DNA from: an uncultured Azospirillum sp.
Lineage (GTDB): Bacteria; Pseudomonadota; Alphaproteobacteria; Rickettsiales; UBA3002
Direction: 5' to 3'
DNA length: 64,000 bases
Assembly: GCA_964530085.1 (NCBI GenBank)
Contig: CAZGXX010000007.1
Location: 1,410 to 65,409 of the forward strand
Position numbers and translations under genes: made by a program. Below the pieces are notes generated by a model. That model saw only the letters and a program-made list of their open reading frames with translations. It was not told the DNA's origin and did no database searches. Below, piece after piece: positions 1 through 64,000 of this stretch (its first letter is position 1; the number at the start of each line of letters is the position of its first letter).

Positions 1-1098
1 GCGTGGCCTGATGCGCGCGGTGCTCCATCGCCTCGTTGGAATGCAGGATGAAAATGCCGGAAGCAAAGCCTGTCGCCACCGCGTCGCGGTTGATGCGCCC
101 TTGCTGCTGCACCACGCGCCATTGCGGCAGATTCTCGAGTATCAGCGCTGCGGCGCCAGTGTCGGGGCGGTCGTAAGGGATTTTACCAAACCCGTCGGAC
201 ACGCCCGCATCCACCCAGCGCAAATTGACACCGGATTCAATCACGTTGGTGCCGACGATCACTTTTTTCCACCCCGGTTTCGGTGTGGCGCGCGCCTTCG
301 CACGCTCATCCGCTGGAGTGCCGCCATAGATCTGCACCACCTCGACATTGGGGATGTCCTTGCTCTTCACCATCTCGCGGATTTCTTCGACCGCGCGTTC
401 CACCTCTTTGATGCCGGGGCAGAACACGGCGATGCCATTGCGGCTCTCTTTTGTCAGCAGATCCGTCACCGTGCTGGCGATGGTTTTGCCATCTTTGCCA
501 GGCGTCTGGCGGCGCACTTCGCAGGGGAGCGTTTGGCCCTCAACGGTTTCGATATGCGTCTTGGCAACATCGCTCCAATAGCCGGCCTGGCGCTTGGCAT
601 CGATGGTCGCGCTCATCTCGAGCAGGCGCAGGCTGGGGTCGTTCTTCTTGCGTTCGTGCAGAATCGCGCGGGCGAGGGAGATATCCTCCGCCGCTTCATG
701 CACTTCGTCGAGCGCGATGTTTTTTGCCGTGTTGATGAGGCCAGAGCTGATGGCATAGCCATAGGTGACGAAGAGAAGTTTTGTCTTCTCCGAGAACTGC
801 GAATGTTCTCCCGTCATTTTGCCAACCGCAAAGCCAACATCGCTACCCACCGCGCATTCGGCCATTTCTGCGACATTTTTTGCGGCATCCGTCGCGAGGA
901 AGCGGCGTGGCACCAGCACGACGACCTGTTCCTCTGTCGCCTCCGCCAACATGGCTGGCAGCAGCATGGATTTGCCGCTACCCGTCGGCGCGGCGGTGAT
1001 GGTGACATTGCCCGCCATGACGGATTTGACCACATCGTCCGCAATCGTGGCGACGGGGAGGGCGTTGAGCGTTTCGCGTACCTTGCTGAAAATGGTCA
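1..1098 (-). CDS. DEAH-box (HrpA/HrpB-like) SF2 helicase, C-terminus cut by window edge
   Basis: Not in the ORF track because there is no stop in the window. Hand translation from ATG at 1098 gives MTIFSKVRETL...AAPTGSGKS (Walker A)...LDEVHE (motif II)...MSAT (motif III). The 11..1114 + ORF is its antisense shadow. Confidence 0.7.
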
Positions 1099-1163
1099 TA
1101 AGCTCCCACGGTGAGGGGCATATACTATCTTAAAATGGTAGCAGACACTAGAAAAAACGCGGG

Positions 1164-2999
1164 TTAGAGCTTTGCGAGGGCCGCGTCGTAAGCGGTGGTG
1201 GCTTGTTCGAGTTCGAGCTGTAGCTGTGCGTAGCTTTTGTTGAGGCGCACCAGCTCCTTCGCATCGCCGCTGGTGCTGGCTACGGCGAGCGCATCTTCCA
1301 GCGCATCCTTTTTCTCGGTGAGGTTGGCGACGGTCGCTTCGCACTTGGCGGCCTCGCGCTCGGCCGCATTCCCGCCAGATTTTTTCTCGTTCTTGGCTTT
1401 GCGGGCCTCTTGCTTGGCGCCTTCGCGCTCGCGCTTGCGCTGCTGCACCACCAGCTTGCGGTAATCGTCGAGGTCGCCTTCATAGGGCACGCAGGTAGCA
1501 TCGGCGACGAGCCATAAACGGTCGCACACATTCTCGACAAGATGCGGGTCGTGGCTGACGAGAATCACCGCGCCGGTATAGTTGTTGATGGCCTGCGTGA
1601 GTGCCTCGCGCGCGTCGATATCGAGGTGGTTAGTCGGTTCATCGAGCAGCAGAATATGCGGCGCGTCGTAGCTCATGAGGCAGAATAGCAGCCGCGCTTT
1701 CTCGCCGCCGGAGCAGCTGCCGACCTGTGTGTCGGCCTTGTCCTTATCGAAGCCGAAACGCCCCAGCGCCGCGCGCACGCGTGACTCATGCAGGCCGATC
1801 ATGGCTTCCTGCATGATCTGGTAAGGCGTCTTGGTTACATCCAGCTCATCGGTCTGGAACTGCGCGAAGTAACCGATTTTCAGTTTGCCGGATTTCACAA
1901 TATCGCCGCCGAGCTGCGGCAGGCGGCCGGAAAGCAGCTTCACCAGCGTCGATTTCCCGTTGCCGTTCGCGCCGAGCAGGGCGATGCGGTCGTCCATATC
2001 AATGCGCAGATTGAGTTTTTTGAGGATTGCTTTGCCGGGCTCATACCCCGCATCCACATGGTCTAGGGTGATAAGCGGCGAGCGCAATTCCTGCGGCTCC
2101 GGGAACTCGAACGCGGTCACGCGGTCGGCCATCACGGCATCTACAATGTCCATTTTCTGGATGGCCTTGAGGCGGCTCTGTGCCTGACGTGCCTTGCTCG
2201 CCGTGGCGCCGAAACGATCGACGAATTTCTGCATATGCGCTTTTTGCTTGAGCTGCTTCTCGCGCAGCGCGGCCTGATTCAGCAAGCGCTCGGCGCGGCG
2301 ACGCTCGAACTCGTCATAGGTGCCGGTATAGGCGTTGAGTTTTTTGTCTTCCATATGCAAAATATGGGTAACGGTTTTGTTGAGAATATCGCGGTCATGC
2401 GAGATGATGAGCAGCGTTTCCTTGTAGCGCATCAGATAGTTCTCGAGCCACACCATCGCCTCGAAATCAAGGTGGTTGGTCGGCTCATCAAGCATCAGCA
2501 AATTGGGCTGACGAAACAGCGTCGCCGCGAGCGCCACCCGCATGCGCCAGCCGCCGGAGAAATCGGAAATCGGACGCAGCTGCGCATCCGCATCGAACCC
2601 CAGCCCGGCAAGAATAGTCGCGGCGCGGGCGGGCGCGTCATAGGCGTCGATCTCATCGAGGCGGGTGTAGATATAGCTCATGCGCTCCGGGTCATGCACG
2701 GTTTCAGCCTCGAGCATCAGCGCGGCACGTTCCGTATCCGCCGCGAGAACGATATCGATCAACGGTGTGTCATCCTCTGGCAAATCCTGGCGCACCCAGC
2801 CCACGGTCGCATTCTTGATGAGATTGATGTCGCCGCCATCGGCCACTAGCTCCCCCGCGATCAGCTTGAAGAGGGTCGATTTGCCAATGCCGTTCGGCCC
2901 CACCAAGCCCACGCGCTGCCCGCTGCCGATAGAGAGCGATGCGCGCTCGAGCAGTGTGCGGCCGCCAACGCGGTAGGTGAGGTCATTGATGGTGAGCAT
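1164..2999 (-). CDS. ABC-F family ATPase (two ABC domains, no TM domain, C-terminal coiled coil)
   Basis: Two Walker A motifs (GPNGIGKST, GANGNGKST), two LSGG-type signatures (FSGGWRMR, CSGGEKAR), and a basic/acidic coiled-coil tail. Confidence 0.9.
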   Translation of the reverse strand: MLTINDLTYRVGGRTLLERASLSIGSGQRVGLVGPNGIGKSTLFKLIAGELVADGGDINLIKNATVGWVRQDLPEDDTPLIDIVLAADTERAALMLEAETVHDPERMSYIYTRLDEIDAYDAPARAATILAGLGFDADAQLRPISDFSGGWRMRVALAATLFRQPNLLMLDEPTNHLDFEAMVWLENYLMRYKETLLIISHDRDILNKTVTHILHMEDKKLNAYTGTYDEFERRRAERLLNQAALREKQLKQKAHMQKFVDRFGATASKARQAQSRLKAIQKMDIVDAVMADRVTAFEFPEPQELRSPLITLDHVDAGYEPGKAILKKLNLRIDMDDRIALLGANGNGKSTLVKLLSGRLPQLGGDIVKSGKLKIGYFAQFQTDELDVTKTPYQIMQEAMIGLHESRVRAALGRFGFDKDKADTQVGSCSGGEKARLLFCLMSYDAPHILLLDEPTNHLDIDAREALTQAINNYTGAVILVSHDPHLVENVCDRLWLVADATCVPYEGDLDDYRKLVVQQRKREREGAKQEARKAKNEKKSGGNAAEREAAKCEATVANLTEKKDALEDALAVASTSGDAKELVRLNKSYAQLQLELEQATTAYDAALAKL

Positions 3000-3060
3000 G
3001 GGCGCAATCGTGAATTGGGGTGATAAAAGCCGCGCAACCTACTGGCAGCAACGGGTTTCG

Positions 3061-4929
3061 TCAACCAGCATCATCCGCGCTGGCGAGGGTTTCGAGCAGC
3101 TCCCACCGTGCGAGGGCGGCCTCGAGCTCGGCCTGCTTGCGGGCGAGGCTGCGGGCGGTTTTGTCGAATCGCTCGGCATCTTGCGTGTAGAGGGTCGGGT
3201 CTTCCATCTGCGCAACGAGCGCTGCGACCTCGCTTTCGAGCAGCGCAATTTTCTCCGGTAGTTTTTTGAGCTCATGCTGTTGGCCAAAGCTGAGCGCGGG
3301 TTTTGCCACTTCGATTTTCGGCGCGATGGGTTTCGCCATCGGTGCGACGATCGCTGCGGCATCGCCATGGCTCAGCGATTTTCCGGCGCGTTTGGCGGTT
3401 TTTGCGGCGAGGTAATCGCTATAACCGCCGATATGGGTTTCGATTTCTGCGTTGCCCTCGAACGCCATCACCTCGGTCACCGTGCGGTCGAGGAAGTCGC
3501 GGTCGTGGCTGACGATAATCAGCGTGCCCGCATAGTTGGCGAGAATTTCTTGCAGCATATCGAGCGTGTCCATGTCGAGGTCGTTGGTCGGCTCGTCGAG
3601 GATCATTAGGTTGCCGGGATTGATGAGCGTGCGCGCCAGCATCAGCCGGTTTTGCATGCCACCGGAGAGCGTGCCCACATCGTCGCGTGCGCGTTTGGGG
3701 TCGAACAGAAAACTTTTGAGATAGGCCGCTACATGGCGCGGTTTGCTGCGGTCACCACTGAGGAACACGTAATCGCCATTCGGCGCCAGCGTGTGCCATA
3801 GCGTTTTGCGTGGGTCGAGCGCGATGCGGTGCTGATCGAAATAGGCGAGCTCAATTTTTTTGCTGCGGTGAATGAAGCCGCTATCGGCCTCGAGTTCGCC
3901 CATCAGCAGTTTGAGGAAGGTGGATTTACCGGAGCCATTGCGCCCCAGAATGCCAATGCGATCGCCACGCACAATGCGCAGTGAAAAGTCGTTGAGGATA
4001 GGAATTTTTTTGCCCTCACGCGCGAAGCTTTTGCTGACATGCTTGAACTCCGCCACGATTTTTGAGGCGGGGGGTGGCGCGAGTGGGTCCACCTCTATCG
4101 CGCTGGTTTTTTCATTGAGTGCGGCTTTCTCGACCCGCAATTTCGCGCGCAGGCGATGTAGCTCGTTTAGGCGACGCTGGTTGCGTTTTCGGCGCGCGGT
4201 GACACCGCCTTGTGTCCAGTCGAGTTCGCTTTCGACCTTTTTGTTCATGTTGTGCAGCGCGCGCTGTTCCTGCTCTAAAATTGCTGCCGCCCAGGCATCG
4301 AACCCGCCATAGCCATGCGGGCAGATGCGCACGCGGCCTTGCTCCAGCCAGAAGGTGCGGCTGGTGAAATTGGCGAGGAAGGTACGGTCATGGCTGACAC
4401 ACACCACCGCGCTGCGGCTGCGGGCGAGGAATTGCTCCAGCCACTCGATTGCTTCGAGGTCAAGATGGTTGGTCGGCTCGTCGAGCAGCAGAATATCGGG
4501 TTCGTCGACGAGCGCCTGTGCGAGCGCTGCACGACGCAACTGCCCGCCGGAGAGATGCCCCATCAGTGCGTCGGGATCGAGCGAAAGCGGTTGCAGCACC
4601 TGATCGGCGCGGTAGGTCATATCGAGATGTTCCGCCGCTGCACCTGCCAAACCATCCGCCACAAACTCGCGCACCGTTTGCTGCGGATGAAACGCCACGT
4701 TCTGCGCGAGATAGCCGATACGCGCGCCCGGAAACACAAAACGCTTTCCGGAATCAAGCTCCAACTCTTGCATAATCAGGCGCATGAGCGTGGTTTTGCC
4801 CGCGCCGTTGCGGCCAATCAGGCACACCTTGTCGCCTTCATAAATATGCAGGTCGATACCCTCGAACAGCAGGCGGCTGCCGATGGTCATGTGAATATCG
4901 TCGAGGCCGAGGATTAGCTTTTTGCTCAT
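3061..4929 (-). CDS. ABC-F family ATPase, Uup-like
   Basis: GRNGAGKTT and GRNGSGKST Walker A motifs, LSGGQLRR and LSGGMQNR signatures, and a C-terminal coiled coil. Sits in tandem with the previous ABC-F gene. Confidence 0.9.
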   Translation of the reverse strand: MSKKLILGLDDIHMTIGSRLLFEGIDLHIYEGDKVCLIGRNGAGKTTLMRLIMQELELDSGKRFVFPGARIGYLAQNVAFHPQQTVREFVADGLAGAAAEHLDMTYRADQVLQPLSLDPDALMGHLSGGQLRRAALAQALVDEPDILLLDEPTNHLDLEAIEWLEQFLARSRSAVVCVSHDRTFLANFTSRTFWLEQGRVRICPHGYGGFDAWAAAILEQEQRALHNMNKKVESELDWTQGGVTARRKRNQRRLNELHRLRAKLRVEKAALNEKTSAIEVDPLAPPPASKIVAEFKHVSKSFAREGKKIPILNDFSLRIVRGDRIGILGRNGSGKSTFLKLLMGELEADSGFIHRSKKIELAYFDQHRIALDPRKTLWHTLAPNGDYVFLSGDRSKPRHVAAYLKSFLFDPKRARDDVGTLSGGMQNRLMLARTLINPGNLMILDEPTNDLDMDTLDMLQEILANYAGTLIIVSHDRDFLDRTVTEVMAFEGNAEIETHIGGYSDYLAAKTAKRAGKSLSHGDAAAIVAPMAKPIAPKIEVAKPALSFGQQHELKKLPEKIALLESEVAALVAQMEDPTLYTQDAERFDKTARSLARKQAELEAALARWELLETLASADDAG

Positions 4930-4969
4930 GCGCGCGGTGTAACGGGTTTAGCGCAGCCAAACAAGCGGT

Positions 4970-5251
4970 TTACGAATGCCATTTGCGGCGGTGGGGCTTT
5001 ACCTTGGCTTTGGTGACGGCCACCGCCTTCATGATTTTTGGAATTTCGCTGATATTCACCGTTGCGATATAACGCCCGCTGCGCGCGGCGCTCACCTCGC
5101 CCTGTGCGACGATACCATGATCGGCCAGCATTTCCTGAATGCCTACCAGATGCGTGTGGTTGATGCGCGCCTCGAACCGGTCTTTGCGCTTGGTCCATTC
5201 CACCTCCGTCAGCGAACGCAGCGCTGCTTCCATCGGGTCTTCATAGGGCAT
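4970..5251 (-). CDS. small conserved hypothetical protein (about 93 aa)
   Basis: ORF 4970..5368 trimmed to the internal start MPYEDPMEAALRS (cat at 5249-5251), which overlaps the stop of the upstream gene by 11 nt. No family recognised. Confidence 0.45.
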   Translation of the reverse strand: MPYEDPMEAALRSLTEVEWTKRKDRFEARINHTHLVGIQEMLADHGIVAQGEVSAARSGRYIATVNISEIPKIMKAVAVTKAKVKPHRRKWHS

Positions 5252-6494
5252 AGGTATTCTCCATTCTCGTGCAATACTGCAGCATTCCGTGCGCGGCTGC
5301 AACCGCCGTGCTGAAACAGGCCTGTAGCAGATAGCCACCGGTTGGTGCTTCCCAATCGAGCATCTCACCTGCCGCGAATACGCCTGGCATGTTGCGCAGC
5401 ATAAAATCCTCAGCCACTCCGTCGCGGCGAATGCCCCCCGCGCTCGAGATGGCGCGTGCGATGCCGGTGGTGGCGCTGAGGGTGAGCGGTAGCGCTTTCA
5501 ACGCGGCAGCGAGTGTATCGGCGTGCATGGCAGCGAGCGCTTCGGCAGGTATGGTTTCGTAAAGCAGCGCGACCGCCAGCGGCGAGAACCCGGCGCTTTT
5601 GAGATAGCTGCTGAGCGATTTGCTGCCGCGCCCGCTGCCGAGTTTTTGCACGAGTTGTGCATGTGTCATCGCCGGGCGCAGATCGAGTGTGATGCGCGCC
5701 TCTCCGTCGCGGACGATGGCATCGCGCATCAACGCACTCAACGCGTAGATCGCCCCGCCCTCGATGCCGTCGCGGGTGATCATCGCCTCGCCTTGGCGGG
5801 TGATGTTACCATGTGTGACCGCCACCGGCTTAAGCGGTTGCCCTGCAAAGCGGCTGCTGAAATAATCGCTCCACGGTGCAATGAACCCACAATTTGTAGG
5901 CGCAAGCGGTGCAAGTGGCACACCTGCTGCCGCAAGAAATTCCATCCAACCACCATCCGACCCTAAACGCGGCCACGAGGCACCACCGAGCGCCAGTAAG
6001 GTTGCATCTGGTGTGATCCAGATTGCTTCGCGCGTGGCATTGGTAAAGCGCAGCGCACCACGTTCCCAGCCCTGCCATGTATGGCGCGGTAGATACTGCA
6101 CACCAAGCGACTCTAAGCGGTGCAGCCACGCCCGCAGCAACGCCACCGCCTTCATGGTTTTTGGAAAAATGCGCCCGCTGCTGCCGACAAAGGTTTCTAC
6201 GCCCAGGCCTTCGCACCAAACGCGCAACGCATTCGGCGGGAAGGCGTGAATGCTCGGTGCGAGCCACTCGTTTGCTGCGCCGTAACGGGTAAGGAATATT
6301 TCCAGCGGCTCGCTATGGGTAAGATTCAACCCGCCACGCCCGGCGATGAGCAGTTTGCGTGCAGGTGTGGGCATGCGGTCATAGATCGTGACGGCGCAGC
6401 CCGCACTCGCAAGTATCTCCGCCGCCATCAGCCCCGAAGGCCCCGCACCAATAATCGTAATCTGTTTCGGTTGTTGCATCGTTCTATTCGTCAT
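5241..6494 (-). CDS. HI0933/BaiN-like FAD-dependent flavoprotein
   Basis: N-terminal Rossmann motif ITIIGAGPSGLMAAE followed by LLIAGRGGLNLTH, which is typical of the HI0933-like family. Confidence 0.8.
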   Translation of the reverse strand: MTNRTMQQPKQITIIGAGPSGLMAAEILASAGCAVTIYDRMPTPARKLLIAGRGGLNLTHSEPLEIFLTRYGAANEWLAPSIHAFPPNALRVWCEGLGVETFVGSSGRIFPKTMKAVALLRAWLHRLESLGVQYLPRHTWQGWERGALRFTNATREAIWITPDATLLALGGASWPRLGSDGGWMEFLAAAGVPLAPLAPTNCGFIAPWSDYFSSRFAGQPLKPVAVTHGNITRQGEAMITRDGIEGGAIYALSALMRDAIVRDGEARITLDLRPAMTHAQLVQKLGSGRGSKSLSSYLKSAGFSPLAVALLYETIPAEALAAMHADTLAAALKALPLTLSATTGIARAISSAGGIRRDGVAEDFMLRNMPGVFAAGEMLDWEAPTGGYLLQACFSTAVAAAHGMLQYCTRMENTYAL

Positions 6495-7083
6495 GTTTCA
6501 GCCCGCGCAGATAATTTTTAATAAAGGATTTCGCGAGTACCCGTGCGGACTCGGAATCAATCAAGTCAAGCTTACGCGAGAGTGACAGAATACAGATGCC
6601 GTGAATGCCTGCCCATAATACACGTGCCGCGCGGCGGGCGCGTCGGCGGTTGCCATTCACGTATGGCAGCACCATGGTTTCGAGTAATTCGAAGAAGCGG
6701 CGCATTTTAGGTGCGTACCATTCAGGCAGAGGCATATCGAGAGGCAGTGTATGCTCGAACAGCGCCATCCATGCGTTGTAATGCGCGGTGCTGTAGGCGA
6801 TATAATAGAGTGCAAGGTCTTCGAACGAGGACGGCTTTTTGCGTGACCGAACCAGGCGCTGTAAGTCCTCGAACCACTGATCGAGGGTGAGGGCGTTGAT
6901 GTGCAAAATCAGATTATCGTGGCTGCCAAACAGATTATAGATAGTGCCGACGGTATAGCCAATCTCCGCTGCCACTTTACGGGCGCTGAATTTGCTAAAG
7001 CCTTCATTTACAATCAGTCTATGGCCAGCGAGAATGGCCATCTCCATGAGCTGTTCGCGGCTGTGATCGTAGCGTCTGGCCAT
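6484..7083 (-). CDS. TetR/AcrR family transcriptional regulator
   Basis: Trimmed to MARRYDHSREQLMEMA (cat at 7081-7083). HTH segment FSARKVAAEIGYTVGTIYNLFGSHD. Divergent from the MFS gene. Confidence 0.85.
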   Translation of the reverse strand: MARRYDHSREQLMEMAILAGHRLIVNEGFSKFSARKVAAEIGYTVGTIYNLFGSHDNLILHINALTLDQWFEDLQRLVRSRKKPSSFEDLALYYIAYSTAHYNAWMALFEHTLPLDMPLPEWYAPKMRRFFELLETMVLPYVNGNRRRARRAARVLWAGIHGICILSLSRKLDLIDSESARVLAKSFIKNYLRGLKHDE

Positions 7084-7118
7084 TGTATTCCCTTTAATTA
7101 GACGGCGTATAATTGTTA

Positions 7119-7147
7119 TTGCACAATGTTCAATTAAAAGGTATAAT
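7119..7147 (+). promoter_or_regulatory. candidate sigma70 promoter for the MFS operon, overlapped by an imperfect inverted repeat (putative TetR operator)
   Basis: TTGCAC (7119-7124), a 17-nt spacer, then TATAAT (7142-7147). The inverted repeat TTGCACA-A-TGTTCAA at 7119-7133 matches 6 of 7 positions per arm. Confidence 0.45.
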
Positions 7148-7177
7148 GCACTTATATTCATAAAGCAAGGGTCACGT

Positions 7178-8488
7178 ATGCGACAGATGGATCTCCTGAA
7201 AACCAAACGGTTTCTGCCGTTATTTCTCACGCAATTCCTCGGCTCGTTTAACGATAACATGTTCCGCAGCGCACTCGCGGTGCTGATTACCTACCAGTTC
7301 ACCGGCAGCTCCATTCCGTGGCTCACCGCGGGGGTGATGGTGGCGCTTTGCTCGACCTTGCTGGTAATTCCATTCCCCATCCTTTCGCCTATCGCCGGTC
7401 AGCTTGCGGATAAATACAACAAAGCGCGGCTGATCACCTGGATCAAAATCTCCGAAGTCATCATTATGGCCATCGCCGCCTATGGCTTCACGCATGACCA
7501 GATTTATCTGCTCATGGGGTTGTTACTGATGTCGGGTGTGCATTCGGCTTTCTTTGGCCCCATTAAATACAGCATTCTCTCCGACCATTTGAGCGAGGAG
7601 GAATTACTCCCCGGCAACAGCCTGATCGCGAGCGGCACCTACGCCTCGGTGTTGGCCGGGCTGATTCTCGGTGGGCTGCTCGTTGAGTATGATCGCGGCG
7701 GTGAATGGATCGGCTATGTTCTGATGGCTGGCGCGGTGGTGGGGCTCATTGCCAGCCGCTTCATTCCGCCAACCGTCCCGGCGGCGGCGGATCTTACCAT
7801 CCGCTACCATGTGGTGCGCGAGGCGATCGCGATCATCACGCAGGTGTGTGCCAACCGCCCGGTGATAGTCTCGATCCTTGGCCTGTCGTGGTTCCTGCTG
7901 ATTGCGGCAGTGTTCATGGGACAATTCCCCACCTTCGCCAAAGCGGTTGGTGGAGATAACGAGGTCTATACCTTATTCCTCGTGATTTTCTCGCTTGGCA
8001 CATCGTTCGGGTCGCTGCTCTGCAACCGTCTGCTCAAGGGTGAAATCTCGGCAAAATACACACCCGTAGCAGCATTTTTTATCTCGGTGTTCATCTTTGC
8101 TATGGTGACAAGCGCACCTGCGCCGACCGATCATCTCGTGGGCGCATGGGAATTTATTTCTCACCCCTCCTACTGGCCGATGATACTGTCGATGTGGGGC
8201 ATGGCGGTGGCAGGCGGTGTCTATATCGTGCCGCTCTACACCATCATGCAAACCCGGTCAGAAGCCAAGTGCCGCTCGCGTATTATCGCCGCACGGAATG
8301 TGATAAATTCAGCATGTATTACGCTGGCGATGCTTATCAGCGCCGGACTTTTAGCAGCCGGACTTGATGTCTTCGAATTATCCATCATCATTGCCGTCAC
8401 GAACCTAGGCGTGGTGGTGCGCAGCTATACGTTGCTGCCAGAAATGCAACCAAAAACCGTCGCGGCGATCCGCGAAATGACGAGGTAG
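7178..8488 (+). CDS. MFS transporter, LplT-like (lysophospholipid transporter family)
   Basis: 12-TM profile. FFGPIKYSILSDHLSEEELLPGNSL and VPLYTIMQTRSE resemble the LplT segments SPAKYGILGELT...ANGL and VVPLNALLQERG. Confidence 0.7.
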   Translation: MRQMDLLKTKRFLPLFLTQFLGSFNDNMFRSALAVLITYQFTGSSIPWLTAGVMVALCSTLLVIPFPILSPIAGQLADKYNKARLITWIKISEVIIMAIAAYGFTHDQIYLLMGLLLMSGVHSAFFGPIKYSILSDHLSEEELLPGNSLIASGTYASVLAGLILGGLLVEYDRGGEWIGYVLMAGAVVGLIASRFIPPTVPAAADLTIRYHVVREAIAIITQVCANRPVIVSILGLSWFLLIAAVFMGQFPTFAKAVGGDNEVYTLFLVIFSLGTSFGSLLCNRLLKGEISAKYTPVAAFFISVFIFAMVTSAPAPTDHLVGAWEFISHPSYWPMILSMWGMAVAGGVYIVPLYTIMQTRSEAKCRSRIIAARNVINSACITLAMLISAGLLAAGLDVFELSIIIAVTNLGVVVRSYTLLPEMQPKTVAAIREMTR

Positions 8489-8494
8489 GGCGTG

Positions 8495-11182
8495 ATGGAA
8501 TGGCTTTTTGCACTGCTCATTGGCGGGTTTCTTTTCTTCACCTGTGTGATTATGCCGTGGGCAAATCGCAGGCGGGTGCATGATCTTGAAGTGCAAATGG
8601 GCGCGCTCAGAAAGCAGCTGCGTGATCTGCTCTCCTTCCTTGAGAAAACGGGCATGTCCCTTCCGCCCGAACTAGTAGTGCCGCCTAAAATATGGGAATG
8701 GCAACTGCAACAACCCACGCCGTCCAAAGCAGTAGAGGCACCAAAGGCGGCCGTTACCGAATCGGTTACGCCTGCGCGCGCAGCAACGCAGGAACCCGTG
8801 CGCCCCACGCCTCCTCCGGTGGAAAAAGAACAGGTCAGCTTCGAGCAGCAATTTGGCGCGCGCCTGCCAGTATGGATCGGTGGCATCGCCCTTGCGCTCG
8901 CGGGTTTTTTCCTCGTTAAATATTCTATCGAGACCGGACTGCTCAGCCCGACCGTACGCGTGGTACTCGGCGGCCTCTTCGGCATTGGGATGCTGTTCGT
9001 GGCCGATAAAATCCGCACAAATCCTGACTTCGCCAATGGCACGCGCATCGCGCAAGCGCTCTCCGGCGCGGGGATTGCGGATTTATACGTCTGCCTGTTC
9101 GCCGCTACCAGTCTCTATGATTTGCTCCCGGCTTTTATCGGCCTCGCGGGCATGGCAGTCGTCACCGGCACCGCGATGATCCTTGCGCTGCGTCACGGTA
9201 TGCCGATTGCGATTCTCGGCCTTGTGGGTGGGTTGCTCACGCCCGCATTGGTGAGTTCGGACCATCCAAGCGCGGCGTTGCTGTTTATCTATCTCTACGC
9301 CGTCATTTCCGGGTTGATGGTTGTCATCCGCCAGAAAGCCTGGTGGGGTATGGTGGTGCCTGCGTTGCTGGGTGGTTTTGCGTGGGTGGGCATCTGGCTT
9401 GTTGGCAGCGGTGCTTCACCGTTCGATGCCGTGTGCATGGGTCTGTTCCTCCTTGCTCTCAGCGGGACCTATGTCTTCCTCTCGCCGCGTGATGATACCC
9501 AAATGGCGGGTGACAATGAGATCTTCACTCTGCCCAAAATGCTCAACTATCTCTCGCTCGGCGGTGCCGCGGTCATGATGGCGTTTGTTGTTGGCCAGAG
9601 CGGCTATACGACGATGGCATGGGGGCTGTTTGGTCTGCTCACACTTGGCACGATTGGCCTCGCCTACGCCGATCAGGAACGCTACGGCTTCGCGCCATGG
9701 CTTGCCATTGGCATCAACCTGCTGATGCTGGTGGGGTGGATTCCGCCGGATCTCACCACCTATGCCAGTGTGCTGGTTAGCTTCGCCGTTATTTTTGTCG
9801 CAAGCGGCTACCTGTTGCAGTCGCGCAGCGCGCGGCCGCTCTTATGGGCGGGGCTGACGGCAGCGGCGAGCCTGAGCTATTACCTGTTGGGCTACTCTAC
9901 GCTGCGCGGTGCACCGCTCCTGTCGGACATCCATTTATTTTGGGGCGGACTGGCGCTGTGTTTGGCGCTGCTCGGCACCTATAGCGTGAGCCATATCCTG
10001 ACCGAAGTGCCCGACGATCATGCGCAGAAGCAGCACTTGCTTGCGATCTACGCCGCGACAGGCACCGCCTTTATTTCACTCGCATTGACGATTGAACTGC
10101 CGCGCGAGTTCCTCTCCGTCGCCTTCGCGCTTGAGCTGCTGGCTATCGTGTGGATCAGTACAAAAATCGAGGTCAAAGCGCTGCGCCACATTGCAGCGGC
10201 GCTAGGTTGCGTCTTTGGTATCTTGCTGATTCCACAAATTCTGCTGCTCATGCAGCTTACTGCCTATAGCCTAGTCGAGGCAAAGCTCGCGTTGCAAGAA
10301 AGCGTGCCGATCGTGAACTGGCCGCTCTTCCAGCTTGGGTTGCCCGCGCTGTGTTTTATCGTTGCGAGCTACTGGCTGCGCGAACGCGATGACGACCGCT
10401 TGGTGCGCGCGCTTGAGGGTGCCGCCATCGCGTTGATCGCGGTGATGGGCTATTACCTGACGCGCCATGCGTTCCATGTGGATGAGAACATCCTCTTCAT
10501 CACCGCCGGATTTATCGAGCGCGGTGTCATCACCAACATCCTGTTCCTTTATGGCCTTGCCTGCCTTTGGGTTGGTCGCCATTACCTGCGCGACACCGTG
10601 GCATTGAGCGGACTCGTGCTATCGGGGGTGGCGATGTTCCGCATCGTCTATTTCGACCTCATCGCCTACAACCCGCTTTGGTCGGCACAAGCCGTGGGGT
10701 CGCTGCCTATTCTCAACGCGTTGCTCCTCACCTATGGCGCGCCGCTGCTATGGATGGCCCTACTGTCGCGCAACATAAGAGCGCTGGATTATCCGCAATT
10801 TTGCAAGCCCATCGCGAGCCTGATGCTGGTGGTTGCGTTCACGCTGGTAAGCCTAGAAGTGCGTCAGCTCTTCCATGGTAGCCTGCTCAACGGTTCCAGC
10901 GCCACCAACGCCGAAACCTATAGCTATTCGGCAGCGTGGTTAATGTTTGGGCTGGCGCTGCTTTTCTACGGCACGCTCCGTATGGATAAAATGGTACGTG
11001 TTGCTTCGCTCGCGATTATGATTCTCACCGTCGGCAAGGTATTCCTCTACGATGCCGCTGAACTGGAAGGACTGTACCGCGTCTTCTCCTTCGCTGGCCT
11101 CGGTCTGAGTTTGTTAGGCCTCAGCTGGTTCTACACACGGTTTGTATTTAGCGTTGCCGATGTAATGGGGGCCAAAAAATGA
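8495..11182 (+). CDS. DUF2339-type large polytopic membrane protein
   Basis: About 895 aa. One N-terminal TM, a short coiled coil (LEVQMGALRKQLRDLLSFLEK), a Pro-rich linker, then more than 20 predicted TM helices. This architecture is typical of DUF2339. Confidence 0.7.
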   Translation: MEWLFALLIGGFLFFTCVIMPWANRRRVHDLEVQMGALRKQLRDLLSFLEKTGMSLPPELVVPPKIWEWQLQQPTPSKAVEAPKAAVTESVTPARAATQEPVRPTPPPVEKEQVSFEQQFGARLPVWIGGIALALAGFFLVKYSIETGLLSPTVRVVLGGLFGIGMLFVADKIRTNPDFANGTRIAQALSGAGIADLYVCLFAATSLYDLLPAFIGLAGMAVVTGTAMILALRHGMPIAILGLVGGLLTPALVSSDHPSAALLFIYLYAVISGLMVVIRQKAWWGMVVPALLGGFAWVGIWLVGSGASPFDAVCMGLFLLALSGTYVFLSPRDDTQMAGDNEIFTLPKMLNYLSLGGAAVMMAFVVGQSGYTTMAWGLFGLLTLGTIGLAYADQERYGFAPWLAIGINLLMLVGWIPPDLTTYASVLVSFAVIFVASGYLLQSRSARPLLWAGLTAAASLSYYLLGYSTLRGAPLLSDIHLFWGGLALCLALLGTYSVSHILTEVPDDHAQKQHLLAIYAATGTAFISLALTIELPREFLSVAFALELLAIVWISTKIEVKALRHIAAALGCVFGILLIPQILLLMQLTAYSLVEAKLALQESVPIVNWPLFQLGLPALCFIVASYWLRERDDDRLVRALEGAAIALIAVMGYYLTRHAFHVDENILFITAGFIERGVITNILFLYGLACLWVGRHYLRDTVALSGLVLSGVAMFRIVYFDLIAYNPLWSAQAVGSLPILNALLLTYGAPLLWMALLSRNIRALDYPQFCKPIASLMLVVAFTLVSLEVRQLFHGSLLNGSSATNAETYSYSAAWLMFGLALLFYGTLRMDKMVRVASLAIMILTVGKVFLYDAAELEGLYRVFSFAGLGLSLLGLSWFYTRFVFSVADVMGAKK

Positions 11183-11541
11183 CGCCCCAGAAACCTACGG
11201 GTCTTGTACGGCTCATCCGCGCTTTCGGCTATTCATGGGATGGGCTAAAAGCAGCCTATGCCTCCGAAGTGGCATTCCGACAAGAACTGGTGCTGCTTGC
11301 GATTGGTGTGCCGCTCGCGTGCTGTATCAATGTAGCTAATGTGGAACGTGTCCTGATGATTGGCAGCCTGCTGCTCATCATGCTGGTCGAAATCATCAAC
11401 ACTGCCCTTGAAGCAACCATCGAGCGTATTTCTACCGAGCAACATCCACTTTCCAAAAAAGCGAAAGATCTTGGCAGTGCGGCGGTGCTTATTTCGCTCG
11501 TCAATGCGGCCATTATTTGGGGTATGATAGTAATAAGCTAG
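11179..11541 (+). CDS. dgkA: diacylglycerol kinase
   Basis: 120 aa. FGYSWDGLKAAYASEVAFRQE...EIINTALEATIERIS...KDLGSAAV. An ATGA overlap with the DUF2339 stop suggests translational coupling. Confidence 0.9.
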   Translation: MTPQKPTGLVRLIRAFGYSWDGLKAAYASEVAFRQELVLLAIGVPLACCINVANVERVLMIGSLLLIMLVEIINTALEATIERISTEQHPLSKKAKDLGSAAVLISLVNAAIIWGMIVIS

Positions 11542-11723
11542 GTATGGCTATTGTTACCCCAGCAACTTACTCTTCTACCCATAGGATACTTTAAACAGAT
11601 AATTGTTACGATATTGTTAGAGTGAGGAAGTTTTAAACAAGGTTGCTAGTCTGAGTCTTAATGTTGGGATATGTACTATAAAACCATGGGGTAGTTTTCT
11701 GACTCGATAACGCTAGGAAACGC

Positions 11724-11798
11724 TGGTGCCGGTTGCAGGAATTGAACCCGCGACCTTCGGTTTACAAAACCGCTGCTCTACCCCTGAGCTAAACCGGC
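11724..11798 (-). tRNA. tRNA-Thr (anticodon UGU)
   Basis: Hand fold of GCCGGTT TA GCTC AGGGGTA GAGC A GCGGT TTTGTAA ACCGA AGGTC GCGGG TTCAATT CCTGC AACCGGC A CCA. 75 nt with an encoded CCA. Confidence 0.9.
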
Positions 11799-11871
11799 AC
11801 GCTGCGCGTGGGGCGTTCTTAGCCGTTCGTGATGCGCAAATCAAACCAAACGCGCATCTCGCCGCAACTTA

Positions 11872-13152
11872 CTAGACTTCCTTCACCCAAGGCCGTGTGT
11901 TGCTGGGCTTACCGAAATAGTAGCCCTGCAGGTAGTCGACCCCGAGCTCCATCAGCATTTTGGCGATCTCGCCATTCTCAACAAATTCGGCAACGGATTT
12001 GAGGCCAAAGCCGCGGATGAAATCGAGCATGGTTTTGACGAACAGGCGGCTGTCGGCGTTATCCGTCAGGTCGCGGATAAACGCGCCGTCGATTTTCACA
12101 AAGTCGATGGAAAGCGCCTGCAACTGGCGGAAGCTGGTGTAACCCGATCCGAAATCATCCAGCGCGACGAGGCAGCCAAGCGCCTGCACTTCGGCGCAGA
12201 AGCGCGCGCTGTGCTTGAGGTCGCCATGTACGGCGGTCTCGGTAATTTCAACTGTGAGGCGCGGTGCGATTTCGGGCGTGGCGTCCATCGCTTCGGTGAG
12301 TGTCGCCATCCAGTTCGCATCCAGCGTGGTGAGGTTGCTGACATTCACTGCCAAATTTACCTGCGCATCCTGCCGCAGTTCCTCAATCACGCGTTTGAGC
12401 ACCAGCTGGTCGATCGTCGGAATAAAGCCCATCCGCTCCGCCACCGGAATGAGCGCGCCGGCAGAGCTGATTCTGCCGTCATCTCCAAACAGGCGCAGCA
12501 GCGCTTCGTAATGCGCGACCTGGCCGGTATGGCTGTCGATCACCGGCTGATAGGCGAGGCGGAAACGGTTTTCGGTAATCGCCTGGCCGAGATAGTTTGC
12601 CATGCTCATTTCCTCGCGCTTATCCGCGCCGGAAATGTCATTTTTGCTGGTGAAATCTGTCGGGCTCTCGGTGAGCGACACCAGCGCGCGGCCCAGCGTT
12701 TCCTCCGGCTGCGAGAGCAGATCCGGCAGCATCTGATAAGCGGTCGACGACAGGCAATGCAGCTCGCCATAACGCGAGGCATAGCTGAAATCACGGATGG
12801 CGGTTTCCGTCGCTTCGCACCATGCCTCAACCGCATCTTCGTTGGTATTAGCCATCAGTACGCCAAACTGGTCGCGCTGCACACGCATGATGGTGGGCGG
12901 CGTGGAAAGCGAGGTCTGCGCAAGCACGCCAACGAGCTCGTCCATCACCGCCTCGGCCACCGCCATGCTGTAGCCGGACATAATCATCGCGAGGTTTTCG
13001 ATGGAGACGAGCACCAACGCCGCCGCCGTGTCGGATTTTTTCGCCGCGTCTTCGAGCGCTGCCAACGCATCGATGAAAGATTGCGGATAGCCGCACGCAC
13101 CCAGCGCCGAGGGCGCCTGCGACAGGTTGGGATGACGACTAAACAAAGACAT
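11872..13152 (-). CDS. EAL-domain c-di-GMP phosphodiesterase with a degenerate GGDEF-like N-terminal domain
   Basis: YQPVID...YEALLRL, EITE, and DDFGSGYTSFRQL motifs. The N-terminal domain has RDQFGVLM where GGDEF would be expected. Confidence 0.85.
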   Translation of the reverse strand: MSLFSRHPNLSQAPSALGACGYPQSFIDALAALEDAAKKSDTAAALVLVSIENLAMIMSGYSMAVAEAVMDELVGVLAQTSLSTPPTIMRVQRDQFGVLMANTNEDAVEAWCEATETAIRDFSYASRYGELHCLSSTAYQMLPDLLSQPEETLGRALVSLTESPTDFTSKNDISGADKREEMSMANYLGQAITENRFRLAYQPVIDSHTGQVAHYEALLRLFGDDGRISSAGALIPVAERMGFIPTIDQLVLKRVIEELRQDAQVNLAVNVSNLTTLDANWMATLTEAMDATPEIAPRLTVEITETAVHGDLKHSARFCAEVQALGCLVALDDFGSGYTSFRQLQALSIDFVKIDGAFIRDLTDNADSRLFVKTMLDFIRGFGLKSVAEFVENGEIAKMLMELGVDYLQGYYFGKPSNTRPWVKEV

Positions 13153-13202
13153 AGCAGCTATTCATGACAGTTTTTTTGCGCGAGGGCAAGAGGGGAGCGA
13201 AA

Positions 13203-14042
13203 TTACCCCGCGCGACCCAGCAAACAGGCGGCGAGGGTGATGAAACCGAGGGTTTGGTTGCTGCGGAAGAGGGCTCCGGCGCGCTCGGGCGTGGGGGGCA
13301 GTTGCCGCCATTGCCACGCACCGTGGAGTGCGGCGGCGGCGAGGGCGAGATAGTAGAACGGGGTGAGGTGCATCAGCGCGCCGACGGCGACGAGCAGCGC
13401 GAACATCAGCCCATAACAGCCTGCGATAAATGGCTTGAGGCGTGCACCGACCGCGCGGGCGCTGGAGCGAATGCCGATGCGCGCATCATCCGCGATGTCC
13501 TGCACGGCGTAGATGGTGTCGTAACCCAGTGTCCACAGCGCGGCAGCGGCATAGAGCAGGAAGGCGGGGAGGGTGAGGGGTGTGCCCGTCGCCGCCCAGC
13601 CCATCAGCGCGCTGAGGTTGAAGGTGAGGCCAAGAAAGACCTGCGGCCACCAGGTGATGCGCTTCATCCACGGGTAGGCGACGATCATCGGCAGCGCGAC
13701 GAGGGCGATCACGAGTACCGTGCGCGGGAGGGAGAGGGCGAGGGCGATGGCAAGGGTGAGGAGGATGAAAAGGAGAATGAGCGCGCTGCGTTTGGTGATG
13801 CGTCCCGAAGCAAGCGGCCTCTCGCGGGTGCGGGCGACATGCTGGTCGAGCTCGCGGTCGGTGAGGTCGTTGATGATGCAGCCCGCCGCGCGGGTGATGA
13901 CGGCGCCCGAGAGCATGAGGCCTTGGAGGTAAAATAAATCCGCCGCGGGCGCCGTCAGCGCCACCGCCCACGAAGCTGGGAAATAAAGCAGCCAGAAGCC
14001 GATCGGTTTATCGAGGCGGGTGAGTTGGAGGTAAGGGAGCAT
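13203..14042 (-). CDS. ubiA: 4-hydroxybenzoate polyprenyltransferase
   Basis: LTRLDKPIGFWLL...GCIINDLTDRELD...RPLASGR, the UbiA prenyltransferase signature. Confidence 0.9.
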   Translation of the reverse strand: MLPYLQLTRLDKPIGFWLLYFPASWAVALTAPAADLFYLQGLMLSGAVITRAAGCIINDLTDRELDQHVARTRERPLASGRITKRSALILLFILLTLAIALALSLPRTVLVIALVALPMIVAYPWMKRITWWPQVFLGLTFNLSALMGWAATGTPLTLPAFLLYAAAALWTLGYDTIYAVQDIADDARIGIRSSARAVGARLKPFIAGCYGLMFALLVAVGALMHLTPFYYLALAAAALHGAWQWRQLPPTPERAGALFRSNQTLGFITLAACLLGRAG

Positions 14043-14046
14043 TTTT

Positions 14047-14252
14047 GTGAGTGGTGAGTGGTTAGTGGTGAGTGGTATATAGCAGGGCCCGGTGCTTGGT
14101 GCCTAGTATTTCGTTTTGTCATGCCGTCTTCATGACGGCATCCGGGGTTGCGATTAGACTCGGATCCCGGCATAAAGCCGGGATGACAAAGGTGGGATAT
14201 TCTTGTACCAATCACCCACCATTCACTACTCACCACTCACCAGCCACCACCC
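14047..14252. repeat. composite palindromic element: heptamer-repeat arms flanking a TGTCAT...ATGACA hairpin core
   Basis: The left arm is about (GGTGAGT)x4 at 14047-14076. The right arm at 14213-14252 is its imperfect reverse complement (GGTGGCT GGTGAGT GGTGAGT AGTGAAT...). The core at 14117-14188 contains perfect hairpins ATGCCGTC/GACGGCAT and TCCCGGC/GCCGGGA. Confidence 0.65.
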
Positions 14253-15020
14253 ATGAAACCTCGCTACCGACTCGCCATTGACGCCCCACTACGTGCGGGG
14301 GCGGAGGTGGTGCTGCGCGATAACCCGGCGCATTATGTGGCGCAGGTGCTGCGCATGAAGGTTGGCGACACGCTCGCGCTGTTTAATAAAAAAGACGGCG
14401 AGTGGGTCGCGCGCATCGCGGAAGTGAAGAAGCGTGAGCTGGTGTTGGTGGTGATGGAATGTCTGCGCCCACCATCTGCGCGCGGCATGAATTTGATGGT
14501 GTGTTTCGCGCCAATCAAAGGCGGGCGGATGGAGACCATTATCGAGAAGGCGACGGAGCTGGGTACGGCGGTGCTGCAGCCGGTGATTACCGCGCGCACG
14601 ATTGTCGATAAGGTGAACCTCGAACGCGCAGAGGCCATTGCGCGCGAGGCGGCGGAGCAGTGCGAACGCATCGACTGGCCGGAAATACGCGAGCCGGTGA
14701 AATTGGCGCGGCTGCTCGGTGACTGGCCAACGGACGTACCGCTGATCTATGGCGACGAGAGCGGCGCGAGTGCGGGGATTGGGGAGATGTTGCGTGGCAC
14801 GGCGCATGCGGGCGCATGGGGCATCCTCGCGGGGCCGGAGGGCGGGTTCACGCCGCAGGAATTCGCGGCGCTCGCCCATGTGAAAGCGGCACGCGGTGTG
14901 GGGCTTGGCCCGCGCATTCTGCGCGCCGACACGGCGGTGATTACGTTGTGTGCGCTGACGCTGGCCGCCTGGGGCGACTGGGACGCGCGGCCACGGTTTG
15001 AACATTCTACAGGAGCATAA
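14253..15020 (+). CDS. rsmE: 16S rRNA (uracil1498-N3)-methyltransferase
   Basis: The N-terminus and the VLRMKVGD...FAPIKGGRMETIIEKATELG...GPEGGF...LGPRILRADTA motifs match RsmE. Confidence 0.85.
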   Translation: MKPRYRLAIDAPLRAGAEVVLRDNPAHYVAQVLRMKVGDTLALFNKKDGEWVARIAEVKKRELVLVVMECLRPPSARGMNLMVCFAPIKGGRMETIIEKATELGTAVLQPVITARTIVDKVNLERAEAIAREAAEQCERIDWPEIREPVKLARLLGDWPTDVPLIYGDESGASAGIGEMLRGTAHAGAWGILAGPEGGFTPQEFAALAHVKAARGVGLGPRILRADTAVITLCALTLAAWGDWDARPRFEHSTGA

Positions 15021-15021
15021 G

Positions 15022-16287
15022 ATGAGCACTGCCACAGCCGAATTGCCGCACACGGAATCGCTGATTCTGCCACAGCTCAAGGCGCTCGCCGATGCGCGCG
15101 GGGCGGAGATGGAGGCGTGGCTCGCCGCGCGGGCGGAGGAATCGCGCGCGCCGTTTTATTCCTCGGTCGATGTGCGCCATGCAGGGTTCAAAATCGCGCC
15201 CGTCGATACGAATTTGTTTCCGGCGGGGTTCAACCATCTCTCCGCTGCGGCGCGGCTGCGGGCGGCAGAGCGGGTGAAAGCACGCATCGCGCGCTGTGCA
15301 CCGATCACGCGGGTGCTGGTGATACCGGAGAACCATACGCGCAATCAGGGCTATATAGATAACCTCGCGGCATTGCGCGACGTGCTGACGCTGGCGGGGC
15401 TTGAGGTTGCGTTCGGCAGTTTGGCGGCGACGGATGCGGCGGTGGAGGTGACGACGAGCGCAGGTGAGGTGATTCGCGAAATGCCGATTCTGCGCAGGGG
15501 CAGTTTGCTCAGCACGGCGGATGGGTTCGCGCCGCAGCTGGTGTTGCTGAATAATGACCTGACGAGCGGCTTCCCGGAATTGCTGCGCGGTGTGTCGCAG
15601 CCCATTCTGCCGCGCCCGAACCTGGGCTGGCATCGCCGCCGCAAGTCGGTGCATTTTGCTGCCTATGCGGCACTGGCGGGAGATTTCGCGCGGAGTTTTG
15701 ATCTCGACCCGTGGCTGCTCTCGGCGGAATTTCACCAATGCGGCCGGGTGAATTTCGGTGAGAAACAGGGGCTCGATTGCGTGGCGGTGGGCGTTGAAAA
15801 AGTGCTGCATAAAATCCGCAGCCACTATGCACGCTATGGCATTACGGACGAGCCCTATGTCTATGTGAAGTCGGATTCCGGCACCTATGGCATGGGCATC
15901 ATGACGGTGAAAAGCGGCGATGAAATTCTCGAGATCAACAAAAAAGCCCGCAACAAAATGAACGTCATCAAGGAAGGCGTGCAATCGACGCAGGTCATTA
16001 TTCAAGAGGGCGTGCCGACGGTGGATGTGATTGAAGGCGCGCCCGCGGAGCCGATGGTCTACCTCATCGACGGCCATGCGGTGGGCGGTGCGTTCCGCGT
16101 GAACGACCAGCGCGACGCGATGAATAATTTGAACGCCACCGGCATGCGCTTTGTGGGGATGTGCGACGAGTCAGAGTCACTGCGTGATGGGCATATTTCT
16201 ATGCCAAGTTGCAACTTCGGCGGCATGGGGCTGATTGCACGCCTTGCATCCCTCGCCGCCGCACGCGAGGAATATGGCGAGGCGTGA
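15022..16287 (+). CDS. gshA: glutamate--cysteine ligase (Acidithiobacillus-type GshA family)
   Basis: Trimmed to MSTATAEL, with AGGAG 6 nt upstream. FYSSVDVRHAGFKIAPVDTNLFPAGFNHL is the conserved N-terminal block of this GshA type, as recalled from memory. Confidence 0.7.
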   Translation: MSTATAELPHTESLILPQLKALADARGAEMEAWLAARAEESRAPFYSSVDVRHAGFKIAPVDTNLFPAGFNHLSAAARLRAAERVKARIARCAPITRVLVIPENHTRNQGYIDNLAALRDVLTLAGLEVAFGSLAATDAAVEVTTSAGEVIREMPILRRGSLLSTADGFAPQLVLLNNDLTSGFPELLRGVSQPILPRPNLGWHRRRKSVHFAAYAALAGDFARSFDLDPWLLSAEFHQCGRVNFGEKQGLDCVAVGVEKVLHKIRSHYARYGITDEPYVYVKSDSGTYGMGIMTVKSGDEILEINKKARNKMNVIKEGVQSTQVIIQEGVPTVDVIEGAPAEPMVYLIDGHAVGGAFRVNDQRDAMNNLNATGMRFVGMCDESESLRDGHISMPSCNFGGMGLIARLASLAAAREEYGEA

Positions 16288-16620
16288 TTAACGCGTCTGA
16301 CTCTGCGTTTCAAGATAGGCTTTGTAGCCTTTGTCGAAGCGACGCATGCTTTCAGGTGTAGTGATTGTGATTTCAGTCTGGTGCCCTTGTGCGCAGTTGG
16401 GGTCTATCGTTTTTATCGCGTGATAAGGATCTTTCGCGTTCTTAGCATCGTGGAAAAAGTCAGCGATGATCTCCTGATTCTCTTTTAAGCGATAATTGAG
16501 ATTCAGACGAAATGTAAGCCCATCCCCACACCCCGCAATGCTGCTGCAATCTACGGCTTCGTAGAACTTGGTTTGGAGTGCGGCGGTATCCGCGTCGATG
16601 GTGTTTTTTGCCTCTTGCAT
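16288..16620 (-). CDS. hypothetical protein (orphan, lower GC)
   Basis: ORF 16288..16632. ATG at 16620 has a GGGAAG SD-like sequence, and the alternative start is 16632. No family recognised. Preceded by the box element at 16674-16695. Confidence 0.5.
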   Translation of the reverse strand: MQEAKNTIDADTAALQTKFYEAVDCSSIAGCGDGLTFRLNLNYRLKENQEIIADFFHDAKNAKDPYHAIKTIDPNCAQGHQTEITITTPESMRRFDKGYKAYLETQSQTR

Positions 16621-16673
16621 AGCGCTTCCCATAAGAACTTCGAGATTAACTATAGCAAATTCAGCGGATGTTT

Positions 16674-16695
16674 ATGTGAAGCTTTTGTGACAATT
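16674..16695 (-). promoter_or_regulatory. Pho-box-like direct-repeat element (variant copy 1)
   Basis: In gene orientation the sequence is AATTGTCACAAAAGCTTCACAT. TATAGT follows 21 nt downstream, on the minus strand at 16654-16649. Confidence 0.4.
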
Positions 16696-16721
16696 GAGGG
16701 CACGGGCGACGGCGGGAGCGC

Positions 16722-18227
16722 CTAGTGATTGATCCGTTTCTTGTGCTTTTCGAAGGGGTTATTGCTTTCCTTCAGAATCAGCCGGATGGGGGTGCCGTTG
16801 AGGCCGAACGTGCTGCGTAGCCCAGCGGTGAGGTAGCGCAGGTAGGATTCGGGGAATTCCTCGGCCATGTTGCAGAACAGGTGGAACGTCGGCGGGCGCG
16901 CCTTCACCTGCGTGATATATTTGATTTTGAGGCGGCGGCCACGCACCAGCGGCGGGCTGTGATGGGCGAGGGTTTCCTCCAGCCAGCGGTTCATGGCGGC
17001 GGTGGGCACGCGGCGGTTCCACACCTCGCGCGTGGTGAGGCAGGCGTTGAGCAGCGCATCCATCCCCACCTTGTTAAGGGCAGAAACCGGTGCCACCGTA
17101 ATGCCCGCGAGCTGCGAGAGCTGCTTGCCCAGCATATACTCGATTTCCTCGAGCAGCGCTTTGCGTTCGCCGGGTTTGATGAGGTCCCACTTGTTGAGGC
17201 CGATGACGCAGGCGCGCCCCTCGCGCTCGACGAGGGAGGCCAGCGTGGCGTCCTGCTTCTCGAGCGGCGCGGTGGCATCGATGAGGATGACGACGACCTC
17301 GGCGAAGGTCAGCGCGCGGATGGAGTCGCTCACCGCCAGCTTCTCGATTTTCCCCTGCACGTTGGCGCGTTTGCGCATGCCCGCCGTGTCGTGCAGCGTG
17401 AACTTGGTGCCGTGATAGTCAAACGGAATGGCGATGGTGTCGCGCGTGATGCCCGCTTCGGGCCCGACCAGCAGGCGGTCTTCGCCGATGAGGGCGTTGA
17501 CCAGCGTGGATTTCCCCGCATTCGGGCGGCCGAGGATGACGAGGTTGATGGGTTTGGTAGAGGTGGCCGGTGGCTGGTGGCCGGTGGCCAGTGATTCTTC
17601 GTCTTGTTCGATTGCCTCTTCAAACGGTGCATCCGGCGTGACTTTCGCGGCACGTTTTGGTTTTTTCTTCCGCTTCTCTTTTGCGGCACTGGCCACTGGC
17701 CACTGGCCACCGGCCACCGCTTCTCCCTCCATCATCTCCCGCAGCACGTCGTATAAATCGCCCAGCCCCTCGCCATGCTCGGCCGAAAGCAGCACGATGG
17801 GCGTAAAACCGAGCGAGTAAATATCCCCCGCCGCGTTGGCACGGCTCGATTCCGCCTTGTTGGCGATGAGGATCATCGGCTTGTTCGACATGCGCACCAG
17901 CTTGGCAAAATGCGCGTCCATCGGCGTTACGCCCTCGCGCGCATCGATAACGAAGAGCAGGATATCGGCTTCGTCCATCGCGAGTTTGGTTTGCGCGAAC
18001 ATACGGGTGGCGAGCGCGTCGGGCGCGGCCTGCTCCATGCCTGCCGTGTCGATGAGGCGGAAGCGCAGGTCCGACAGCGAGGCATCCGCATAGCGGCGGT
18101 CACGCGTCACGCCCGGCTGGTCATCCACCAACGCCAGTCGCTTGCCGACGAGGCGGTTAAACAGCGTCGACTTGCCCACGTTCGGGCGGCCGATAATCGC
18201 GATCAGGGGGTGTGACGGAATGCTCAT
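16722..18227 (-). CDS. der: ribosome-associated GTPase Der/EngA
   Basis: Two GTPase domains (GRPNVGKSTLFN...DTAG...NKAE and GRPNAGKSTLVN...DTAG...NKWD) plus a KH-like C-terminal domain. Confidence 0.95.
   Translation of the reverse strand: MSIPSHPLIAIIGRPNVGKSTLFNRLVGKRLALVDDQPGVTRDRRYADASLSDLRFRLIDTAGMEQAAPDALATRMFAQTKLAMDEADILLFVIDAREGVTPMDAHFAKLVRMSNKPMILIANKAESSRANAAGDIYSLGFTPIVLLSAEHGEGLGDLYDVLREMMEGEAVAGGQWPVASAAKEKRKKKPKRAAKVTPDAPFEEAIEQDEESLATGHQPPATSTKPINLVILGRPNAGKSTLVNALIGEDRLLVGPEAGITRDTIAIPFDYHGTKFTLHDTAGMRKRANVQGKIEKLAVSDSIRALTFAEVVVILIDATAPLEKQDATLASLVEREGRACVIGLNKWDLIKPGERKALLEEIEYMLGKQLSQLAGITVAPVSALNKVGMDALLNACLTTREVWNRRVPTAAMNRWLEETLAHHSPPLVRGRRLKIKYITQVKARPPTFHLFCNMAEEFPESYLRYLTAGLRSTFGLNGTPIRLILKESNNPFEKHKKRINH
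17562..17719. repeat. inverted-repeat element embedded in frame in the der inter-domain linker
   Basis: The 32-nt arms at 17562-17593 (GGTGGCCGGTGGCTGGTGGCCGGTGGCCAGTG) and 17688-17719 match 29/32 as reverse complements. Each arm is 4 tandem (G/A)GTGGCC heptamers, and the spacer is 94 nt. Confidence 0.7.
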
Positions 18228-18294
18228 CCGCCGCTTATAGCAGCGATTTGGCTTAGGGGAAGGGGGAATCTGGGGGTGATGGCGCGTAGATTAG

Positions 18295-19347
18295 TTATGC
18301 CAAGTCATCTTTTCTTATGGCCCTGAGGCGGTTCATGGAGCTAACTCCGTATGGCGTTAGCCTCCAGTATGTCCCTTTGTCATTTACACTTCTATTCTTT
18401 TTTTCACTTTGTGTAATTAGGCCAAGAGCACTCAATTGTATTAAAACGGTCTCGAAATCTTGTATTAACGGGGTAACGCTTCTTATATTGCCGTGACCCT
18501 CAAAGCTTTTCTTTTTTGGCATTTCTATTTTTAGCCTCTTTGCAACCAGTTCATAAAACCTGTTCTGTAATTCAAAAGTTTTTGCTTCATGTATCATCAA
18601 AGGAGAAAGTTCAGAAAACAGTACGTTCCAGCTAACCCTAACGCTATCGTTCCAAGTCCATGCTTGATTGTCAGCTTTTGTCTCTGAATCAAATTTGACA
18701 TTTATGATGAATTTATCTTCACCTTGGGCAAGATCTTCCGTCCCCTTGGGACCCTTAGTTTGAGATGAGTTGATCTCTGATTCTAGTTCCTCTATTCTTT
18801 TTCGAAGACTGAGGATTTCTAGGGATGCATCTTTGCTTAATGTTTGGTTGCCTTTAACCCAACCGATGCCAGGATGTTGTTTTTGCAGACTTACTAAGCT
18901 GCGGCTGACAACAGATCCGAGTTCTTGAGCTGTTGTCCAGTATTTACACATCTTTTTCTCAGCAAGCTCACGAAACTCTTTTAATTTTTCGCGTGCAGCT
19001 TCAGAAGACTCACAATTCTTTGCAGGTAAGGCACTTGGGTCCTTATGTAGAAATCCTATTACGGGCTTTCCTTTTTCGAGAGCGTATCGATACTCCATTT
19101 CAGTGTAACTTATTCCCTGTGAGCCAACCGAGCCATATCTACCACCGATGACAACTATGTAATAATCGCAGTCATCAATAACGCCTTTGATTAATGACCA
19201 TTGATCTTCATTAGCAGCTGGAAACATTTCCATTCCGGATGGAATACAATCAAGCTCTAATAATGCATGCATGATTTCTTGGCGCTCTGGCTGTAGGTCT
19301 TGATAAGTAGAGCTCACAAAAACCTGATATTTTTTATCTACACTCAT
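18295..19347 (-). CDS. DUF4062 (TIR-like fold) domain protein with a coiled coil and an uncharacterised C-terminal domain
   Basis: Trimmed to MSVDKKYQVFVSSTYQDLQPERQEIMHALLELDCIPSGMEMFPA...DYYIVVIGGRYGS, the DUF4062 signature. The gene is visibly AT-rich compared with its flanks. Confidence 0.7.
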   Translation of the reverse strand: MSVDKKYQVFVSSTYQDLQPERQEIMHALLELDCIPSGMEMFPAANEDQWSLIKGVIDDCDYYIVVIGGRYGSVGSQGISYTEMEYRYALEKGKPVIGFLHKDPSALPAKNCESSEAAREKLKEFRELAEKKMCKYWTTAQELGSVVSRSLVSLQKQHPGIGWVKGNQTLSKDASLEILSLRKRIEELESEINSSQTKGPKGTEDLAQGEDKFIINVKFDSETKADNQAWTWNDSVRVSWNVLFSELSPLMIHEAKTFELQNRFYELVAKRLKIEMPKKKSFEGHGNIRSVTPLIQDFETVLIQLSALGLITQSEKKNRSVNDKGTYWRLTPYGVSSMNRLRAIRKDDLA

Positions 19348-19367
19348 GAATAAACTCTCTAATTTCA

Positions 19368-19444
19368 TGGCGCGCCCAGCAGGACTCGAACCTGCAACCG
19401 CTCGCTTAGAAGGCGAGTGCTCTATCCAGTTGAGCTATGGGCGC
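19368..19444 (-). tRNA. tRNA-Arg (anticodon UCU)
   Basis: Hand fold of GCGCCCA TA GCTC AACTGGATA GAGC A CTCGC CTTCTAA GCGAG CGGTT GCAGG TTCGAGT CCTGC TGGGCGC G CCA. 77 nt. Confidence 0.9.
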
Positions 19445-19482
19445 GTGGGGCTCTTATAGGTGTAACAGGCGTAGCTGCCAAG

Positions 19483-19624
19483 AATATTGCGCTTCATTCT
19501 GTCATCCCCGCGTAGGCGGGGATCCAGTCCCTGCTCGCGCGGCACTGGCCGGGATGACAGTTTATGTGCGCCAAAGACTTGGCGCGCTGGATGCCCGCCT
19601 GCGCGGGCATGACAAATATTGCGC
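19483..19624. mobile_element. MITE-like palindromic element flanked by a 10-bp direct repeat
   Basis: AATATTGCGC occurs at 19483-19492 and again at 19615-19624. The interior starts at TGTCATCCCCGCG (19500) and ends at CGCGGGCATGACA (19614). It holds perfect hairpins ATCCCCGC/GCGGGGAT and ATGCCCGC/GCGGGCAT. Confidence 0.6.
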
Positions 19625-19674
19625 GGGGGGGGCAAAGCTGCTAGTCACGCGGGCTTGAACCTTGGGAGAGCCCT

Positions 19675-20568
19675 ATGAACCAGACCCCCTACACCATCGG
19701 CATCGTGCAAATGGCGATGCACCCGACCGACAGCAACGCGAATATGGAGCGCGCGATTCACTGGCTGCGCGAGGCGAAAAAGCAAGGCGTGCAGGTGGCC
19801 TGTTTGCCGGAGCTGTTCCTCTCCCCCTATTTCTGCCAGAGCGAGAACCATGATTTCTTCGCCCTCGCGGAGGCGATTCCGGGGCCATCCACGGACACGC
19901 TCGGCAAGGTGGCGAAGGAGCTCGATATGGTCATCGTCGCGAGCCTGTTCGAGCGGCGCACGGCGGGGATGTATCATAATACGACCGCGGTGATCGATGC
20001 GGACGGGACGTATCTCGGCAAATACCGCAAGATGCATATCCCGGATGATCCGCGCTTCTACGAGAAATTCTACTTCACGCCGGGTGATTTGGGCTTCAAG
20101 AATTTCGACACGAAATATGGCCGCATCGGCGTGCTGATCTGCTGGGATCAATGGTTCCCGGAAGCGGCGCGGCTGACCGCCATGCAGGGCGCGAGCGTGA
20201 TTTTCTACCCCACCGCGATCGGTTGGCACCCGGCGGAGAAAGCTGAATACGGCGAAGAGCAATGGCAGAAATGGCAGACCGTGCAGCGCGGCCACGCGGT
20301 GGCGAACAATATCTTCGTCGCCTCGCCTAACCGCATCGGGCTCGAGACGCACGGCGACAACGGCGCGCTTGAATTCTTCGGCCATAGCTTCATTTGCGAC
20401 ACCTCCGGGCGCTATATCCAGCAGGTGGATGAGAAATTCGAGGGCGTGCTCACCGCCGTCATCGACCCGAAAAAAGTCGAGAAGCAGCGCCAGTACTGGC
20501 CGTATTTCCGCGACCGCCGCATCGAGCATTACGGCGCATTAACGCAGCATCCGAGCGAAGAGGCATAA
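19675..20568 (+). CDS. aguB: N-carbamoylputrescine amidase (CN-hydrolase)
   Basis: CLPELF...YRKMHIPDDPRFYEKFYFTPGD...VLICWDQWFPEAAR, the nitrilase-superfamily E-K-C triad context. Confidence 0.9.
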   Translation: MNQTPYTIGIVQMAMHPTDSNANMERAIHWLREAKKQGVQVACLPELFLSPYFCQSENHDFFALAEAIPGPSTDTLGKVAKELDMVIVASLFERRTAGMYHNTTAVIDADGTYLGKYRKMHIPDDPRFYEKFYFTPGDLGFKNFDTKYGRIGVLICWDQWFPEAARLTAMQGASVIFYPTAIGWHPAEKAEYGEEQWQKWQTVQRGHAVANNIFVASPNRIGLETHGDNGALEFFGHSFICDTSGRYIQQVDEKFEGVLTAVIDPKKVEKQRQYWPYFRDRRIEHYGALTQHPSEEA

Positions 20569-21612
20569 ATGGACTACGCGCAATTTCAAATGCCTGCTGA
20601 ATGGGCGCCGCAGAAACGCATCTGGCTGAGCTGGCCGCACGCACGCGCCGACTGGCCGGGTAAATTCGCGCCGGTGCCGTGGGTGTTTGCCGAGATGGTG
20701 CGGGTGATTACCGGCAGTGGCCAACGCGTCGGCCTGCTGGTGAAAGACCAGAAAATCCGCGCGGAGGCGATGGAAATGCTCGACCGCAGCGGTGTATCGC
20801 TTTCGATGGTCGATATGCTCGAGGTGAAAACCAACCGCGGCTGGCTGCGTGATTGCGGCCCCATCTGGGTGAAAGACGGCATGGGCGGCTATACCGCGCT
20901 CAACTGGAAATTCACCGGCTGGGCAAAATACGCGAATCACAAACTCGATAACGACGTGCCGGATCAAATCGCGGATTTCACGAAAGACGACTCGCTGGAA
21001 CCGACCGCGAACGACAAGCATATCGTGCTCGAAGGCGGCGGGATTGAGGTGGATGGCGCAGGCAGTATTATTGTGACGGAAGAATGGTTGTTGTCGGATA
21101 CGCAAATCCGCAACAAGAAATTCACGCGGGAAGATTACGAGCTGCTGTTCGATCATTATCTCGGCGCGCCGAATGTGATCTGGCTCGGCAAAGGCATCGT
21201 CGGCGACGACACGCACGGCCATGTGGATGACATCACCCGCTTTGTCGCGCCGGGGAAAATTGTGACGGTGGTGGAGAGCGACAAGAAGGATGCGAACTAC
21301 GCGCTTTTACAAGACAATCTAAAACGCCTGCGCGCCGCGCGCGATGCGAAGGGCAAACCGTTCGAGGTGATCGAACTGCCGATGCCGCGCCCGGTGATGT
21401 TCGAAGGCCAGCGCCTGCCCGCGAGCTACGCGAACTTCCTCATCTGCAACAAAGTGGTGCTGGTGCCGGTGTTCAACGACGTGGCGGACAAGGAAGCGCT
21501 ACGCATTCTGCAGGAATGTTTCCCGAAACGCGAGGTGGTCGGCATCTATGCGCGCGACCTGGTGTGGGGGCTGGGAACGATCCACTGCCTCACGCAGCAG
21601 GAGCCGTTATAG
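20569..21612 (+). CDS. aguA: agmatine deiminase
   Basis: MPAEWAPQKRIWLSWPH...DCGPIWV...HVDD...GTIHCLTQQEP, with the catalytic Cys near the C-terminus. Confidence 0.9.
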   Translation: MDYAQFQMPAEWAPQKRIWLSWPHARADWPGKFAPVPWVFAEMVRVITGSGQRVGLLVKDQKIRAEAMEMLDRSGVSLSMVDMLEVKTNRGWLRDCGPIWVKDGMGGYTALNWKFTGWAKYANHKLDNDVPDQIADFTKDDSLEPTANDKHIVLEGGGIEVDGAGSIIVTEEWLLSDTQIRNKKFTREDYELLFDHYLGAPNVIWLGKGIVGDDTHGHVDDITRFVAPGKIVTVVESDKKDANYALLQDNLKRLRAARDAKGKPFEVIELPMPRPVMFEGQRLPASYANFLICNKVVLVPVFNDVADKEALRILQECFPKREVVGIYARDLVWGLGTIHCLTQQEPL

Positions 21613-21621
21613 CGTGTCAGC

Positions 21622-22134
21622 CTACTTACTCTTCCCAAGCAGCGCAGTTACATCAAGGCGATTCTCTGGGCAGAGTGCCTTGTTGAATTGCGTGAGAATA
21701 TCAGCCAGCGAATTGGCGGAGAACGGGTAGACGTTATAGTTGGCAGGTCGAGACGCACAAGAATCATCTAACTCGCTTTTTGACTGCCGGTCTCTGAGTT
21801 TGAAGGTGCTGTTGCTTTTATAATCCTCAGGATTGACATCAAGCCCAACAGGCATAGGGGCGTCACTTTTTAACCCGTCAATTAGGCCTTCTAATTCCGG
21901 AACTCTCTTATCTACCTTCACTGCATCTACTGGGAACTCTATTTCTCCGAGAATTTTGGTGCCCATCTTCTTCAGTCTCAGATGTACGTTTCTCAATTTT
22001 TCCGGTTTGTCATACCCGCGGTCAATCAAATCCGCGTGGATAGCTGTTTCGAGTGCTCCCTGTACTTTCTTCAGAATCTTACCTCGCTCAAGGGCGGCTT
22101 GGACAACGGCGCTCTGTTCATCATATGGCGGCAT
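21622..22134 (-). CDS. hypothetical protein (orphan, lower GC)
   Basis: 170-aa ORF with AGGAG 6 nt upstream of the ATG. No family recognised. Preceded by the box element at 22191-22212. Confidence 0.55.
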   Translation of the reverse strand: MPPYDEQSAVVQAALERGKILKKVQGALETAIHADLIDRGYDKPEKLRNVHLRLKKMGTKILGEIEFPVDAVKVDKRVPELEGLIDGLKSDAPMPVGLDVNPEDYKSNSTFKLRDRQSKSELDDSCASRPANYNVYPFSANSLADILTQFNKALCPENRLDVTALLGKSK

Positions 22135-22190
22135 AGATACTCCTTTGATTTGATTAATGGAGCCATCCTAACAAAGCCGCTGCCGTCTGT

Positions 22191-22212
22191 GTGTGAAGAT
22201 TTGATGACAATT
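22191..22212 (-). promoter_or_regulatory. Pho-box-like direct-repeat element (variant copy 2)
   Basis: In gene orientation the sequence is AATTGTCATCAAATCTTCACAC. TAGGAT follows 22 nt downstream. This 22-mer is identical to the one at 42332-42353. Confidence 0.4.
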
Positions 22213-22236
22213 TTTTCTGATAGATAAATCAGTCGC

Positions 22237-23622
22237 TTAAATCTTCACTCCGCCCGCGCTGAGGGCGCGGTGCATGGCGTGCATGACGCGGGCGAGGGAG
22301 TCGGCGCAGTGGCCTTCGGCGCGGGCGACGAGCACGGCCTGCGTGTTGCTGGCGCGGGCGAGCCACCAGCCATCCGCCGTGGTGACGCGCACACCGTCGA
22401 GCGTGTTGACGGTCGCGCCCTCGGCGGCCAGCGCAGCGGCCATGGCGGTGATGACGGCGAATTTTTTATCATCCGCGCAGGGAATGCGAATCTCCGGCGA
22501 GGCGAACAGCGGCGGCAATGTATCCACCAGTTCGCTGAGTTTTTTGCCGGACTCAGCGACGATGCGCAGCAGGCGCAGCGCGGCATACAGCCCGTCATCG
22601 AACCCATAATATTCATCTGCGAAGAAGATATGGCCGCTGGCCTCGCCCGCGAATTTCGCGCCGGTTTCGGCGAGTTTGGTTTTGATATGCGCGTGCCCCG
22701 TCATCCACATCAGCGGCGCGCCACCCTTGGCAGCTACTTCTTTAAAGAAACTATCCGAAGTTTTGACATCCGCAATGATGCCCGCGCCGGGGTGACGTGA
22801 AAGTACGTCATTCGCTAGCAGCATGAGGATGTGATCGGGCGAGAGTGGCCGCCCCTTATCATCCACCGCGCCCATACGGTCGCCATCGCCATCGAACGCG
22901 AAGCCCATATGCAGCGTGCCCGCACGTTCGGAAATCGCGGCCTGTAACGCCTCGAGGTTATGTGGGTCGGCTGGGTCCGGGTGGTGGTTGGGGAACGTGC
23001 CATCCACCTCGAGAAAGAGTTTTTCGTGCCGCGTTTTGTTGAGCTTCAGCAATTCTTCGACCACGATGCCGGCGGCGCCATTGCCGGCGTCCCACGCCAC
23101 GGGGTGGGTGGTGAGCAGATCACCGCCGAGGGCTTTTTTCAGCTCGAACACATATTCGTCGAGCATGTCGACTTCCTCGCGCTGCCCGCGCGAATGCAGG
23201 AGATTATTTTGTTCGACCCGCGTGCGCAGATTGGCCAACTCCGCGCCATAGAGTGATTTCCCGTCGCACATGAATTTCGCGCCGTTATGGTTTGGCGGGT
23301 TGTGCGAACCGGTGATCATCACGCTGCCATCCGCATTCAAATGATGGGTGGCGAAATAGCACATCGGTGTGGGGCCCATGCCACCATCAAGCACATGCGC
23401 GCCCGCTTTGAGCATGCCTTCGACCATCGCTTCGGCAAGGTTCGGTGAGCTTTCGCGCCCGTCACGCATTACCACGATCAATGGCGTGCGGGTCTGGCAT
23501 TTATCGGCCACGTGGCTGGCGAAGGCCTGACCGATGCTGAGGAAATCGGCGGCTTCAAGGGTTTCGCCGACAATGCCGCGCACGTCATAGGCGCGGAAGA
23601 GGGATGCGTTGGGGAGGTGCAT
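22237..23622 (-). CDS. phosphomannomutase/phosphoglucomutase
   Basis: The active-site loop TGSHNPPNHNG, the metal loop FDGDGDR, and the GEASGH sugar-binding loop. Confidence 0.9.
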   Translation of the reverse strand: MHLPNASLFRAYDVRGIVGETLEAADFLSIGQAFASHVADKCQTRTPLIVVMRDGRESSPNLAEAMVEGMLKAGAHVLDGGMGPTPMCYFATHHLNADGSVMITGSHNPPNHNGAKFMCDGKSLYGAELANLRTRVEQNNLLHSRGQREEVDMLDEYVFELKKALGGDLLTTHPVAWDAGNGAAGIVVEELLKLNKTRHEKLFLEVDGTFPNHHPDPADPHNLEALQAAISERAGTLHMGFAFDGDGDRMGAVDDKGRPLSPDHILMLLANDVLSRHPGAGIIADVKTSDSFFKEVAAKGGAPLMWMTGHAHIKTKLAETGAKFAGEASGHIFFADEYYGFDDGLYAALRLLRIVAESGKKLSELVDTLPPLFASPEIRIPCADDKKFAVITAMAAALAAEGATVNTLDGVRVTTADGWWLARASNTQAVLVARAEGHCADSLARVMHAMHRALSAGGVKI

Positions 23623-23634
23623 GGGAAGCCTATG

Positions 23635-24654
23635 TTACGCCGCTTCGGTTTCCGACGACGAGGGTTCCGTCGGCAGTGGCTCTGGGTTCTCAGTGGCCTT
23701 GGTAACGGCTTCGGCAAGCGCCGGGTCGGTTGCTTTCGGCTTCGGTGCAATGCGCGGTGCGGTGAGCGGGTCGCCGTTCACGCCCGTGCGCACTTGCGCG
23801 ATGCGTTCATCGATCACCGGAATGCGCAGCGCGGTGAGCAGATCGCGCACTTCCTGACGCGCGGCGAGGTGCGACATCGAAAGCGTGTTGCCACCTTTGT
23901 TGGTTTCAACCACATCGAGCACGGTAAGGCCGAGTAGGAACAGCTCGCGGAAAATGACGCGCTCCGAAAAGCCCGGCGCGAGGCGAAAACCCAAGCGACG
24001 ATGGAGTTCTTCCATCACCTTGGTGATCATGCGTTTGTTGCGCGCGTCGATATTGGAGAGGCGGTTGCGCATCACCACCCAGTCGATGGAGCCGCCGTCG
24101 CGCTTGGCGCGCAGCAATTTCTGCTCCCACAGCATTTCGCTGTAGATGCTGGGTTTTTCGACCTTCATGGTGATGCCGTTGACCGAAGCCAGCACGTCGA
24201 GATCGACGAAACTATCGTTCACCGGGGTGATGACGGTATCGGCGTAAGAATGCGCGAGGCGCGAGAGATAGGTGTCCGACCCCGGCGAGTCGATCACCAC
24301 GAAGTCGCAGTTGACGAGCAGGCGCGCAAGGGCGCGGGTGAAGCGGTCGCGCTCGTCTGCCTCGGCTTCGGTGACGATGTCGAATGGGCTGCGCTGCACC
24401 ACGATATGCGCGGGCATCGGCAGTTCGGCGTTCTCGCTGGTCATGGTATTTTTACGGTTGCCGATATAGCGGGTGAGGGAGCGTTGGCGTGCGTCGATAT
24501 CCATGCTGCCGACTTTGAAGCCAAGCCGCAGCAGACCCACGATGAGATGCATGCTGGTGGTGGTTTTTCCGGAACCGCCTTTTTCATTGCCGATAACGAT
24601 GATGTGGCCACGCTGGATGGGTGCCGATGGGGTCGGGGTGTTGGTCGCTTGCAT
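23635..24654 (-). CDS. mipZ: ParA-family division-site positioning ATPase MipZ
   Basis: IIVIGNEKGGSGKTTT...DIDARQRSL...TPVNDSFVDLDVL...LAARQEVRDLL aligns along its length with Caulobacter MipZ as recalled. An extra Pro/Glu-rich C-terminal tail is present. Confidence 0.8.
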   Translation of the reverse strand: MQATNTPTPSAPIQRGHIIVIGNEKGGSGKTTTSMHLIVGLLRLGFKVGSMDIDARQRSLTRYIGNRKNTMTSENAELPMPAHIVVQRSPFDIVTEAEADERDRFTRALARLLVNCDFVVIDSPGSDTYLSRLAHSYADTVITPVNDSFVDLDVLASVNGITMKVEKPSIYSEMLWEQKLLRAKRDGGSIDWVVMRNRLSNIDARNKRMITKVMEELHRRLGFRLAPGFSERVIFRELFLLGLTVLDVVETNKGGNTLSMSHLAARQEVRDLLTALRIPVIDERIAQVRTGVNGDPLTAPRIAPKPKATDPALAEAVTKATENPEPLPTEPSSSETEAA

Positions 24655-24738
24655 ATGCTCAACGTGTTTTTAGTTGTTTTTGAATGCCGGAAGACGCTAA
24701 ACCTAACCCATTCGCCCGGTGCTGACAAGGACATAAAC

Positions 24739-25239
24739 ATGGATATTCACGCCCTCATTGTTCCCGGCCTAACCCTCGCCCTTGCGGCGCTGATGCTGTG
24801 GGTGATGTATACCGATGCAACGCGCTACACGATCAGCAATCGGTTGAACGCAGTGATTCTCGGCCTGTTCGTCTTCGCAGCAATTTTTCTACCCGTCGCG
24901 CCTGAGGCACTCGGTGCCGCAGCAATTTTCTTTGTGATTGGCCTCGGCCTGTTCGCGCTCGGCCTGATGGGTGGGGGGGATGTGAAGCTCCTCACCGTGC
25001 TGACACTGTGGACCGGGTGGCATGTGGCCACGCTCAATTTTTTCTTCCTTACCGCCCTGTTTGGCGGGGTTCTGGTGCTGGTGGTGCTGCTCTTGCGATT
25101 TTTTGTACCGCGTCTCAGAAAGACAGGAAAACCACTGTCTCGGTTGCTAACACGCAAGGAGCCGGTGCCCTATGGCATTGCCATTGCAATGGCGTTTCTG
25201 TGGCTGTTATGGGTGGGTGGCGTGCCGATTTTGAATTAG
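24739..25239 (+). CDS. A24-family prepilin peptidase (CpaA-like)
   Basis: Internal start MDIHALIV of ORF 24001..25239. 166 aa, polytopic, with the GGGDVKL motif. Confidence 0.7.
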   Translation: MDIHALIVPGLTLALAALMLWVMYTDATRYTISNRLNAVILGLFVFAAIFLPVAPEALGAAAIFFVIGLGLFALGLMGGGDVKLLTVLTLWTGWHVATLNFFFLTALFGGVLVLVVLLLRFFVPRLRKTGKPLSRLLTRKEPVPYGIAIAMAFLWLLWVGGVPILN

Positions 25240-26105
25240 GCCGCTTCTTTTGCCAGCGGAATCCGCCGTCCCCGCGCGATCGCGAGTTCGTGGTTGAATT
25301 CCGCGCCGTAGATGAAGATGAGCAGCATCACGTAGAAGAAAATCAGCGTGGCGATGAAGCCTGAAAGCGAGCCGTAAATCACCGTGAGCTGGCTGATTTC
25401 GCTGAGGTAGAACGACACGCCATACGCGCCGACGCCCCAGAGCAGTACGACGAGCAACGCACCGGGAACCACGTCTGACAGGCGCTGGTCAAGGCTCGGC
25501 AGCACATAGTAGAGGCTCGCGACCACCACCAGCAGCGACGCCGCGCCGATATAGAGAAAATAGTCGCTGACGAACTGGCGCAGCTCGAGCGGCACGGCGA
25601 TGCCGGTAAGCGTGGTGAAATGCGTCATTACGATCGGCGTAATCACCAGCACCAGCATGACCGAGAGAATCAGCAGCGTGAAAATCAGCACCTGCAGGAT
25701 GGAGCGGAAACGCCGCGCGAAATAGGCATGGCGCGCAGGCACGCGGTATGCACGGTTGAGCATGCCGCGAATACCCTCGATGGCCGATGACGACGTCCAG
25801 ATCGCGCCGAGAATCGCGAAGGTGAGCAAGCCCTGCGGCGGGCCGGAGATGATTTCGACAATGCGCGGGCGAATGGTGGCGACCGCCTCGGAAGGCAAAT
25901 GCGCGAGCACGAGTTCAATGACTTCGCGCCCGGTTTCGCCTTGCCCCACTAGCCCGGCCGCCGAGACCATCAGCACCAGATATGGGAAAATTGACAGCAG
26001 CAGCGTGAAGGTGAGGTAGCCCGCCATCTCGATGCCGAAATTATCGACCATATTGTCGCCCGCGCGATAGAACAGTCGTGCCCAATGTATGATGCGTTTT
26101 GTCAT
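25236..26105 (-). CDS. YihY/BrkB family membrane protein
   Basis: GYLTFTLLLSIFPYLVLMVS...IFFYVMLLIFIYGAEFNHE is typical of the YihY (formerly called RNase BN) family. Confidence 0.85.
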   Translation of the reverse strand: MTKRIIHWARLFYRAGDNMVDNFGIEMAGYLTFTLLLSIFPYLVLMVSAAGLVGQGETGREVIELVLAHLPSEAVATIRPRIVEIISGPPQGLLTFAILGAIWTSSSAIEGIRGMLNRAYRVPARHAYFARRFRSILQVLIFTLLILSVMLVLVITPIVMTHFTTLTGIAVPLELRQFVSDYFLYIGAASLLVVVASLYYVLPSLDQRLSDVVPGALLVVLLWGVGAYGVSFYLSEISQLTVIYGSLSGFIATLIFFYVMLLIFIYGAEFNHELAIARGRRIPLAKEAA

Positions 26106-26235
26106 ATGGGGAGTATAGGCGGTGGCGTCAGGGAATCAAGGTGAGATGGGGATGATCGCCCTCAATCAATCCCGCATTGTGAAAAGGGTGGATGCGTGCT
26201 AACACCGTCTCATCCATCTTTTCACGAGGCTTTTT

Positions 26236-27849
26236 ATGACCCAATCCGCATCGCTCGCGACCACGAAACAACTGCCGAAAATTCACGGTGCCATTGCGCC
26301 GGAACATCGGTTCTTATTCTCCGACGACGCGATGGCCTTCGTCGGTGCGCTGGTGGAGCGGTTTGGCGCGCGGCGCGACGAGCTGTTGTTTCAACGTGCA
26401 GCGCGGCAGGTGGTGTTCAACAACGGATCGCTGCCGGATTTTAAACCGGAAACCAAACATATTCGCGAGGGTGAGTGGACGGTGGCGCCCATCCCCGCCG
26501 ACCTGCTCGACCGCCGTGTGGAAATCACCGGCCCGGCGGAACCGAAGATGATTATCAACGCGCTCAACAGCGGTGCAAAAGTATTCATGGCCGACCTTGA
26601 GGATTCGCTGTCGCCGACCTGGGAGCGGGTGGTGGAAGGCCAGCATGCGCTGTATGACGCGGTGCGTGGGACGTTGAGTTTCAGCAGTCCGGAAGGGAAA
26701 AAATACAAGCTGAACGATAGTAATCTTGCTACATTAATCGTGCGTCCGCGCGGGTGGCATCTGCCGGAAAACCACGTGACGATGGGCGATGCGCCCATCC
26801 CCGGCGCGCTGCTTGATTTTGGGTTATATTTCTTCCACAACGCGGCGGAGCGCATCAAACGCGGCACGGGGCCGTATTTCTATATCCCCAAGCAGGAGAA
26901 CGCGGCGGAAGCGCAGCTCTGGGCGGATGTGTTCGCCTTCGCCGAGGAATATTGCGGCATCCCCCACGGCTCCATCAAAGCGACGGTGCTGATCGAGGTG
27001 GTGACAGCAACGTTCGAGATGCACGAGATTCTCTACGCGCTGAAGGACTACGCCGTCGGCCTCAATTGCGGACGCTGGGATTATATTTTCTCCGTCATCA
27101 AAAAATTCCACGCGCGCGCGGATTTCGTGATGCCGGATCGCACGCAGATCGGTATGGGCGTGCATTTTCTGAAGAGCTATTCCGAGCTGCTGATTCAGAC
27201 CTGCCATAAGCGCGGCGCGTTCGCGATGGGCGGCATGTCGGCGTTCATCCCCGTGAAGGGCGACGAAGCGGCGAACGACAAGGCGTTTGCCGCGGTGCGT
27301 GCGGACAAGGAACGCGAGGCCAGCAACGGCCATGACGGTACGTGGGTCGCGCATCCCGGCCTTATTCCCGTGGCGATGGAAGTGTTCGACCGCCTGATGC
27401 CAAACCAAAACCAGCGCGACAAGCTACGATTGGATGTCAATGTAACAGCGAAAGATTTGCTGACTGTGCCGCAAGGGACAATCACCGAAGCAGGTGTGCG
27501 TAACAGCATTTCCGTCGCGATTCAGTACACCGCGCATTGGCTCGGCGGCTCGGGCTGCGTGCCGCTGTTCAACCTGATGGAAGATGCGGCAACGGCAGAA
27601 ATTTCGCGCAGCCAGCTCTGGCAGTGGCTGCACCACAAGGCGAAGCTCGACACAGGCGCGGTGATTACGGCCGAGATGCTGGTGCGCCTAGCCGAGGAAG
27701 AAATGCAGGTGATTCGCAGCGCGGTGGGCGAGGCGCAGTTTAACGCCATTCCCTACACCCGCGCGCACGCACTGGTGATGCGGCTGACGATGAACGAGGA
27801 ATATACCGAGTTCCTGACGCTGCCTGCTTACGCCGCGCTGGCTGTTTAA
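26236..27849 (+). CDS. aceB: malate synthase A
   Basis: RRVEITGP...NALNSGAKVFMADLEDS...RPRGWHL...GPYFYIPK...NCGRWDYIFS over 537 aa. Confidence 0.95.
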   Translation: MTQSASLATTKQLPKIHGAIAPEHRFLFSDDAMAFVGALVERFGARRDELLFQRAARQVVFNNGSLPDFKPETKHIREGEWTVAPIPADLLDRRVEITGPAEPKMIINALNSGAKVFMADLEDSLSPTWERVVEGQHALYDAVRGTLSFSSPEGKKYKLNDSNLATLIVRPRGWHLPENHVTMGDAPIPGALLDFGLYFFHNAAERIKRGTGPYFYIPKQENAAEAQLWADVFAFAEEYCGIPHGSIKATVLIEVVTATFEMHEILYALKDYAVGLNCGRWDYIFSVIKKFHARADFVMPDRTQIGMGVHFLKSYSELLIQTCHKRGAFAMGGMSAFIPVKGDEAANDKAFAAVRADKEREASNGHDGTWVAHPGLIPVAMEVFDRLMPNQNQRDKLRLDVNVTAKDLLTVPQGTITEAGVRNSISVAIQYTAHWLGGSGCVPLFNLMEDAATAEISRSQLWQWLHHKAKLDTGAVITAEMLVRLAEEEMQVIRSAVGEAQFNAIPYTRAHALVMRLTMNEEYTEFLTLPAYAALAV

Positions 27850-27850
27850 T

Positions 27851-28759
27851 ATGGCGTCTGGCTCGACCAAAGTTATCCTCGCGGCGCTCGCCGGGAATGC
27901 GCTGATTGCGGTGACGAAATTCGCCGCGGCGTTTTATACCGGTTCCTCCGCCATGCTTTCAGAGGCGGTGCATTCGCTGGTGGATAGTGGCAATCAGCTG
28001 CTGTTGCTGCATGGCATGAAACGCGCCGCGCGCCCAGCGGATGCATTGCATCCGTTCGGTTATGCGCGCGAGATTTATTTCTGGGCGTTCGTGGTAGCGA
28101 TGATGATTTTCGCGCTTGGCGGCGGCATCTCGATCTATGAGGGCATTCATAAAATCCAGCATCCGGAGCCGATGCAAAGTGCCATCATCAACTATATCGT
28201 GCTCGGCCTCTCGATGCTGTTTGAAGGTGGCTCCACGTTTGTGGCTTACCGTGAGTTCAATAAAGTACGCGGGAATCTTGGGTATCTTGCGGCGCTGCGT
28301 GCGAGCAAAGACCCGGCGCTATTCACCGTGCTGCTCGAGGACGGTGCGGCGATGGTGGGGCTTGCCACAGCATTCATCGGTATTGCGCTCTCGCAATCGC
28401 TCGGCCTCGCGTGGATTGACGGCGCCACTTCCGTTGTCATCGGCCTCATTTTATTATCGGCTTCGGCCTTCCTCGCCGTGCAAAGTAAGGCGTTGCTGAT
28501 TGGTGAAAGCGCCGAGCCGGAAGTGGTCGAAGGCATCCGCACGATGATTCTAGCGCTGCCGGAAATCGAGGCGGTAGATGCAGTGATGACGCAGCATTTA
28601 GGACCGCAGGAAGTGCTGGTGAATGTGGCGTGCGACTTTGTCGATAGCCTCAGCGCCGAGCAGGTAGAGCAGTGTATACTGCGCATGCGCGGGGCACTGC
28701 AAACGGCTTACCCCTCGGTGACACATCTGTTCGTTGAGGCTAGACCGACCGAAGGCTAA
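27851..28759 (+). CDS. cation diffusion facilitator (CDF) family transporter
   Basis: SSAMLSEAVHSLVDSGNQ...HPFGYAREIYFWAF followed by a C-terminal cytoplasmic domain. Confidence 0.9.
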   Translation: MASGSTKVILAALAGNALIAVTKFAAAFYTGSSAMLSEAVHSLVDSGNQLLLLHGMKRAARPADALHPFGYAREIYFWAFVVAMMIFALGGGISIYEGIHKIQHPEPMQSAIINYIVLGLSMLFEGGSTFVAYREFNKVRGNLGYLAALRASKDPALFTVLLEDGAAMVGLATAFIGIALSQSLGLAWIDGATSVVIGLILLSASAFLAVQSKALLIGESAEPEVVEGIRTMILALPEIEAVDAVMTQHLGPQEVLVNVACDFVDSLSAEQVEQCILRMRGALQTAYPSVTHLFVEARPTEG

Positions 28760-28765
28760 CCGTGC

Positions 28766-29257
28766 TTAGAGCGGATAGCTGTAGACAAACTGGATGGTCT
28801 CAACCCCCGGGTTGCGGTCGCCAATATTCGCGTTGCTCAAGTGGCTGATGGCAGCTCCTACGCGCTGGCCGTCGTCGAACTTATAGGTGACCTCAAGCGA
28901 CGAACGGAACTCGAGTCCCAGCCCAAGGTCTTTGCTATCGCCCTGTTTGTAAGCGCCTACAGCGGTGCCGGGCGTAATGATAATCGGCGCGATGCCCAGC
29001 GGCAGATCCCAGTTGATTCCGGCAAAGCCATACATCGCGCTGTCGGAGTTGCCGAGGATACCAACCGTCGGGCGCAGGCCGTAATATTGGTCGGGGAAGC
29101 GGTATTCGATGCCTGCCTCGGTGGATTGATACTCGCGGGCGCGCATCACCGAATATTCACCAGCATGAAGCACTATGTCGCTGCCTTTGCGCTCTGCGGC
29201 TTCGGCGGCGGTGGTGTAAAGAAGAAGGCTGGCAACGGCAACAAGTACATGACGCAT
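28766..29257 (-). CDS. PagL-like acyloxyacyl hydrolase / lipid A 3-O-deacylase family outer-membrane protein
   Basis: Trimmed to MRHVLVAVASLLLYTTAAEA (signal peptide). The C-terminal SHLSNANIG...NPGVETIQFVYSYPL carries the H-x-S-N catalytic motif of PagL. Confidence 0.65.
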   Translation of the reverse strand: MRHVLVAVASLLLYTTAAEAAERKGSDIVLHAGEYSVMRAREYQSTEAGIEYRFPDQYYGLRPTVGILGNSDSAMYGFAGINWDLPLGIAPIIITPGTAVGAYKQGDSKDLGLGLEFRSSLEVTYKFDDGQRVGAAISHLSNANIGDRNPGVETIQFVYSYPL

Positions 29258-29326
29258 CGGGCGACCTCTGATAGGAATAAACATGTTGTTAGTAGTAACC
29301 CTCTCACCCGAACCTGCAATCGTTTT

Positions 29327-30004
29327 ATGCATTATCTTTCGTGCGCGTTGATCCTGATGCTACTGGTTATTAGCAAACCGGCGCTTGCCGCGCGTGAGGT
29401 GGTGATGGCGGTGAAAGATGACCACACGCTGGTGCTGGGGACGACAGGCGCTGCGCGATTTGCCGAGCTGGTGATGCCGGATGCGGCGCTGGCGCAAGCA
29501 TGGCTGGCAGAGCATGTGCTACAACAAAATATCGAAGTGGCAGCGCTCGGTGAAGACCGCTATGGCCGCATGCAGGTAGCAAGCGATGCCGCGGCGGCGA
29601 TGCTACGCGCGGGTGCGGCAGTTTATTTTCCGCAACGCGATGCGAACGAAAATTATGTTGCAGCGGAAAGTCAAGCGCGTGCAGCAAAACGACGAATCTG
29701 GGCTGAGAACGGCTTTGTGCTGACACCAGAAAATGCTGCAGATCACATCGGTGAATTTCATGTGGTGGAGGGTGCCATCACACGCGTCTATCAGGGAAAG
29801 AATGAACTGATTCTCAATTTCGGTGACCGCTGGCAGGAGGATTTTTCTGTGATGGTGAAAGGCCGCGCGCGCCGCGCGTTTGAAGATGCCTTTGCCTATC
29901 TCGGAGAGGGTGCATGGGTGCGCGTGCGTGGCACAATCATTCAAGAAAACGGCCCGATGCTGCGTCTTACCGCCCCGGCGCAGATGGAAGTTATTTCGCG
30001 ATGA
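29327..30004 (+). CDS. thermonuclease (SNase-like) family secreted protein
   Basis: Internal start MHYLSCALILMLLVISKPALA (signal peptide) within ORF 28841..30004. The AESQARAAKRRIWAE segment resembles the SNase-family C-terminal block. Confidence 0.55.
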   Translation: MHYLSCALILMLLVISKPALAAREVVMAVKDDHTLVLGTTGAARFAELVMPDAALAQAWLAEHVLQQNIEVAALGEDRYGRMQVASDAAAAMLRAGAAVYFPQRDANENYVAAESQARAAKRRIWAENGFVLTPENAADHIGEFHVVEGAITRVYQGKNELILNFGDRWQEDFSVMVKGRARRAFEDAFAYLGEGAWVRVRGTIIQENGPMLRLTAPAQMEVISR

Positions 30005-30007
30005 AAG

Positions 30008-30026
30008 AAGGGGGAAAGTCCCCCTT
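30008..30026. terminator. hairpin between convergent genes
   Basis: AAGGGGG-aaagt-CCCCCTT gives a 7-bp perfect stem. It lies between the SNase-like stop (30004) and the degP stop (30034). Confidence 0.5.
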
Positions 30027-30033
30027 CAGGAAA

Positions 30034-31476
30034 TTACTTCACTGGCACGGTCGCGAAGAGAAAATCACCGTTGCGGAAGACGCGTAGTAGCGCAAAATCA
30101 CGCCCTGCTTTTTTCGCGGCGACGAGTGCTTTCTGCACATCGGCGGCGGATTCAGCAGCGCTCTCGTTCGCTTCCACAATCACGTCACCGGGTTGTAGGC
30201 CGCGCTTGGCGGCTTCGCCCGCGCGGTCGAGCGCGTCGATCACCATGCCCTTCACGTTGGCGGGGATGTTGAGTTGCGCGCGCAATTCCTTGCTGAGCGG
30301 AATGAGGCTCATGCCCAGCACCTTCGGTTCGGCCGCTTTGCTGGCAGGCTTGTCGCCCTTCGCAGGAGCGGCGCTTTTTTCATCCGGCAGCGTGCCGACG
30401 GTAACGCTCGCTGCCTGCTCGCGCCCTTTGCGCCAGTAGGTGATGGTGGCTTTCGTCCCCGTTTTCATTTCGGCGACATAGCGCGGCAGCTTGCGCATTT
30501 CATCGATGTCGCGCGTGTCGAGCTTGAGGATGACATCGCCCGCTTGCAGCCCGGCCTTATCGGCAGGACCGCCGGGGCTGACTTCGTTGATGAGCGCGCC
30601 GCGCGCCTTGCCGAGGCCGAGCGAGTTGGCGAGTTCATCTGACACGGGCTCGATCTTGACACCCATCCATCCGCGATGGATGGTGCCGAATTCGCGCAGC
30701 TGGCCGACGACGGATTTGACCATCGCCGAGGGCACCGCAAAGCCGATGCCGATATTGCCGCCCGTCGGCGAGAAAATGGCGGAGTTGACGCCGACCACTT
30801 CGCCGCGCGTGTTGAAGAGTGGCCCACCGGAATTGCCGCGGTTGATAGCGGCGTCGGTCTGGATAAAATCATCGAACGGCCCGGCGTTGATGTTGCGCCC
30901 ACGTGCGGAGACAATGCCCGCAGAGACAGAGCCACCAAGGCCAAATGGGTTGCCGATGGCAATCACCCAGTCGCCCACGCGCATGGCGTCGGAGTCACCG
31001 AACTTCACGGCGGTGAGGGGTTTATCAGACTTTACTTTGAGGAGTGCGAGGTCGGTTTTTTCGTCGCGGCCAACGATGGTGGCGGGCAGGCGCGTGTTGT
31101 TGGCGAAGATCACCGTGATCGCATCCGCCTTGCCGACGACATGGTTGTTGGTGACGACATAGCCCGACTCATCGATCACGAAGCCAGAGCCAAGCGAGGT
31201 GACTTCGCGCTCAGGCATGTCGCCGCCGGGAATTGCGCCGAACTGGCGGAAAAGCTGCCTGAATTGCTGGCCTTGCGGTGTATCGGGGATGCCCTCGAAA
31301 TCAAACATCGGACCCATTTGTTGCGCGACTTTTTGCGAGGTGGAAATGTTCACGACCGCCGGTATCAGCGGCTCGATAATGGGCGAGAACGATTCCGGCG
31401 GTGCGCTGTGTGCCGCAGGGGCGGTGAGGAATGCAAGCGCTGCAAAAGCGATGAGGATAGGACTGCGAAGTTTCAT
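30034..31476 (-). CDS. degP: periplasmic serine endoprotease DegP/DegQ (HtrA family, two PDZ domains)
   Basis: Signal peptide, then the catalytic His/Asp/Ser context TNNHVV...D.ALLK...GNSGGPLFN, then two PDZ-like segments. Confidence 0.95.
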   Translation of the reverse strand: MKLRSPILIAFAALAFLTAPAAHSAPPESFSPIIEPLIPAVVNISTSQKVAQQMGPMFDFEGIPDTPQGQQFRQLFRQFGAIPGGDMPEREVTSLGSGFVIDESGYVVTNNHVVGKADAITVIFANNTRLPATIVGRDEKTDLALLKVKSDKPLTAVKFGDSDAMRVGDWVIAIGNPFGLGGSVSAGIVSARGRNINAGPFDDFIQTDAAINRGNSGGPLFNTRGEVVGVNSAIFSPTGGNIGIGFAVPSAMVKSVVGQLREFGTIHRGWMGVKIEPVSDELANSLGLGKARGALINEVSPGGPADKAGLQAGDVILKLDTRDIDEMRKLPRYVAEMKTGTKATITYWRKGREQAASVTVGTLPDEKSAAPAKGDKPASKAAEPKVLGMSLIPLSKELRAQLNIPANVKGMVIDALDRAGEAAKRGLQPGDVIVEANESAAESAADVQKALVAAKKAGRDFALLRVFRNGDFLFATVPVK

Positions 31477-31608
31477 GGCAAGAGACTCCTTAAGTTTAGG
31501 TCATGCGGAACATGTTTGGCATCCCTCTATTTAGGTAGGATGCGCCCTGAAACAAGTTCAGCGTGACAGGAATATAGTGGCACAAGCTGAAGCGAACATG
31601 ACGAAGGC

Positions 31609-32538
31609 CTAGTGGTTCATTTCCTTCAGGAAGCCGCTGTCGGGCGAGAGCACGAGGCTGGTATCGCTGCTGCTGAGCGTGGTGCGATAGGCCTGAAGCG
31701 AGCGGTAGAATTTAAAAAATTCTGGATCGCGCCCATAGGCTTCGGCATAGATTTTTGAGGCCTCTGCGTCGCCTTCACCGCGCGTGATTTCGGCGGTTTT
31801 ACGCGCATTGGCGAGCAGCTCGGTGCGTTCGCGTTCGGCAGAGGCGCGAATCTGCGTGGCTTTCTCCTCACCCTCAGCACGGAAACGCTGCGCTTCTTTG
31901 GTGAAGTTTTTGCGCATCCGCTCGTAGGTCGATTGCGAAATATCCGACGGCAAATCCGCACGGACAAAACGTAGATCCACCAGCTCCACGCCGAAGCCCT
32001 GCACGTTGCCACCCGCCGTACGGCTGGTCGTTTTGGCGGCAACACCCGGTGCCGCGCTCGCCTGCGCATTCACGCTCGCCTTGATTTTCTGCATGATCGC
32101 GCCACGCTCGCTCGACAATAAATCATTGAGCGAATAGCCTCCCAGCACGCGCCGCATGCTCGACAGCACAATGGAATTGAGGCGCGTTTTTAGCCCCGCC
32201 TCGTTGCGCACGGATTGGTAGAATTGCACCGGATCGACAATACGGTAGCGCACGAAGGCATCGATCACCACGCGCTCATCCACATTGGTTTCACGGTTGC
32301 TGGTGATGAATTCTGCCGGTTGCGCATCGAACTCGAGAATGCGCTTATCGAAGAGCATGACGTCCTGCACGAAGGGCAGTTTGGCGTGTAGCCCCGGCGT
32401 TTGCACCACGCGGCGGATATCGCCGAATTGCAACACCAGCGCCTGCCCGGTTTGCGGCACCACAAACAAGGTGGTGTTAATGAGGATGAGCGCGCCTGCA
32501 AGAGCGAGGCCGAGCTTGAGCATGAAGAGATTATTCAT
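31609..32538 (-). CDS. hflC: protease modulator HflC
   Basis: N-terminal TM followed by an SPFH domain, directly downstream of hflK. Confidence 0.9.
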   Translation of the reverse strand: MNNLFMLKLGLALAGALILINTTLFVVPQTGQALVLQFGDIRRVVQTPGLHAKLPFVQDVMLFDKRILEFDAQPAEFITSNRETNVDERVVIDAFVRYRIVDPVQFYQSVRNEAGLKTRLNSIVLSSMRRVLGGYSLNDLLSSERGAIMQKIKASVNAQASAAPGVAAKTTSRTAGGNVQGFGVELVDLRFVRADLPSDISQSTYERMRKNFTKEAQRFRAEGEEKATQIRASAERERTELLANARKTAEITRGEGDAEASKIYAEAYGRDPEFFKFYRSLQAYRTTLSSSDTSLVLSPDSGFLKEMNH

Positions 32539-32546
32539 AACGGCTC

Positions 32547-33743
32547 CTAATTCGTTTTCGCTGCAGGGGCAGCAGCGGGTGCAGGTTGCGGCATGGCGAG
32601 TGGAAGCACCGGAACGGCACCGCCCGTGCGCGAAGAATCCACAATAATTTTCGGCATGTTTTTCAGCACGGTTTCCATCGTCTCGAGATACATGCGGCGG
32701 CGGGTGACGTCTTTCGCGTTCGCATATTCGGCATAAATCTGCTTGAAGCGCGAGGCATCCCCCTTCGCATCTGCGACCACGCGTGCCTTATAGCCTGCCG
32801 CGTCCTCCAGCATTTTGGAGGCGTCCCCCTTCGCACGGGGGATGATGTCGTTGCGGTAGCCCTCCGCCACGGATTCGGCGGTTTGCTTATCCTGCTCCGC
32901 ACGTTTCACGTCCTGGAATTCGTCGATCACTTCGCCCGGGACATCTGGTCGGCTGAGGTTGACAGCGATGACTTCGATACCTGCGTTATATTCGTTGAAC
33001 ATTTGCTGCATCAGCGCGCGGGTTTCTTCCGCGATCTGCGATTGTGCGCCAGTCAAGATATCGTCGAGCTTGTTGCGACCGATTACCTCGCGCATCGCGG
33101 ATTCGGCAGCGGGCTTCACGTTCGCCGCCGCGTCGCGCATGTTGAAGAGGAATTTTTCCGGGTGCGCCGCGTCGATTTTCCATTGCACTTCGAAATCGAT
33201 ATCGACAATGTTGCGGTCGCCCGTCAGCATCAGCCCCTCGCGGTTTTCGATGCCGCCACCGCTGACGGCGTTATCCATCATTGCTGCTTTGGCCACGCGC
33301 ACGTTCGGGTTTTCCACCGCGTTGCCACGGAAGCCGACTTCCACGCGGTTGACACTGGTGACGGAAGGGATCACTACTTGCTCGATGGGGAAAGGCAGGT
33401 GGTAGTTGAGGCCGGGTGTGGTGGTGCGGTTATAGGCGCCAAAGCGCATGACCACCCCGAGTTCGTCGGAGTTCACGCGGTAGATGCCAGAGGCCATCCA
33501 CAACGTTACGAGGCCAACAAACACCAGCACGAAGGGCGAAATCTCGCCGTCGCCGGTGGGGAGTTTGCCCGCCGCACCACGCATGCGTTCCTGCGCGTCG
33601 CGCATCAGTTTCTCGAGCGGGTTGTCGTTATTGCCACCGCCATTGCCGGAGGGGGTTGGCCCTTTGCCACCACCGCCGTTATTATTACCACCGCCGCTGC
33701 CGCCGGTTGGTTTTTTGCCCCATGGGTTGTTGGTCATAGACAA
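32547..33743 (-). CDS. hflK: protease modulator HflK
   Basis: Gly/Asn-rich N-terminus, a TM helix, an SPFH domain, and a C-terminal coiled coil. Confidence 0.9.
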   Translation of the reverse strand: MSMTNNPWGKKPTGGSGGGNNNGGGGKGPTPSGNGGGNNDNPLEKLMRDAQERMRGAAGKLPTGDGEISPFVLVFVGLVTLWMASGIYRVNSDELGVVMRFGAYNRTTTPGLNYHLPFPIEQVVIPSVTSVNRVEVGFRGNAVENPNVRVAKAAMMDNAVSGGGIENREGLMLTGDRNIVDIDFEVQWKIDAAHPEKFLFNMRDAAANVKPAAESAMREVIGRNKLDDILTGAQSQIAEETRALMQQMFNEYNAGIEVIAVNLSRPDVPGEVIDEFQDVKRAEQDKQTAESVAEGYRNDIIPRAKGDASKMLEDAAGYKARVVADAKGDASRFKQIYAEYANAKDVTRRRMYLETMETVLKNMPKIIVDSSRTGGAVPVLPLAMPQPAPAAAPAAKTN

Positions 33744-33813
33744 ATCCCTTTGTTTCTACTGTGCGGTCTTTATATAGAGTGCGAACCGAATCGCTTCAAG
33801 TTATAACCGCATT

Positions 33814-34590
33814 ATGAACATGCCACTGCGACCGCCGAGTATTAACCACGCGCCCGTGCCGGGCGTGGCGCGGATTATTGCGATTGCTTCCGGCAAGGGC
33901 GGCGTTGGGAAATCGACGGTGACTGTGAACCTCGCGCACGCGCTGACGGCTGCGGGAAAACGTGTCGGCATTCTCGATGCGGATATTTATGGCCCGAGTA
34001 TTCCACGTATGCTGGGGCTCGACACTTATCTGAAGCCCGAGATTGCGGATGGGCTGATGGTGCCGCCGATGGCGCACGGCATCCGCGCGATGTCGATGGC
34101 GCTGGTGACGGGTGACCAAGCCGCTGTGCTGCGCGCGCCGATGATCACCAAAGCGCTGGTGCAGTTTCTGCGGATGACGGCGTGGAGTTGCGATATTTTG
34201 CTGGTGGATCTGCCGCCGGGCACGGGCGATGTGACGTTGAGTCTGGCGCAGAATGCCAAACTCGATGGGGTGGTGATTGTGACGACGCCGCAGGACGTGG
34301 CGGTCATCGATGCCGATAAATGCGCCAGCGCGTTTCATAAATTACACGTGCCGATTCTCGGCATCGTGGAGAATATGGCGGCGTTCATCGCGCCGGATGG
34401 TAGCGCGCACGCGCTGTTCGGTGCAGGGGGTGGCGCGAAACTCGCTGCGAAATACCATGCGCCGCTGCTGGGTTCGCTGCCGCTCGACCCCGCCATCGGC
34501 ATCGCGGGGGATGCGGGCACGAACTACGCCACTACTGGCGGCAGCGCCGTCGCCGTCTTCGCAGAAATTGCTGGGAAGTTGGTGGGGTAG
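33814..34590 (+). CDS. apbC: Mrp/ApbC (NBP35) Fe-S cluster carrier ATPase
   Basis: IAIASGKGGVGKSTVTVNLA...DADIYGPSIP...DLPPGTGD...ENM. Confidence 0.9.
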   Translation: MNMPLRPPSINHAPVPGVARIIAIASGKGGVGKSTVTVNLAHALTAAGKRVGILDADIYGPSIPRMLGLDTYLKPEIADGLMVPPMAHGIRAMSMALVTGDQAAVLRAPMITKALVQFLRMTAWSCDILLVDLPPGTGDVTLSLAQNAKLDGVVIVTTPQDVAVIDADKCASAFHKLHVPILGIVENMAAFIAPDGSAHALFGAGGGAKLAAKYHAPLLGSLPLDPAIGIAGDAGTNYATTGGSAVAVFAEIAGKLVG

Positions 34591-34592
34591 CG

Positions 34593-42893: not shown

Positions 42894-42960
42894 GATTTTT
42901 TCTAGCATCTTCACGGATCATCGGATAATCCGATCATCCGATCATCCAGCGGAGTTCCCC

Positions 42961-44619
42961 ATGGCAAATCATCAGTTCGTCTACGTCATCAAAGGCCTCA
43001 CCAAAACCTATCCGGGCGGGAAAACCGTGCTCAAGGATATCTGGCTGAGCTTTTTGCCCGGCGCGAAGATCGGCATTGTCGGCCATAACGGCGCGGGGAA
43101 ATCGACCCTGCTTAAAATCATGGCGGGGATGGATACGGAATTCAACGGCGAGGCGTTCGCTGCCGAGGGGCTGAAAGTTGGCTTCCTCCAGCAGGAACCC
43201 AAACTCGATGAGACACGAAGCGTCCTTGAGAACGTGATGGACGGCCTCAAGGAAAAGCAGGCGCTGCTCGACCGCTATAACGAAATCATGGCCGATTATT
43301 CGGATGACGTGGCGGACGAAGCCGCGAAGCTGCAGGACGCCATCGACCATGCGGGCGCGTGGGATTTGGAGCGCGAGGCCGAAGTAGCGATGGACGCGCT
43401 GCGCTGCCCGGATGGCGCGGCGAATGTGGCGAAGCTTTCGGGCGGTGAGAAGCGGCGCGTGGCGCTGGCGGCACTGCTGCTCAGCAAGCCCGACATGCTG
43501 CTGCTCGATGAACCGACCAACCATTTGGATGCTGAATCCGTCGCGTGGCTGGAGAATTACCTGCGCAATTACCCCGGCACGGTGGTGATGGTGACGCACG
43601 ACCGCTACTTCCTCGATAATATTACGGGCTGGACGCTGGAGCTTGATCGCGGTGAAGGCCGTCCGTATGAGGGCAACTACTCCGGCTGGCTGGAGCAGAA
43701 AGCGCGCCTGCTGAAGCAGGAAGCGAAGGAAGAATCCGCCCGTGCGAAAGCGATGGAAGAGGAACTGGAATGGGTGCGTAGCTCGCCCAAAGCGCGTCAG
43801 GCGAAAAGCAAGGCGCGGATCAAGGCCTATGAAACCATGGTGGCGGAGCAGAGCGAAAAACGCGCGAGCACCGCGCAGATTATTATTCCGGCGGGCCCAC
43901 GCCTTGGCCAGCAAGTCATCGAGGCGAATGGCCTCAAGAAAGGCTTCGGCGACCGGCTGCTCATCGATAATCTCAGCTTCAGCCTGCCTCCGGGTGGTAT
44001 TGTGGGCATCATCGGCCCCAACGGCGCGGGGAAAACCACGCTGTTTCGCATGATTACCGACAACGAAAAAGCGGATGCGGGGACGTTCACCGTGGGTTCC
44101 ACCGTGAAGCTCGGTTATATCGACCAGTCGCGCGATTCGCTGAATGACAAGGCCACCGTGTGGGAAGAAATCTCCGGCGGCGCGGATGTGATCGAGCTCG
44201 GTAAGGCGAGCATGAAAAGCCGCGCCTACTGCTCGGCGTTCAACTTCAAGGGCCCCGACCAACAGAAAAAAGTCGGCAGCCTCTCAGGCGGAGAACGCAA
44301 TCGCGTGCATCTCGCGAAAATGCTCAAAACCGGCGCCAACGTGCTGCTGCTCGATGAACCGACCAACGATCTTGATGTGGAGACACTGCGCGCGCTTGAG
44401 GAAGCACTGCTCGATTTCGCGGGCTGCGCCGTGGTCATCAGCCACGACCGCTGGTTCCTCGACCGCGTGGCGACGCATATCCTCGCCTTTGAGGGCGATT
44501 CTCATGTGGAATGGTTCGAGGGCAACTACGCCGATTACGAGGAAGACAAGAAGAAACGCCTCGGTGAAGCGTCGGTGCAGCCCAAGCGGATTCGCTATAA
44601 GAGCCTGCTTGCGGCGTAA
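42961..44619 (+). CDS. ettA: energy-dependent translational throttle protein EttA (ABC-F)
   Basis: Trimmed to [56 protein letters not shown], which is collinear with E. coli EttA. About 552 aa. Confidence 0.95.
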
Positions 44620-44640
44620 ATTGTCATAAAAAATTCACAC
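44619..44640 (+). promoter_or_regulatory. Pho-box-like direct-repeat element (variant copy 5)
   Basis: AATTGTCATAAAAAATTCACAC, overlapping the ettA stop codon. The weak hexamer TACGAA follows 22 nt downstream. Confidence 0.35.
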
Positions 44641-44689
44641 TTCTTGCGCGGCGGTTCTGCTACGAAACCGCCAAACGCAGGAGTGTGCT

Positions 44690-45022
44690 ATGAAAATTTA
44701 TTATAAAATCCCACTGCCGGAAGGCAAAATGATTGCCGAGTTGAGCAGCCCAGAGCTTTGCCAGCAGCGCGATGCGTTCACGCATTGGTTGGATCAGCAG
44801 CCGGTTCATATTCACAACGAGGACAAGCCGTTTCTCAACGCATTCAAGACGCTGATTCAGTATAATCAGGGTAACGTCAACTTTTTACCTGAGCAGGCGA
44901 AAGAGGCGGCCGCGTTATTGAGCAAAGGTTTTAGCTTTAATAGTGATAAGAAGGAGCACCACGAGCCTAAAGGGCAGCGGAAAAAACCTCAACCGAAAGA
45001 TGTGTTAAGAGGTGGTAGGTAG
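44690..45022 (+). CDS. hypothetical protein (orphan, basic C-terminal tail)
   Basis: 110-aa ORF with AGGAG 7 nt upstream. No family recognised. Confidence 0.5.
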   Translation: MKIYYKIPLPEGKMIAELSSPELCQQRDAFTHWLDQQPVHIHNEDKPFLNAFKTLIQYNQGNVNFLPEQAKEAAALLSKGFSFNSDKKEHHEPKGQRKKPQPKDVLRGGR

Positions 45023-45039
45023 CCTAGAAACTGAGCTAG

Positions 45040-45618
45040 CTACGATTGTGAAGCCACTTGGGATTTCAGTGCGTCGATCAGCCCGTCGATGCCTTTTTGG
45101 TCGATGATGCTGCTGAACTCCGACCGCTGGGTGGCGAGCAGGCTCACGCCTTCAACGATGATGTCGTTGATTTTGCCGCCGCTCACGCGGTAATCCACCA
45201 GCACTTTCTGGCCGTTCGTGTCGTTGATTTCCATACTCACGAGATCGACCGGCCCATCGCTACGCGCGCCTTTCATGGTGTAGGTCTGCCCCGAATAGCG
45301 GGCGAGACGCCCGGCGTAGTTTTTCAGGATGAAGGGTTTGTATGCGGCGACATAGGCGGAACGCTGAGCCTCCGTCGCGGTGCGCCAGTATTTTCCCATC
45401 GCGAATTTAGCGACAAAGTTGATGTCTACTTTGTTGGCAAAAATCGCTTCGATCTTCCGGGTGCGGGCGGCTTTGTCGCCATCCGCCTGCACGATGTTCA
45501 GCACCTGCTTGGCCAGGCCATCGACAAAGTTCTTCGACGCAGTGGCATCCGCATGCGCGACTTGCGCAAGGGTGAGGCACAGCAAGGCAGCACACGCGTT
45601 CGCAAAAAAGCGGGTCAT
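45040..45618 (-). CDS. mlaC: MlaC/Ttg2D phospholipid-binding periplasmic protein
   Basis: Trimmed to MTRFFANACAALLCLTLAQVAHA (signal peptide, GGAGAA upstream). FVAKFAMGKYWR...YKPFILKNYA is typical of MlaC. Confidence 0.85.
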   Translation of the reverse strand: MTRFFANACAALLCLTLAQVAHADATASKNFVDGLAKQVLNIVQADGDKAARTRKIEAIFANKVDINFVAKFAMGKYWRTATEAQRSAYVAAYKPFILKNYAGRLARYSGQTYTMKGARSDGPVDLVSMEINDTNGQKVLVDYRVSGGKINDIIVEGVSLLATQRSEFSSIIDQKGIDGLIDALKSQVASQS

Positions 45619-45631
45619 CTGTTTCTCCAAC

Positions 45632-46339
45632 TTATTCGAAAGAGTTATCGCCGCCACCGTTGCCGATCAGGCGCGTACGGCGCTGTTCGTATACGCTGCG
45701 GAAGGTCGTGTACGGGTCGAGCGAAGAATTGTAGACATCATCGATCGGGTCGAGCCAGCGTTCGCGCGTGATGAGGCCCTGACCAACCGCGAGTTCGATC
45801 TCCTCGTTTGAATCGAGGTAGTAATGCGCCGGGTTGGCGAAATAATCCGCCACGCGGCCCGTGGTATCACGCAGGTTCGACGGCCCGAGGATCGGCAGAA
45901 CAATATAAGGTCCGGAGCCAATACCCCAGGTTGCGAGTGTCTGCCCGAAATCTTCGCTACGGCGCGCGAGCCCGGCTTCGCTGGCTACGTCGTTGATGCC
46001 ACCCAGGCCAATGGTGGTGTTAATGAGAAAGCGCCACATGGTGGTCATTCCCTGAGTGATATCGCCCTGTAGTAGGGCGTTCACCATGTTGACAGGCTCG
46101 TAGAGGTTGTCTGATACATTGCCGATATGGGTGCGCACCACTTGCGGCGTGATATAACGGTAGCCCAGTGCGACCGGGCGAATCAGGTACGTATCGGTCA
46201 CGCGGTTGAAGCCAAAAATAACGCGGTTCATCGGCTCAAGCGGATCCCCGTCGCCTGCACGGGCGGGAGCAGCAACGCCTGTCATCATCAGCGCAGCAGC
46301 AAGGGTGGGGAGGATTTTCTTCACAACAGCAAGCGACAT
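45632..46339 (-). CDS. mlaA: MlaA/VacJ outer-membrane lipoprotein
   Basis: DPLEPMNRVIFGFNRVTD...TTIGLGGINDVA...DFGQTLATWG...GPYIVLPILGPSNLRD. Confidence 0.9.
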   Translation of the reverse strand: MSLAVVKKILPTLAAALMMTGVAAPARAGDGDPLEPMNRVIFGFNRVTDTYLIRPVALGYRYITPQVVRTHIGNVSDNLYEPVNMVNALLQGDITQGMTTMWRFLINTTIGLGGINDVASEAGLARRSEDFGQTLATWGIGSGPYIVLPILGPSNLRDTTGRVADYFANPAHYYLDSNEEIELAVGQGLITRERWLDPIDDVYNSSLDPYTTFRSVYEQRRTRLIGNGGGDNSFE

Positions 46340-46580
46340 AACATTTCCCTACAAAAGCGGTCTCTGAACGACTCACCTAGAGCCTTTCTATAGCAAAATC
46401 TAGCAGGAAAGAATAAATTTCTCGTTAACGTACCGATGGTTATTTTTGTACTTCTATCGGATGGGCGATACAAAAAAGGCGAGATTCCGCCTTGTGTTTA
46501 TGATGCTGTAAGGTCTGTAAGGCAATGAAGACAGAAAACGATAAATTCCACCTGTTGCGGTTTTGCAACAAGGCTGTGAC

Positions 46581-47267
46581 CTAGTTGTCTGCCCCGCGGA
46601 GGATGCGGATGACCACACGGCGGTTCAGGTTCTGGTTGCCGGGTAGTGGATTGCCCGCCGCGTCGTGATTCGCTGCTTTGGGTTTGGTATCGGCCAAGCC
46701 AATGACGCGGAGTTTGTTCGCCGGAAAATGCTGCGCGATGAAATAGCGGGCAACGTTAGCAGCGCGTGCAGAAGAAAGCTCCCAGTTGGAGGGAAATTGT
46801 GGCGTGGAAACGGCAGCATCATCCGTGTGGCCTTCCACTTCGATCAGCACGTCTTCCTTAGCGAGCGGTGCGATTTGTTCGCTGACAACGGTGAGCATCG
46901 GCAGTGCGGTAGGCACGAATTTAGCGGAGTCTTTCTCGAAAAAGGCGCTGGTGGCGAGCTCGATCTCTACACCGCCCGGCGTTTCCTGCGGCGCCATGAA
47001 CTGGTCGTACCCTTTGAGGCCGATGCCTTTGACAATTTGCTTTTTGGCTTCTTCCAGCGGGTCAAGCTGCGGGGTTTCCGCATCGTAAAACCCGGAATCA
47101 CGCAACGATTTGGCGATATTTGCCATGGTTTGCGGCGTGGTGGAGGTGAGCGCATACATGATGAGGAAGAAGCACATCATCAGTACGCACATATCGGCGA
47201 AGGTGATTAGCCAGCCTTCGTCTTCCGGCTCGTGCTTCGGGCGACGATGCAGCGGCGTGGTGTCCAT
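46581..47267 (-). CDS. motB: MotB/PomB-like stator protein with an OmpA-like peptidoglycan-binding domain
   Basis: The plug/TM segment WLITFADMCVLMMCFFLIMYAL with the conserved Asp. The C-terminus reads GHTDD...SNWELSSARAANVARYF...NRRVVI. Confidence 0.8.
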   Translation of the reverse strand: MDTTPLHRRPKHEPEDEGWLITFADMCVLMMCFFLIMYALTSTTPQTMANIAKSLRDSGFYDAETPQLDPLEEAKKQIVKGIGLKGYDQFMAPQETPGGVEIELATSAFFEKDSAKFVPTALPMLTVVSEQIAPLAKEDVLIEVEGHTDDAAVSTPQFPSNWELSSARAANVARYFIAQHFPANKLRVIGLADTKPKAANHDAAGNPLPGNQNLNRRVVIRILRGADN

Positions 47268-48121
47268 TAGCTAGCCTGTGCAGGTGGCGGGGTAACCGGT
47301 GGCAATGTGGCATTCCCGCGCAGCTGGCGGTCGATATCGAAATGGTCTTTCGGTTCGAGGAAGGAATTGAGGCGATCCTGCATAAAGCGTGGTGATTTTT
47401 TGTCCGAAAGTAGGGCGAGGCCCTCCACCACCATCAGGTTGCGGAAACGCTCGGTCTCTTCTTTCTGCATCAGCTTGTTGGCGGCCGGGATAAACAGCAT
47501 CCGTGCTGCGAACACGCCATAGAGCGTGGCAACCAGCGCGAGCGACATACCGGAGCCGACCACCGCGGGCAGGTCTTTCGCGCCGCCGCCGAGCTGGTTC
47601 AAAATGGCGATGAGGCCGACCAGCGTCCCGATCATCCCGAAGCTCGGTGCGCTGGCGCCCATATTGCGCAGCACCTGCACTGGCGCGGTTTTATGCTCGA
47701 AGCTTGATTCTACCGCCGTCACCATCATCGCTTTCAGCTCCGCCGGCGGATGGTTGCTCACCACCAGCTCCATGCAATAGCGGATGATCGGGTCGCTCGT
47801 CGGCACAGTTTTGATTTCATTCTCAAGTGCAATGACGCCGCGCTGCTGCACCAGATACGACCATTTGATGAGGCGCATGATCTCCGTATTCAGCCCTTCG
47901 CGCGTCGAAGTGGGTTTTTTTACCATCCACCAGATGGCTTTGAAGGCGGTGAATACGTCGCGGCTGTGATAGCCCATGAAGGCCGCCGCAATGGAGCCGC
48001 CACCGACGATAAGCAGCGCGTGCAGATCAAGATAGATGAGTGGGTTGGAGGTGGCCGTGCCGACCGCAAAGAAAATCAGCGCCAGACCGAAGATGACCCC
48101 AAGAAGTGATGAAAGCGACAT
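47267..48121 (-). CDS. motA: MotA/PomA-like proton-channel stator protein
   Basis: Trimmed to MSLSSLLGVIFGLALIFF, which aligns with the PomA/MotA N-terminus. MotA/TolQ/ExbB C-terminal TM pair. A TAATG overlap links it to motB. The alternative start is 48145. Confidence 0.8.
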   Translation of the reverse strand: MSLSSLLGVIFGLALIFFAVGTATSNPLIYLDLHALLIVGGGSIAAAFMGYHSRDVFTAFKAIWWMVKKPTSTREGLNTEIMRLIKWSYLVQQRGVIALENEIKTVPTSDPIIRYCMELVVSNHPPAELKAMMVTAVESSFEHKTAPVQVLRNMGASAPSFGMIGTLVGLIAILNQLGGGAKDLPAVVGSGMSLALVATLYGVFAARMLFIPAANKLMQKEETERFRNLMVVEGLALLSDKKSPRFMQDRLNSFLEPKDHFDIDRQLRGNATLPPVTPPPAQAS

Positions 48122-48179
48122 AGTAGCCCTGTTCGAGTGCCCCATTGTAATTTATATTCGCCCCGATATTATACGCGCC

Positions 48180-48914
48180 ATGAGCCAGACACAAGTACCC
48201 ATCATCGGTTTCACCCTCGATTACGAAGAAGCAGGCGGATATTCGAAATATCCGTGGTATGCGCTGCGCGATAATTACTGCGGCAGCATCGCCCGTCATG
48301 GCGGCGCACCGCTAGGATTGCCGCACGAAGTGGCGTATGTGGAGCAGTATCTCGACCTCATGCGTGGCCTGATTATCACAGGCGGCAATTTTGATGTGCC
48401 GCCCGAGATGTATGGCGACAGCACCGTCCACGCCAAAGTCACCACCAAACCGCGCCGCAGCCAGTTCGAATGGGCGATCACCAAAGGCGCGCTCGAACGC
48501 GGCATGCCCATCCTCGGCATCTGCGGTGGGCAGCAATTGCTCAACGTCATCCTCGGCGGCACGCTGATTCAGCACATCCCCGACAGCATCAAGAACCCGT
48601 TGGCGCATGAGCAGCCCAACCCCCGCCACGAAGTGGGGCACGAGGTGGCGATTGTGGCAAACACCAAGCTTTATGAAATCATCGGCAAAGCCTCGGCGCA
48701 GGTGAACAGCGCGCACCATCAGGCGGTGGCGAAAGTGGCGGAGGGCGTGGTCATCAACGCCCGCGCGCCAGATGGCGTGATCGAGGGGATTGAATACCCC
48801 GCGCACCCGTTCTGCCTCGGCGTGCAGTGGCACCCGGAGTTTGAGGTGACGAAGGCGGATAATGCGATTCTCACCGCGTTTGTTGCGGCGGCGAAGGCGT
48901 ATCGCGCATCATGA
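48180..48914 (+). CDS. class I glutamine amidotransferase, gamma-glutamyl-GABA hydrolase (PuuD/C26) family
   Basis: Internal start MSQTQVPIIGF. ILGICGGQQLLN (nucleophile Cys)...NSAHHQAV...GVQWHPE. Confidence 0.85.
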   Translation: MSQTQVPIIGFTLDYEEAGGYSKYPWYALRDNYCGSIARHGGAPLGLPHEVAYVEQYLDLMRGLIITGGNFDVPPEMYGDSTVHAKVTTKPRRSQFEWAITKGALERGMPILGICGGQQLLNVILGGTLIQHIPDSIKNPLAHEQPNPRHEVGHEVAIVANTKLYEIIGKASAQVNSAHHQAVAKVAEGVVINARAPDGVIEGIEYPAHPFCLGVQWHPEFEVTKADNAILTAFVAAAKAYRAS

Positions 48915-49648
48915 CTACTGAACGCATTGCAAAGTTTTTATCGGCGGCGGGGGTGTGCTCGCGCCGCGATGCGGAGAAGCTCGTCGAGCAGGGGCGCGTG
49001 GAGGTGAACGGCGAAACGCTCACCACGCCTGCGGTGCTGGTTGGCGATAAAGACGTAGTCAAAGTGGATGGCAAAAAAATACATGCCTCCACACGCAGCG
49101 TGGCACGCCTCTTTGTCTACCATAAGCCCGCCGGGCTGGTGACGACGCATAAGGACGAGCGCGGGCGGGCGACGGTGTTTGAACATTTGCCGCGCGATTT
49201 GCCGCGGGTGATTTCTGTCGGGCGGCTGGACCTCGATAGTGAGGGCCTGCTGCTGCTGACGACGAGCGGGGCGCTGGCACGCGCGATGGAGCTGCCGAAG
49301 AATGCGGTGTCGCGCATCTATCGCGTGCGGGTGCGCGGCACGCCGATGGAGACGCATTTGCAGCAGCTCGAGCGCGGCGTGAAGGTGGATGGCGTGGTCT
49401 ATCAGCCAATCGACGTGGAAATGGACAAGGCGCAATCTGGCGGGCGAAATTGCTGGCTGACGCTGACGCTGCGCGAAGGCAAGAACCGCGAAATCCGCCG
49501 CATTTTCGAGCATTTCGACCTGCCCGTCAGCCGCCTCATCCGCATCGGCTATGGCGAGTTTGAACTGCAGGATTTACCCGTCGGCGAACTCGCCGAAGTC
49601 CCCGCCGCGATGGTGGCGGGGTTGATAAACCAGCTGGGAGTAGCATGA
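48911..49648 (+). CDS. RsuA/RluB-family pseudouridine synthase
   Basis: The S4 domain (IAKFLSAAGVCSRRDAEKLV) and the catalytic block VGRLDLDSEGLLLLT. Confidence 0.9.
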   Translation: MTTERIAKFLSAAGVCSRRDAEKLVEQGRVEVNGETLTTPAVLVGDKDVVKVDGKKIHASTRSVARLFVYHKPAGLVTTHKDERGRATVFEHLPRDLPRVISVGRLDLDSEGLLLLTTSGALARAMELPKNAVSRIYRVRVRGTPMETHLQQLERGVKVDGVVYQPIDVEMDKAQSGGRNCWLTLTLREGKNREIRRIFEHFDLPVSRLIRIGYGEFELQDLPVGELAEVPAAMVAGLINQLGVA

Positions 49649-50202
49649 TGCGCATTATTGCCGGACAGTATAAAGGCCGCAAACTGGCGACACCGACGAG
49701 CGACGCGATTCGCCCGACCTCGGATCGCACGCGCGAATCCGTGTTCAATCTGCTGATGCACGGGGCGTATGGTGGCGAGGCCATCATCGGCCAGCATGTG
49801 GTGGATCTCTGCTGCGGCACGGGGGCGATGGGGCTCGAGGCGCTGTCGCGCGGGGCGCGCATCGCGACGTTCGTGGACAAGGATAAACGCGCGCTGGAAC
49901 TGGCGCGGGATAACGTGACCCATTGCGGCGCGAACAACGCCGCGTTTTTTGTGCAGGCGGATGCGACGCGCCTACCCACCGCGCGTGAGGCTGCAGCGCT
50001 CGTGCTGTTCGACCCACCGTATGACCAGCCGATTCTGCCGCAGGCCTTCGCGAGTTTGCGTGCCGGTGGTTGGCTCACCGCCGGTACGCTGCTCGTGTGC
50101 GAGCAGGCGCATTACACCCCCGCCGCCGCGCTGAGTGGTGCAGAAGTCATCGACGAGCGCAAATACGGCAAGACGAAGATTATTGTGTATCAGGTGCTGT
50201 AG
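49645..50202 (+). CDS. rsmD: 16S rRNA (guanine966-N2)-methyltransferase
   Basis: MRIIAGQYKGRKL...RPTSDRTRESVFN...DLCCGTGAMGLEALSRGA...FDPPY. Confidence 0.9.
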   Translation: MMRIIAGQYKGRKLATPTSDAIRPTSDRTRESVFNLLMHGAYGGEAIIGQHVVDLCCGTGAMGLEALSRGARIATFVDKDKRALELARDNVTHCGANNAAFFVQADATRLPTAREAAALVLFDPPYDQPILPQAFASLRAGGWLTAGTLLVCEQAHYTPAAALSGAEVIDERKYGKTKIIVYQVL

Positions 50203-50235
50203 GGCTATATAGCCACTATCAACCCGGAGGTTCTC

Positions 50236-51129
50236 ATGCCGATGTTCGCTTTTCTTGTGACGCTGTTCATTCTGTTCACCCCGCTGATGTTCTTCATCGT
50301 GCGCACATCGGAAGTGGCGGTGGTGCAGCGCTTTGGGAAGTTTATCCGCATCGCGCATCCGGGGCTCAATATCAAAATTCCGATTGTCGATATGATCGCT
50401 GGGCGAGTGTCGCTGCGCGTGAACCAGATCACGCTTACCATGGAAACCAAAACCAAAGACAACGTGTTTGTGACCATTCCGATCTCGGTGCAAAACCGCG
50501 TGCGCGAAGAAAAAGCCTATGACGCATTCTACAAACTGGCGAATCCCGTCGCGCAAATTCAATCCTATGTGGAGCAGGTGATTCTGGGCCATGTGCCGAG
50601 CATGACGCTCGATGAAGTCTTCGCCAGCCAGTCGAGCATCGCGGCGACGGTGAAGAAGGAGCTGGATGTCGATATGGCCGAGTTTGGTTATGAAATCGTC
50701 AACGTGCTCGTCACCGATATTATCCCGGACTCGAAAGTGAAGGCGGCGATGAACGACATCAACGCCGCGCAGCGCGATCAGGTTGCGGCCAATGCGCGCG
50801 GGGAGGCGGAGAAAATCCTCGTCGTGAAAAAGGCGGAAGCCGAGGCCGAGAGCAAGGCACTGCAAGGGCAGGGGACTGCGAATCAGCGTCGCGCGATTAT
50901 CGAGGGGCTGCAGAATTCCATCGGCGAATTCCAGAAAGTGGTGAGTGGCACCTCGGCGAGCGAGGTGATGCAGCTGGTGCTCGTCACGCAATATTTCGAT
51001 ACGCTGCGTGCGATTGGCGAGCTCAACAAAACCAACACGCTGTTCCTCTCGCACTCGCCCGCGGCGGTGAAGGATGTGTCGCAGCAGATTCTCGAATCCG
51101 TGCTCGGTGCAAGCAAGGTGGGGAACTAG
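50236..51129 (+). CDS. SPFH/band-7 (stomatin-like) membrane protein
   Basis: N-terminal TM helix, an SPFH core (VVQRFGKF...PGLNIKIPIVD), and a C-terminal coiled coil. Confidence 0.9.
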   Translation: MPMFAFLVTLFILFTPLMFFIVRTSEVAVVQRFGKFIRIAHPGLNIKIPIVDMIAGRVSLRVNQITLTMETKTKDNVFVTIPISVQNRVREEKAYDAFYKLANPVAQIQSYVEQVILGHVPSMTLDEVFASQSSIAATVKKELDVDMAEFGYEIVNVLVTDIIPDSKVKAAMNDINAAQRDQVAANARGEAEKILVVKKAEAEAESKALQGQGTANQRRAIIEGLQNSIGEFQKVVSGTSASEVMQLVLVTQYFDTLRAIGELNKTNTLFLSHSPAAVKDVSQQILESVLGASKVGN

Positions 51130-51154
51130 TTGTTTACTGCTACTCTCACGCAAT

Positions 51155-51182
51155 AAAAAAAGCCCCGAAAGGGGCTTTTTTC
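51155..51182 (+). terminator. Rho-independent terminator
   Basis: AAAAAA-AGCCCC-gaaa-GGGGCT-TTTTTT immediately after the SPFH gene. Confidence 0.7.
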
Positions 51183-51192
51183 ATGATGGGAA

Positions 51193-51267
51193 TGGAGCGG
51201 GCGAAGAGATTCGAACTCTCGACATTCACCTTGGCAAGGTGACACTCTACCACTGAGCTACGCCCGC
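51193..51267 (-). tRNA. tRNA-Gly (anticodon GCC)
   Basis: Hand fold of GCGGGCG TA GCTC AGTGGTA GAGT G TCACC TTGCCAA GGTGA ATGTC GAGAG TTCGAAT CTCTT CGCCCGC T CCA. 75 nt. Confidence 0.9.
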
Positions 51268-51422
51268 ATTTATTCCCATCAGGCGCGACACCATATCCAT
51301 GGATTTTAAAAATGCAAGCCCTGTTGTGAGATAATCGTCACCAAAGCAAGAAATACAATGATTTCTGCGGGAGACATGCCAAAACGCGGATGACGTAACC
51401 AGTAGAACATATCACTCTACCG

Positions 51423-51617
51423 TTAACGCATGGCGACGAGTGAGGCATTGCTGACCTTCACCGTCGTGCTCGCCGCAACCACTTCGTCCCACTTGATCGT
51501 AGCCATTTGCTGCGAGGTTGGAGTGATGAGCGTGGCTGTCGATGTTTTCTCCGCACAAGCGCTACACAGGAGCGCGGCGGTGAGTGCCATCATCCCTATC
51601 CATTTGCTATGCGTCAT
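51423..51617 (-). CDS. small putative exported/lipoprotein (64 aa)
   Basis: Trimmed to MTHSKWIGMMALTAALLCSACAEK, with GGAG 6 nt upstream. The lipobox is not canonical and the region is low in GC. Confidence 0.35.
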   Translation of the reverse strand: MTHSKWIGMMALTAALLCSACAEKTSTATLITPTSQQMATIKWDEVVAASTTVKVSNASLVAMR

Positions 51618-52095
51618 TGTCATCTCCGTTTTTGGCAGTTTTGTGTGCCTGAAGATGTTATGTGCGATGCAGCAATCAAAGAGTAGCGCAGGTTTGACAG
51701 CCCAGCCATGCAATAAAAGCATGGATAAATTTAAATTATGTATTTCAATGTTCTCCTGCGAATAAGGCAACGTGGTAAGGTCGTCGATTTAGCTCGATTG
51801 TTCTCGTTTCCCCTGCCCATGCCTCCCAAGGGCGTGCTGTGGATTGATTAAATAATAAATTGACTTCTCGAGAAAATACTCTATCAACGTCGCTGAGTAT
51901 TCTCTACATTCTTTGCATATGCCGGCTGCATCTAACACTTACTAGCAGCGTATCTACCGATACATAACGATCCACCCAGGTTGATCTCGACAGCGTTTGA
52001 TTTAAGAATAGCCGATCACGTATTCGGACGGAAATTCTCAAAAAACGTGGCTCATTCCGGGCTGCGTCAACGCTTTACTTGTCTAGGAGACAACA

Positions 52096-52302
52096 ATGGC
52101 TAACGGTACTGTAAAATGGTTCAACCCAACTAAAGGCTTCGGCTTCATCCAACCTGATCAAGGTGGCACCGATGTGTTCGTACACATCAGCGCGCTCGAA
52201 AAAGCGGGCCTGCGCTCGCTCGATGAAGGCCAGAAAGTCAGCTACGAGCTCGTGACCGATAAGGGTAAGACCTCGGCTGGCAATCTGAAGCTCGCTGCTT
52301 AA
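52096..52302 (+). CDS. cspA: cold-shock protein (CspA family)
   Basis: [15 protein letters not shown] (RNP1) and DVFVHISAL (RNP2). 68 aa. The upstream non-coding region is more than 300 nt. Confidence 0.95.
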
Positions 52303-52336
52303 TTTCAGCGTCTTCACGTTCAAAGCATAACTAACG

Positions 52337-52372
52337 CCGCCCCCGCCGTTTACGGTTGGGGGCGGTTGTTTA
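52337..52372 (+). terminator. Rho-independent terminator of cspA
   Basis: CCGCCCCC (52337-52344) pairs with GGGGGCGG (52358-52365), followed by TTGTTTAT. Confidence 0.7.
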
Positions 52373-52654
52373 TCCTCCTCCGCCTTCTTGGATGAGTTTC
52401 GAAAAAAGCGTTCACGCATACGCTGATTTCGCGCCGCGCAAGCGAGCGAAACCGAAAATTCCCCTCGGGACGTTTTCGACACCGATAGTTCTGCTCATGA
52501 AGCATAGACTACGATCGTCCCTCCTGAATTGATCAGGCAGATTTCAACGTTGGCCCCTTATGTATCCGCGCCCATCGGCAGGATTAGCGAATGTTGAACC
52601 CTCTCGTGTGACGATTTGCCGATGAAACGTACACACCTACTTAAAGGAATACCC

Positions 52655-53872
52655 ATGGAAAATTTTAGCACACTCGGCCTGCCAGACTATCTGATGCAAG
52701 CCCTGAACTATATGAAGTTCACCACCCCCACGCCGATTCAGGCAGCCGCGATTCCGCCGGCGCTTGAGGGTAAAGATATTCTCGGCTCCGCACAAACCGG
52801 CACCGGCAAAACCGGCGCGTTCGGCATTCCGCTGATCGCCCAGTTGCTCAACACCAGCCGCGGCACCGCACTGGTGATGACCCCCACGCGCGAACTCGCC
52901 GTGCAGGTGATGACCATGCTCGAGCAACTGCTCGGCGCGGATAGCGGCATCCATACCGCTCTGCTCATCGGCGGCGAGTCGATGCCAAAACAATTCTCGC
53001 AGCTGCGCGCGCGTCCACGGTTGGTGGTTGGCACGCCCGGCCGTATCAACGATCACCTCACGCGCGGTACGCTGAAGCTGACGGACGCGAACTTCCTCGT
53101 ACTCGATGAAACCGATCGCATGCTCGACATGGGTTTCGGCATCCAGATCGACGCGATTGTAAAACATATGCCTGCCAAGCGCCAAACGCTGATGTTCTCA
53201 GCGACTTTCCCGGCGAATATCGTGAAGATGTCGGAAAAATACATGAGCGACCCGGTGCGTGTTTCGGTCGGTGATAACAACACCCCGATCGCGAAGATTA
53301 AACAGGAAGTCATCATGGTGAAGGACGCGGATAAATACGACCAGTTGCTGGTGCAGTTGCAGCAGCGCGAGGGCAGTATTCTCGTGTTCGTGCAAACCAA
53401 ATTCGGTGCGGAGAAAATGGCGAAGAAGCTGCGCGCGCTGAATCACCGTGCAGATACCATCCACGGCAACCTCAACCAGCGCCAGCGCGACCGCGTGATT
53501 GCGGATTTCCGCGCGCAGAAATGCCGCGTGCTGGTGGCGACGGATATCGCCGCCCGTGGCCTCGACATTCCGCATATCGAGCATGTGATCAACTACGACA
53601 TGCCGCAATGCCCAGAGGATTACATCCACCGCATCGGCCGCACGGGGCGTAATGGCAAAGAAGGTGAGGCGGTGAACCTGCTCACCGGCCGCGATAACGG
53701 CAAATGGAAAGCGATCCAGCGCCTGCTCAACCCCGGCGTTAAAGTCGAGGGCGATACGTTCGGCGACAAACCGCGCTCTTACGCCAACGCCAAAAAGAAA
53801 CGTTTTGGCGGCAACAAATTCCGCTCCGGTAAGCGGCCGCATAAAGCCATGGGCCAAAAACAGGCCGCCTAA
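52655..53872 (+). CDS. DEAD-box ATP-dependent RNA helicase (RhlE-like) with a basic C-terminal tail
   Basis: Trimmed to MENFSTLGL, with AAGGA upstream. Q-motif TPTPIQ, then AQTGTGKT, DETD (DEAD variant), SAT, and HRIGRTGR. Confidence 0.9.
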   Translation: MENFSTLGLPDYLMQALNYMKFTTPTPIQAAAIPPALEGKDILGSAQTGTGKTGAFGIPLIAQLLNTSRGTALVMTPTRELAVQVMTMLEQLLGADSGIHTALLIGGESMPKQFSQLRARPRLVVGTPGRINDHLTRGTLKLTDANFLVLDETDRMLDMGFGIQIDAIVKHMPAKRQTLMFSATFPANIVKMSEKYMSDPVRVSVGDNNTPIAKIKQEVIMVKDADKYDQLLVQLQQREGSILVFVQTKFGAEKMAKKLRALNHRADTIHGNLNQRQRDRVIADFRAQKCRVLVATDIAARGLDIPHIEHVINYDMPQCPEDYIHRIGRTGRNGKEGEAVNLLTGRDNGKWKAIQRLLNPGVKVEGDTFGDKPRSYANAKKKRFGGNKFRSGKRPHKAMGQKQAA

Positions 53873-53886
53873 GTAAAAAAAGGGGG

Positions 53887-53913
53887 GGGGCAGGCAATCC
53901 ACCTGCCCCTTTC
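53887..53913 (+). terminator. Rho-independent terminator
   Basis: GGGGCAGG-7 nt-CCTGCCCC followed by TTTC. Confidence 0.6.
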
Positions 53914-54141
53914 ATTGCCGCGAGGCCTGGCTTGTAGTCAAACTGGAAACTGTTACGCCGACACCACATAATGTAGCGTCAACCAAGACTTCAAAAAGCT
54001 TGTTCATAGCATTCAACCCGTTAGCGCGGGCGCGATAGCGCTATCTAATTCCGCCCGTTTGCGCTAGAGTATGCTTCGCGTTGGCCCTGGTGTGACTCAA
54101 GCCTTCCGGCTATTTTGGCCATGACGCGGATTGGATTTCCT

Positions 54142-54858
54142 ATGCACGAGAAGAAAAACACGATTCTGGTCGTCGATGACGAGCCACAGATTCAGAAGAT
54201 GCTCGGCATTTTGCTGGATGTGGAGAATTTTAAAATCGTTGAAAGCACAACGGGAAAACAAGCAATCCGCATGGCGGTTTCGGCGAAGCCGGATCTGATT
54301 CTGCTGGATTTGGGGCTGCCGGATATGGATGGCAAAGCTGTCATTACCGCGATTCGCGAATGGTCGCAGGTGCCGATTATTGTGCTGAGCGTGCGGGCGA
54401 TGGATGAGGAAGTAGCGGCAGCGCTCAACATGGGCGCGAACGATTACGTGACCAAACCGTTTAACGTCGGGGTGCTGCTCGCGCGCATCAACGCGGGCTT
54501 ACGCAGCGCCGCCGTGCATGAAACCGGCGAGGCTGAGTTATGCAACGGAACGCTCAGGATAAACCTCGTGCGCCACGAAGTATTCCTCGGCGATATGCTG
54601 ATTGCCTTCACGCCGAAGGAATATGATCTGCTGCGCTTCTTCATGGTGAACCGCGGCAAAATGCTCACCCACAAAGAAATCCTGAAAGCCGTGTGGGGCA
54701 ACGCCCATGCGGAGGATACCACCTATCTGCGTGTCTATATCGGCCAGATTCGTGAGAAGCTTGGCGACAAAACCAATGACGCCGCGTTTATCACCACCGA
54801 ACCAGGCATCGGCTATCGCATGGAAGTGCTGAGCACCGCCAAAGCCAAAGCGGCGTAG
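54142..54858 (+). CDS. OmpR-family response regulator (KdpE-like), orphan
   Basis: Receiver domain ILVVDDEPQI...LILLDLGLPDMDG...KPF. Winged-helix domain FTPKEYDLLRFFMVNRGKMLTHKEIL...YLRVYIGQIREKL...GIGYRM. Alternative starts are 54121 and 54115. Confidence 0.85.
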   Translation: MHEKKNTILVVDDEPQIQKMLGILLDVENFKIVESTTGKQAIRMAVSAKPDLILLDLGLPDMDGKAVITAIREWSQVPIIVLSVRAMDEEVAAALNMGANDYVTKPFNVGVLLARINAGLRSAAVHETGEAELCNGTLRINLVRHEVFLGDMLIAFTPKEYDLLRFFMVNRGKMLTHKEILKAVWGNAHAEDTTYLRVYIGQIREKLGDKTNDAAFITTEPGIGYRMEVLSTAKAKAA

Positions 54859-54959
54859 CGCACATTTACGCCATCTTTACGCCAAAGCCCCTTTGTCGTG
54901 CGGCAAGTTTACACCTGTCCCGGTAGCCTGCTTGGGTGAAATCAACCCAAGGAGACGTT

Positions 54960-55205
54960 ATGAATTATGTAAAAAATACCATTGCCGTTTTGACCACACT
55001 CACCTTCCTCACCGCCTGCGGTGATACGGCGGGCGACCGCGCGCTCAGCGGCGGTGCCATTGGTGCCGGCGCCGGCGCCGTTGGTGGTGCCGTGCTCGGC
55101 GGAAGCCCCGTCACAGGTGCCATTGTTGGCGGCGCTGTCGGTGCCGCAGCCGGTGGCCTCACCAAGAAAAAAGATATCGATCTCGGCAAACCCGTTTGGC
55201 GCTAG
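54960..55205 (+). CDS. glycine-zipper lipoprotein
   Basis: Trimmed to MNYVKNTIAVLTTLTFLTAC (lipobox LTAC, AAGGAGA upstream), followed by GGAIGAGAGAVGGAVLGGSPVTGAIVGGAVGAAAGG. Confidence 0.75.
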   Translation: MNYVKNTIAVLTTLTFLTACGDTAGDRALSGGAIGAGAGAVGGAVLGGSPVTGAIVGGAVGAAAGGLTKKKDIDLGKPVWR

Positions 55206-55230
55206 GCGCATTGCGTAAAGGAGAATTCTG

Positions 55231-55416
55231 ATGCTGAGTTATGTGATTACGTTTTTTATTCTGGCCGTACTGTCAGCCTTTCTGGGTTTTGGCGGACTCG
55301 CGACCAGCTTTGCTGAAATCGCCAAATTTCTGGCGCTGGTGTTCGTGGTACTGTTCGTCGCGAGCCTCGTCTACAGCGTGATAACAGGGCGCCGGGCAAA
55401 CATCCCGCCCCTGTAA
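55231..55416 (+). CDS. DUF1328 (UPF0391/YtjA) small membrane protein
   Basis: [24 protein letters not shown]...FVVLFV is the typical family sequence. Confidence 0.8.
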
Positions 55417-55431
55417 ACGGCGTATGATACG

Positions 55432-55463
55432 AAAAAGGGAAGCCCTCGGGCTTCCCTTTTTTT
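55432..55463. terminator. bidirectional Rho-independent terminator
   Basis: AAAAA-GGGAAGCCC-tc-GGGCTTCCC-TTTTTTT, between convergent genes. Confidence 0.7.
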
Positions 55464-55481
55464 ATGGCGTGCGCTTGGGCA

Positions 55482-57146
<1,665 letters not shown>

Positions 57147-57147
57147 C

Positions 57148-57519
57148 TTATTTCTCCATGAAGCCATCCATAAACGCATTGATGGTATCGGTAATACGCG
57201 CGGTGATGGGCGATTGCGGTGCGATCATGCGCGGCAGCTGGCGTATATAATGCTGCGCCAGCAGGACGAGCATGCCAATAATCAGAAGCGTAACCATGCC
57301 GATCATGAGCATCGCCACGAGTGGTGTGACCCCACCATATAACAACGCCGTGTGGGCAGCGCAGAGCAACCCTATCAGCAATGCGCTCAGTAAGATAGCA
57401 ATGATAAAAACGATGCCGACCACGGCGATGGCGCGCGTCAGCATCCGCTGGAAAAGCCACGTGCCATACGCCTTGCGGCCGAGCGTGGCGATGACAAGCA
57501 ACTTTTCCATGGATGACAT
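57148..57519 (-). CDS. two-TM membrane protein, YqjE-like by position
   Basis: 123 aa with two long hydrophobic helices. It lies immediately downstream of a DUF883 gene, as in E. coli yqjD-yqjE. The family assignment is by context only. Confidence 0.45.
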
Positions 57520-57521
57520 TT

Positions 57522-57770
57522 CTAGCGACGAATCAGCATGCCAAGCAGCGCACCAACGCCAAGTGCAATCGCGCTCGAACGAATAGGGTTGCTGCGGATT
57601 TCCGCTTTCATGCGGTCACCCACATGCGTCAGCTCGTCGCTTGCGGAATTGTACATGCCACGTACGCTTTCGCCTGCTTTGTGAGCAGCTTCATGCAAGC
57701 CATCGGTATAGGAATGGTCTGCCGATTTTAATATGCTGACATTCTCAGCCTTCTGGTTTTTCTCAAACAT
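57522..57770 (-). CDS. DUF883 (ElaB/YqjD) tail-anchored stress protein
   Basis: A helical N-terminal part followed by the C-terminal NPIRSSAIALGVGALLGMLIRR anchor typical of DUF883. Confidence 0.75.
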   Translation of the reverse strand: MFEKNQKAENVSILKSADHSYTDGLHEAAHKAGESVRGMYNSASDELTHVGDRMKAEIRSNPIRSSAIALGVGALLGMLIRR

Positions 57771-57806
57771 AGTACTCTCCTTGGGTTAAATGATTAGGGT
57801 GAAACG

Positions 57807-58097
57807 CTAGTTGCGCGGCGTTTCTTCGCGGGTTTGGCTATTGGTGGTTTTGTTCATCAAGCCCTTAGGGTCGGTCGTCACTTTCGACTTCTTGATCGAC
57901 TTCCGGTGGCCTTGCGCATCTTTGCTCATTTCGCTCGAGGATTGGCGCGTGGTTTGCGTGCCATTGGCATCGGTCGTGCTGCTGGTGCTTTCATATTTGC
58001 TATCCGGGTAATCCATGGCGTTCTTGATGTCCATGCAGGCGTTGAGACCCAGCGCCAGGGCGGATAATGCAATGATTGTGACGGTTTTGTTTTTCAT
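57807..58097 (-). CDS. small lipoprotein, low-complexity and Thr/Ser/Lys-rich
   Basis: Signal peptide with lipobox (LGLNAC). Contains TTDPKGLMNKT, which is shared with the 62109..62498 product. Confidence 0.6.
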   Translation of the reverse strand: MKNKTVTIIALSALALGLNACMDIKNAMDYPDSKYESTSSTTDANGTQTTRQSSSEMSKDAQGHRKSIKKSKVTTDPKGLMNKTTNSQTREETPRN

Positions 58098-58134
58098 AAA
58101 ATCTCCTGAGGATTAAACAGTGGTTGATGAAATA

Positions 58135-58293
58135 TTAGATGCGGCCAGTGAGGAGCAAAATAAGCAGAACGATAAATATGAGTCCCGCCCCGCCGCTTGG
58201 ATAGTAGCCCCATTCACGGCTATGCGGCCATGTGGGCAATGCCCCAACAAGAATGAGGACTAAAACGACGAGTATAATTGTTGAAAGACCCAT
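58135..58293 (-). CDS. DUF3309 small membrane protein
   Basis: Trimmed to MGLSTIILVVLVLILVGALPTWPHSREWGYYPSGGAGLIFIVLLILLLTGRI, with GGAGAG upstream. This is the typical DUF3309 sequence. Confidence 0.75.
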   Translation of the reverse strand: MGLSTIILVVLVLILVGALPTWPHSREWGYYPSGGAGLIFIVLLILLLTGRI

Positions 58294-58390
58294 GATGCTC
58301 TCCGTGATTGGTGCATCCACGGTTTGAACGAACGCGCGCAAGGATGCGATACGGCATCGCGGAGGTTTGATAAGCGCAGCGTAAGGATGG

Positions 58391-58729
58391 CTATTTCGGC
58401 TCGATTTTATCGAGCATGGCATCGAATAGAATATTCAATCGATGTGCCTGCCCCAGTGCGGAGGAAATAAGCGCATCGCGCTTCTCGCTGGGCAGCTGGT
58501 CTTTCAAATAGTCGATGGTCTCAAGCGCGCCAATGATGCAGGCGAGCGGCGTTTTCAAATCATGCGCGATGGATGAGAAAACACGCGCCTGCATTGCCGC
58601 ACGTTCACGTCCAAACTCGAGGGAGTCGTCCATCATCTGCCTATTCTCTGCCGCTTTGCGCAAGATAGATACAAAAAATGCACCATCGCCGTATTCAGCA
58701 ATGGTGCATTCTATCTGTGGTGCCATCAA
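58391..58729 (-). CDS. stand-alone HisKA (DHp) domain protein, with no ATPase domain
   Basis: The H-box FSSIAHDLKTPLACIIGALE and a second DHp helix (ALGQAHRLNILFDAML) are present. The ORF then stops, and no HATPase_c follows in any frame. Confidence 0.6.
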   Translation of the reverse strand: MMAPQIECTIAEYGDGAFFVSILRKAAENRQMMDDSLEFGRERAAMQARVFSSIAHDLKTPLACIIGALETIDYLKDQLPSEKRDALISSALGQAHRLNILFDAMLDKIEPK

Positions 58730-58984
58730 CTATTGCTGATTCGTGGCCTTCTTCACGTCGTCGCTCGCATCCTTTGCGGCGTCATGCAGTTTATCCGCAG
58801 GCGTGCGGTCTTCCAGCTGCCGCGCGGCTTTATCGACACCGTTTGGCAGTTCATCAATCGCGTCGCTGATTTTCTGGCCGCCACTGCGCTGATCAGGCGC
58901 GTACAGTACACGGTAGCCAACGATCAGTATCACTGCGAGCGCCGCAACGATGAGCAGGTTTTTTCCGAACGATTGCGTAGTCAT
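58730..58984 (-). CDS. small N-terminally anchored charged protein
   Basis: 84 aa. One TM helix (LLIVAALAVILIVGY) followed by a hydrophilic Asp/Lys-rich tail. The next gene starts directly after its stop. Confidence 0.5.
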   Translation of the reverse strand: MTTQSFGKNLLIVAALAVILIVGYRVLYAPDQRSGGQKISDAIDELPNGVDKAARQLEDRTPADKLHDAAKDASDDVKKATNQQ

Positions 58985-59086
58985 AGATGTCTCTTTTCTC
59001 TGTGGGTGAAGGATGGCAACTCCCTCGCACCTGCCGCGTAAAAATGCTGCAGGGAAAAGGGAGTGGGATATAAAAAAACGGTAAGG

Positions 59087-59158
59087 CTAGAAGAACAGAT
59101 TATAAATGATAATCAGCACCACCGGCACGCCGAAAAAATACATGATGAGGCTACGCAT
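59087..59158 (-). CDS. candidate 23-aa hydrophobic micropeptide
   Basis: Below the ORF-track length cut-off. ATG at 59158 with GGAGAA 4 nt upstream. It encodes MRSLIMYFFGVPVVLIIIYNLFF then a stop, followed by a T-run. Confidence 0.35.
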   Translation of the reverse strand: MRSLIMYFFGVPVVLIIIYNLFF

Positions 59159-59178
59159 AGGGTTCTCCGGAGTGCGGG

Positions 59179-60180
59179 TTAAAAGCGATAGGAAACCGTG
59201 ACGACGCCGAATTGCGAGCCATCGGCCTGCGTTTTATATTCCTTGTTCATGAAGACCTGCGTGTAGGAAATGCGCGTTTGCGCGTAAGTGGCGGCGATGC
59301 CCACCTGCAGGCTACCCACGAAATGTTCCTTATCAACGCTCGGCCCATCGCGGAAGGTATTGCCATCGAGAAAAATATTGCGTGCGACTGCGCGCTCACC
59401 CACGGTGGCGAATAAATAGCCGCCCGCATTTTCCGCAGGTACAAAAAAATCCGAGCCGGGCAAGCTTGGGCGAATGCGCGGCGGGCCGTAGTCCGCAGGC
59501 AAGTCATAGCCCAAACGGAATGTCGCGCCGACAGAGGCATCGGTGTTGATGTTGCCCAGATTCACGCCCACATGCGGCGTCACATCCGCCCCGATGCCAA
59601 ACGGCGAGGCCTCGATGAGGCTACGCCATTTGCGTTCATAGGTGAGAATGATCCCCGGCTCATTTTTTAACTGATTGTCCCAGCCTTTAGGGTCCTGGCT
59701 ATCAGTGACGCGATGGATGAATTTCTGCGTCGGTTCTGCGCCGGAAAGCGGACCGACGACACCGAGGGTCAGCATCACATTATCGAGTGTTCGTCCGGTA
59801 TCCGAGACCATGCCAACCGAGCCATAGAGCCATCCTGCATAGGGTTGCTCACCCGCTACCGGTGAGGTGCTAATGAGATTCTCTGGAGCGAACATGCTTT
59901 GGCCGAGCGCGAGGCTGATGCGTTTATGTCCCTCGGGTGCGAGCGGCAAATTATTCGCCACGTTGCGCGACCATGCGGGCATATTTTCCTCCGCCGAAAG
60001 CCACGAGAAGCGCACGCCGTTGGTATAATCCCGATCGGTGCCGGCGAATTTGTCATTCTCCCACACCACGTTAAAAATACTTTTATCGTCGGGCTCGGCG
60101 CGCTCCTCCTGCGCAGAGACGATCTGCGGCAGTACAAGGCATGCGATAACGATAGTACAGAAACGATGAAGAGGATGCAT
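59179..60180 (-). CDS. LpxR/DUF2219-like outer-membrane lipid A deacylase family protein
   Basis: Trimmed to MHPLHRFCTIVIACLVLPQIVSA (signal peptide). The VWENDKFAGTDRDYTNGVRFSW block resembles DUF2219/LpxR-family proteins as recalled. Beta-barrel-like C-terminus ending in YRF. Confidence 0.6.
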   Translation of the reverse strand: MHPLHRFCTIVIACLVLPQIVSAQEERAEPDDKSIFNVVWENDKFAGTDRDYTNGVRFSWLSAEENMPAWSRNVANNLPLAPEGHKRISLALGQSMFAPENLISTSPVAGEQPYAGWLYGSVGMVSDTGRTLDNVMLTLGVVGPLSGAEPTQKFIHRVTDSQDPKGWDNQLKNEPGIILTYERKWRSLIEASPFGIGADVTPHVGVNLGNINTDASVGATFRLGYDLPADYGPPRIRPSLPGSDFFVPAENAGGYLFATVGERAVARNIFLDGNTFRDGPSVDKEHFVGSLQVGIAATYAQTRISYTQVFMNKEYKTQADGSQFGVVTVSYRF

Positions 60181-60246
60181 TCCGGGATTCCCCAATGGTA
60201 TGTATGCGCGGTGGCTGAACTCTTGTACGCGTAAAATGGCCATTTC

Positions 60247-60286
60247 ACAAAAAGAATCGCCCGGAGCAAATTTTGCCGCCGGGCGA
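60247..60286 (-). terminator. Rho-independent terminator of csbD
   Basis: TCGCCCGG pairs with CCGGGCGA (8-bp stem), followed on the minus strand by TTCTTTTTG. Confidence 0.6.
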
Positions 60287-60312
60287 CCTAAGTTCAGGGA
60301 AGGGTAGTAAAA

Positions 60313-60546
60313 CTACGCCGCCTTGGGCTTGCTGCTCGTGCTATCGCAACGGCATGCATCTTCCATGGCTTTCACTTTGGTCTCGGCATCTTCTTTGGCG
60401 AGGCCGTAATGTTCTTTCAGTTTGCCGAGAAACTTATCGCGGTTGCCTTCGAGCAGCATGATGTCGTTATCGGTCAGCTTGGCCCAGGTTTTTTTGATTT
60501 CGCCTTTGAGCTGTTCCGCTTTGCCTTGCACTTGTTCCTTGTTCAT
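60313..60546 (-). CDS. csbD: CsbD-family general stress protein
   Basis: MNKEQVQGKAEQLKGEIKKTWAKLTDNDI...GNRDKFLGKLKEHYG. Confidence 0.9.
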   Translation of the reverse strand: MNKEQVQGKAEQLKGEIKKTWAKLTDNDIMLLEGNRDKFLGKLKEHYGLAKEDAETKVKAMEDACRCDSTSSKPKAA

Positions 60547-60667
60547 AAAACTCTCCTTTGGTTATCACTGCCAACGGCAGCGTGTGATGGGTGTGGCACA
60601 GGCGCAGTAAGGATACGATGCGTGGTGCACACCACAAAGTAAGGAAGTGGTAAGCGCGCTTCTTAGC

Positions 60668-61288
60668 TCAAAAAATCCACTCGAAAAGCCCAGCTATGAA
60701 TGCGGAAATGGCGGCCGTGCCGAGCAAGGTCACGAGCAGCCCTGCGAGGATAAACAGCCCATCACGCTGCAAAATGCCAATCGCGAAGAGACAAATGGCA
60801 AGTGCCGGAAGGGCATTGCCAAATGGAATTGGCATCATAATCATCAGCGATAGCACCGCGCAGATGAAGGCAATCACGCGATCCGTCGCGGGACGCGTCA
60901 AAAACTTGAGGCGCGGCGAGGTAAGCAGCTCCAGCATTTTCATCACCGGCACCGCGCGAACACAGACACGGCGTAACCACTCCGCCTTGAGAGTGCGTTT
61001 GGCAATCACATTCGGGAACCACGGCGACTTCAGCCCCAGCATCATTTGTACCGTCACCAAAATCAGCGGCGCCCCCAGAACGGCCGAGAGCCCCGGCGCC
61101 GGAATGGGAATCAGGTTCGGCAGCGCCAGTACCAGTAGCAGCATGCCATATGCCCTGCCGGAAAGCGCATTGCTGAGGGCAGCAACTGTCACCGTCGGCG
61201 TCGAAAAACGATCGGGCAGTGCCGCGAGAATTTCGGATATTTTATGGCCGTTGAGTGGATCAATCGCTGCTTTATGGGCTGGTTTCAC
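60668..61288 (-). CDS. exoD: ExoD-family membrane protein
   Basis: LSGRAYGMLLLVLALPNLIPIPAPGLSAVLGAPLILVTVQMM...PWFP is typical of ExoD. Confidence 0.8.
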   Translation of the reverse strand: MKPAHKAAIDPLNGHKISEILAALPDRFSTPTVTVAALSNALSGRAYGMLLLVLALPNLIPIPAPGLSAVLGAPLILVTVQMMLGLKSPWFPNVIAKRTLKAEWLRRVCVRAVPVMKMLELLTSPRLKFLTRPATDRVIAFICAVLSLMIMMPIPFGNALPALAICLFAIGILQRDGLFILAGLLVTLLGTAAISAFIAGLFEWIF

Positions 61289-61409
61289 GCGGCCTCCAAG
61301 GTCTGAATTTTGAACATACTACTCCTACTGCACGCCAGATACATCTCATAAAAATGGTCGACACCAAAGGCACCGACCATTTTCCTGAGCAATTGACGAT
61401 CGATAGAAT

Positions 61410-61736
61410 CTATCGGTCTCTGTGCGGATGCGGGTTGCTAATTTCCGTTGCCTCGGAATAAGGAGGCATGCCCGCTTCCTTGCGCATACGCGCGCCATAG
61501 TCGGACATTTCCTGTTTGCTGATATAGCCGTCTTCGTTTTGGTCGGCGCGAATAAACATTCTTTCCGCAGCGGCCTCATGCTCGTCTTCACTGATGAACC
61601 CGTCTCTGTCCGCATCCATTTTCATCATCATATGGTTGAGCATTTTGTTGTGATTGCGAGCGCACATGTCGCTAGCGGCGGCAGGTAGTGCCGCGAATAC
61701 ACTCAGCATTCCGGCGAGGGTGAGGGCTTTGTTCAT
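61410..61736 (-). CDS. periplasmic EF-hand calcium-binding protein
   Basis: Trimmed to MNKALTLAGMLSVFAALPAAA (signal peptide, AGGAG upstream). Two canonical loops, DADRDGFISEDE and DQNEDGYISKQE. Confidence 0.8.
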   Translation of the reverse strand: MNKALTLAGMLSVFAALPAAASDMCARNHNKMLNHMMMKMDADRDGFISEDEHEAAAERMFIRADQNEDGYISKQEMSDYGARMRKEAGMPPYSEATEISNPHPHRDR

Positions 61737-61796
61737 AGAAACTCCTATCGGGTAACATTTCAAAACAGAGGATTCTGCTTCGACGGTAGAAAGTGC

Positions 61797-62042
61797 TTAT
61801 TGTGAATCGGCAGGCGCACGATTCGTAAAATGGTTGGTATGCTTGCGCCGTGCTTCGCGTCGTTTATCGACCGAATAATCTGGCCCGAGCGACGCCGCAC
61901 TCTTCATTGGCTGGCCCTTTGCGATGCTCTTGGCGACTGCCGTGCCATCGCTGACATTGGGCGCGATATCGGCGCTTTGAACATCAGGATTATCCGTAAG
62001 GTGGCGACGCTGCGCTTTGTTCTCAGTCGGTTTCTTTTTCAT
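61797..62042 (-). CDS. small basic, probably disordered hypothetical protein
   Basis: 81-aa ORF with AAAGGAG upstream. No family recognised. Confidence 0.45.
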   Translation of the reverse strand: MKKKPTENKAQRRHLTDNPDVQSADIAPNVSDGTAVAKSIAKGQPMKSAASLGPDYSVDKRREARRKHTNHFTNRAPADSQ

Positions 62043-62108
62043 GGAACGCTCCTTTTAAGTGGATTGAGGTCGCGGCGATTGCGCGCCGCGACCTCGGTGC
62101 CAATCATG

Positions 62109-62498
62109 CTATTTTGTGGTTTCAGTGACGCTTTCGACCGTCTTGCCATCAACGACTTTTTTGTGCGTGTTCTTCACCGCGCCATCATGGGTTACATCTT
62201 GCGTGTCGGTTGTTTTGGTGCTGGTCTTATTCATCAGCCCTTTGGGGTCGGTTGTTTTTTCAGATTCCACCGTATTGTCGACATCACCATTGCTATGCAC
62301 ATCGACTTCTACTTTTTCTTTGTGCGTGGTGCTGCCTGCGGCGTTGGTTTTCTTGGTTTTGCTATCCTCGTTATAATTGCCCTTGGAATCGCTGGAGACC
62401 TTGGTCTTTGATTCATAGGTTTCTTTTTCCGCCGCAAAGGCTGAGCCAACCATGGCAAAAGTAGCAACTGAGGCAAGTAGTACGGTCATCGTTTTCAT
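62109..62498 (-). CDS. small secreted Lys/Thr-rich protein
   Basis: Signal peptide ending in AFA-AE. Contains TTDPKGLMNKT, shared with the 57807..58097 product. Confidence 0.55.
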   Translation of the reverse strand: MKTMTVLLASVATFAMVGSAFAAEKETYESKTKVSSDSKGNYNEDSKTKKTNAAGSTTHKEKVEVDVHSNGDVDNTVESEKTTDPKGLMNKTSTKTTDTQDVTHDGAVKNTHKKVVDGKTVESVTETTK

Positions 62499-62551
62499 AA
62501 AAAATCTTTCTCAAAAAGGTGGGTTCCGCGGAATTGCGGGGGTCGGCAAAA

Positions 62552-63064
62552 TTAGGTGGATGGAATGGCAAGTCGGTTGAACGCATCGCGTGCGGCGTGT
62601 TGCGCGGCTGCCCATTCCAGTTTCGAATCCCCGCGGGCAATGTTCCAGTTATTGCGCAGCGATGGCTCGAGGTCTTCGAAGCTTTTCGTGGGGTTGCTGA
62701 TATATCCATCGATCCCAACACGATAGGCGGGGCGATAGCTCGGGTAATCTTCTCCTTTTACGCTATACTCACGCGTATGGTGGTTCTGTTCCCAATAGAT
62801 CTCTTCAAGCGACGGGTTTATTTCGCGAGCGATGTCTTCTGCAACACTGCCCCCGATAGCGCCGCCAACGGCTGCGCCTACAACGGCGCCGACTGGCCCA
62901 GCGATGCCGCCCATCGCGCCACCTGCAGCAACCCCCGTCAGGATTCCCCCGGCAACTCCGCCAACAGTCATGCCGAGCGTCCCTGCGAGTTCGTGGGTAT
63001 CCTCCGGCGTATTGGCATCTTTGAGATGAATGACGGGGTTATTGTTATTTGCGGCGCGGGACAT
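62552..63064 (-). CDS. glycine-zipper protein with a conserved Trp/Tyr-rich C-terminal domain
   Basis: GGVAGGILTGVAAGGAMGGIAGPVGAVVGAAVGGAIGG followed by EEIYWEQNH...YRPAYRVG...WNIARGDSKLEW...ARDAFNR. Confidence 0.55.
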   Translation of the reverse strand: MSRAANNNNPVIHLKDANTPEDTHELAGTLGMTVGGVAGGILTGVAAGGAMGGIAGPVGAVVGAAVGGAIGGSVAEDIAREINPSLEEIYWEQNHHTREYSVKGEDYPSYRPAYRVGIDGYISNPTKSFEDLEPSLRNNWNIARGDSKLEWAAAQHAARDAFNRLAIPST

Positions 63065-63450
63065 AACGACTCCTCAGGTAATGTGTGAGTCACGACCGTC
63101 GATGAAGCCCCATAAAAATGCGATAGGACTTGCACAAGGAATCATAAGGGGGGTGTAAGGATGGCGCATAACCCGCAACCGCAGCAATGGTGCGGCAATG
63201 AACTAAGTGATGGGATTTTCTAAAAACATCTAAAATACTGATTTATGGTGGTTTGTGGGGGCCGCAGTTGAACCAGAAATAGGCTGCTGGATTCAATATC
63301 TATTTCATGCAGCGAGAATCATTTGTACCCTATAATATATCCTAAAAAGTATAAGACTGCGCAATCTGCTCTAGATCATGAGTTACCACTAGTAGACTTA
63401 TGCCTCATTTTATGCCATTTTATGAGTCATAAAGAGAGGGATTATCGCTC

Positions 63451-64000
63451 ATGACATCTGCGCCGACTTGGAATTGGCAGCAACACGACTGGCCTGATTT
63501 TATCTACGATTTTGCTAAACTGCGTGCCCGCGAAGAGCGGTTCCTTCTTAACGCAGGGATATTCCTCGGCGCGTATAAACATATCGGTGACCGGGAAAAG
63601 CTAACCTTTGCCATCGAAGTAATGAGTAGCGAAGCAGTCGAGAGCTCTGCAATCGAGGGAGAGCAGCTCAACCGAGATTCGGTTCAGTCATCCATCTGCC
63701 GCCAGTTGGGATTAAACACCGATCAGCGTCGCCCCAAACCTGCGGAACAGGGTATCGCAGAAATGATGATCGACTTATATCAGAACTTTGCGCCACCCCT
63801 TACGCACGAAACACTTTTCGGCTGGCATCGCATGATAACCAATGGCCGCATGGATATTCAAACGATCGGCGCTTACCGCACGCACAAAGATGCCATGCAG
63901 ATCGTTTCCGGCAGGATTGATACTCCGAAGATTCATTTTGAAGCACCTCCATCCAAGAGCATGAAACGCGAGATGAATCGTTTTATTCATTGGTTCAATC
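63451..64000 (+). CDS. Fic-family protein with a DUF4172-type N-terminus, 3'-truncated by window edge
   Basis: Not in the ORF track because there is no stop in the window. Hand translation gives MTSAPTWNWQQHDWPDFIYDF...EVMSSEAVESSAIEGEQL...LFGWHRMI...YRTH. The HPFxxGNGR catalytic motif would lie beyond the window. Confidence 0.75.
   Translation, partial: MTSAPTWNWQQHDWPDFIYDFAKLRAREERFLLNAGIFLGAYKHIGDREKLTFAIEVMSSEAVESSAIEGEQLNRDSVQSSICRQLGLNTDQRRPKPAEQGIAEMMIDLYQNFAPPLTHETLFGWHRMITNGRMDIQTIGAYRTHKDAMQIVSGRIDTPKIHFEAPPSKSMKREMNRFIHWFN

Follow-up and report, generated by a model that had tools for sequence, protein, structure and literature searches.

Paired heptamer arrays border the native inter-domain linker core of the GTPase Der in an uncultured alphaproteobacterium

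The DNA analysed here is a window of 64,000 nucleotides (C7:1410-65409) from an uncultured Azospirillum sp., whose genome assembly comprises 2.05 Mb in 11 contigs and is 99.93% complete; public records place the host lineage under the label Rickettsiales. On its minus strand the window carries der (EngA), which is single copy in the genome, the remaining matches of a genome search being weak GTPase paralogues. The protein matches TIGR03594 with 511.7 bits over residues 7-486, and Pfam places in it two MMR_HSR1 GTPase domains (GD1 and GD2) and a C-terminal KH_dom-like domain. Bacillus subtilis EngA can be aligned to residues 6-165 and 226-485; about 60 residues in between find no partner in the alignment, and the corresponding gap in the solved B. 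subtilis protein amounts to about 12 residues. The P-loop of GD2 begins at residue 233. The gene and the features of its linker are the following, in positions of the window.

16722..18227, minus strand: der (EngA) coding sequence, 501 amino acids (open reading frame, Pfam/NCBIfam matches, genome search)
17687..17718, minus strand: arm at the GD1-proximal linker border, the 5' arm on the mRNA, residues 170-181; GGTGGCC twice, AGTGGCC twice, then AGTG (repeat search, TRF)
17594..17686, minus strand: native Der linker core between the arms, AAKEKRKKKPKRAAKVTPDAPFEEAIEQDEE, 93 nt; orthologous to the arm-less sister and outside any inserted element
17562..17593, minus strand: arm at the GD2-proximal linker border, the 3' arm on the mRNA, residues 212-222; CACTGGC, CACCGGC, CACCAGC, CACCGGC, then CACC (repeat search, TRF)
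17546..17561, no strand assigned: weak outer extension of the inverted repeat, pairing with 17719-17734 and partly conserved coding sequence (KPIN codons)
17719..17734, no strand assigned: partner of the weak outer extension, pairing with 17546-17561

The two arms, GGTGGCCGGTGGCTGGTGGCCGGTGGCCAGTG at 17562-17593 and CACTGGCCACTGGCCACTGGCCACCGGCCACC at 17687-17718, are 32 nt long each and complementary at 29 of 32 positions. Repeat search thereby confirmed the inverted repeat that an earlier sequence-only reading had described; the first arm lies where that reading had put it, the second is one base off the proposed 17688-17719, and the spacer is 93 rather than 94 nt long. All three mismatches are G.T on the plus strand, that is, A.C on the der mRNA. 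Each arm is built of tandem (G/A)GTGGCC heptamers, as proposed, with about 4.6 copies instead of four and a 14-nt sub-period (TRF: period 7, 4.4-4.6 copies, 88-95% matches). The window contains six occurrences of the two-unit pattern, every one inside the arms, where 0.18 are expected, and none of 100 shuffles reaches six. The arms had also been said to be translated in frame, and indeed the der reading frame is open through both, with residues 170-181 reading AVAGGQWPVASA and residues 212-222 reading SLATGHQPPAT; the arm at 17562-17593 stops 9 nt short of the conserved KPINL codons. Beyond the arms, the inverted repeat extends weakly to 48 nt at 79% complementarity, a pairing (17546-17561 with 17719-17734) that is probably fortuitous.

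The nature of the spacer became clear from der genes gathered from 40 related genomes, in which the linkers were aligned. In the following, G000 denotes the genome studied here and G001 its sister species, with a Der protein that is 90% identical and GD2 nucleotides that are 88% identical. No relative closer than this 89-90% sister was found: the Der 90% cluster has a single member, and a search of 5.8 billion proteins returned none above 89%. The arms are lineage specific, as neither the sister nor most congeners have them. In the sister, the 60-nt linker core aligns at 78% nucleotide identity and has no indels, and the stretches on either side of the core look like their counterparts in other arm-less species (..GDSA.., ..DLG..ID.SKPINL). 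In the position of each arm the sister has a short variable stretch, which the arm replaces; the net differences in length are +12 and +6 nt. Because the core aligns indel-free to the arm-less sister, the arms are two lineage-specific patches and not one contiguous insertion. The sequence-only reading had taken the whole 158-nt segment for one inserted palindromic element and its Lys-rich/acidic stretch for the insert; the 93-nt centre is instead Der's own linker, and the stretch in question (KEKRKKKPKRAAKVTPDAPF...) is present in the arm-less sister and kept through most of the genus. What holds good is that the arms are repeat DNA in the variable linker of an essential, single-copy gene.

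Insertion of one contiguous arm-spacer-arm element has an ancient version as well, in which an ancestor of the genus or family received the element in its Der linker, the A-rich hairpin spacer became the Lys-rich core, and the arms were later lost by most lineages and rewritten in others. More distant alphaproteobacterial Der proteins have short acidic linkers and no Lys-rich core; the core was therefore acquired long ago, at family level, and separately from the recent arms. Also in line with such an entry, whole hairpins with A-rich, Lys-coding spacers insert in frame elsewhere (KSKQKI in the IscR-like protein, KQEN in PriA), hairpins of 63 and 75 nt have been gained relative to the sister, and the linker of one further Der protein (P0065) consists only of arm-KKKKKD..-arm, resembling the IscR/PriA element. 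Fixed positions and polarity of the Der arms, maintained even in a non-complementary pair described below, would likewise fit old resident arms. However, the recent version is excluded by the spacer that the arm-less sister keeps indel-free, BLAST finds no second copy of the der spacer in the genome and matches only the arms elsewhere, the core and the element spacers are alike in A-richness only, and the sister's flanks look like those of other arm-less species rather than like decayed arrays. Overall, we regard a contiguous insertion as unlikely.

Arms of this kind recur in other Der genes. Among the 19 genus genomes having a full-length linker, five carry complementary arm pairs at both of the same linker borders, with the units GGTGGCC (G000), CAGTCGC (G004), CAGAGGC (G013), GGATTCG (G015) and GGGGRCY (G021), and G017 has the GD2-side arm only; the carriers are dispersed over the Der tree. 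About 68 more genus-level Der sequences came from the 5.8-billion-protein search, at least 13 of them with arm-type peptides. The DNA of seven arm-type Der genes revealed five further complementary pairs (units including AGAGTCG and CAGTCTC), one GD1-side single arm, and one pair, in P0067, whose two arms have different units and are non-complementary while their polarity is still kept. Complementary border pairs thus occur in at least ten Der genes, G000 included. In the three species tested (G000, G004 and G013), the unit in der is that AGTNGCC variant of which the species' own genome has many copies, and the arm peptides are different in every species.

A hairpin selected in the der mRNA, be it as a translational pause between GD1 and GD2, as a signal for stability or processing, or as an RNase III site, would offer one reason for such recurrence. 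The 201-nt region is predicted to fold far more stably than its shuffles on either strand (sense, -95.5 kcal/mol and z -9.1; antisense, -108.6 kcal/mol and z -8.3), complementarity is retained in ten species despite sequence change, and the arms lie exactly at domain borders in both Der and MutL. Across five species, two or more kinds of Watson-Crick pair are seen at 22 of the 23 stem positions, and pairing holds in 104 of 115 cells, with arms taken from different species pairing at only 41-81%. Against such selection, the sister and most congeners live without arms, the P0067 pair is non-complementary, a hairpin would need neither heptamer periodicity nor fixed polarity, and an identical architecture occurs in intergenic DNA in all gene orientations. 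Moreover, the mismatches on the sense RNA are chiefly A.C or of transversion type and not G.U (13 A.C, 5 G.U, 12 other); no wobble-tolerant selection is therefore visible, which is the opposite of the trace expected of a selected mRNA hairpin. On these predictions, a selected hairpin in the der mRNA would be very improbable. In an Rfam search of the der region no family reached threshold, and the best candidate, a plant miRNA model matching the long hairpin, was rejected at 37.9 bits against a gathering score of 168.

The arms belong to a large class of arrays in this genome. TRF reports 85 arrays of period 7 or 14, with a modal length of 31 nt and 40 of the 85 at 30-32 nt; by a strict criterion, 37 arrays have period 7, compared with 0 in the shuffled genome, and periods 8-11 give at most two. 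Units are diverse (GTGAATG, GTGAGTG, ACTGACG, AGAGTTC, AGTCTCC, GTGAATA and others), an RGT core is usual in them, and the arrays start and finish on RGT. Fourteen nearby inverted pairs have spacers of 7-149 nt, and all 14 are convergent, with the GT-rich arm first and the AC-rich arm second. The der unit is found, with similar ends, at no fewer than seven other loci in G000, among them the intergenic pair C4:115464/115560, which is common to G000 and the sister and predates their split. The sequence-only reading had named as its refutation a repeat present in all orthologues and nowhere else in the genome; the orthologue alignment and the genome-wide search for arm pairs clearly yield a different picture. 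The following arrays elsewhere in the window belong to the class as well.

14047..14076, no strand assigned: GTGAGTG x4.3, the left arm of another convergent pair (TRF); abuts the start codon of a minus-strand gene
14213..14250, no strand assigned: right arm, CACTCAC-type x5.4, of the 14047/14213 pair (TRF); ends 2 nt before an rsmE-like ATG
40244..40273, no strand assigned: single array, CTGAACT x4.3 (TRF; C7 41653-41682)

A kinship of the der arms with the element at 14213 had been suggested on the grounds of a heptamer, GGTGGCT, in common. Its complement, AGCCACC, does lie within 14213-14250 (the array ends at 14250, not at 14252), and the two pairs have their architecture in common with each other and with about 80 further genomic arrays, but the unit differs. 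The 14047/14213 pair is absent from G001, G008 and G002, and G004 has a pair in the same place with the unit GTGAATC; for an inversion of the G004 rsmE intergenic spacer relative to arm-less species there is a lone 8-mer reverse match, which is too weak a sign. By crude ORF calls, the orientation of single arrays shows no more than a weak trend, with eight AC-type and four GT-type arrays before starts and six and five, respectively, after stops. RGT-core arrays are patchy across the order, occurring in 29 of 81 sampled genomes.

Purely local replication slippage of native heptamers, unrelated to any other locus, is a further conceivable origin of the arms, and both the (7+7)x2 sub-structure of the arrays and the site C4:115464, where the sister species differ by 14 nt or exactly two units, speak for it. 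It nevertheless leaves two complementary arms 93 nt apart unexplained, the net changes relative to the sister are +12 and +6 nt and not +21, the der unit recurs with its similar ends at the other loci mentioned above, and whole elements, spacers included, are common to several loci and species. We consider a purely local origin of the der arms highly improbable.

Coding sequences other than der are also affected. In MutL of G000, an arm pair brackets the inter-domain linker, with the native, genus-conserved LWGRDYLPPQHR between the arms; UvrC, PriA and the C terminus of an IscR-like protein have the same paired architecture, and CarB, CysS, RsmB and ThiC contain single arrays. The MutL and UvrC proteins of congeners show pairs or single arms at the same borders, made of other units. 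Because MutL, UvrC, PriA and the IscR-like gene carry the same architecture, Der is no special target. The arrays sit in the few mutation-tolerant stretches of a genome that is 92% coding.

Sixteen array sites were compared between G000 and the sister. Four are conserved, and four are clean insertions, namely one single array of 30 nt and three entire hairpins (63, 75 and 89 nt), of which the two in coding sequence are multiples of three. Two to three sites are same-length replacements, one of them coding (LATGHWSLT versus PSGGWHLA), and one site has orthologous arrays of different units (CACTGGC versus CTCTGAA). The hairpin at the IscR site is absent from most congeners and has therefore been gained; it is 87% identical to the PriA hairpin across 76 nt that take in the A-rich spacer, and other species have similar copies. 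Hairpins are thus copied as wholes to new sites, and arrays already resident undergo changes of unit and of length where they lie. At the four filled-versus-empty sites, no target-site duplication was found and nothing convincing in the way of a conserved target motif, apart from a loose AAG/AGA tendency. A search for RAYT/Y1 (PF01797) gave no match in G000, with control genomes matching, and no IS110 or TnpB genes were found there. As for a reverse transcriptase, the single RVT_1 match was a short YIDD fragment in an hsdS-like ORF and not a credible enzyme.

Inverted repeats can also act as recombination sites, and intragenic invertons flanked by inverted repeats have been documented (PMC10028968). 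Flipping of the 93-nt spacer between the der arms would then recode the linker; the spacer-flipped der frame is open over the full 501 amino acids, and the intergenic array pairs bracket promoter-like spacers. Yet a stop-free antisense frame of 31 codons is expected by chance about once in four, the flipped linker (..FGFFFRFSF..) would be hydrophobic and implausible, the spacer is in sense orientation in every species and assembly examined, and no invertase is linked to the der element. An inverton in der thus seems exceedingly doubtful to us.

We consider it probable that the der arms are tolerated, self-propagating repeat DNA of a class that abounds in this genome, in its genus and across parts of the order. 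Arrays of this class measure about 31 nt each, made up of some four units and a terminal RGT, and often come in pairs, an (RGTNNNN)n arm first and its complement second. The der arms have overwritten two short stretches, free of constraint, on either side of the conserved Lys-rich core between GD1 and GD2; they may have been copied from other arrays or have arrived by gene conversion, and the arrays may subsequently evolve through unit slippage and replacement. Because the unit is stop-free in all frames and the net length change is divisible by three, each arm is translated into a low-complexity peptide of about 11 residues, and the Der linker would tolerate both peptides. As far as the sequence comparisons go, the arms most likely do nothing for Der, which would gain nothing from them. 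In single-stranded form, as DNA or RNA, the two arms would be expected to pair into a stem of 32 bp with the linker codons in its loop, and nothing indicates a cellular use of this predicted stem.

The preferred explanation leaves unaccounted for that complementary arms surround pre-existing DNA, that their polarity is fixed, and that arrays stop at about 4.4 units. Tolerance alone may be insufficient for the recurrence at identical borders and for the kept polarity of P0067, which could point to old resident arms that have been repeatedly rewritten or to a targeted process. One may speculate about a species-specific, programmable writer, templated by RNA or protein, which would install or rewrite runs, about 31 nt long and always of one polarity, of species-typical heptamers at the margins of constrained DNA. 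Such margins might be gene starts and stops and domain-linker junctions. We think both the existence of a writer and this choice of margins quite improbable; if true, a writer would explain the 4.4-unit length that is constant across all unit sequences, the fixed polarity that extends to non-complementary pairs, the same-length overwriting of coding sequence, the reuse of sites and the host-abundant units.

Our observations suggest that inter-domain linkers of essential proteins (Der, MutL, UvrC and PriA) are shaped by repeat DNA besides point mutation. They also extend selfish DNA in coding genes beyond RPEs to another kind of element, in a streamlined, uncultured alphaproteobacterial lineage. 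The arrays inflate linker variability and can mislead the annotation of start codons and domains, and they are likely to be deletion hotspots. With 24 sequenced congeners carrying different units at the same sites, the origin and turnover of the heptamers become tractable by comparative genomics.

REP and REPIN sequences are short repeats peculiar to a species, present both as singlets and as inverted doublets that form long hairpins; REPINs are extragenic and carry their own spacer, and REPs are individually palindromic. The arrays described here likewise comprise species-specific inverted doublets and singlets, but unlike in REP/REPIN-RAYT systems, G000 has no Y1/RAYT gene and the arms are tandem heptamers. 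With MITEs (Correia, ERIC, BOX and others) they have in common terminal inverted repeats, no coding of their own and occasional in-frame copies, and the IscR and PriA hairpins behave like an 80-nt MITE family with a spacer in common. Unlike MITEs, the four clean insertions have no target-site duplication, no IS110, TnpB or Y1 transposase was found, and the inside of the der and mutL elements is host sequence, that of der not being multicopy.

The likeness to Rickettsia RPEs that the sequence-only reading had seen applies to behaviour. RPEs are small palindromic repeats found in frame in unrelated housekeeping genes, where they are translated and protein function is apparently retained (PMC10969869), and the der arms too are in frame inside a housekeeping ORF. 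However, RPEs are contiguous elements of about 150 bp that fall into ten sequence families, each with a conserved peptide (PMC10969869), whereas der has two heptamer arrays of 32 nt each, set apart by native sequence, with a species-variable unit and no peptide conserved across species. An RPE domain in the der linker was ruled out, as the linker peptide matches neither an RPE nor any other NCBIfam domain at E<=1.

The cyanobacterial STRR repeats (Calothrix/Anabaena) and the TAACTGA repeats of Beggiatoaceae are, like the present arrays, tandem heptamers that are scattered phylogenetically (PMC4679880). Those heptamers form sets of 2-6 that mostly lie directly upstream of start codons. TAACTGA, a single unit, contains stop codons and forms nearly always direct repeats, with one inverted case (PMC4679880); paired arms around protein linkers are not described for either.

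The closest description is the class of heptameric SSRs (Mrazek 2007; Rehm 2015). In Xanthomonas (GGGAATC) and Nostoc (GGGGAYT), these repeats are spread genome-wide with a preference for about four units whose function is unexplained, and Xanthomonas has about 70 cases of two nearby convergent arrays (Rehm et al. 2015, PMC4692102). The class to which the der arms belong agrees with them in its 7-nt tandem units, its period-7 excess, its preference for about four units and its convergent pairs (PMC4692102). Unlike in Xanthomonas and Nostoc, many units coexist in one genome, and the four-unit length is kept although most of them have no G-tracts (GTGAATA, AGTCTCC and ACTGACG, for example; the der unit has GG runs only). 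The four-unit preference thus holds for units lacking G-tracts, and therefore an explanation by G-quadruplexes is not general. The arrays of the present lineage further differ from the Xanthomonas and Nostoc repeats in their frequent in-frame copies in housekeeping and essential genes and in the turnover of units between congeners at fixed sites.

The heptamer that makes up the der arms of the window (17562-17718) comes close to its own reverse complement, as AGTGGCC and ACTGGCC differ at one base, and the two arms therefore also share about 86% identity when they are compared in direct orientation. A slippage event from one arm to the other would remove 125 nt and break the der reading frame.

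Some arrays can be compared with the sister species that lacks der arms (G001), among them one intergenic pair built of the same unit as in der:

G000 contig C4, 115464-115590 (L125:15464-15590): intergenic heptamer pair.

Its right arm and 66-nt spacer, which holds a promoter-like TTTACA...TAAGGT pair, show 100% identity with the sister species, where the background level is about 89%, and its left arm differs from that of the sister by exactly two units (14 nt). In a coding region (C1:501411-501439 of G000), an array stands in place of sister sequence of exactly equal length, with the peptide partly preserved (LATGHWSLT versus PSGGWHLA), a case of overwriting, not insertion.

The Der linkers of some other genus members also carry arms. 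In the gene for P0067 (L191), the arms consist of unlike, non-complementary units (CAGAGTT versus ACYGRCC), and despite this their polarity is the usual one. On the GD2 side, the arm shares about 85% identity with that of G000 in the same register, although identity between the proteins is only 70%. For P0065 (L190), the whole linker consists of an arm, an A-rich KKKKKD spacer, and an arm, with nothing else, and is similar to the mobile hairpin family found in the IscR-like gene and PriA. The P0065 linker hints that the Lys-rich cores of Der linkers could descend from element spacers.

Another element lies within the spacer that separates the arms of the heptamer pair upstream of the rsmE-like gene (14047/14213):

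Window, about 14115-14190: approximately 75-nt repeat that contains palindromes (catgccgtcttcatgacggcat...cccggcataaagccggg).

This repeat looks MITE-like and has many copies in G001 and two congeners (G002 and G004). Between the arms upstream of G004 rsmE (L119), the 8-mer CTGTGCTA matches the intergenic sequence of arm-less species only as its reverse complement, a weak hint that the spacer may once have been inverted.

Elsewhere in G000, we found a composite reading frame:

Contig C1, about 19700-21600 (L189:718-2613), minus strand: 631-aa ORF.

Its start resembles the S subunit of a type I restriction system, and a short piece of a reverse-transcriptase palm (YIDD) follows. The ORF is probably what is left of a defence-island gene that has been disrupted.

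A G-quadruplex explanation has been proposed for the heptamer repeats of Xanthomonas and Nostoc (PMC4692102). Across the whole G000 genome, the preference for four units (31 nt) is also seen in heptamers without G-tracts, and G-quadruplexes therefore cannot be its general cause. A second in-frame palindrome, GGGGGCATCGCCCCC, unrelated to the heptamer arms, recurs across different housekeeping genes of congeners, namely in the linkers of mutL (L070 in G001 and L073 in G017) and uvrC (L113 in G007, as the variant GGGGGTATCACCCCC); it is translated into the peptide EGGIAPY or EGGITPY and looks like another small RPE-like family.

Follow-up and report, generated by a model that had tools for sequence, protein, structure and literature searches.

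A Swarozyc-family DUF4062 gene inserted alone at the 3′ end of tRNA-Arg(UCU) in an uncultured freshwater alphaproteobacterium

The gene swz, the only gene of a 1,080-bp insert between tRNA-Arg(UCU) and der, probably constitutes by itself a horizontally acquired abortive-infection defence of the Swarozyc type. Swarozyc, first described in preprints of 2026 (bioRxiv 10.64898/2026.05.01.722283), is an anti-phage enzyme that destroys NAD+. A preliminary description of the window (the whole 64-kb stretch of DNA analysed) had proposed a possible new stand-alone conflict module. The one-gene insert upholds the stand-alone part; the novelty does not stand, because the protein is, on sequence comparison, a full-length homologue of KpSwz and so belongs to the known Swarozyc (Swz) family. 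What is left as new is the integrase-less single-gene insertion.

The insert and its empty counterpart

The swz ORF occupies positions 18295 to 19368 on the minus strand and encodes 357 aa counted from its first ATG. This upstream in-frame ATG overlaps the final base of tRNA-Arg. The start is likely the ATG at 19347 (MSVDKK..., 350 aa; 19347 to 18295, minus strand), the form found in NCBI, which lies 20 nt past the tRNA 3′ end. The locus comprises the following features:

18228–18278, minus strand: native tRNA–der spacer, aligning with positions 5950–6000 of the empty-site genome L001 with one mismatch
18279–18286, minus strand: right copy of the direct repeat, CGCGCCAT, from the junction alignment with L001
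18287–19366, minus strand: foreign insert of 1,080 bp (GC 39.9%), absent from L001 and made up of a leader of 19 nt, a single ORF, and the 8 nt that follow its stop codon
19367–19374, minus strand: left copy of the direct repeat, CGCGCCAT (the final 7 nt of the tRNA and a T), from the junction alignment with L001
19368–19444, minus strand: tRNA-Arg(UCU), anticodon tct (ARAGORN; Rfam RF00005, 71.6 bits), intact and with CCA encoded

The closest genome found, L001, is a Lake Mendota alphaproteobacterial MAG whose Der is 89% identical to that of the window. Its site is empty, reading tRNA, 52 bp, der, and its tRNA is 100% identical to tRNA-Arg(UCU) over 78 nt. The 8-mer ATGGCGCG is found at both 18279–18286 and 19367–19374. 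It is not rare in the window, which has 10 copies on the plus strand and 9 as the reverse complement, and the chance of an 8-nt identity at two random positions is about 3e-5. It is the alignment with the empty site that identifies the two copies as the exact insertion junctions, giving substance to the earlier suggestion of a junction remnant. The insertion moved the native spacer 1,088 bp from the tRNA and left the tRNA itself intact.

The 8-bp repeat and the intact tRNA describe an insertion at a tRNA 3′ end with the tRNA restored, as in tRNA-targeting integrative islands. A “classic landing site” at a tRNA usually implies an integrase-borne island. Here, that earlier characterization holds for the position of the insertion, whereas the integrase of the usual island is absent: the 1,080-bp insert carries swz as its single ORF and no integrase, recombinase, or partner gene, in keeping with the first reading of the locus. 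The 8-bp duplication is also compatible with the target-site duplication of an IS-derived non-autonomous element (MITE or mobile insertion cassette). As inverted repeats, the termini of the insert match at 6 of 8 positions (GAAATTAG / TAGATTAG; chance about 0.005, post hoc) and, over a longer stretch, at 8 of 16, too weakly for a call either way. A second copy of the 1,080-bp element was not found. The insert is flanked by rsmE, gshA, der, and genes for a CN-hydrolase (aguB-type), an agmatine deiminase (aguA-type), and a PGM/PMM; these neighbours are housekeeping genes and the locus is not a defence island. Small AT-rich ORFs in the adjoining region have no Pfam or PHROG match.

Horizontal acquisition of swz, which the preliminary description had put forward, is supported by foreign GC content and codon usage and by the empty site in the closest genome found. 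The impression of an AT-rich islet of about 40% GC in surroundings of about 60% is accurate: swz has 40.3% GC, compared with 62.7% in der, 59.6% in aguB, and 56.7% over the whole window, and the insert with swz is the lowest-GC 1,080-bp stretch of the 64 kb. GC3 is 0.356 in swz versus 0.81 in der and aguB. Of the 17 arginine codons of swz, 10 are AGA or AGG, whereas five host genes have 1 such codon among about 2,040, and AGA, AGG, ATA, and TTA are all numerous in swz and nearly absent from host genes.

An unlikely alternative history holds that the occupied site is ancestral and that the L001 lineage lost swz by precise deletion between the 8-bp repeats, with no recent gain in the window lineage. 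Precise excision would account equally well for two sites whose difference is exactly one copy of the repeat, and the comparison covers one informative relative, L001; L002 has no tRNA at the locus, and its sequence upstream of der has no similarity to the window, while the flank of L003 is too short. Against ancestral occupancy stands the GC3 of swz (0.36, host 0.81): there is no sign of amelioration, and a recent arrival is therefore favoured. The gene is foreign under either gain or loss because the repeats themselves must stem from an earlier insertion. On the preferred reading, swz would have entered the space between tRNA-Arg(UCU) and der as a promoterless unit of 1,080 bp, and 8 bp at the 3′ end of the tRNA would have been duplicated.

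A Swarozyc-family protein with a divergent putative sensor domain

KpSwz of Klebsiella pneumoniae (Osinski et al.; PDB 10wc/11cq/11cv) combines a DUF4062 TIR-like NADase, a helical stalk, and a winged-helix AUX sensor (bioRxiv 10.64898/2026.05.01.722283). A phmmer search of PDB sequences with the window protein returns KpSwz (10wc_A, 11cq, 11cv) at E 6e-64, joining query residues 9–352 to residues 1–323 of the 326-residue chain. The BLASTP alignment, 350 columns long, has 37% identity and 58% positives (E 7e-78), and a profile of 38 homologues has KpSwz as its sole PDB match (E 1.7e-83). Three segments are predicted in the same order as in KpSwz:

18868–19347, minus strand: residues 1–160, DUF4062 (NIR) TIR-like NADase domain, predicted from Pfam, structure model, and Foldseek
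18751–18867, minus strand: residues 161–199, conserved GIGW segment and then the stalk helix (residues 172–197), from the structure model
18298–18750, minus strand: residues 200–350, putative AUX sensor domain with a long β-hairpin (212–239), a helical core, and a wing (YWRLTPYG)

The N-terminal domain matches Pfam DUF4062 (PF13271) over residues 15–96 (E 3e-29, full model 1–82). In the full-length structure model (pLDDT 78), it consists of five β–α units, and its top Foldseek PDB matches are TIR domains (RPS4, L6, SARM1, and SPARTA TIR-APAZ) together with nucleoside N-glycosidases, 4c6t_D being among the best (E 6e-5, TM(target) 0.64). Structure prediction thus recovers the TIR-like fold first assigned to this domain from its letters. 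Its similarity to canonical TIR domains is structural only, since Pfam finds no TIR or TIR_2 match at E up to 1, but only DUF4062 and a spurious tropomyosin. The coiled coil placed after this domain by the preliminary description appears in the model as a long helix at 172–197.

Glu85 (codon 19093–19095) is the predicted catalytic glutamate and the equivalent of KpSwz E97; it aligns with the alanine of the deposited KpSwz E97A chain in both HMMER and BLASTP alignments. Together with F10 and W163, E85, which lies within a T-E-x-E-Y motif, is invariant across the 38 homologues. F10 and W163 match F11 and W162 of Eva01, which are necessary in Evangelion (bioRxiv 10.64898/2026.06.25.731849), and W163 is also the counterpart of KpSwz W176, which sits where the chains intertwine below the TIR domains.

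The C-terminal domain spans about 150 aa in the structure models. An AUX-only AlphaFold2 model (pLDDT 92.3) contains the hairpin, helical core, and wing, and all of its top Foldseek matches are winged-helix proteins, albeit at weak E-values of at least 9e-3, which agrees with the winged-helix resemblance noted earlier. An AUX-only BLASTP comparison with KpSwz AUX gives E 2e-11 over residues 4–127 of the 127-residue KpSwz segment.

KpSwz defence requires E97 and AUX, and infection lowers NAD+. In vitro, the phage portal switches on the KpSwz NADase, cryo-EM places AUX on the portal, and the resulting NAD+ depletion aborts infection (bioRxiv 10.64898/2026.05.01.722283). AUX engages the portal through β-hairpin and α-loop-β elements with W238/Y239 as an anchor, and the KpSwz dimer interface is AB, whereas that of canonical TIRs is AE (bioRxiv 10.64898/2026.05.01.722283). 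Phage protection, hydrolysis of NAD+ to ADPR and nicotinamide, and portal activation have been demonstrated only for KpSwz and tested relatives; for the window protein, we infer by analogy that it is an NADase, that it acts in defence, that it is autoinhibited as an oligomer, and what its trigger would be.

By this analogy, the N-terminal DUF4062 (NIR) domain would be a TIR-like NAD+ glycohydrolase, the stalk would serve oligomerization, and the winged-helix AUX would be the phage sensor. At rest, the protein may form an autoinhibited head-to-head oligomer in which BB loops block the active site, as homology with KpSwz suggests. In infection, the AUX domains would be bound by a phage structural protein (the dodecameric portal for KpSwz), the stalks would be realigned, and the TIR-like domains would be freed. 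The ensuing NAD+ depletion would halt the infected cell and, with it, the phage.

The window protein and KpSwz share the full-length order of TIR-like domain, stalk, and AUX and conserve the catalytic Glu, the W176-equivalent Trp, and a C-terminal W-x-L-[ST]-P-x-G wing motif. Both are single-gene, stand-alone, and horizontally mobile. The two proteins differ in that identity, 37% overall, is only 26% in AUX; the wing loop of the window protein is about 10 residues longer, and the hairpin-tip W238/Y239 pair is not clearly conserved, as HMMER aligns it to K/A and BLASTP to W230/T231. The trigger may therefore differ from that of KpSwz. Their settings differ as well, with a freshwater alphaproteobacterium as host instead of an enterobacterium and, as the gene's location, a lone insert of 1,080 bp beside a tRNA, outside any defence island.

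These differences raise the possibility, which we consider distinctly unlikely, of a DUF4062 defence protein with the same NADase effector and a trigger other than portal, namely replication or recombination DNA intermediates, as proposed for Eva01, or another phage protein, as for Vulcan. For Eva01, an association with recombination-like DNA is reported (bioRxiv 10.64898/2026.06.25.731849), Vulcan senses a small lambda protein (bioRxiv 10.64898/2026.09.04.749371), and the AUX winged-helix core is a fold often used in DNA binding. The uncertain anchors add to this case, as does the hairpin region, where the family alignment varies most. Yet the AUX is homologous to KpSwz AUX along its whole length, and the predicted domain retains the long β-hairpin and α-loop-β elements that KpSwz uses on the portal, whereas Eva01-type Staphylococcus plasmid proteins match only query residues 6–129.

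Among other DUF4062 systems, Evangelion (Eva01, from S. aureus plasmid pMW2) shares with the window protein the DUF4062 core with conserved F, E-Y, and W (F10, E85-Y86, and W163). It is likewise a one-gene defence whose AUX region is required and whose activation is associated with NAD+ depletion (bioRxiv 10.64898/2026.06.25.731849). Its AUX region is unrelated to that of the window protein, however, and its proposed trigger is phage replication/recombination functions, not the portal (bioRxiv 10.64898/2026.06.25.731849). No Eva01-type AUX is present in the window protein: of the 201 Staphylococcus records matched, the plasmid matches listed span query residues 6–129 only, about 35% of the query.

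NAD+ depletion is also reported for other DUF4062/NIR defence systems (bioRxiv 10.64898/2026.06.25.731849; 10.64898/2026.09.04.749371). PsAvs2-NIR, Vulcan, and Vesta resemble the window protein in having DUF4062 as the NIR effector, a catalytic Glu, and abortive NAD+ depletion (bioRxiv 10.64898/2026.09.04.749371). Their sensors differ, being a STAND NTPase with TPR in PsAvs2, HEAT repeats in Vulcan, and a small C-terminal domain with a phosphatase partner in Vesta; none has a stalk and winged-helix AUX. Canonical TIR NADases (Thoeris ThsB/ThsA, SPARTA TIR-APAZ, and SARM1) share the flavodoxin-like TIR fold, the catalytic Glu, and activation by oligomerization, whereas DUF4062 is a separate sequence family without a Pfam TIR match. 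PADLOC-DB 2023 and NCBIfam give no match to the window protein, which is not evidence against defence because these libraries probably predate the family.

Expression, mobility, and the integron link

Two features bound the coding sequence:

19348–19366, minus strand: 19-nt leader, GAAATTAGAGAGTTTATTC, with a purine-rich, Shine-Dalgarno-like AGAGAG at 19355–19360, by sequence reading
18295–18297, minus strand: stop codon TAA inside GCATAAC, which is like an attC R″ box (RYYYAAC) with one mismatch

The leader is too short for a promoter, and a scan of the minus strand between tRNA-Arg and der found no sigma-70-like promoter or terminator. swz follows immediately on the AGA-reading tRNA-Arg(UCU), both genes point the same way, and no terminator separates them; transcription of swz is probably by read-through that starts at the tRNA promoter. 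Lack of its own promoter, the strongly foreign codon usage (AGA, AGG, ATA, TTA), and the absence of adjoining defence genes would also suit an inert or decaying passenger, or a non-defence housekeeping gene of nucleotide or NAD metabolism, that gives its host no phage protection. We regard this as very improbable: the ORF is intact and full length, it lies co-oriented behind the AGA-reading tRNA with no intervening terminator, and the characterised bacterial proteins of the same architecture are all defence proteins. The invariant residues, including the catalytic Glu, are also present, though by construction, as the 38-sequence alignment includes the window protein.

Full-length homologues with 55–72% identity occur in Vibrio, Yersinia, Pectobacterium, Burkholderia, Methylobacter, Bacteroidales, and Empedobacter. 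The GC content of homologues is usually below that of their flanks, by more than 5 points in 24 of 38 loci, and an island with an integrase and a transposase is among their contexts. The PHROG family phrog_15411 matches at E 3e-115, while phage genomes yield two weak N-terminal matches only. No conserved non-coding flanks were found among the homologues. Proximity to a tRNA was discarded as a family trait, since just 3 of the 60 metagenomic loci have any tRNA nearby, although the nearest homologue, at 72% identity, does begin 135 nt after a tRNA-like 3′ end.

Integron cassettes are among the homologues: L119 belongs to a V. cholerae superintegron-type array and L061 to a metagenomic one. These calls rest on verified repeat families in L119 and L061 and on attC sites recognized by eye in L039, L089, L106, and L116; counts from three custom attC detectors were dropped because they performed no better than reversed-sequence controls and missed obvious sites. 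The three DUF4062 preprints (bioRxiv 10.64898/2026.05.01.722283, 10.64898/2026.06.25.731849, 10.64898/2026.09.04.749371) make no mention of integron cassette arrays for homologues. Defence systems encoded by integron gene cassettes have been reported by Darracq et al. (bioRxiv 10.1101/2024.07.02.601686). Like these, the window insert is compact and promoterless, has TTAGAG before the ATG, resembling the integron cassette 5′ boundary (TTRRRY), and ends its gene in a near-R″ box; a stop codon in or beside the R″ box is also seen in the cassette-borne homologues L061 and L119 and, by eye, in L039, L106, and L116. It differs in having no attC, only 8 nt between the stop and the right repeat, and a position at a tRNA 3′ end instead of in an integron. 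No attC-like palindrome was found within 18100–19600 by sequence reading or by the custom detectors, whose performance was like that of reversed-sequence controls. The cassette-like features of the insert are thus vestigial boxes only, GCATAAC at the stop and TTAGAG in the leader.

A tentative and rather unlikely extension is that Swarozyc travels as a promoterless single-gene unit, as integron cassettes in Vibrio and others, and can land outside an integron without an integrase of its own, making an 8-bp duplication at a tRNA CCA end and being expressed there as a tRNA–mRNA co-transcript. Under the co-transcript reading, swz sits behind the tRNA that reads its host-rare AGA codons.

Implications for the Swarozyc family

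As a Swarozyc family member, swz extends the range of these proteins from enterobacteria to an uncultured freshwater alphaproteobacterial lineage. That PADLOC-DB 2023 and NCBIfam miss it indicates a need for DUF4062/Swz models in pipelines that annotate defence genes. Exactly one gene separates the occupied from the empty site; with junctions resolved to the base pair and no recombinase, the two sites form a clean natural case of gain or loss that is useful for asking how single-gene defences move. The homologues in cassette arrays tie the Swarozyc family to integrons as “defence biobanks”, and, if the tentative cassette route is true, the islet would record a path of cassette-borne defence genes from integrons into core-genome sites.

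A foreign single-gene insert at tRNA-Arg(UCU)

The DUF4062 gene swz resides among housekeeping genes (rsmE, gshA, der, a CN-hydrolase of the aguB type, an agmatine deiminase of the aguA type, and a PGM/PMM gene), and its ORF reaches the 3′ end of tRNA-Arg(UCU).

Position of swz and the adjoining tRNA gene
18295..19368, minus strand: long ORF of swz, the sole long ORF of the region
19368..19444, minus strand: tRNA-Arg (anticodon tct)

The first in-frame ATG of this ORF shares the last base of tRNA-Arg. The start codon is likely the second ATG at 19347 (MSVDKKYQVF...), which follows an AGAGAG purine run and affords a 350-aa protein, the form present in NCBI data. The AT-richness judged by eye in a preliminary description is borne out: swz has 40.3% GC and a GC3 of 0.356 versus 62.7% GC for der and 59.6% for aguB (both with a GC3 of ~0.81), and its region is the lowest-GC 1,080-bp stretch of the 64-kb window. 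The codon usage of swz is foreign. AGA and AGG account for 10 of its 17 arginine codons (five each), compared to a single such codon among the ~2,040 codons of five host genes (AGG once, AGA absent), while ATA and TTA occur 11 and 10 times, respectively, compared to 0–2 times in each host gene. With its five AGA codons, swz lies directly behind the tRNA that reads AGA.

Relatives were sought by scanning species-representative genomes with the Der protein. The closest match is L001, a Lake Mendota MAG labelled ‘Rickettsiales bacterium’, with 89% identity in Der and 86–88% nucleotide identity to the flanks in the window. In L001, the tRNA-Arg(UCU), 100% identical to that of the window, is followed by 52 bp and then der, and the site is empty.

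Junctions of the insert (minus strand; a slash marks the junction)
Empty site, L001: ...GGGCGCGCCAT / CACCCCCAGATT...
Window, left junction: ...GGGCGCGCCAT / GAAATTAGAG...
Window, right junction: ...CTAATCTA / CGCGCCAT CACCCCCAGATT...

On the basis of this comparison, the window carries a 1,080-bp insert (18287..19366) bounded on both sides by the 8-bp direct repeat CGCGCCAT, which corresponds to the 3′-terminal 7 nt of the tRNA, CCA included, plus T. The repeat had been considered weak evidence for an att remnant. That assessment holds for the 8-mer by itself, which is frequent in the window (10 plus-strand and 9 reverse-complement copies); the alignment with L001 places it exactly at the insertion junctions. 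This identity is not due to chance: for a random pair of positions, the probability of an 8-nt match is ~3e-5.

The insert comprises a 19-nt leader, the ORF, and 8 nt past the stop codon and nothing else, and it shifts the essential gene der 1,088 bp away from tRNA-Arg. As described earlier, swz is without integrase or partner: the 1,080 bp hold one ORF and no integrase. No promoter-like or terminator-like sites were found on the coding strand between tRNA-Arg and der. Because the leader is too short to hold a promoter, swz is probably expressed by read-through from the tRNA-Arg promoter. The present analysis establishes the foreign origin of swz; it confirms the initial observation and supports its interpretation as a possible horizontally acquired conflict module.

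Family membership, fold, and proposed mechanism

The DUF4062 family is the subject of three 2026 preprints (10.64898/2026.05.01.722283; 10.64898/2026.09.04.749371; 10.64898/2026.06.25.731849). Osinski et al. identify DUF4062 as a TIR-like NADase and describe ‘Swarozyc’, single-gene proteins with a C-terminal AUX sensor domain that act by abortive infection and make E. coli resistant to many BASEL phages (10.64898/2026.05.01.722283). Defence requires E97 and AUX, NAD+ drops upon infection, phages escape by mutations in the portal gene, and in vitro the portal turns on NAD+ hydrolysis to ADPR and nicotinamide. Cryo-EM in the same work reveals autoinhibited head-to-head TIR-like dimers with intertwined helical stalks, as well as a dodecameric portal ringed by up to 13 winged-helix AUX domains. 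Le Mouellic et al. renamed DUF4062 to NIR and report NAD+ depletion by Avs2-NIR, Vulcan, and Vesta (10.64898/2026.09.04.749371), while Ibarra-Chavez et al. describe Evangelion, for which F11, E87, and W162 are needed (10.64898/2026.06.25.731849).

The window protein is a member of this family. The DUF4062 domain noted from the sequence is recovered by Pfam (E 3e-29). PADLOC-DB 2023, a search proposed earlier, and NCBIfam returned no match. Among solved structures there is a full-length match to the Klebsiella pneumoniae Swarozyc protein, ‘KpSwz TIR/DUF4062’ (10wc, 11cq, 11cv; E 6e-64). The two proteins share 37% identity and 58% positives over 350 columns by BLASTP (E 7e-78), and a profile built from 38 homologues matches only KpSwz among solved structures, with both covered over their whole length (E 1.7e-83). 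In contrast, Eva01-type Evangelion proteins from Staphylococcus plasmids, among the matches listed, cover only residues 6–129. AUX alone matches the AUX of KpSwz at 26% identity over almost its entire length (E 2e-11), so that the Swarozyc sensor is shared in addition to the common DUF4062 effector.

F10, E85 (with Y86 next to it), and W163 are the equivalents of the required F11, E87, and W162 and are invariant in the 38 homologues; E85 aligns to the alanine of the deposited KpSwz E97A chain. The C-terminal motif previously likened to a winged helix, YWRLTPYG, is a conserved wing segment (W328, L330, and G334 invariant in the 38 homologues) that reads NWKLSPKG in KpSwz. The hairpin-tip anchors of KpSwz, W238 and Y239, are not clearly conserved, being aligned to K/A by HMMER and W/T by BLASTP, and in the homologue alignment no part of the family varies more than the hairpin. 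The trigger specificity may therefore differ from that of KpSwz.

Segments of the full-length AlphaFold2 model (pLDDT 78)
Residues 8–157: five beta-alpha units
Residues 172–197: long helix
Residues 212–239: long beta-hairpin
After the hairpin: helical C-terminal part

The top Foldseek matches of this model are TIR domains, namely RPS4 (E 6e-5, TM 0.64 on target), L6, SARM1, and SPARTA TIR-APAZ, in agreement with the TIR-like fold suggested before; the CMP N-glycosidase BcmB and DNPH1 come next. KpSwz entries are not among the PDB matches, the library ending in April 2026. A confident model of AUX only (pLDDT 92.3, pTM 0.85) matches solely winged-helix proteins (MukE/F, TubR, PadR/LmrR, MarR, forkhead), weakly, with E of at least 9e-3 and target TM up to 0.58. 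Architecture, residues, and folds are established by this analysis, and we infer activity, defence phenotype, and trigger by homology. At rest, the protein would be an autoinhibited oligomer. The AUX domains would bind a structural protein of the phage (most likely its portal), and this would realign the stalks and activate the TIR-like NADase via E85, such that NAD+ would be depleted and the infection aborted.

Other features near the site

Two further AT-rich single-ORF islets lie close to swz.

Small islets
16288..16632 (stretch 16293-16664), minus strand: orf114
21622..22134 (stretch 21607-22237), minus strand: orf170

L001 has AT-rich ORFs in exactly the same intergenic sites (7545-7971 and 3289-3725, respectively) with unrelated sequences, the second in the opposite relative orientation. 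Pfam returned no match for any of the four ORFs, and PHROG none for orf114 and orf170. Intergenic sites of this lineage apparently act as hotspots where small foreign genes can replace one another.

The spacer upstream of tRNA-Arg (19445-19614) is unrelated to its L001 counterpart. It contains the GC-rich palindromes CCCGCGTAGGCGGGGAT and CCCGCCTGCGCGGGCAT inside nested inverted repeats (19499-19600), an arrangement that does not recur elsewhere in the window; a similar element follows the swz homologue of locus L122 (~2730-2800). The aguB-aguA segment (window 19615-21606, L001 3726-5717) is 96% identical, compared to 86–88% for adjoining segments, which could reflect recent inter-lineage recombination or stronger constraint. 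The der coding region harbors a 48-nt imperfect inverted repeat (17546-17593 / 17687-17734; 79% complementary, 18-nt perfect core) in the part that links the two GTPase domains, encoding GQWPVAS / ATGHQPPATS. Lastly, the 51601-52150 region is low in GC (44%), with tRNA-Gly(GCC) (51193..51267) a few hundred bp away; its small ORFs have no Pfam match.

Mobility of the family and candidate routes of insertion

Full-length homologues with 55–72% identity occur in widely differing bacteria, usually with a GC content below that of their own flanks, and PHROG phrog_15411 matches the window protein over its full length (E 3e-115). One homologue shares its island with a DDE transposase, an integrase, and Zot; another is found in housekeeping-gene surroundings. 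Close flanking direct repeats of at least 10 bp occur at 12% of homologue loci versus 2.7% of mismatched locus pairs and, on inspection, are integron attC sites. In the V. cholerae contig DAPYBA010000116.1 (L119, 1-4110), a homologue that shares 64% identity with the window protein is flanked by VCR-type attC repeats within a cassette array, and in a metagenomic locus (L061, 1410-5802), a homologue lies between two of eight 60-nt attC copies. These two Swarozyc homologues are integron gene cassettes. The closest homologue (72%, Logan assembly; L120 1-165, and L121) starts, on a short contig, 135 nt past a putative tRNA-like 3′ end, GGTTCGAATCCCTCCCTGTCCGCCA, which in L120 is followed by a terminator-like palindrome.

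Cassettes start with TTRRRY, and their R'' site is RYYYAAC. The window insert lacks a promoter, carries a TTAGAG box 12 nt upstream of the ATG and its stop codon within GCATAAC, and no attC site was found in it; its resemblance to a cassette stripped of attC is suggestive only. Its termini form no convincing inverted repeat, matching at 6/8 positions, or 8/16 when extended. Candidate routes of insertion are (i) a recombinase supplied in trans and acting on an 8-bp core, (ii) a transposition-like event with an 8-bp target duplication, (iii) integration of a circular fragment by a single crossover at an 8-bp microhomology, and (iv) illegitimate recombination anchored at the tRNA gene.

As the structure and mechanism of the family were published in 2026, swz is not the first of its kind. 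That integron cassettes encode defence systems has, as a general idea, also been published already. The words integron and cassette are absent from the texts of the Swarozyc and Evangelion preprints. Two aspects of swz remain of interest: the insertion of a single gene, unusually clean and with no integrase, at a tRNA 3′ end, and the integron-cassette context of its relatives.
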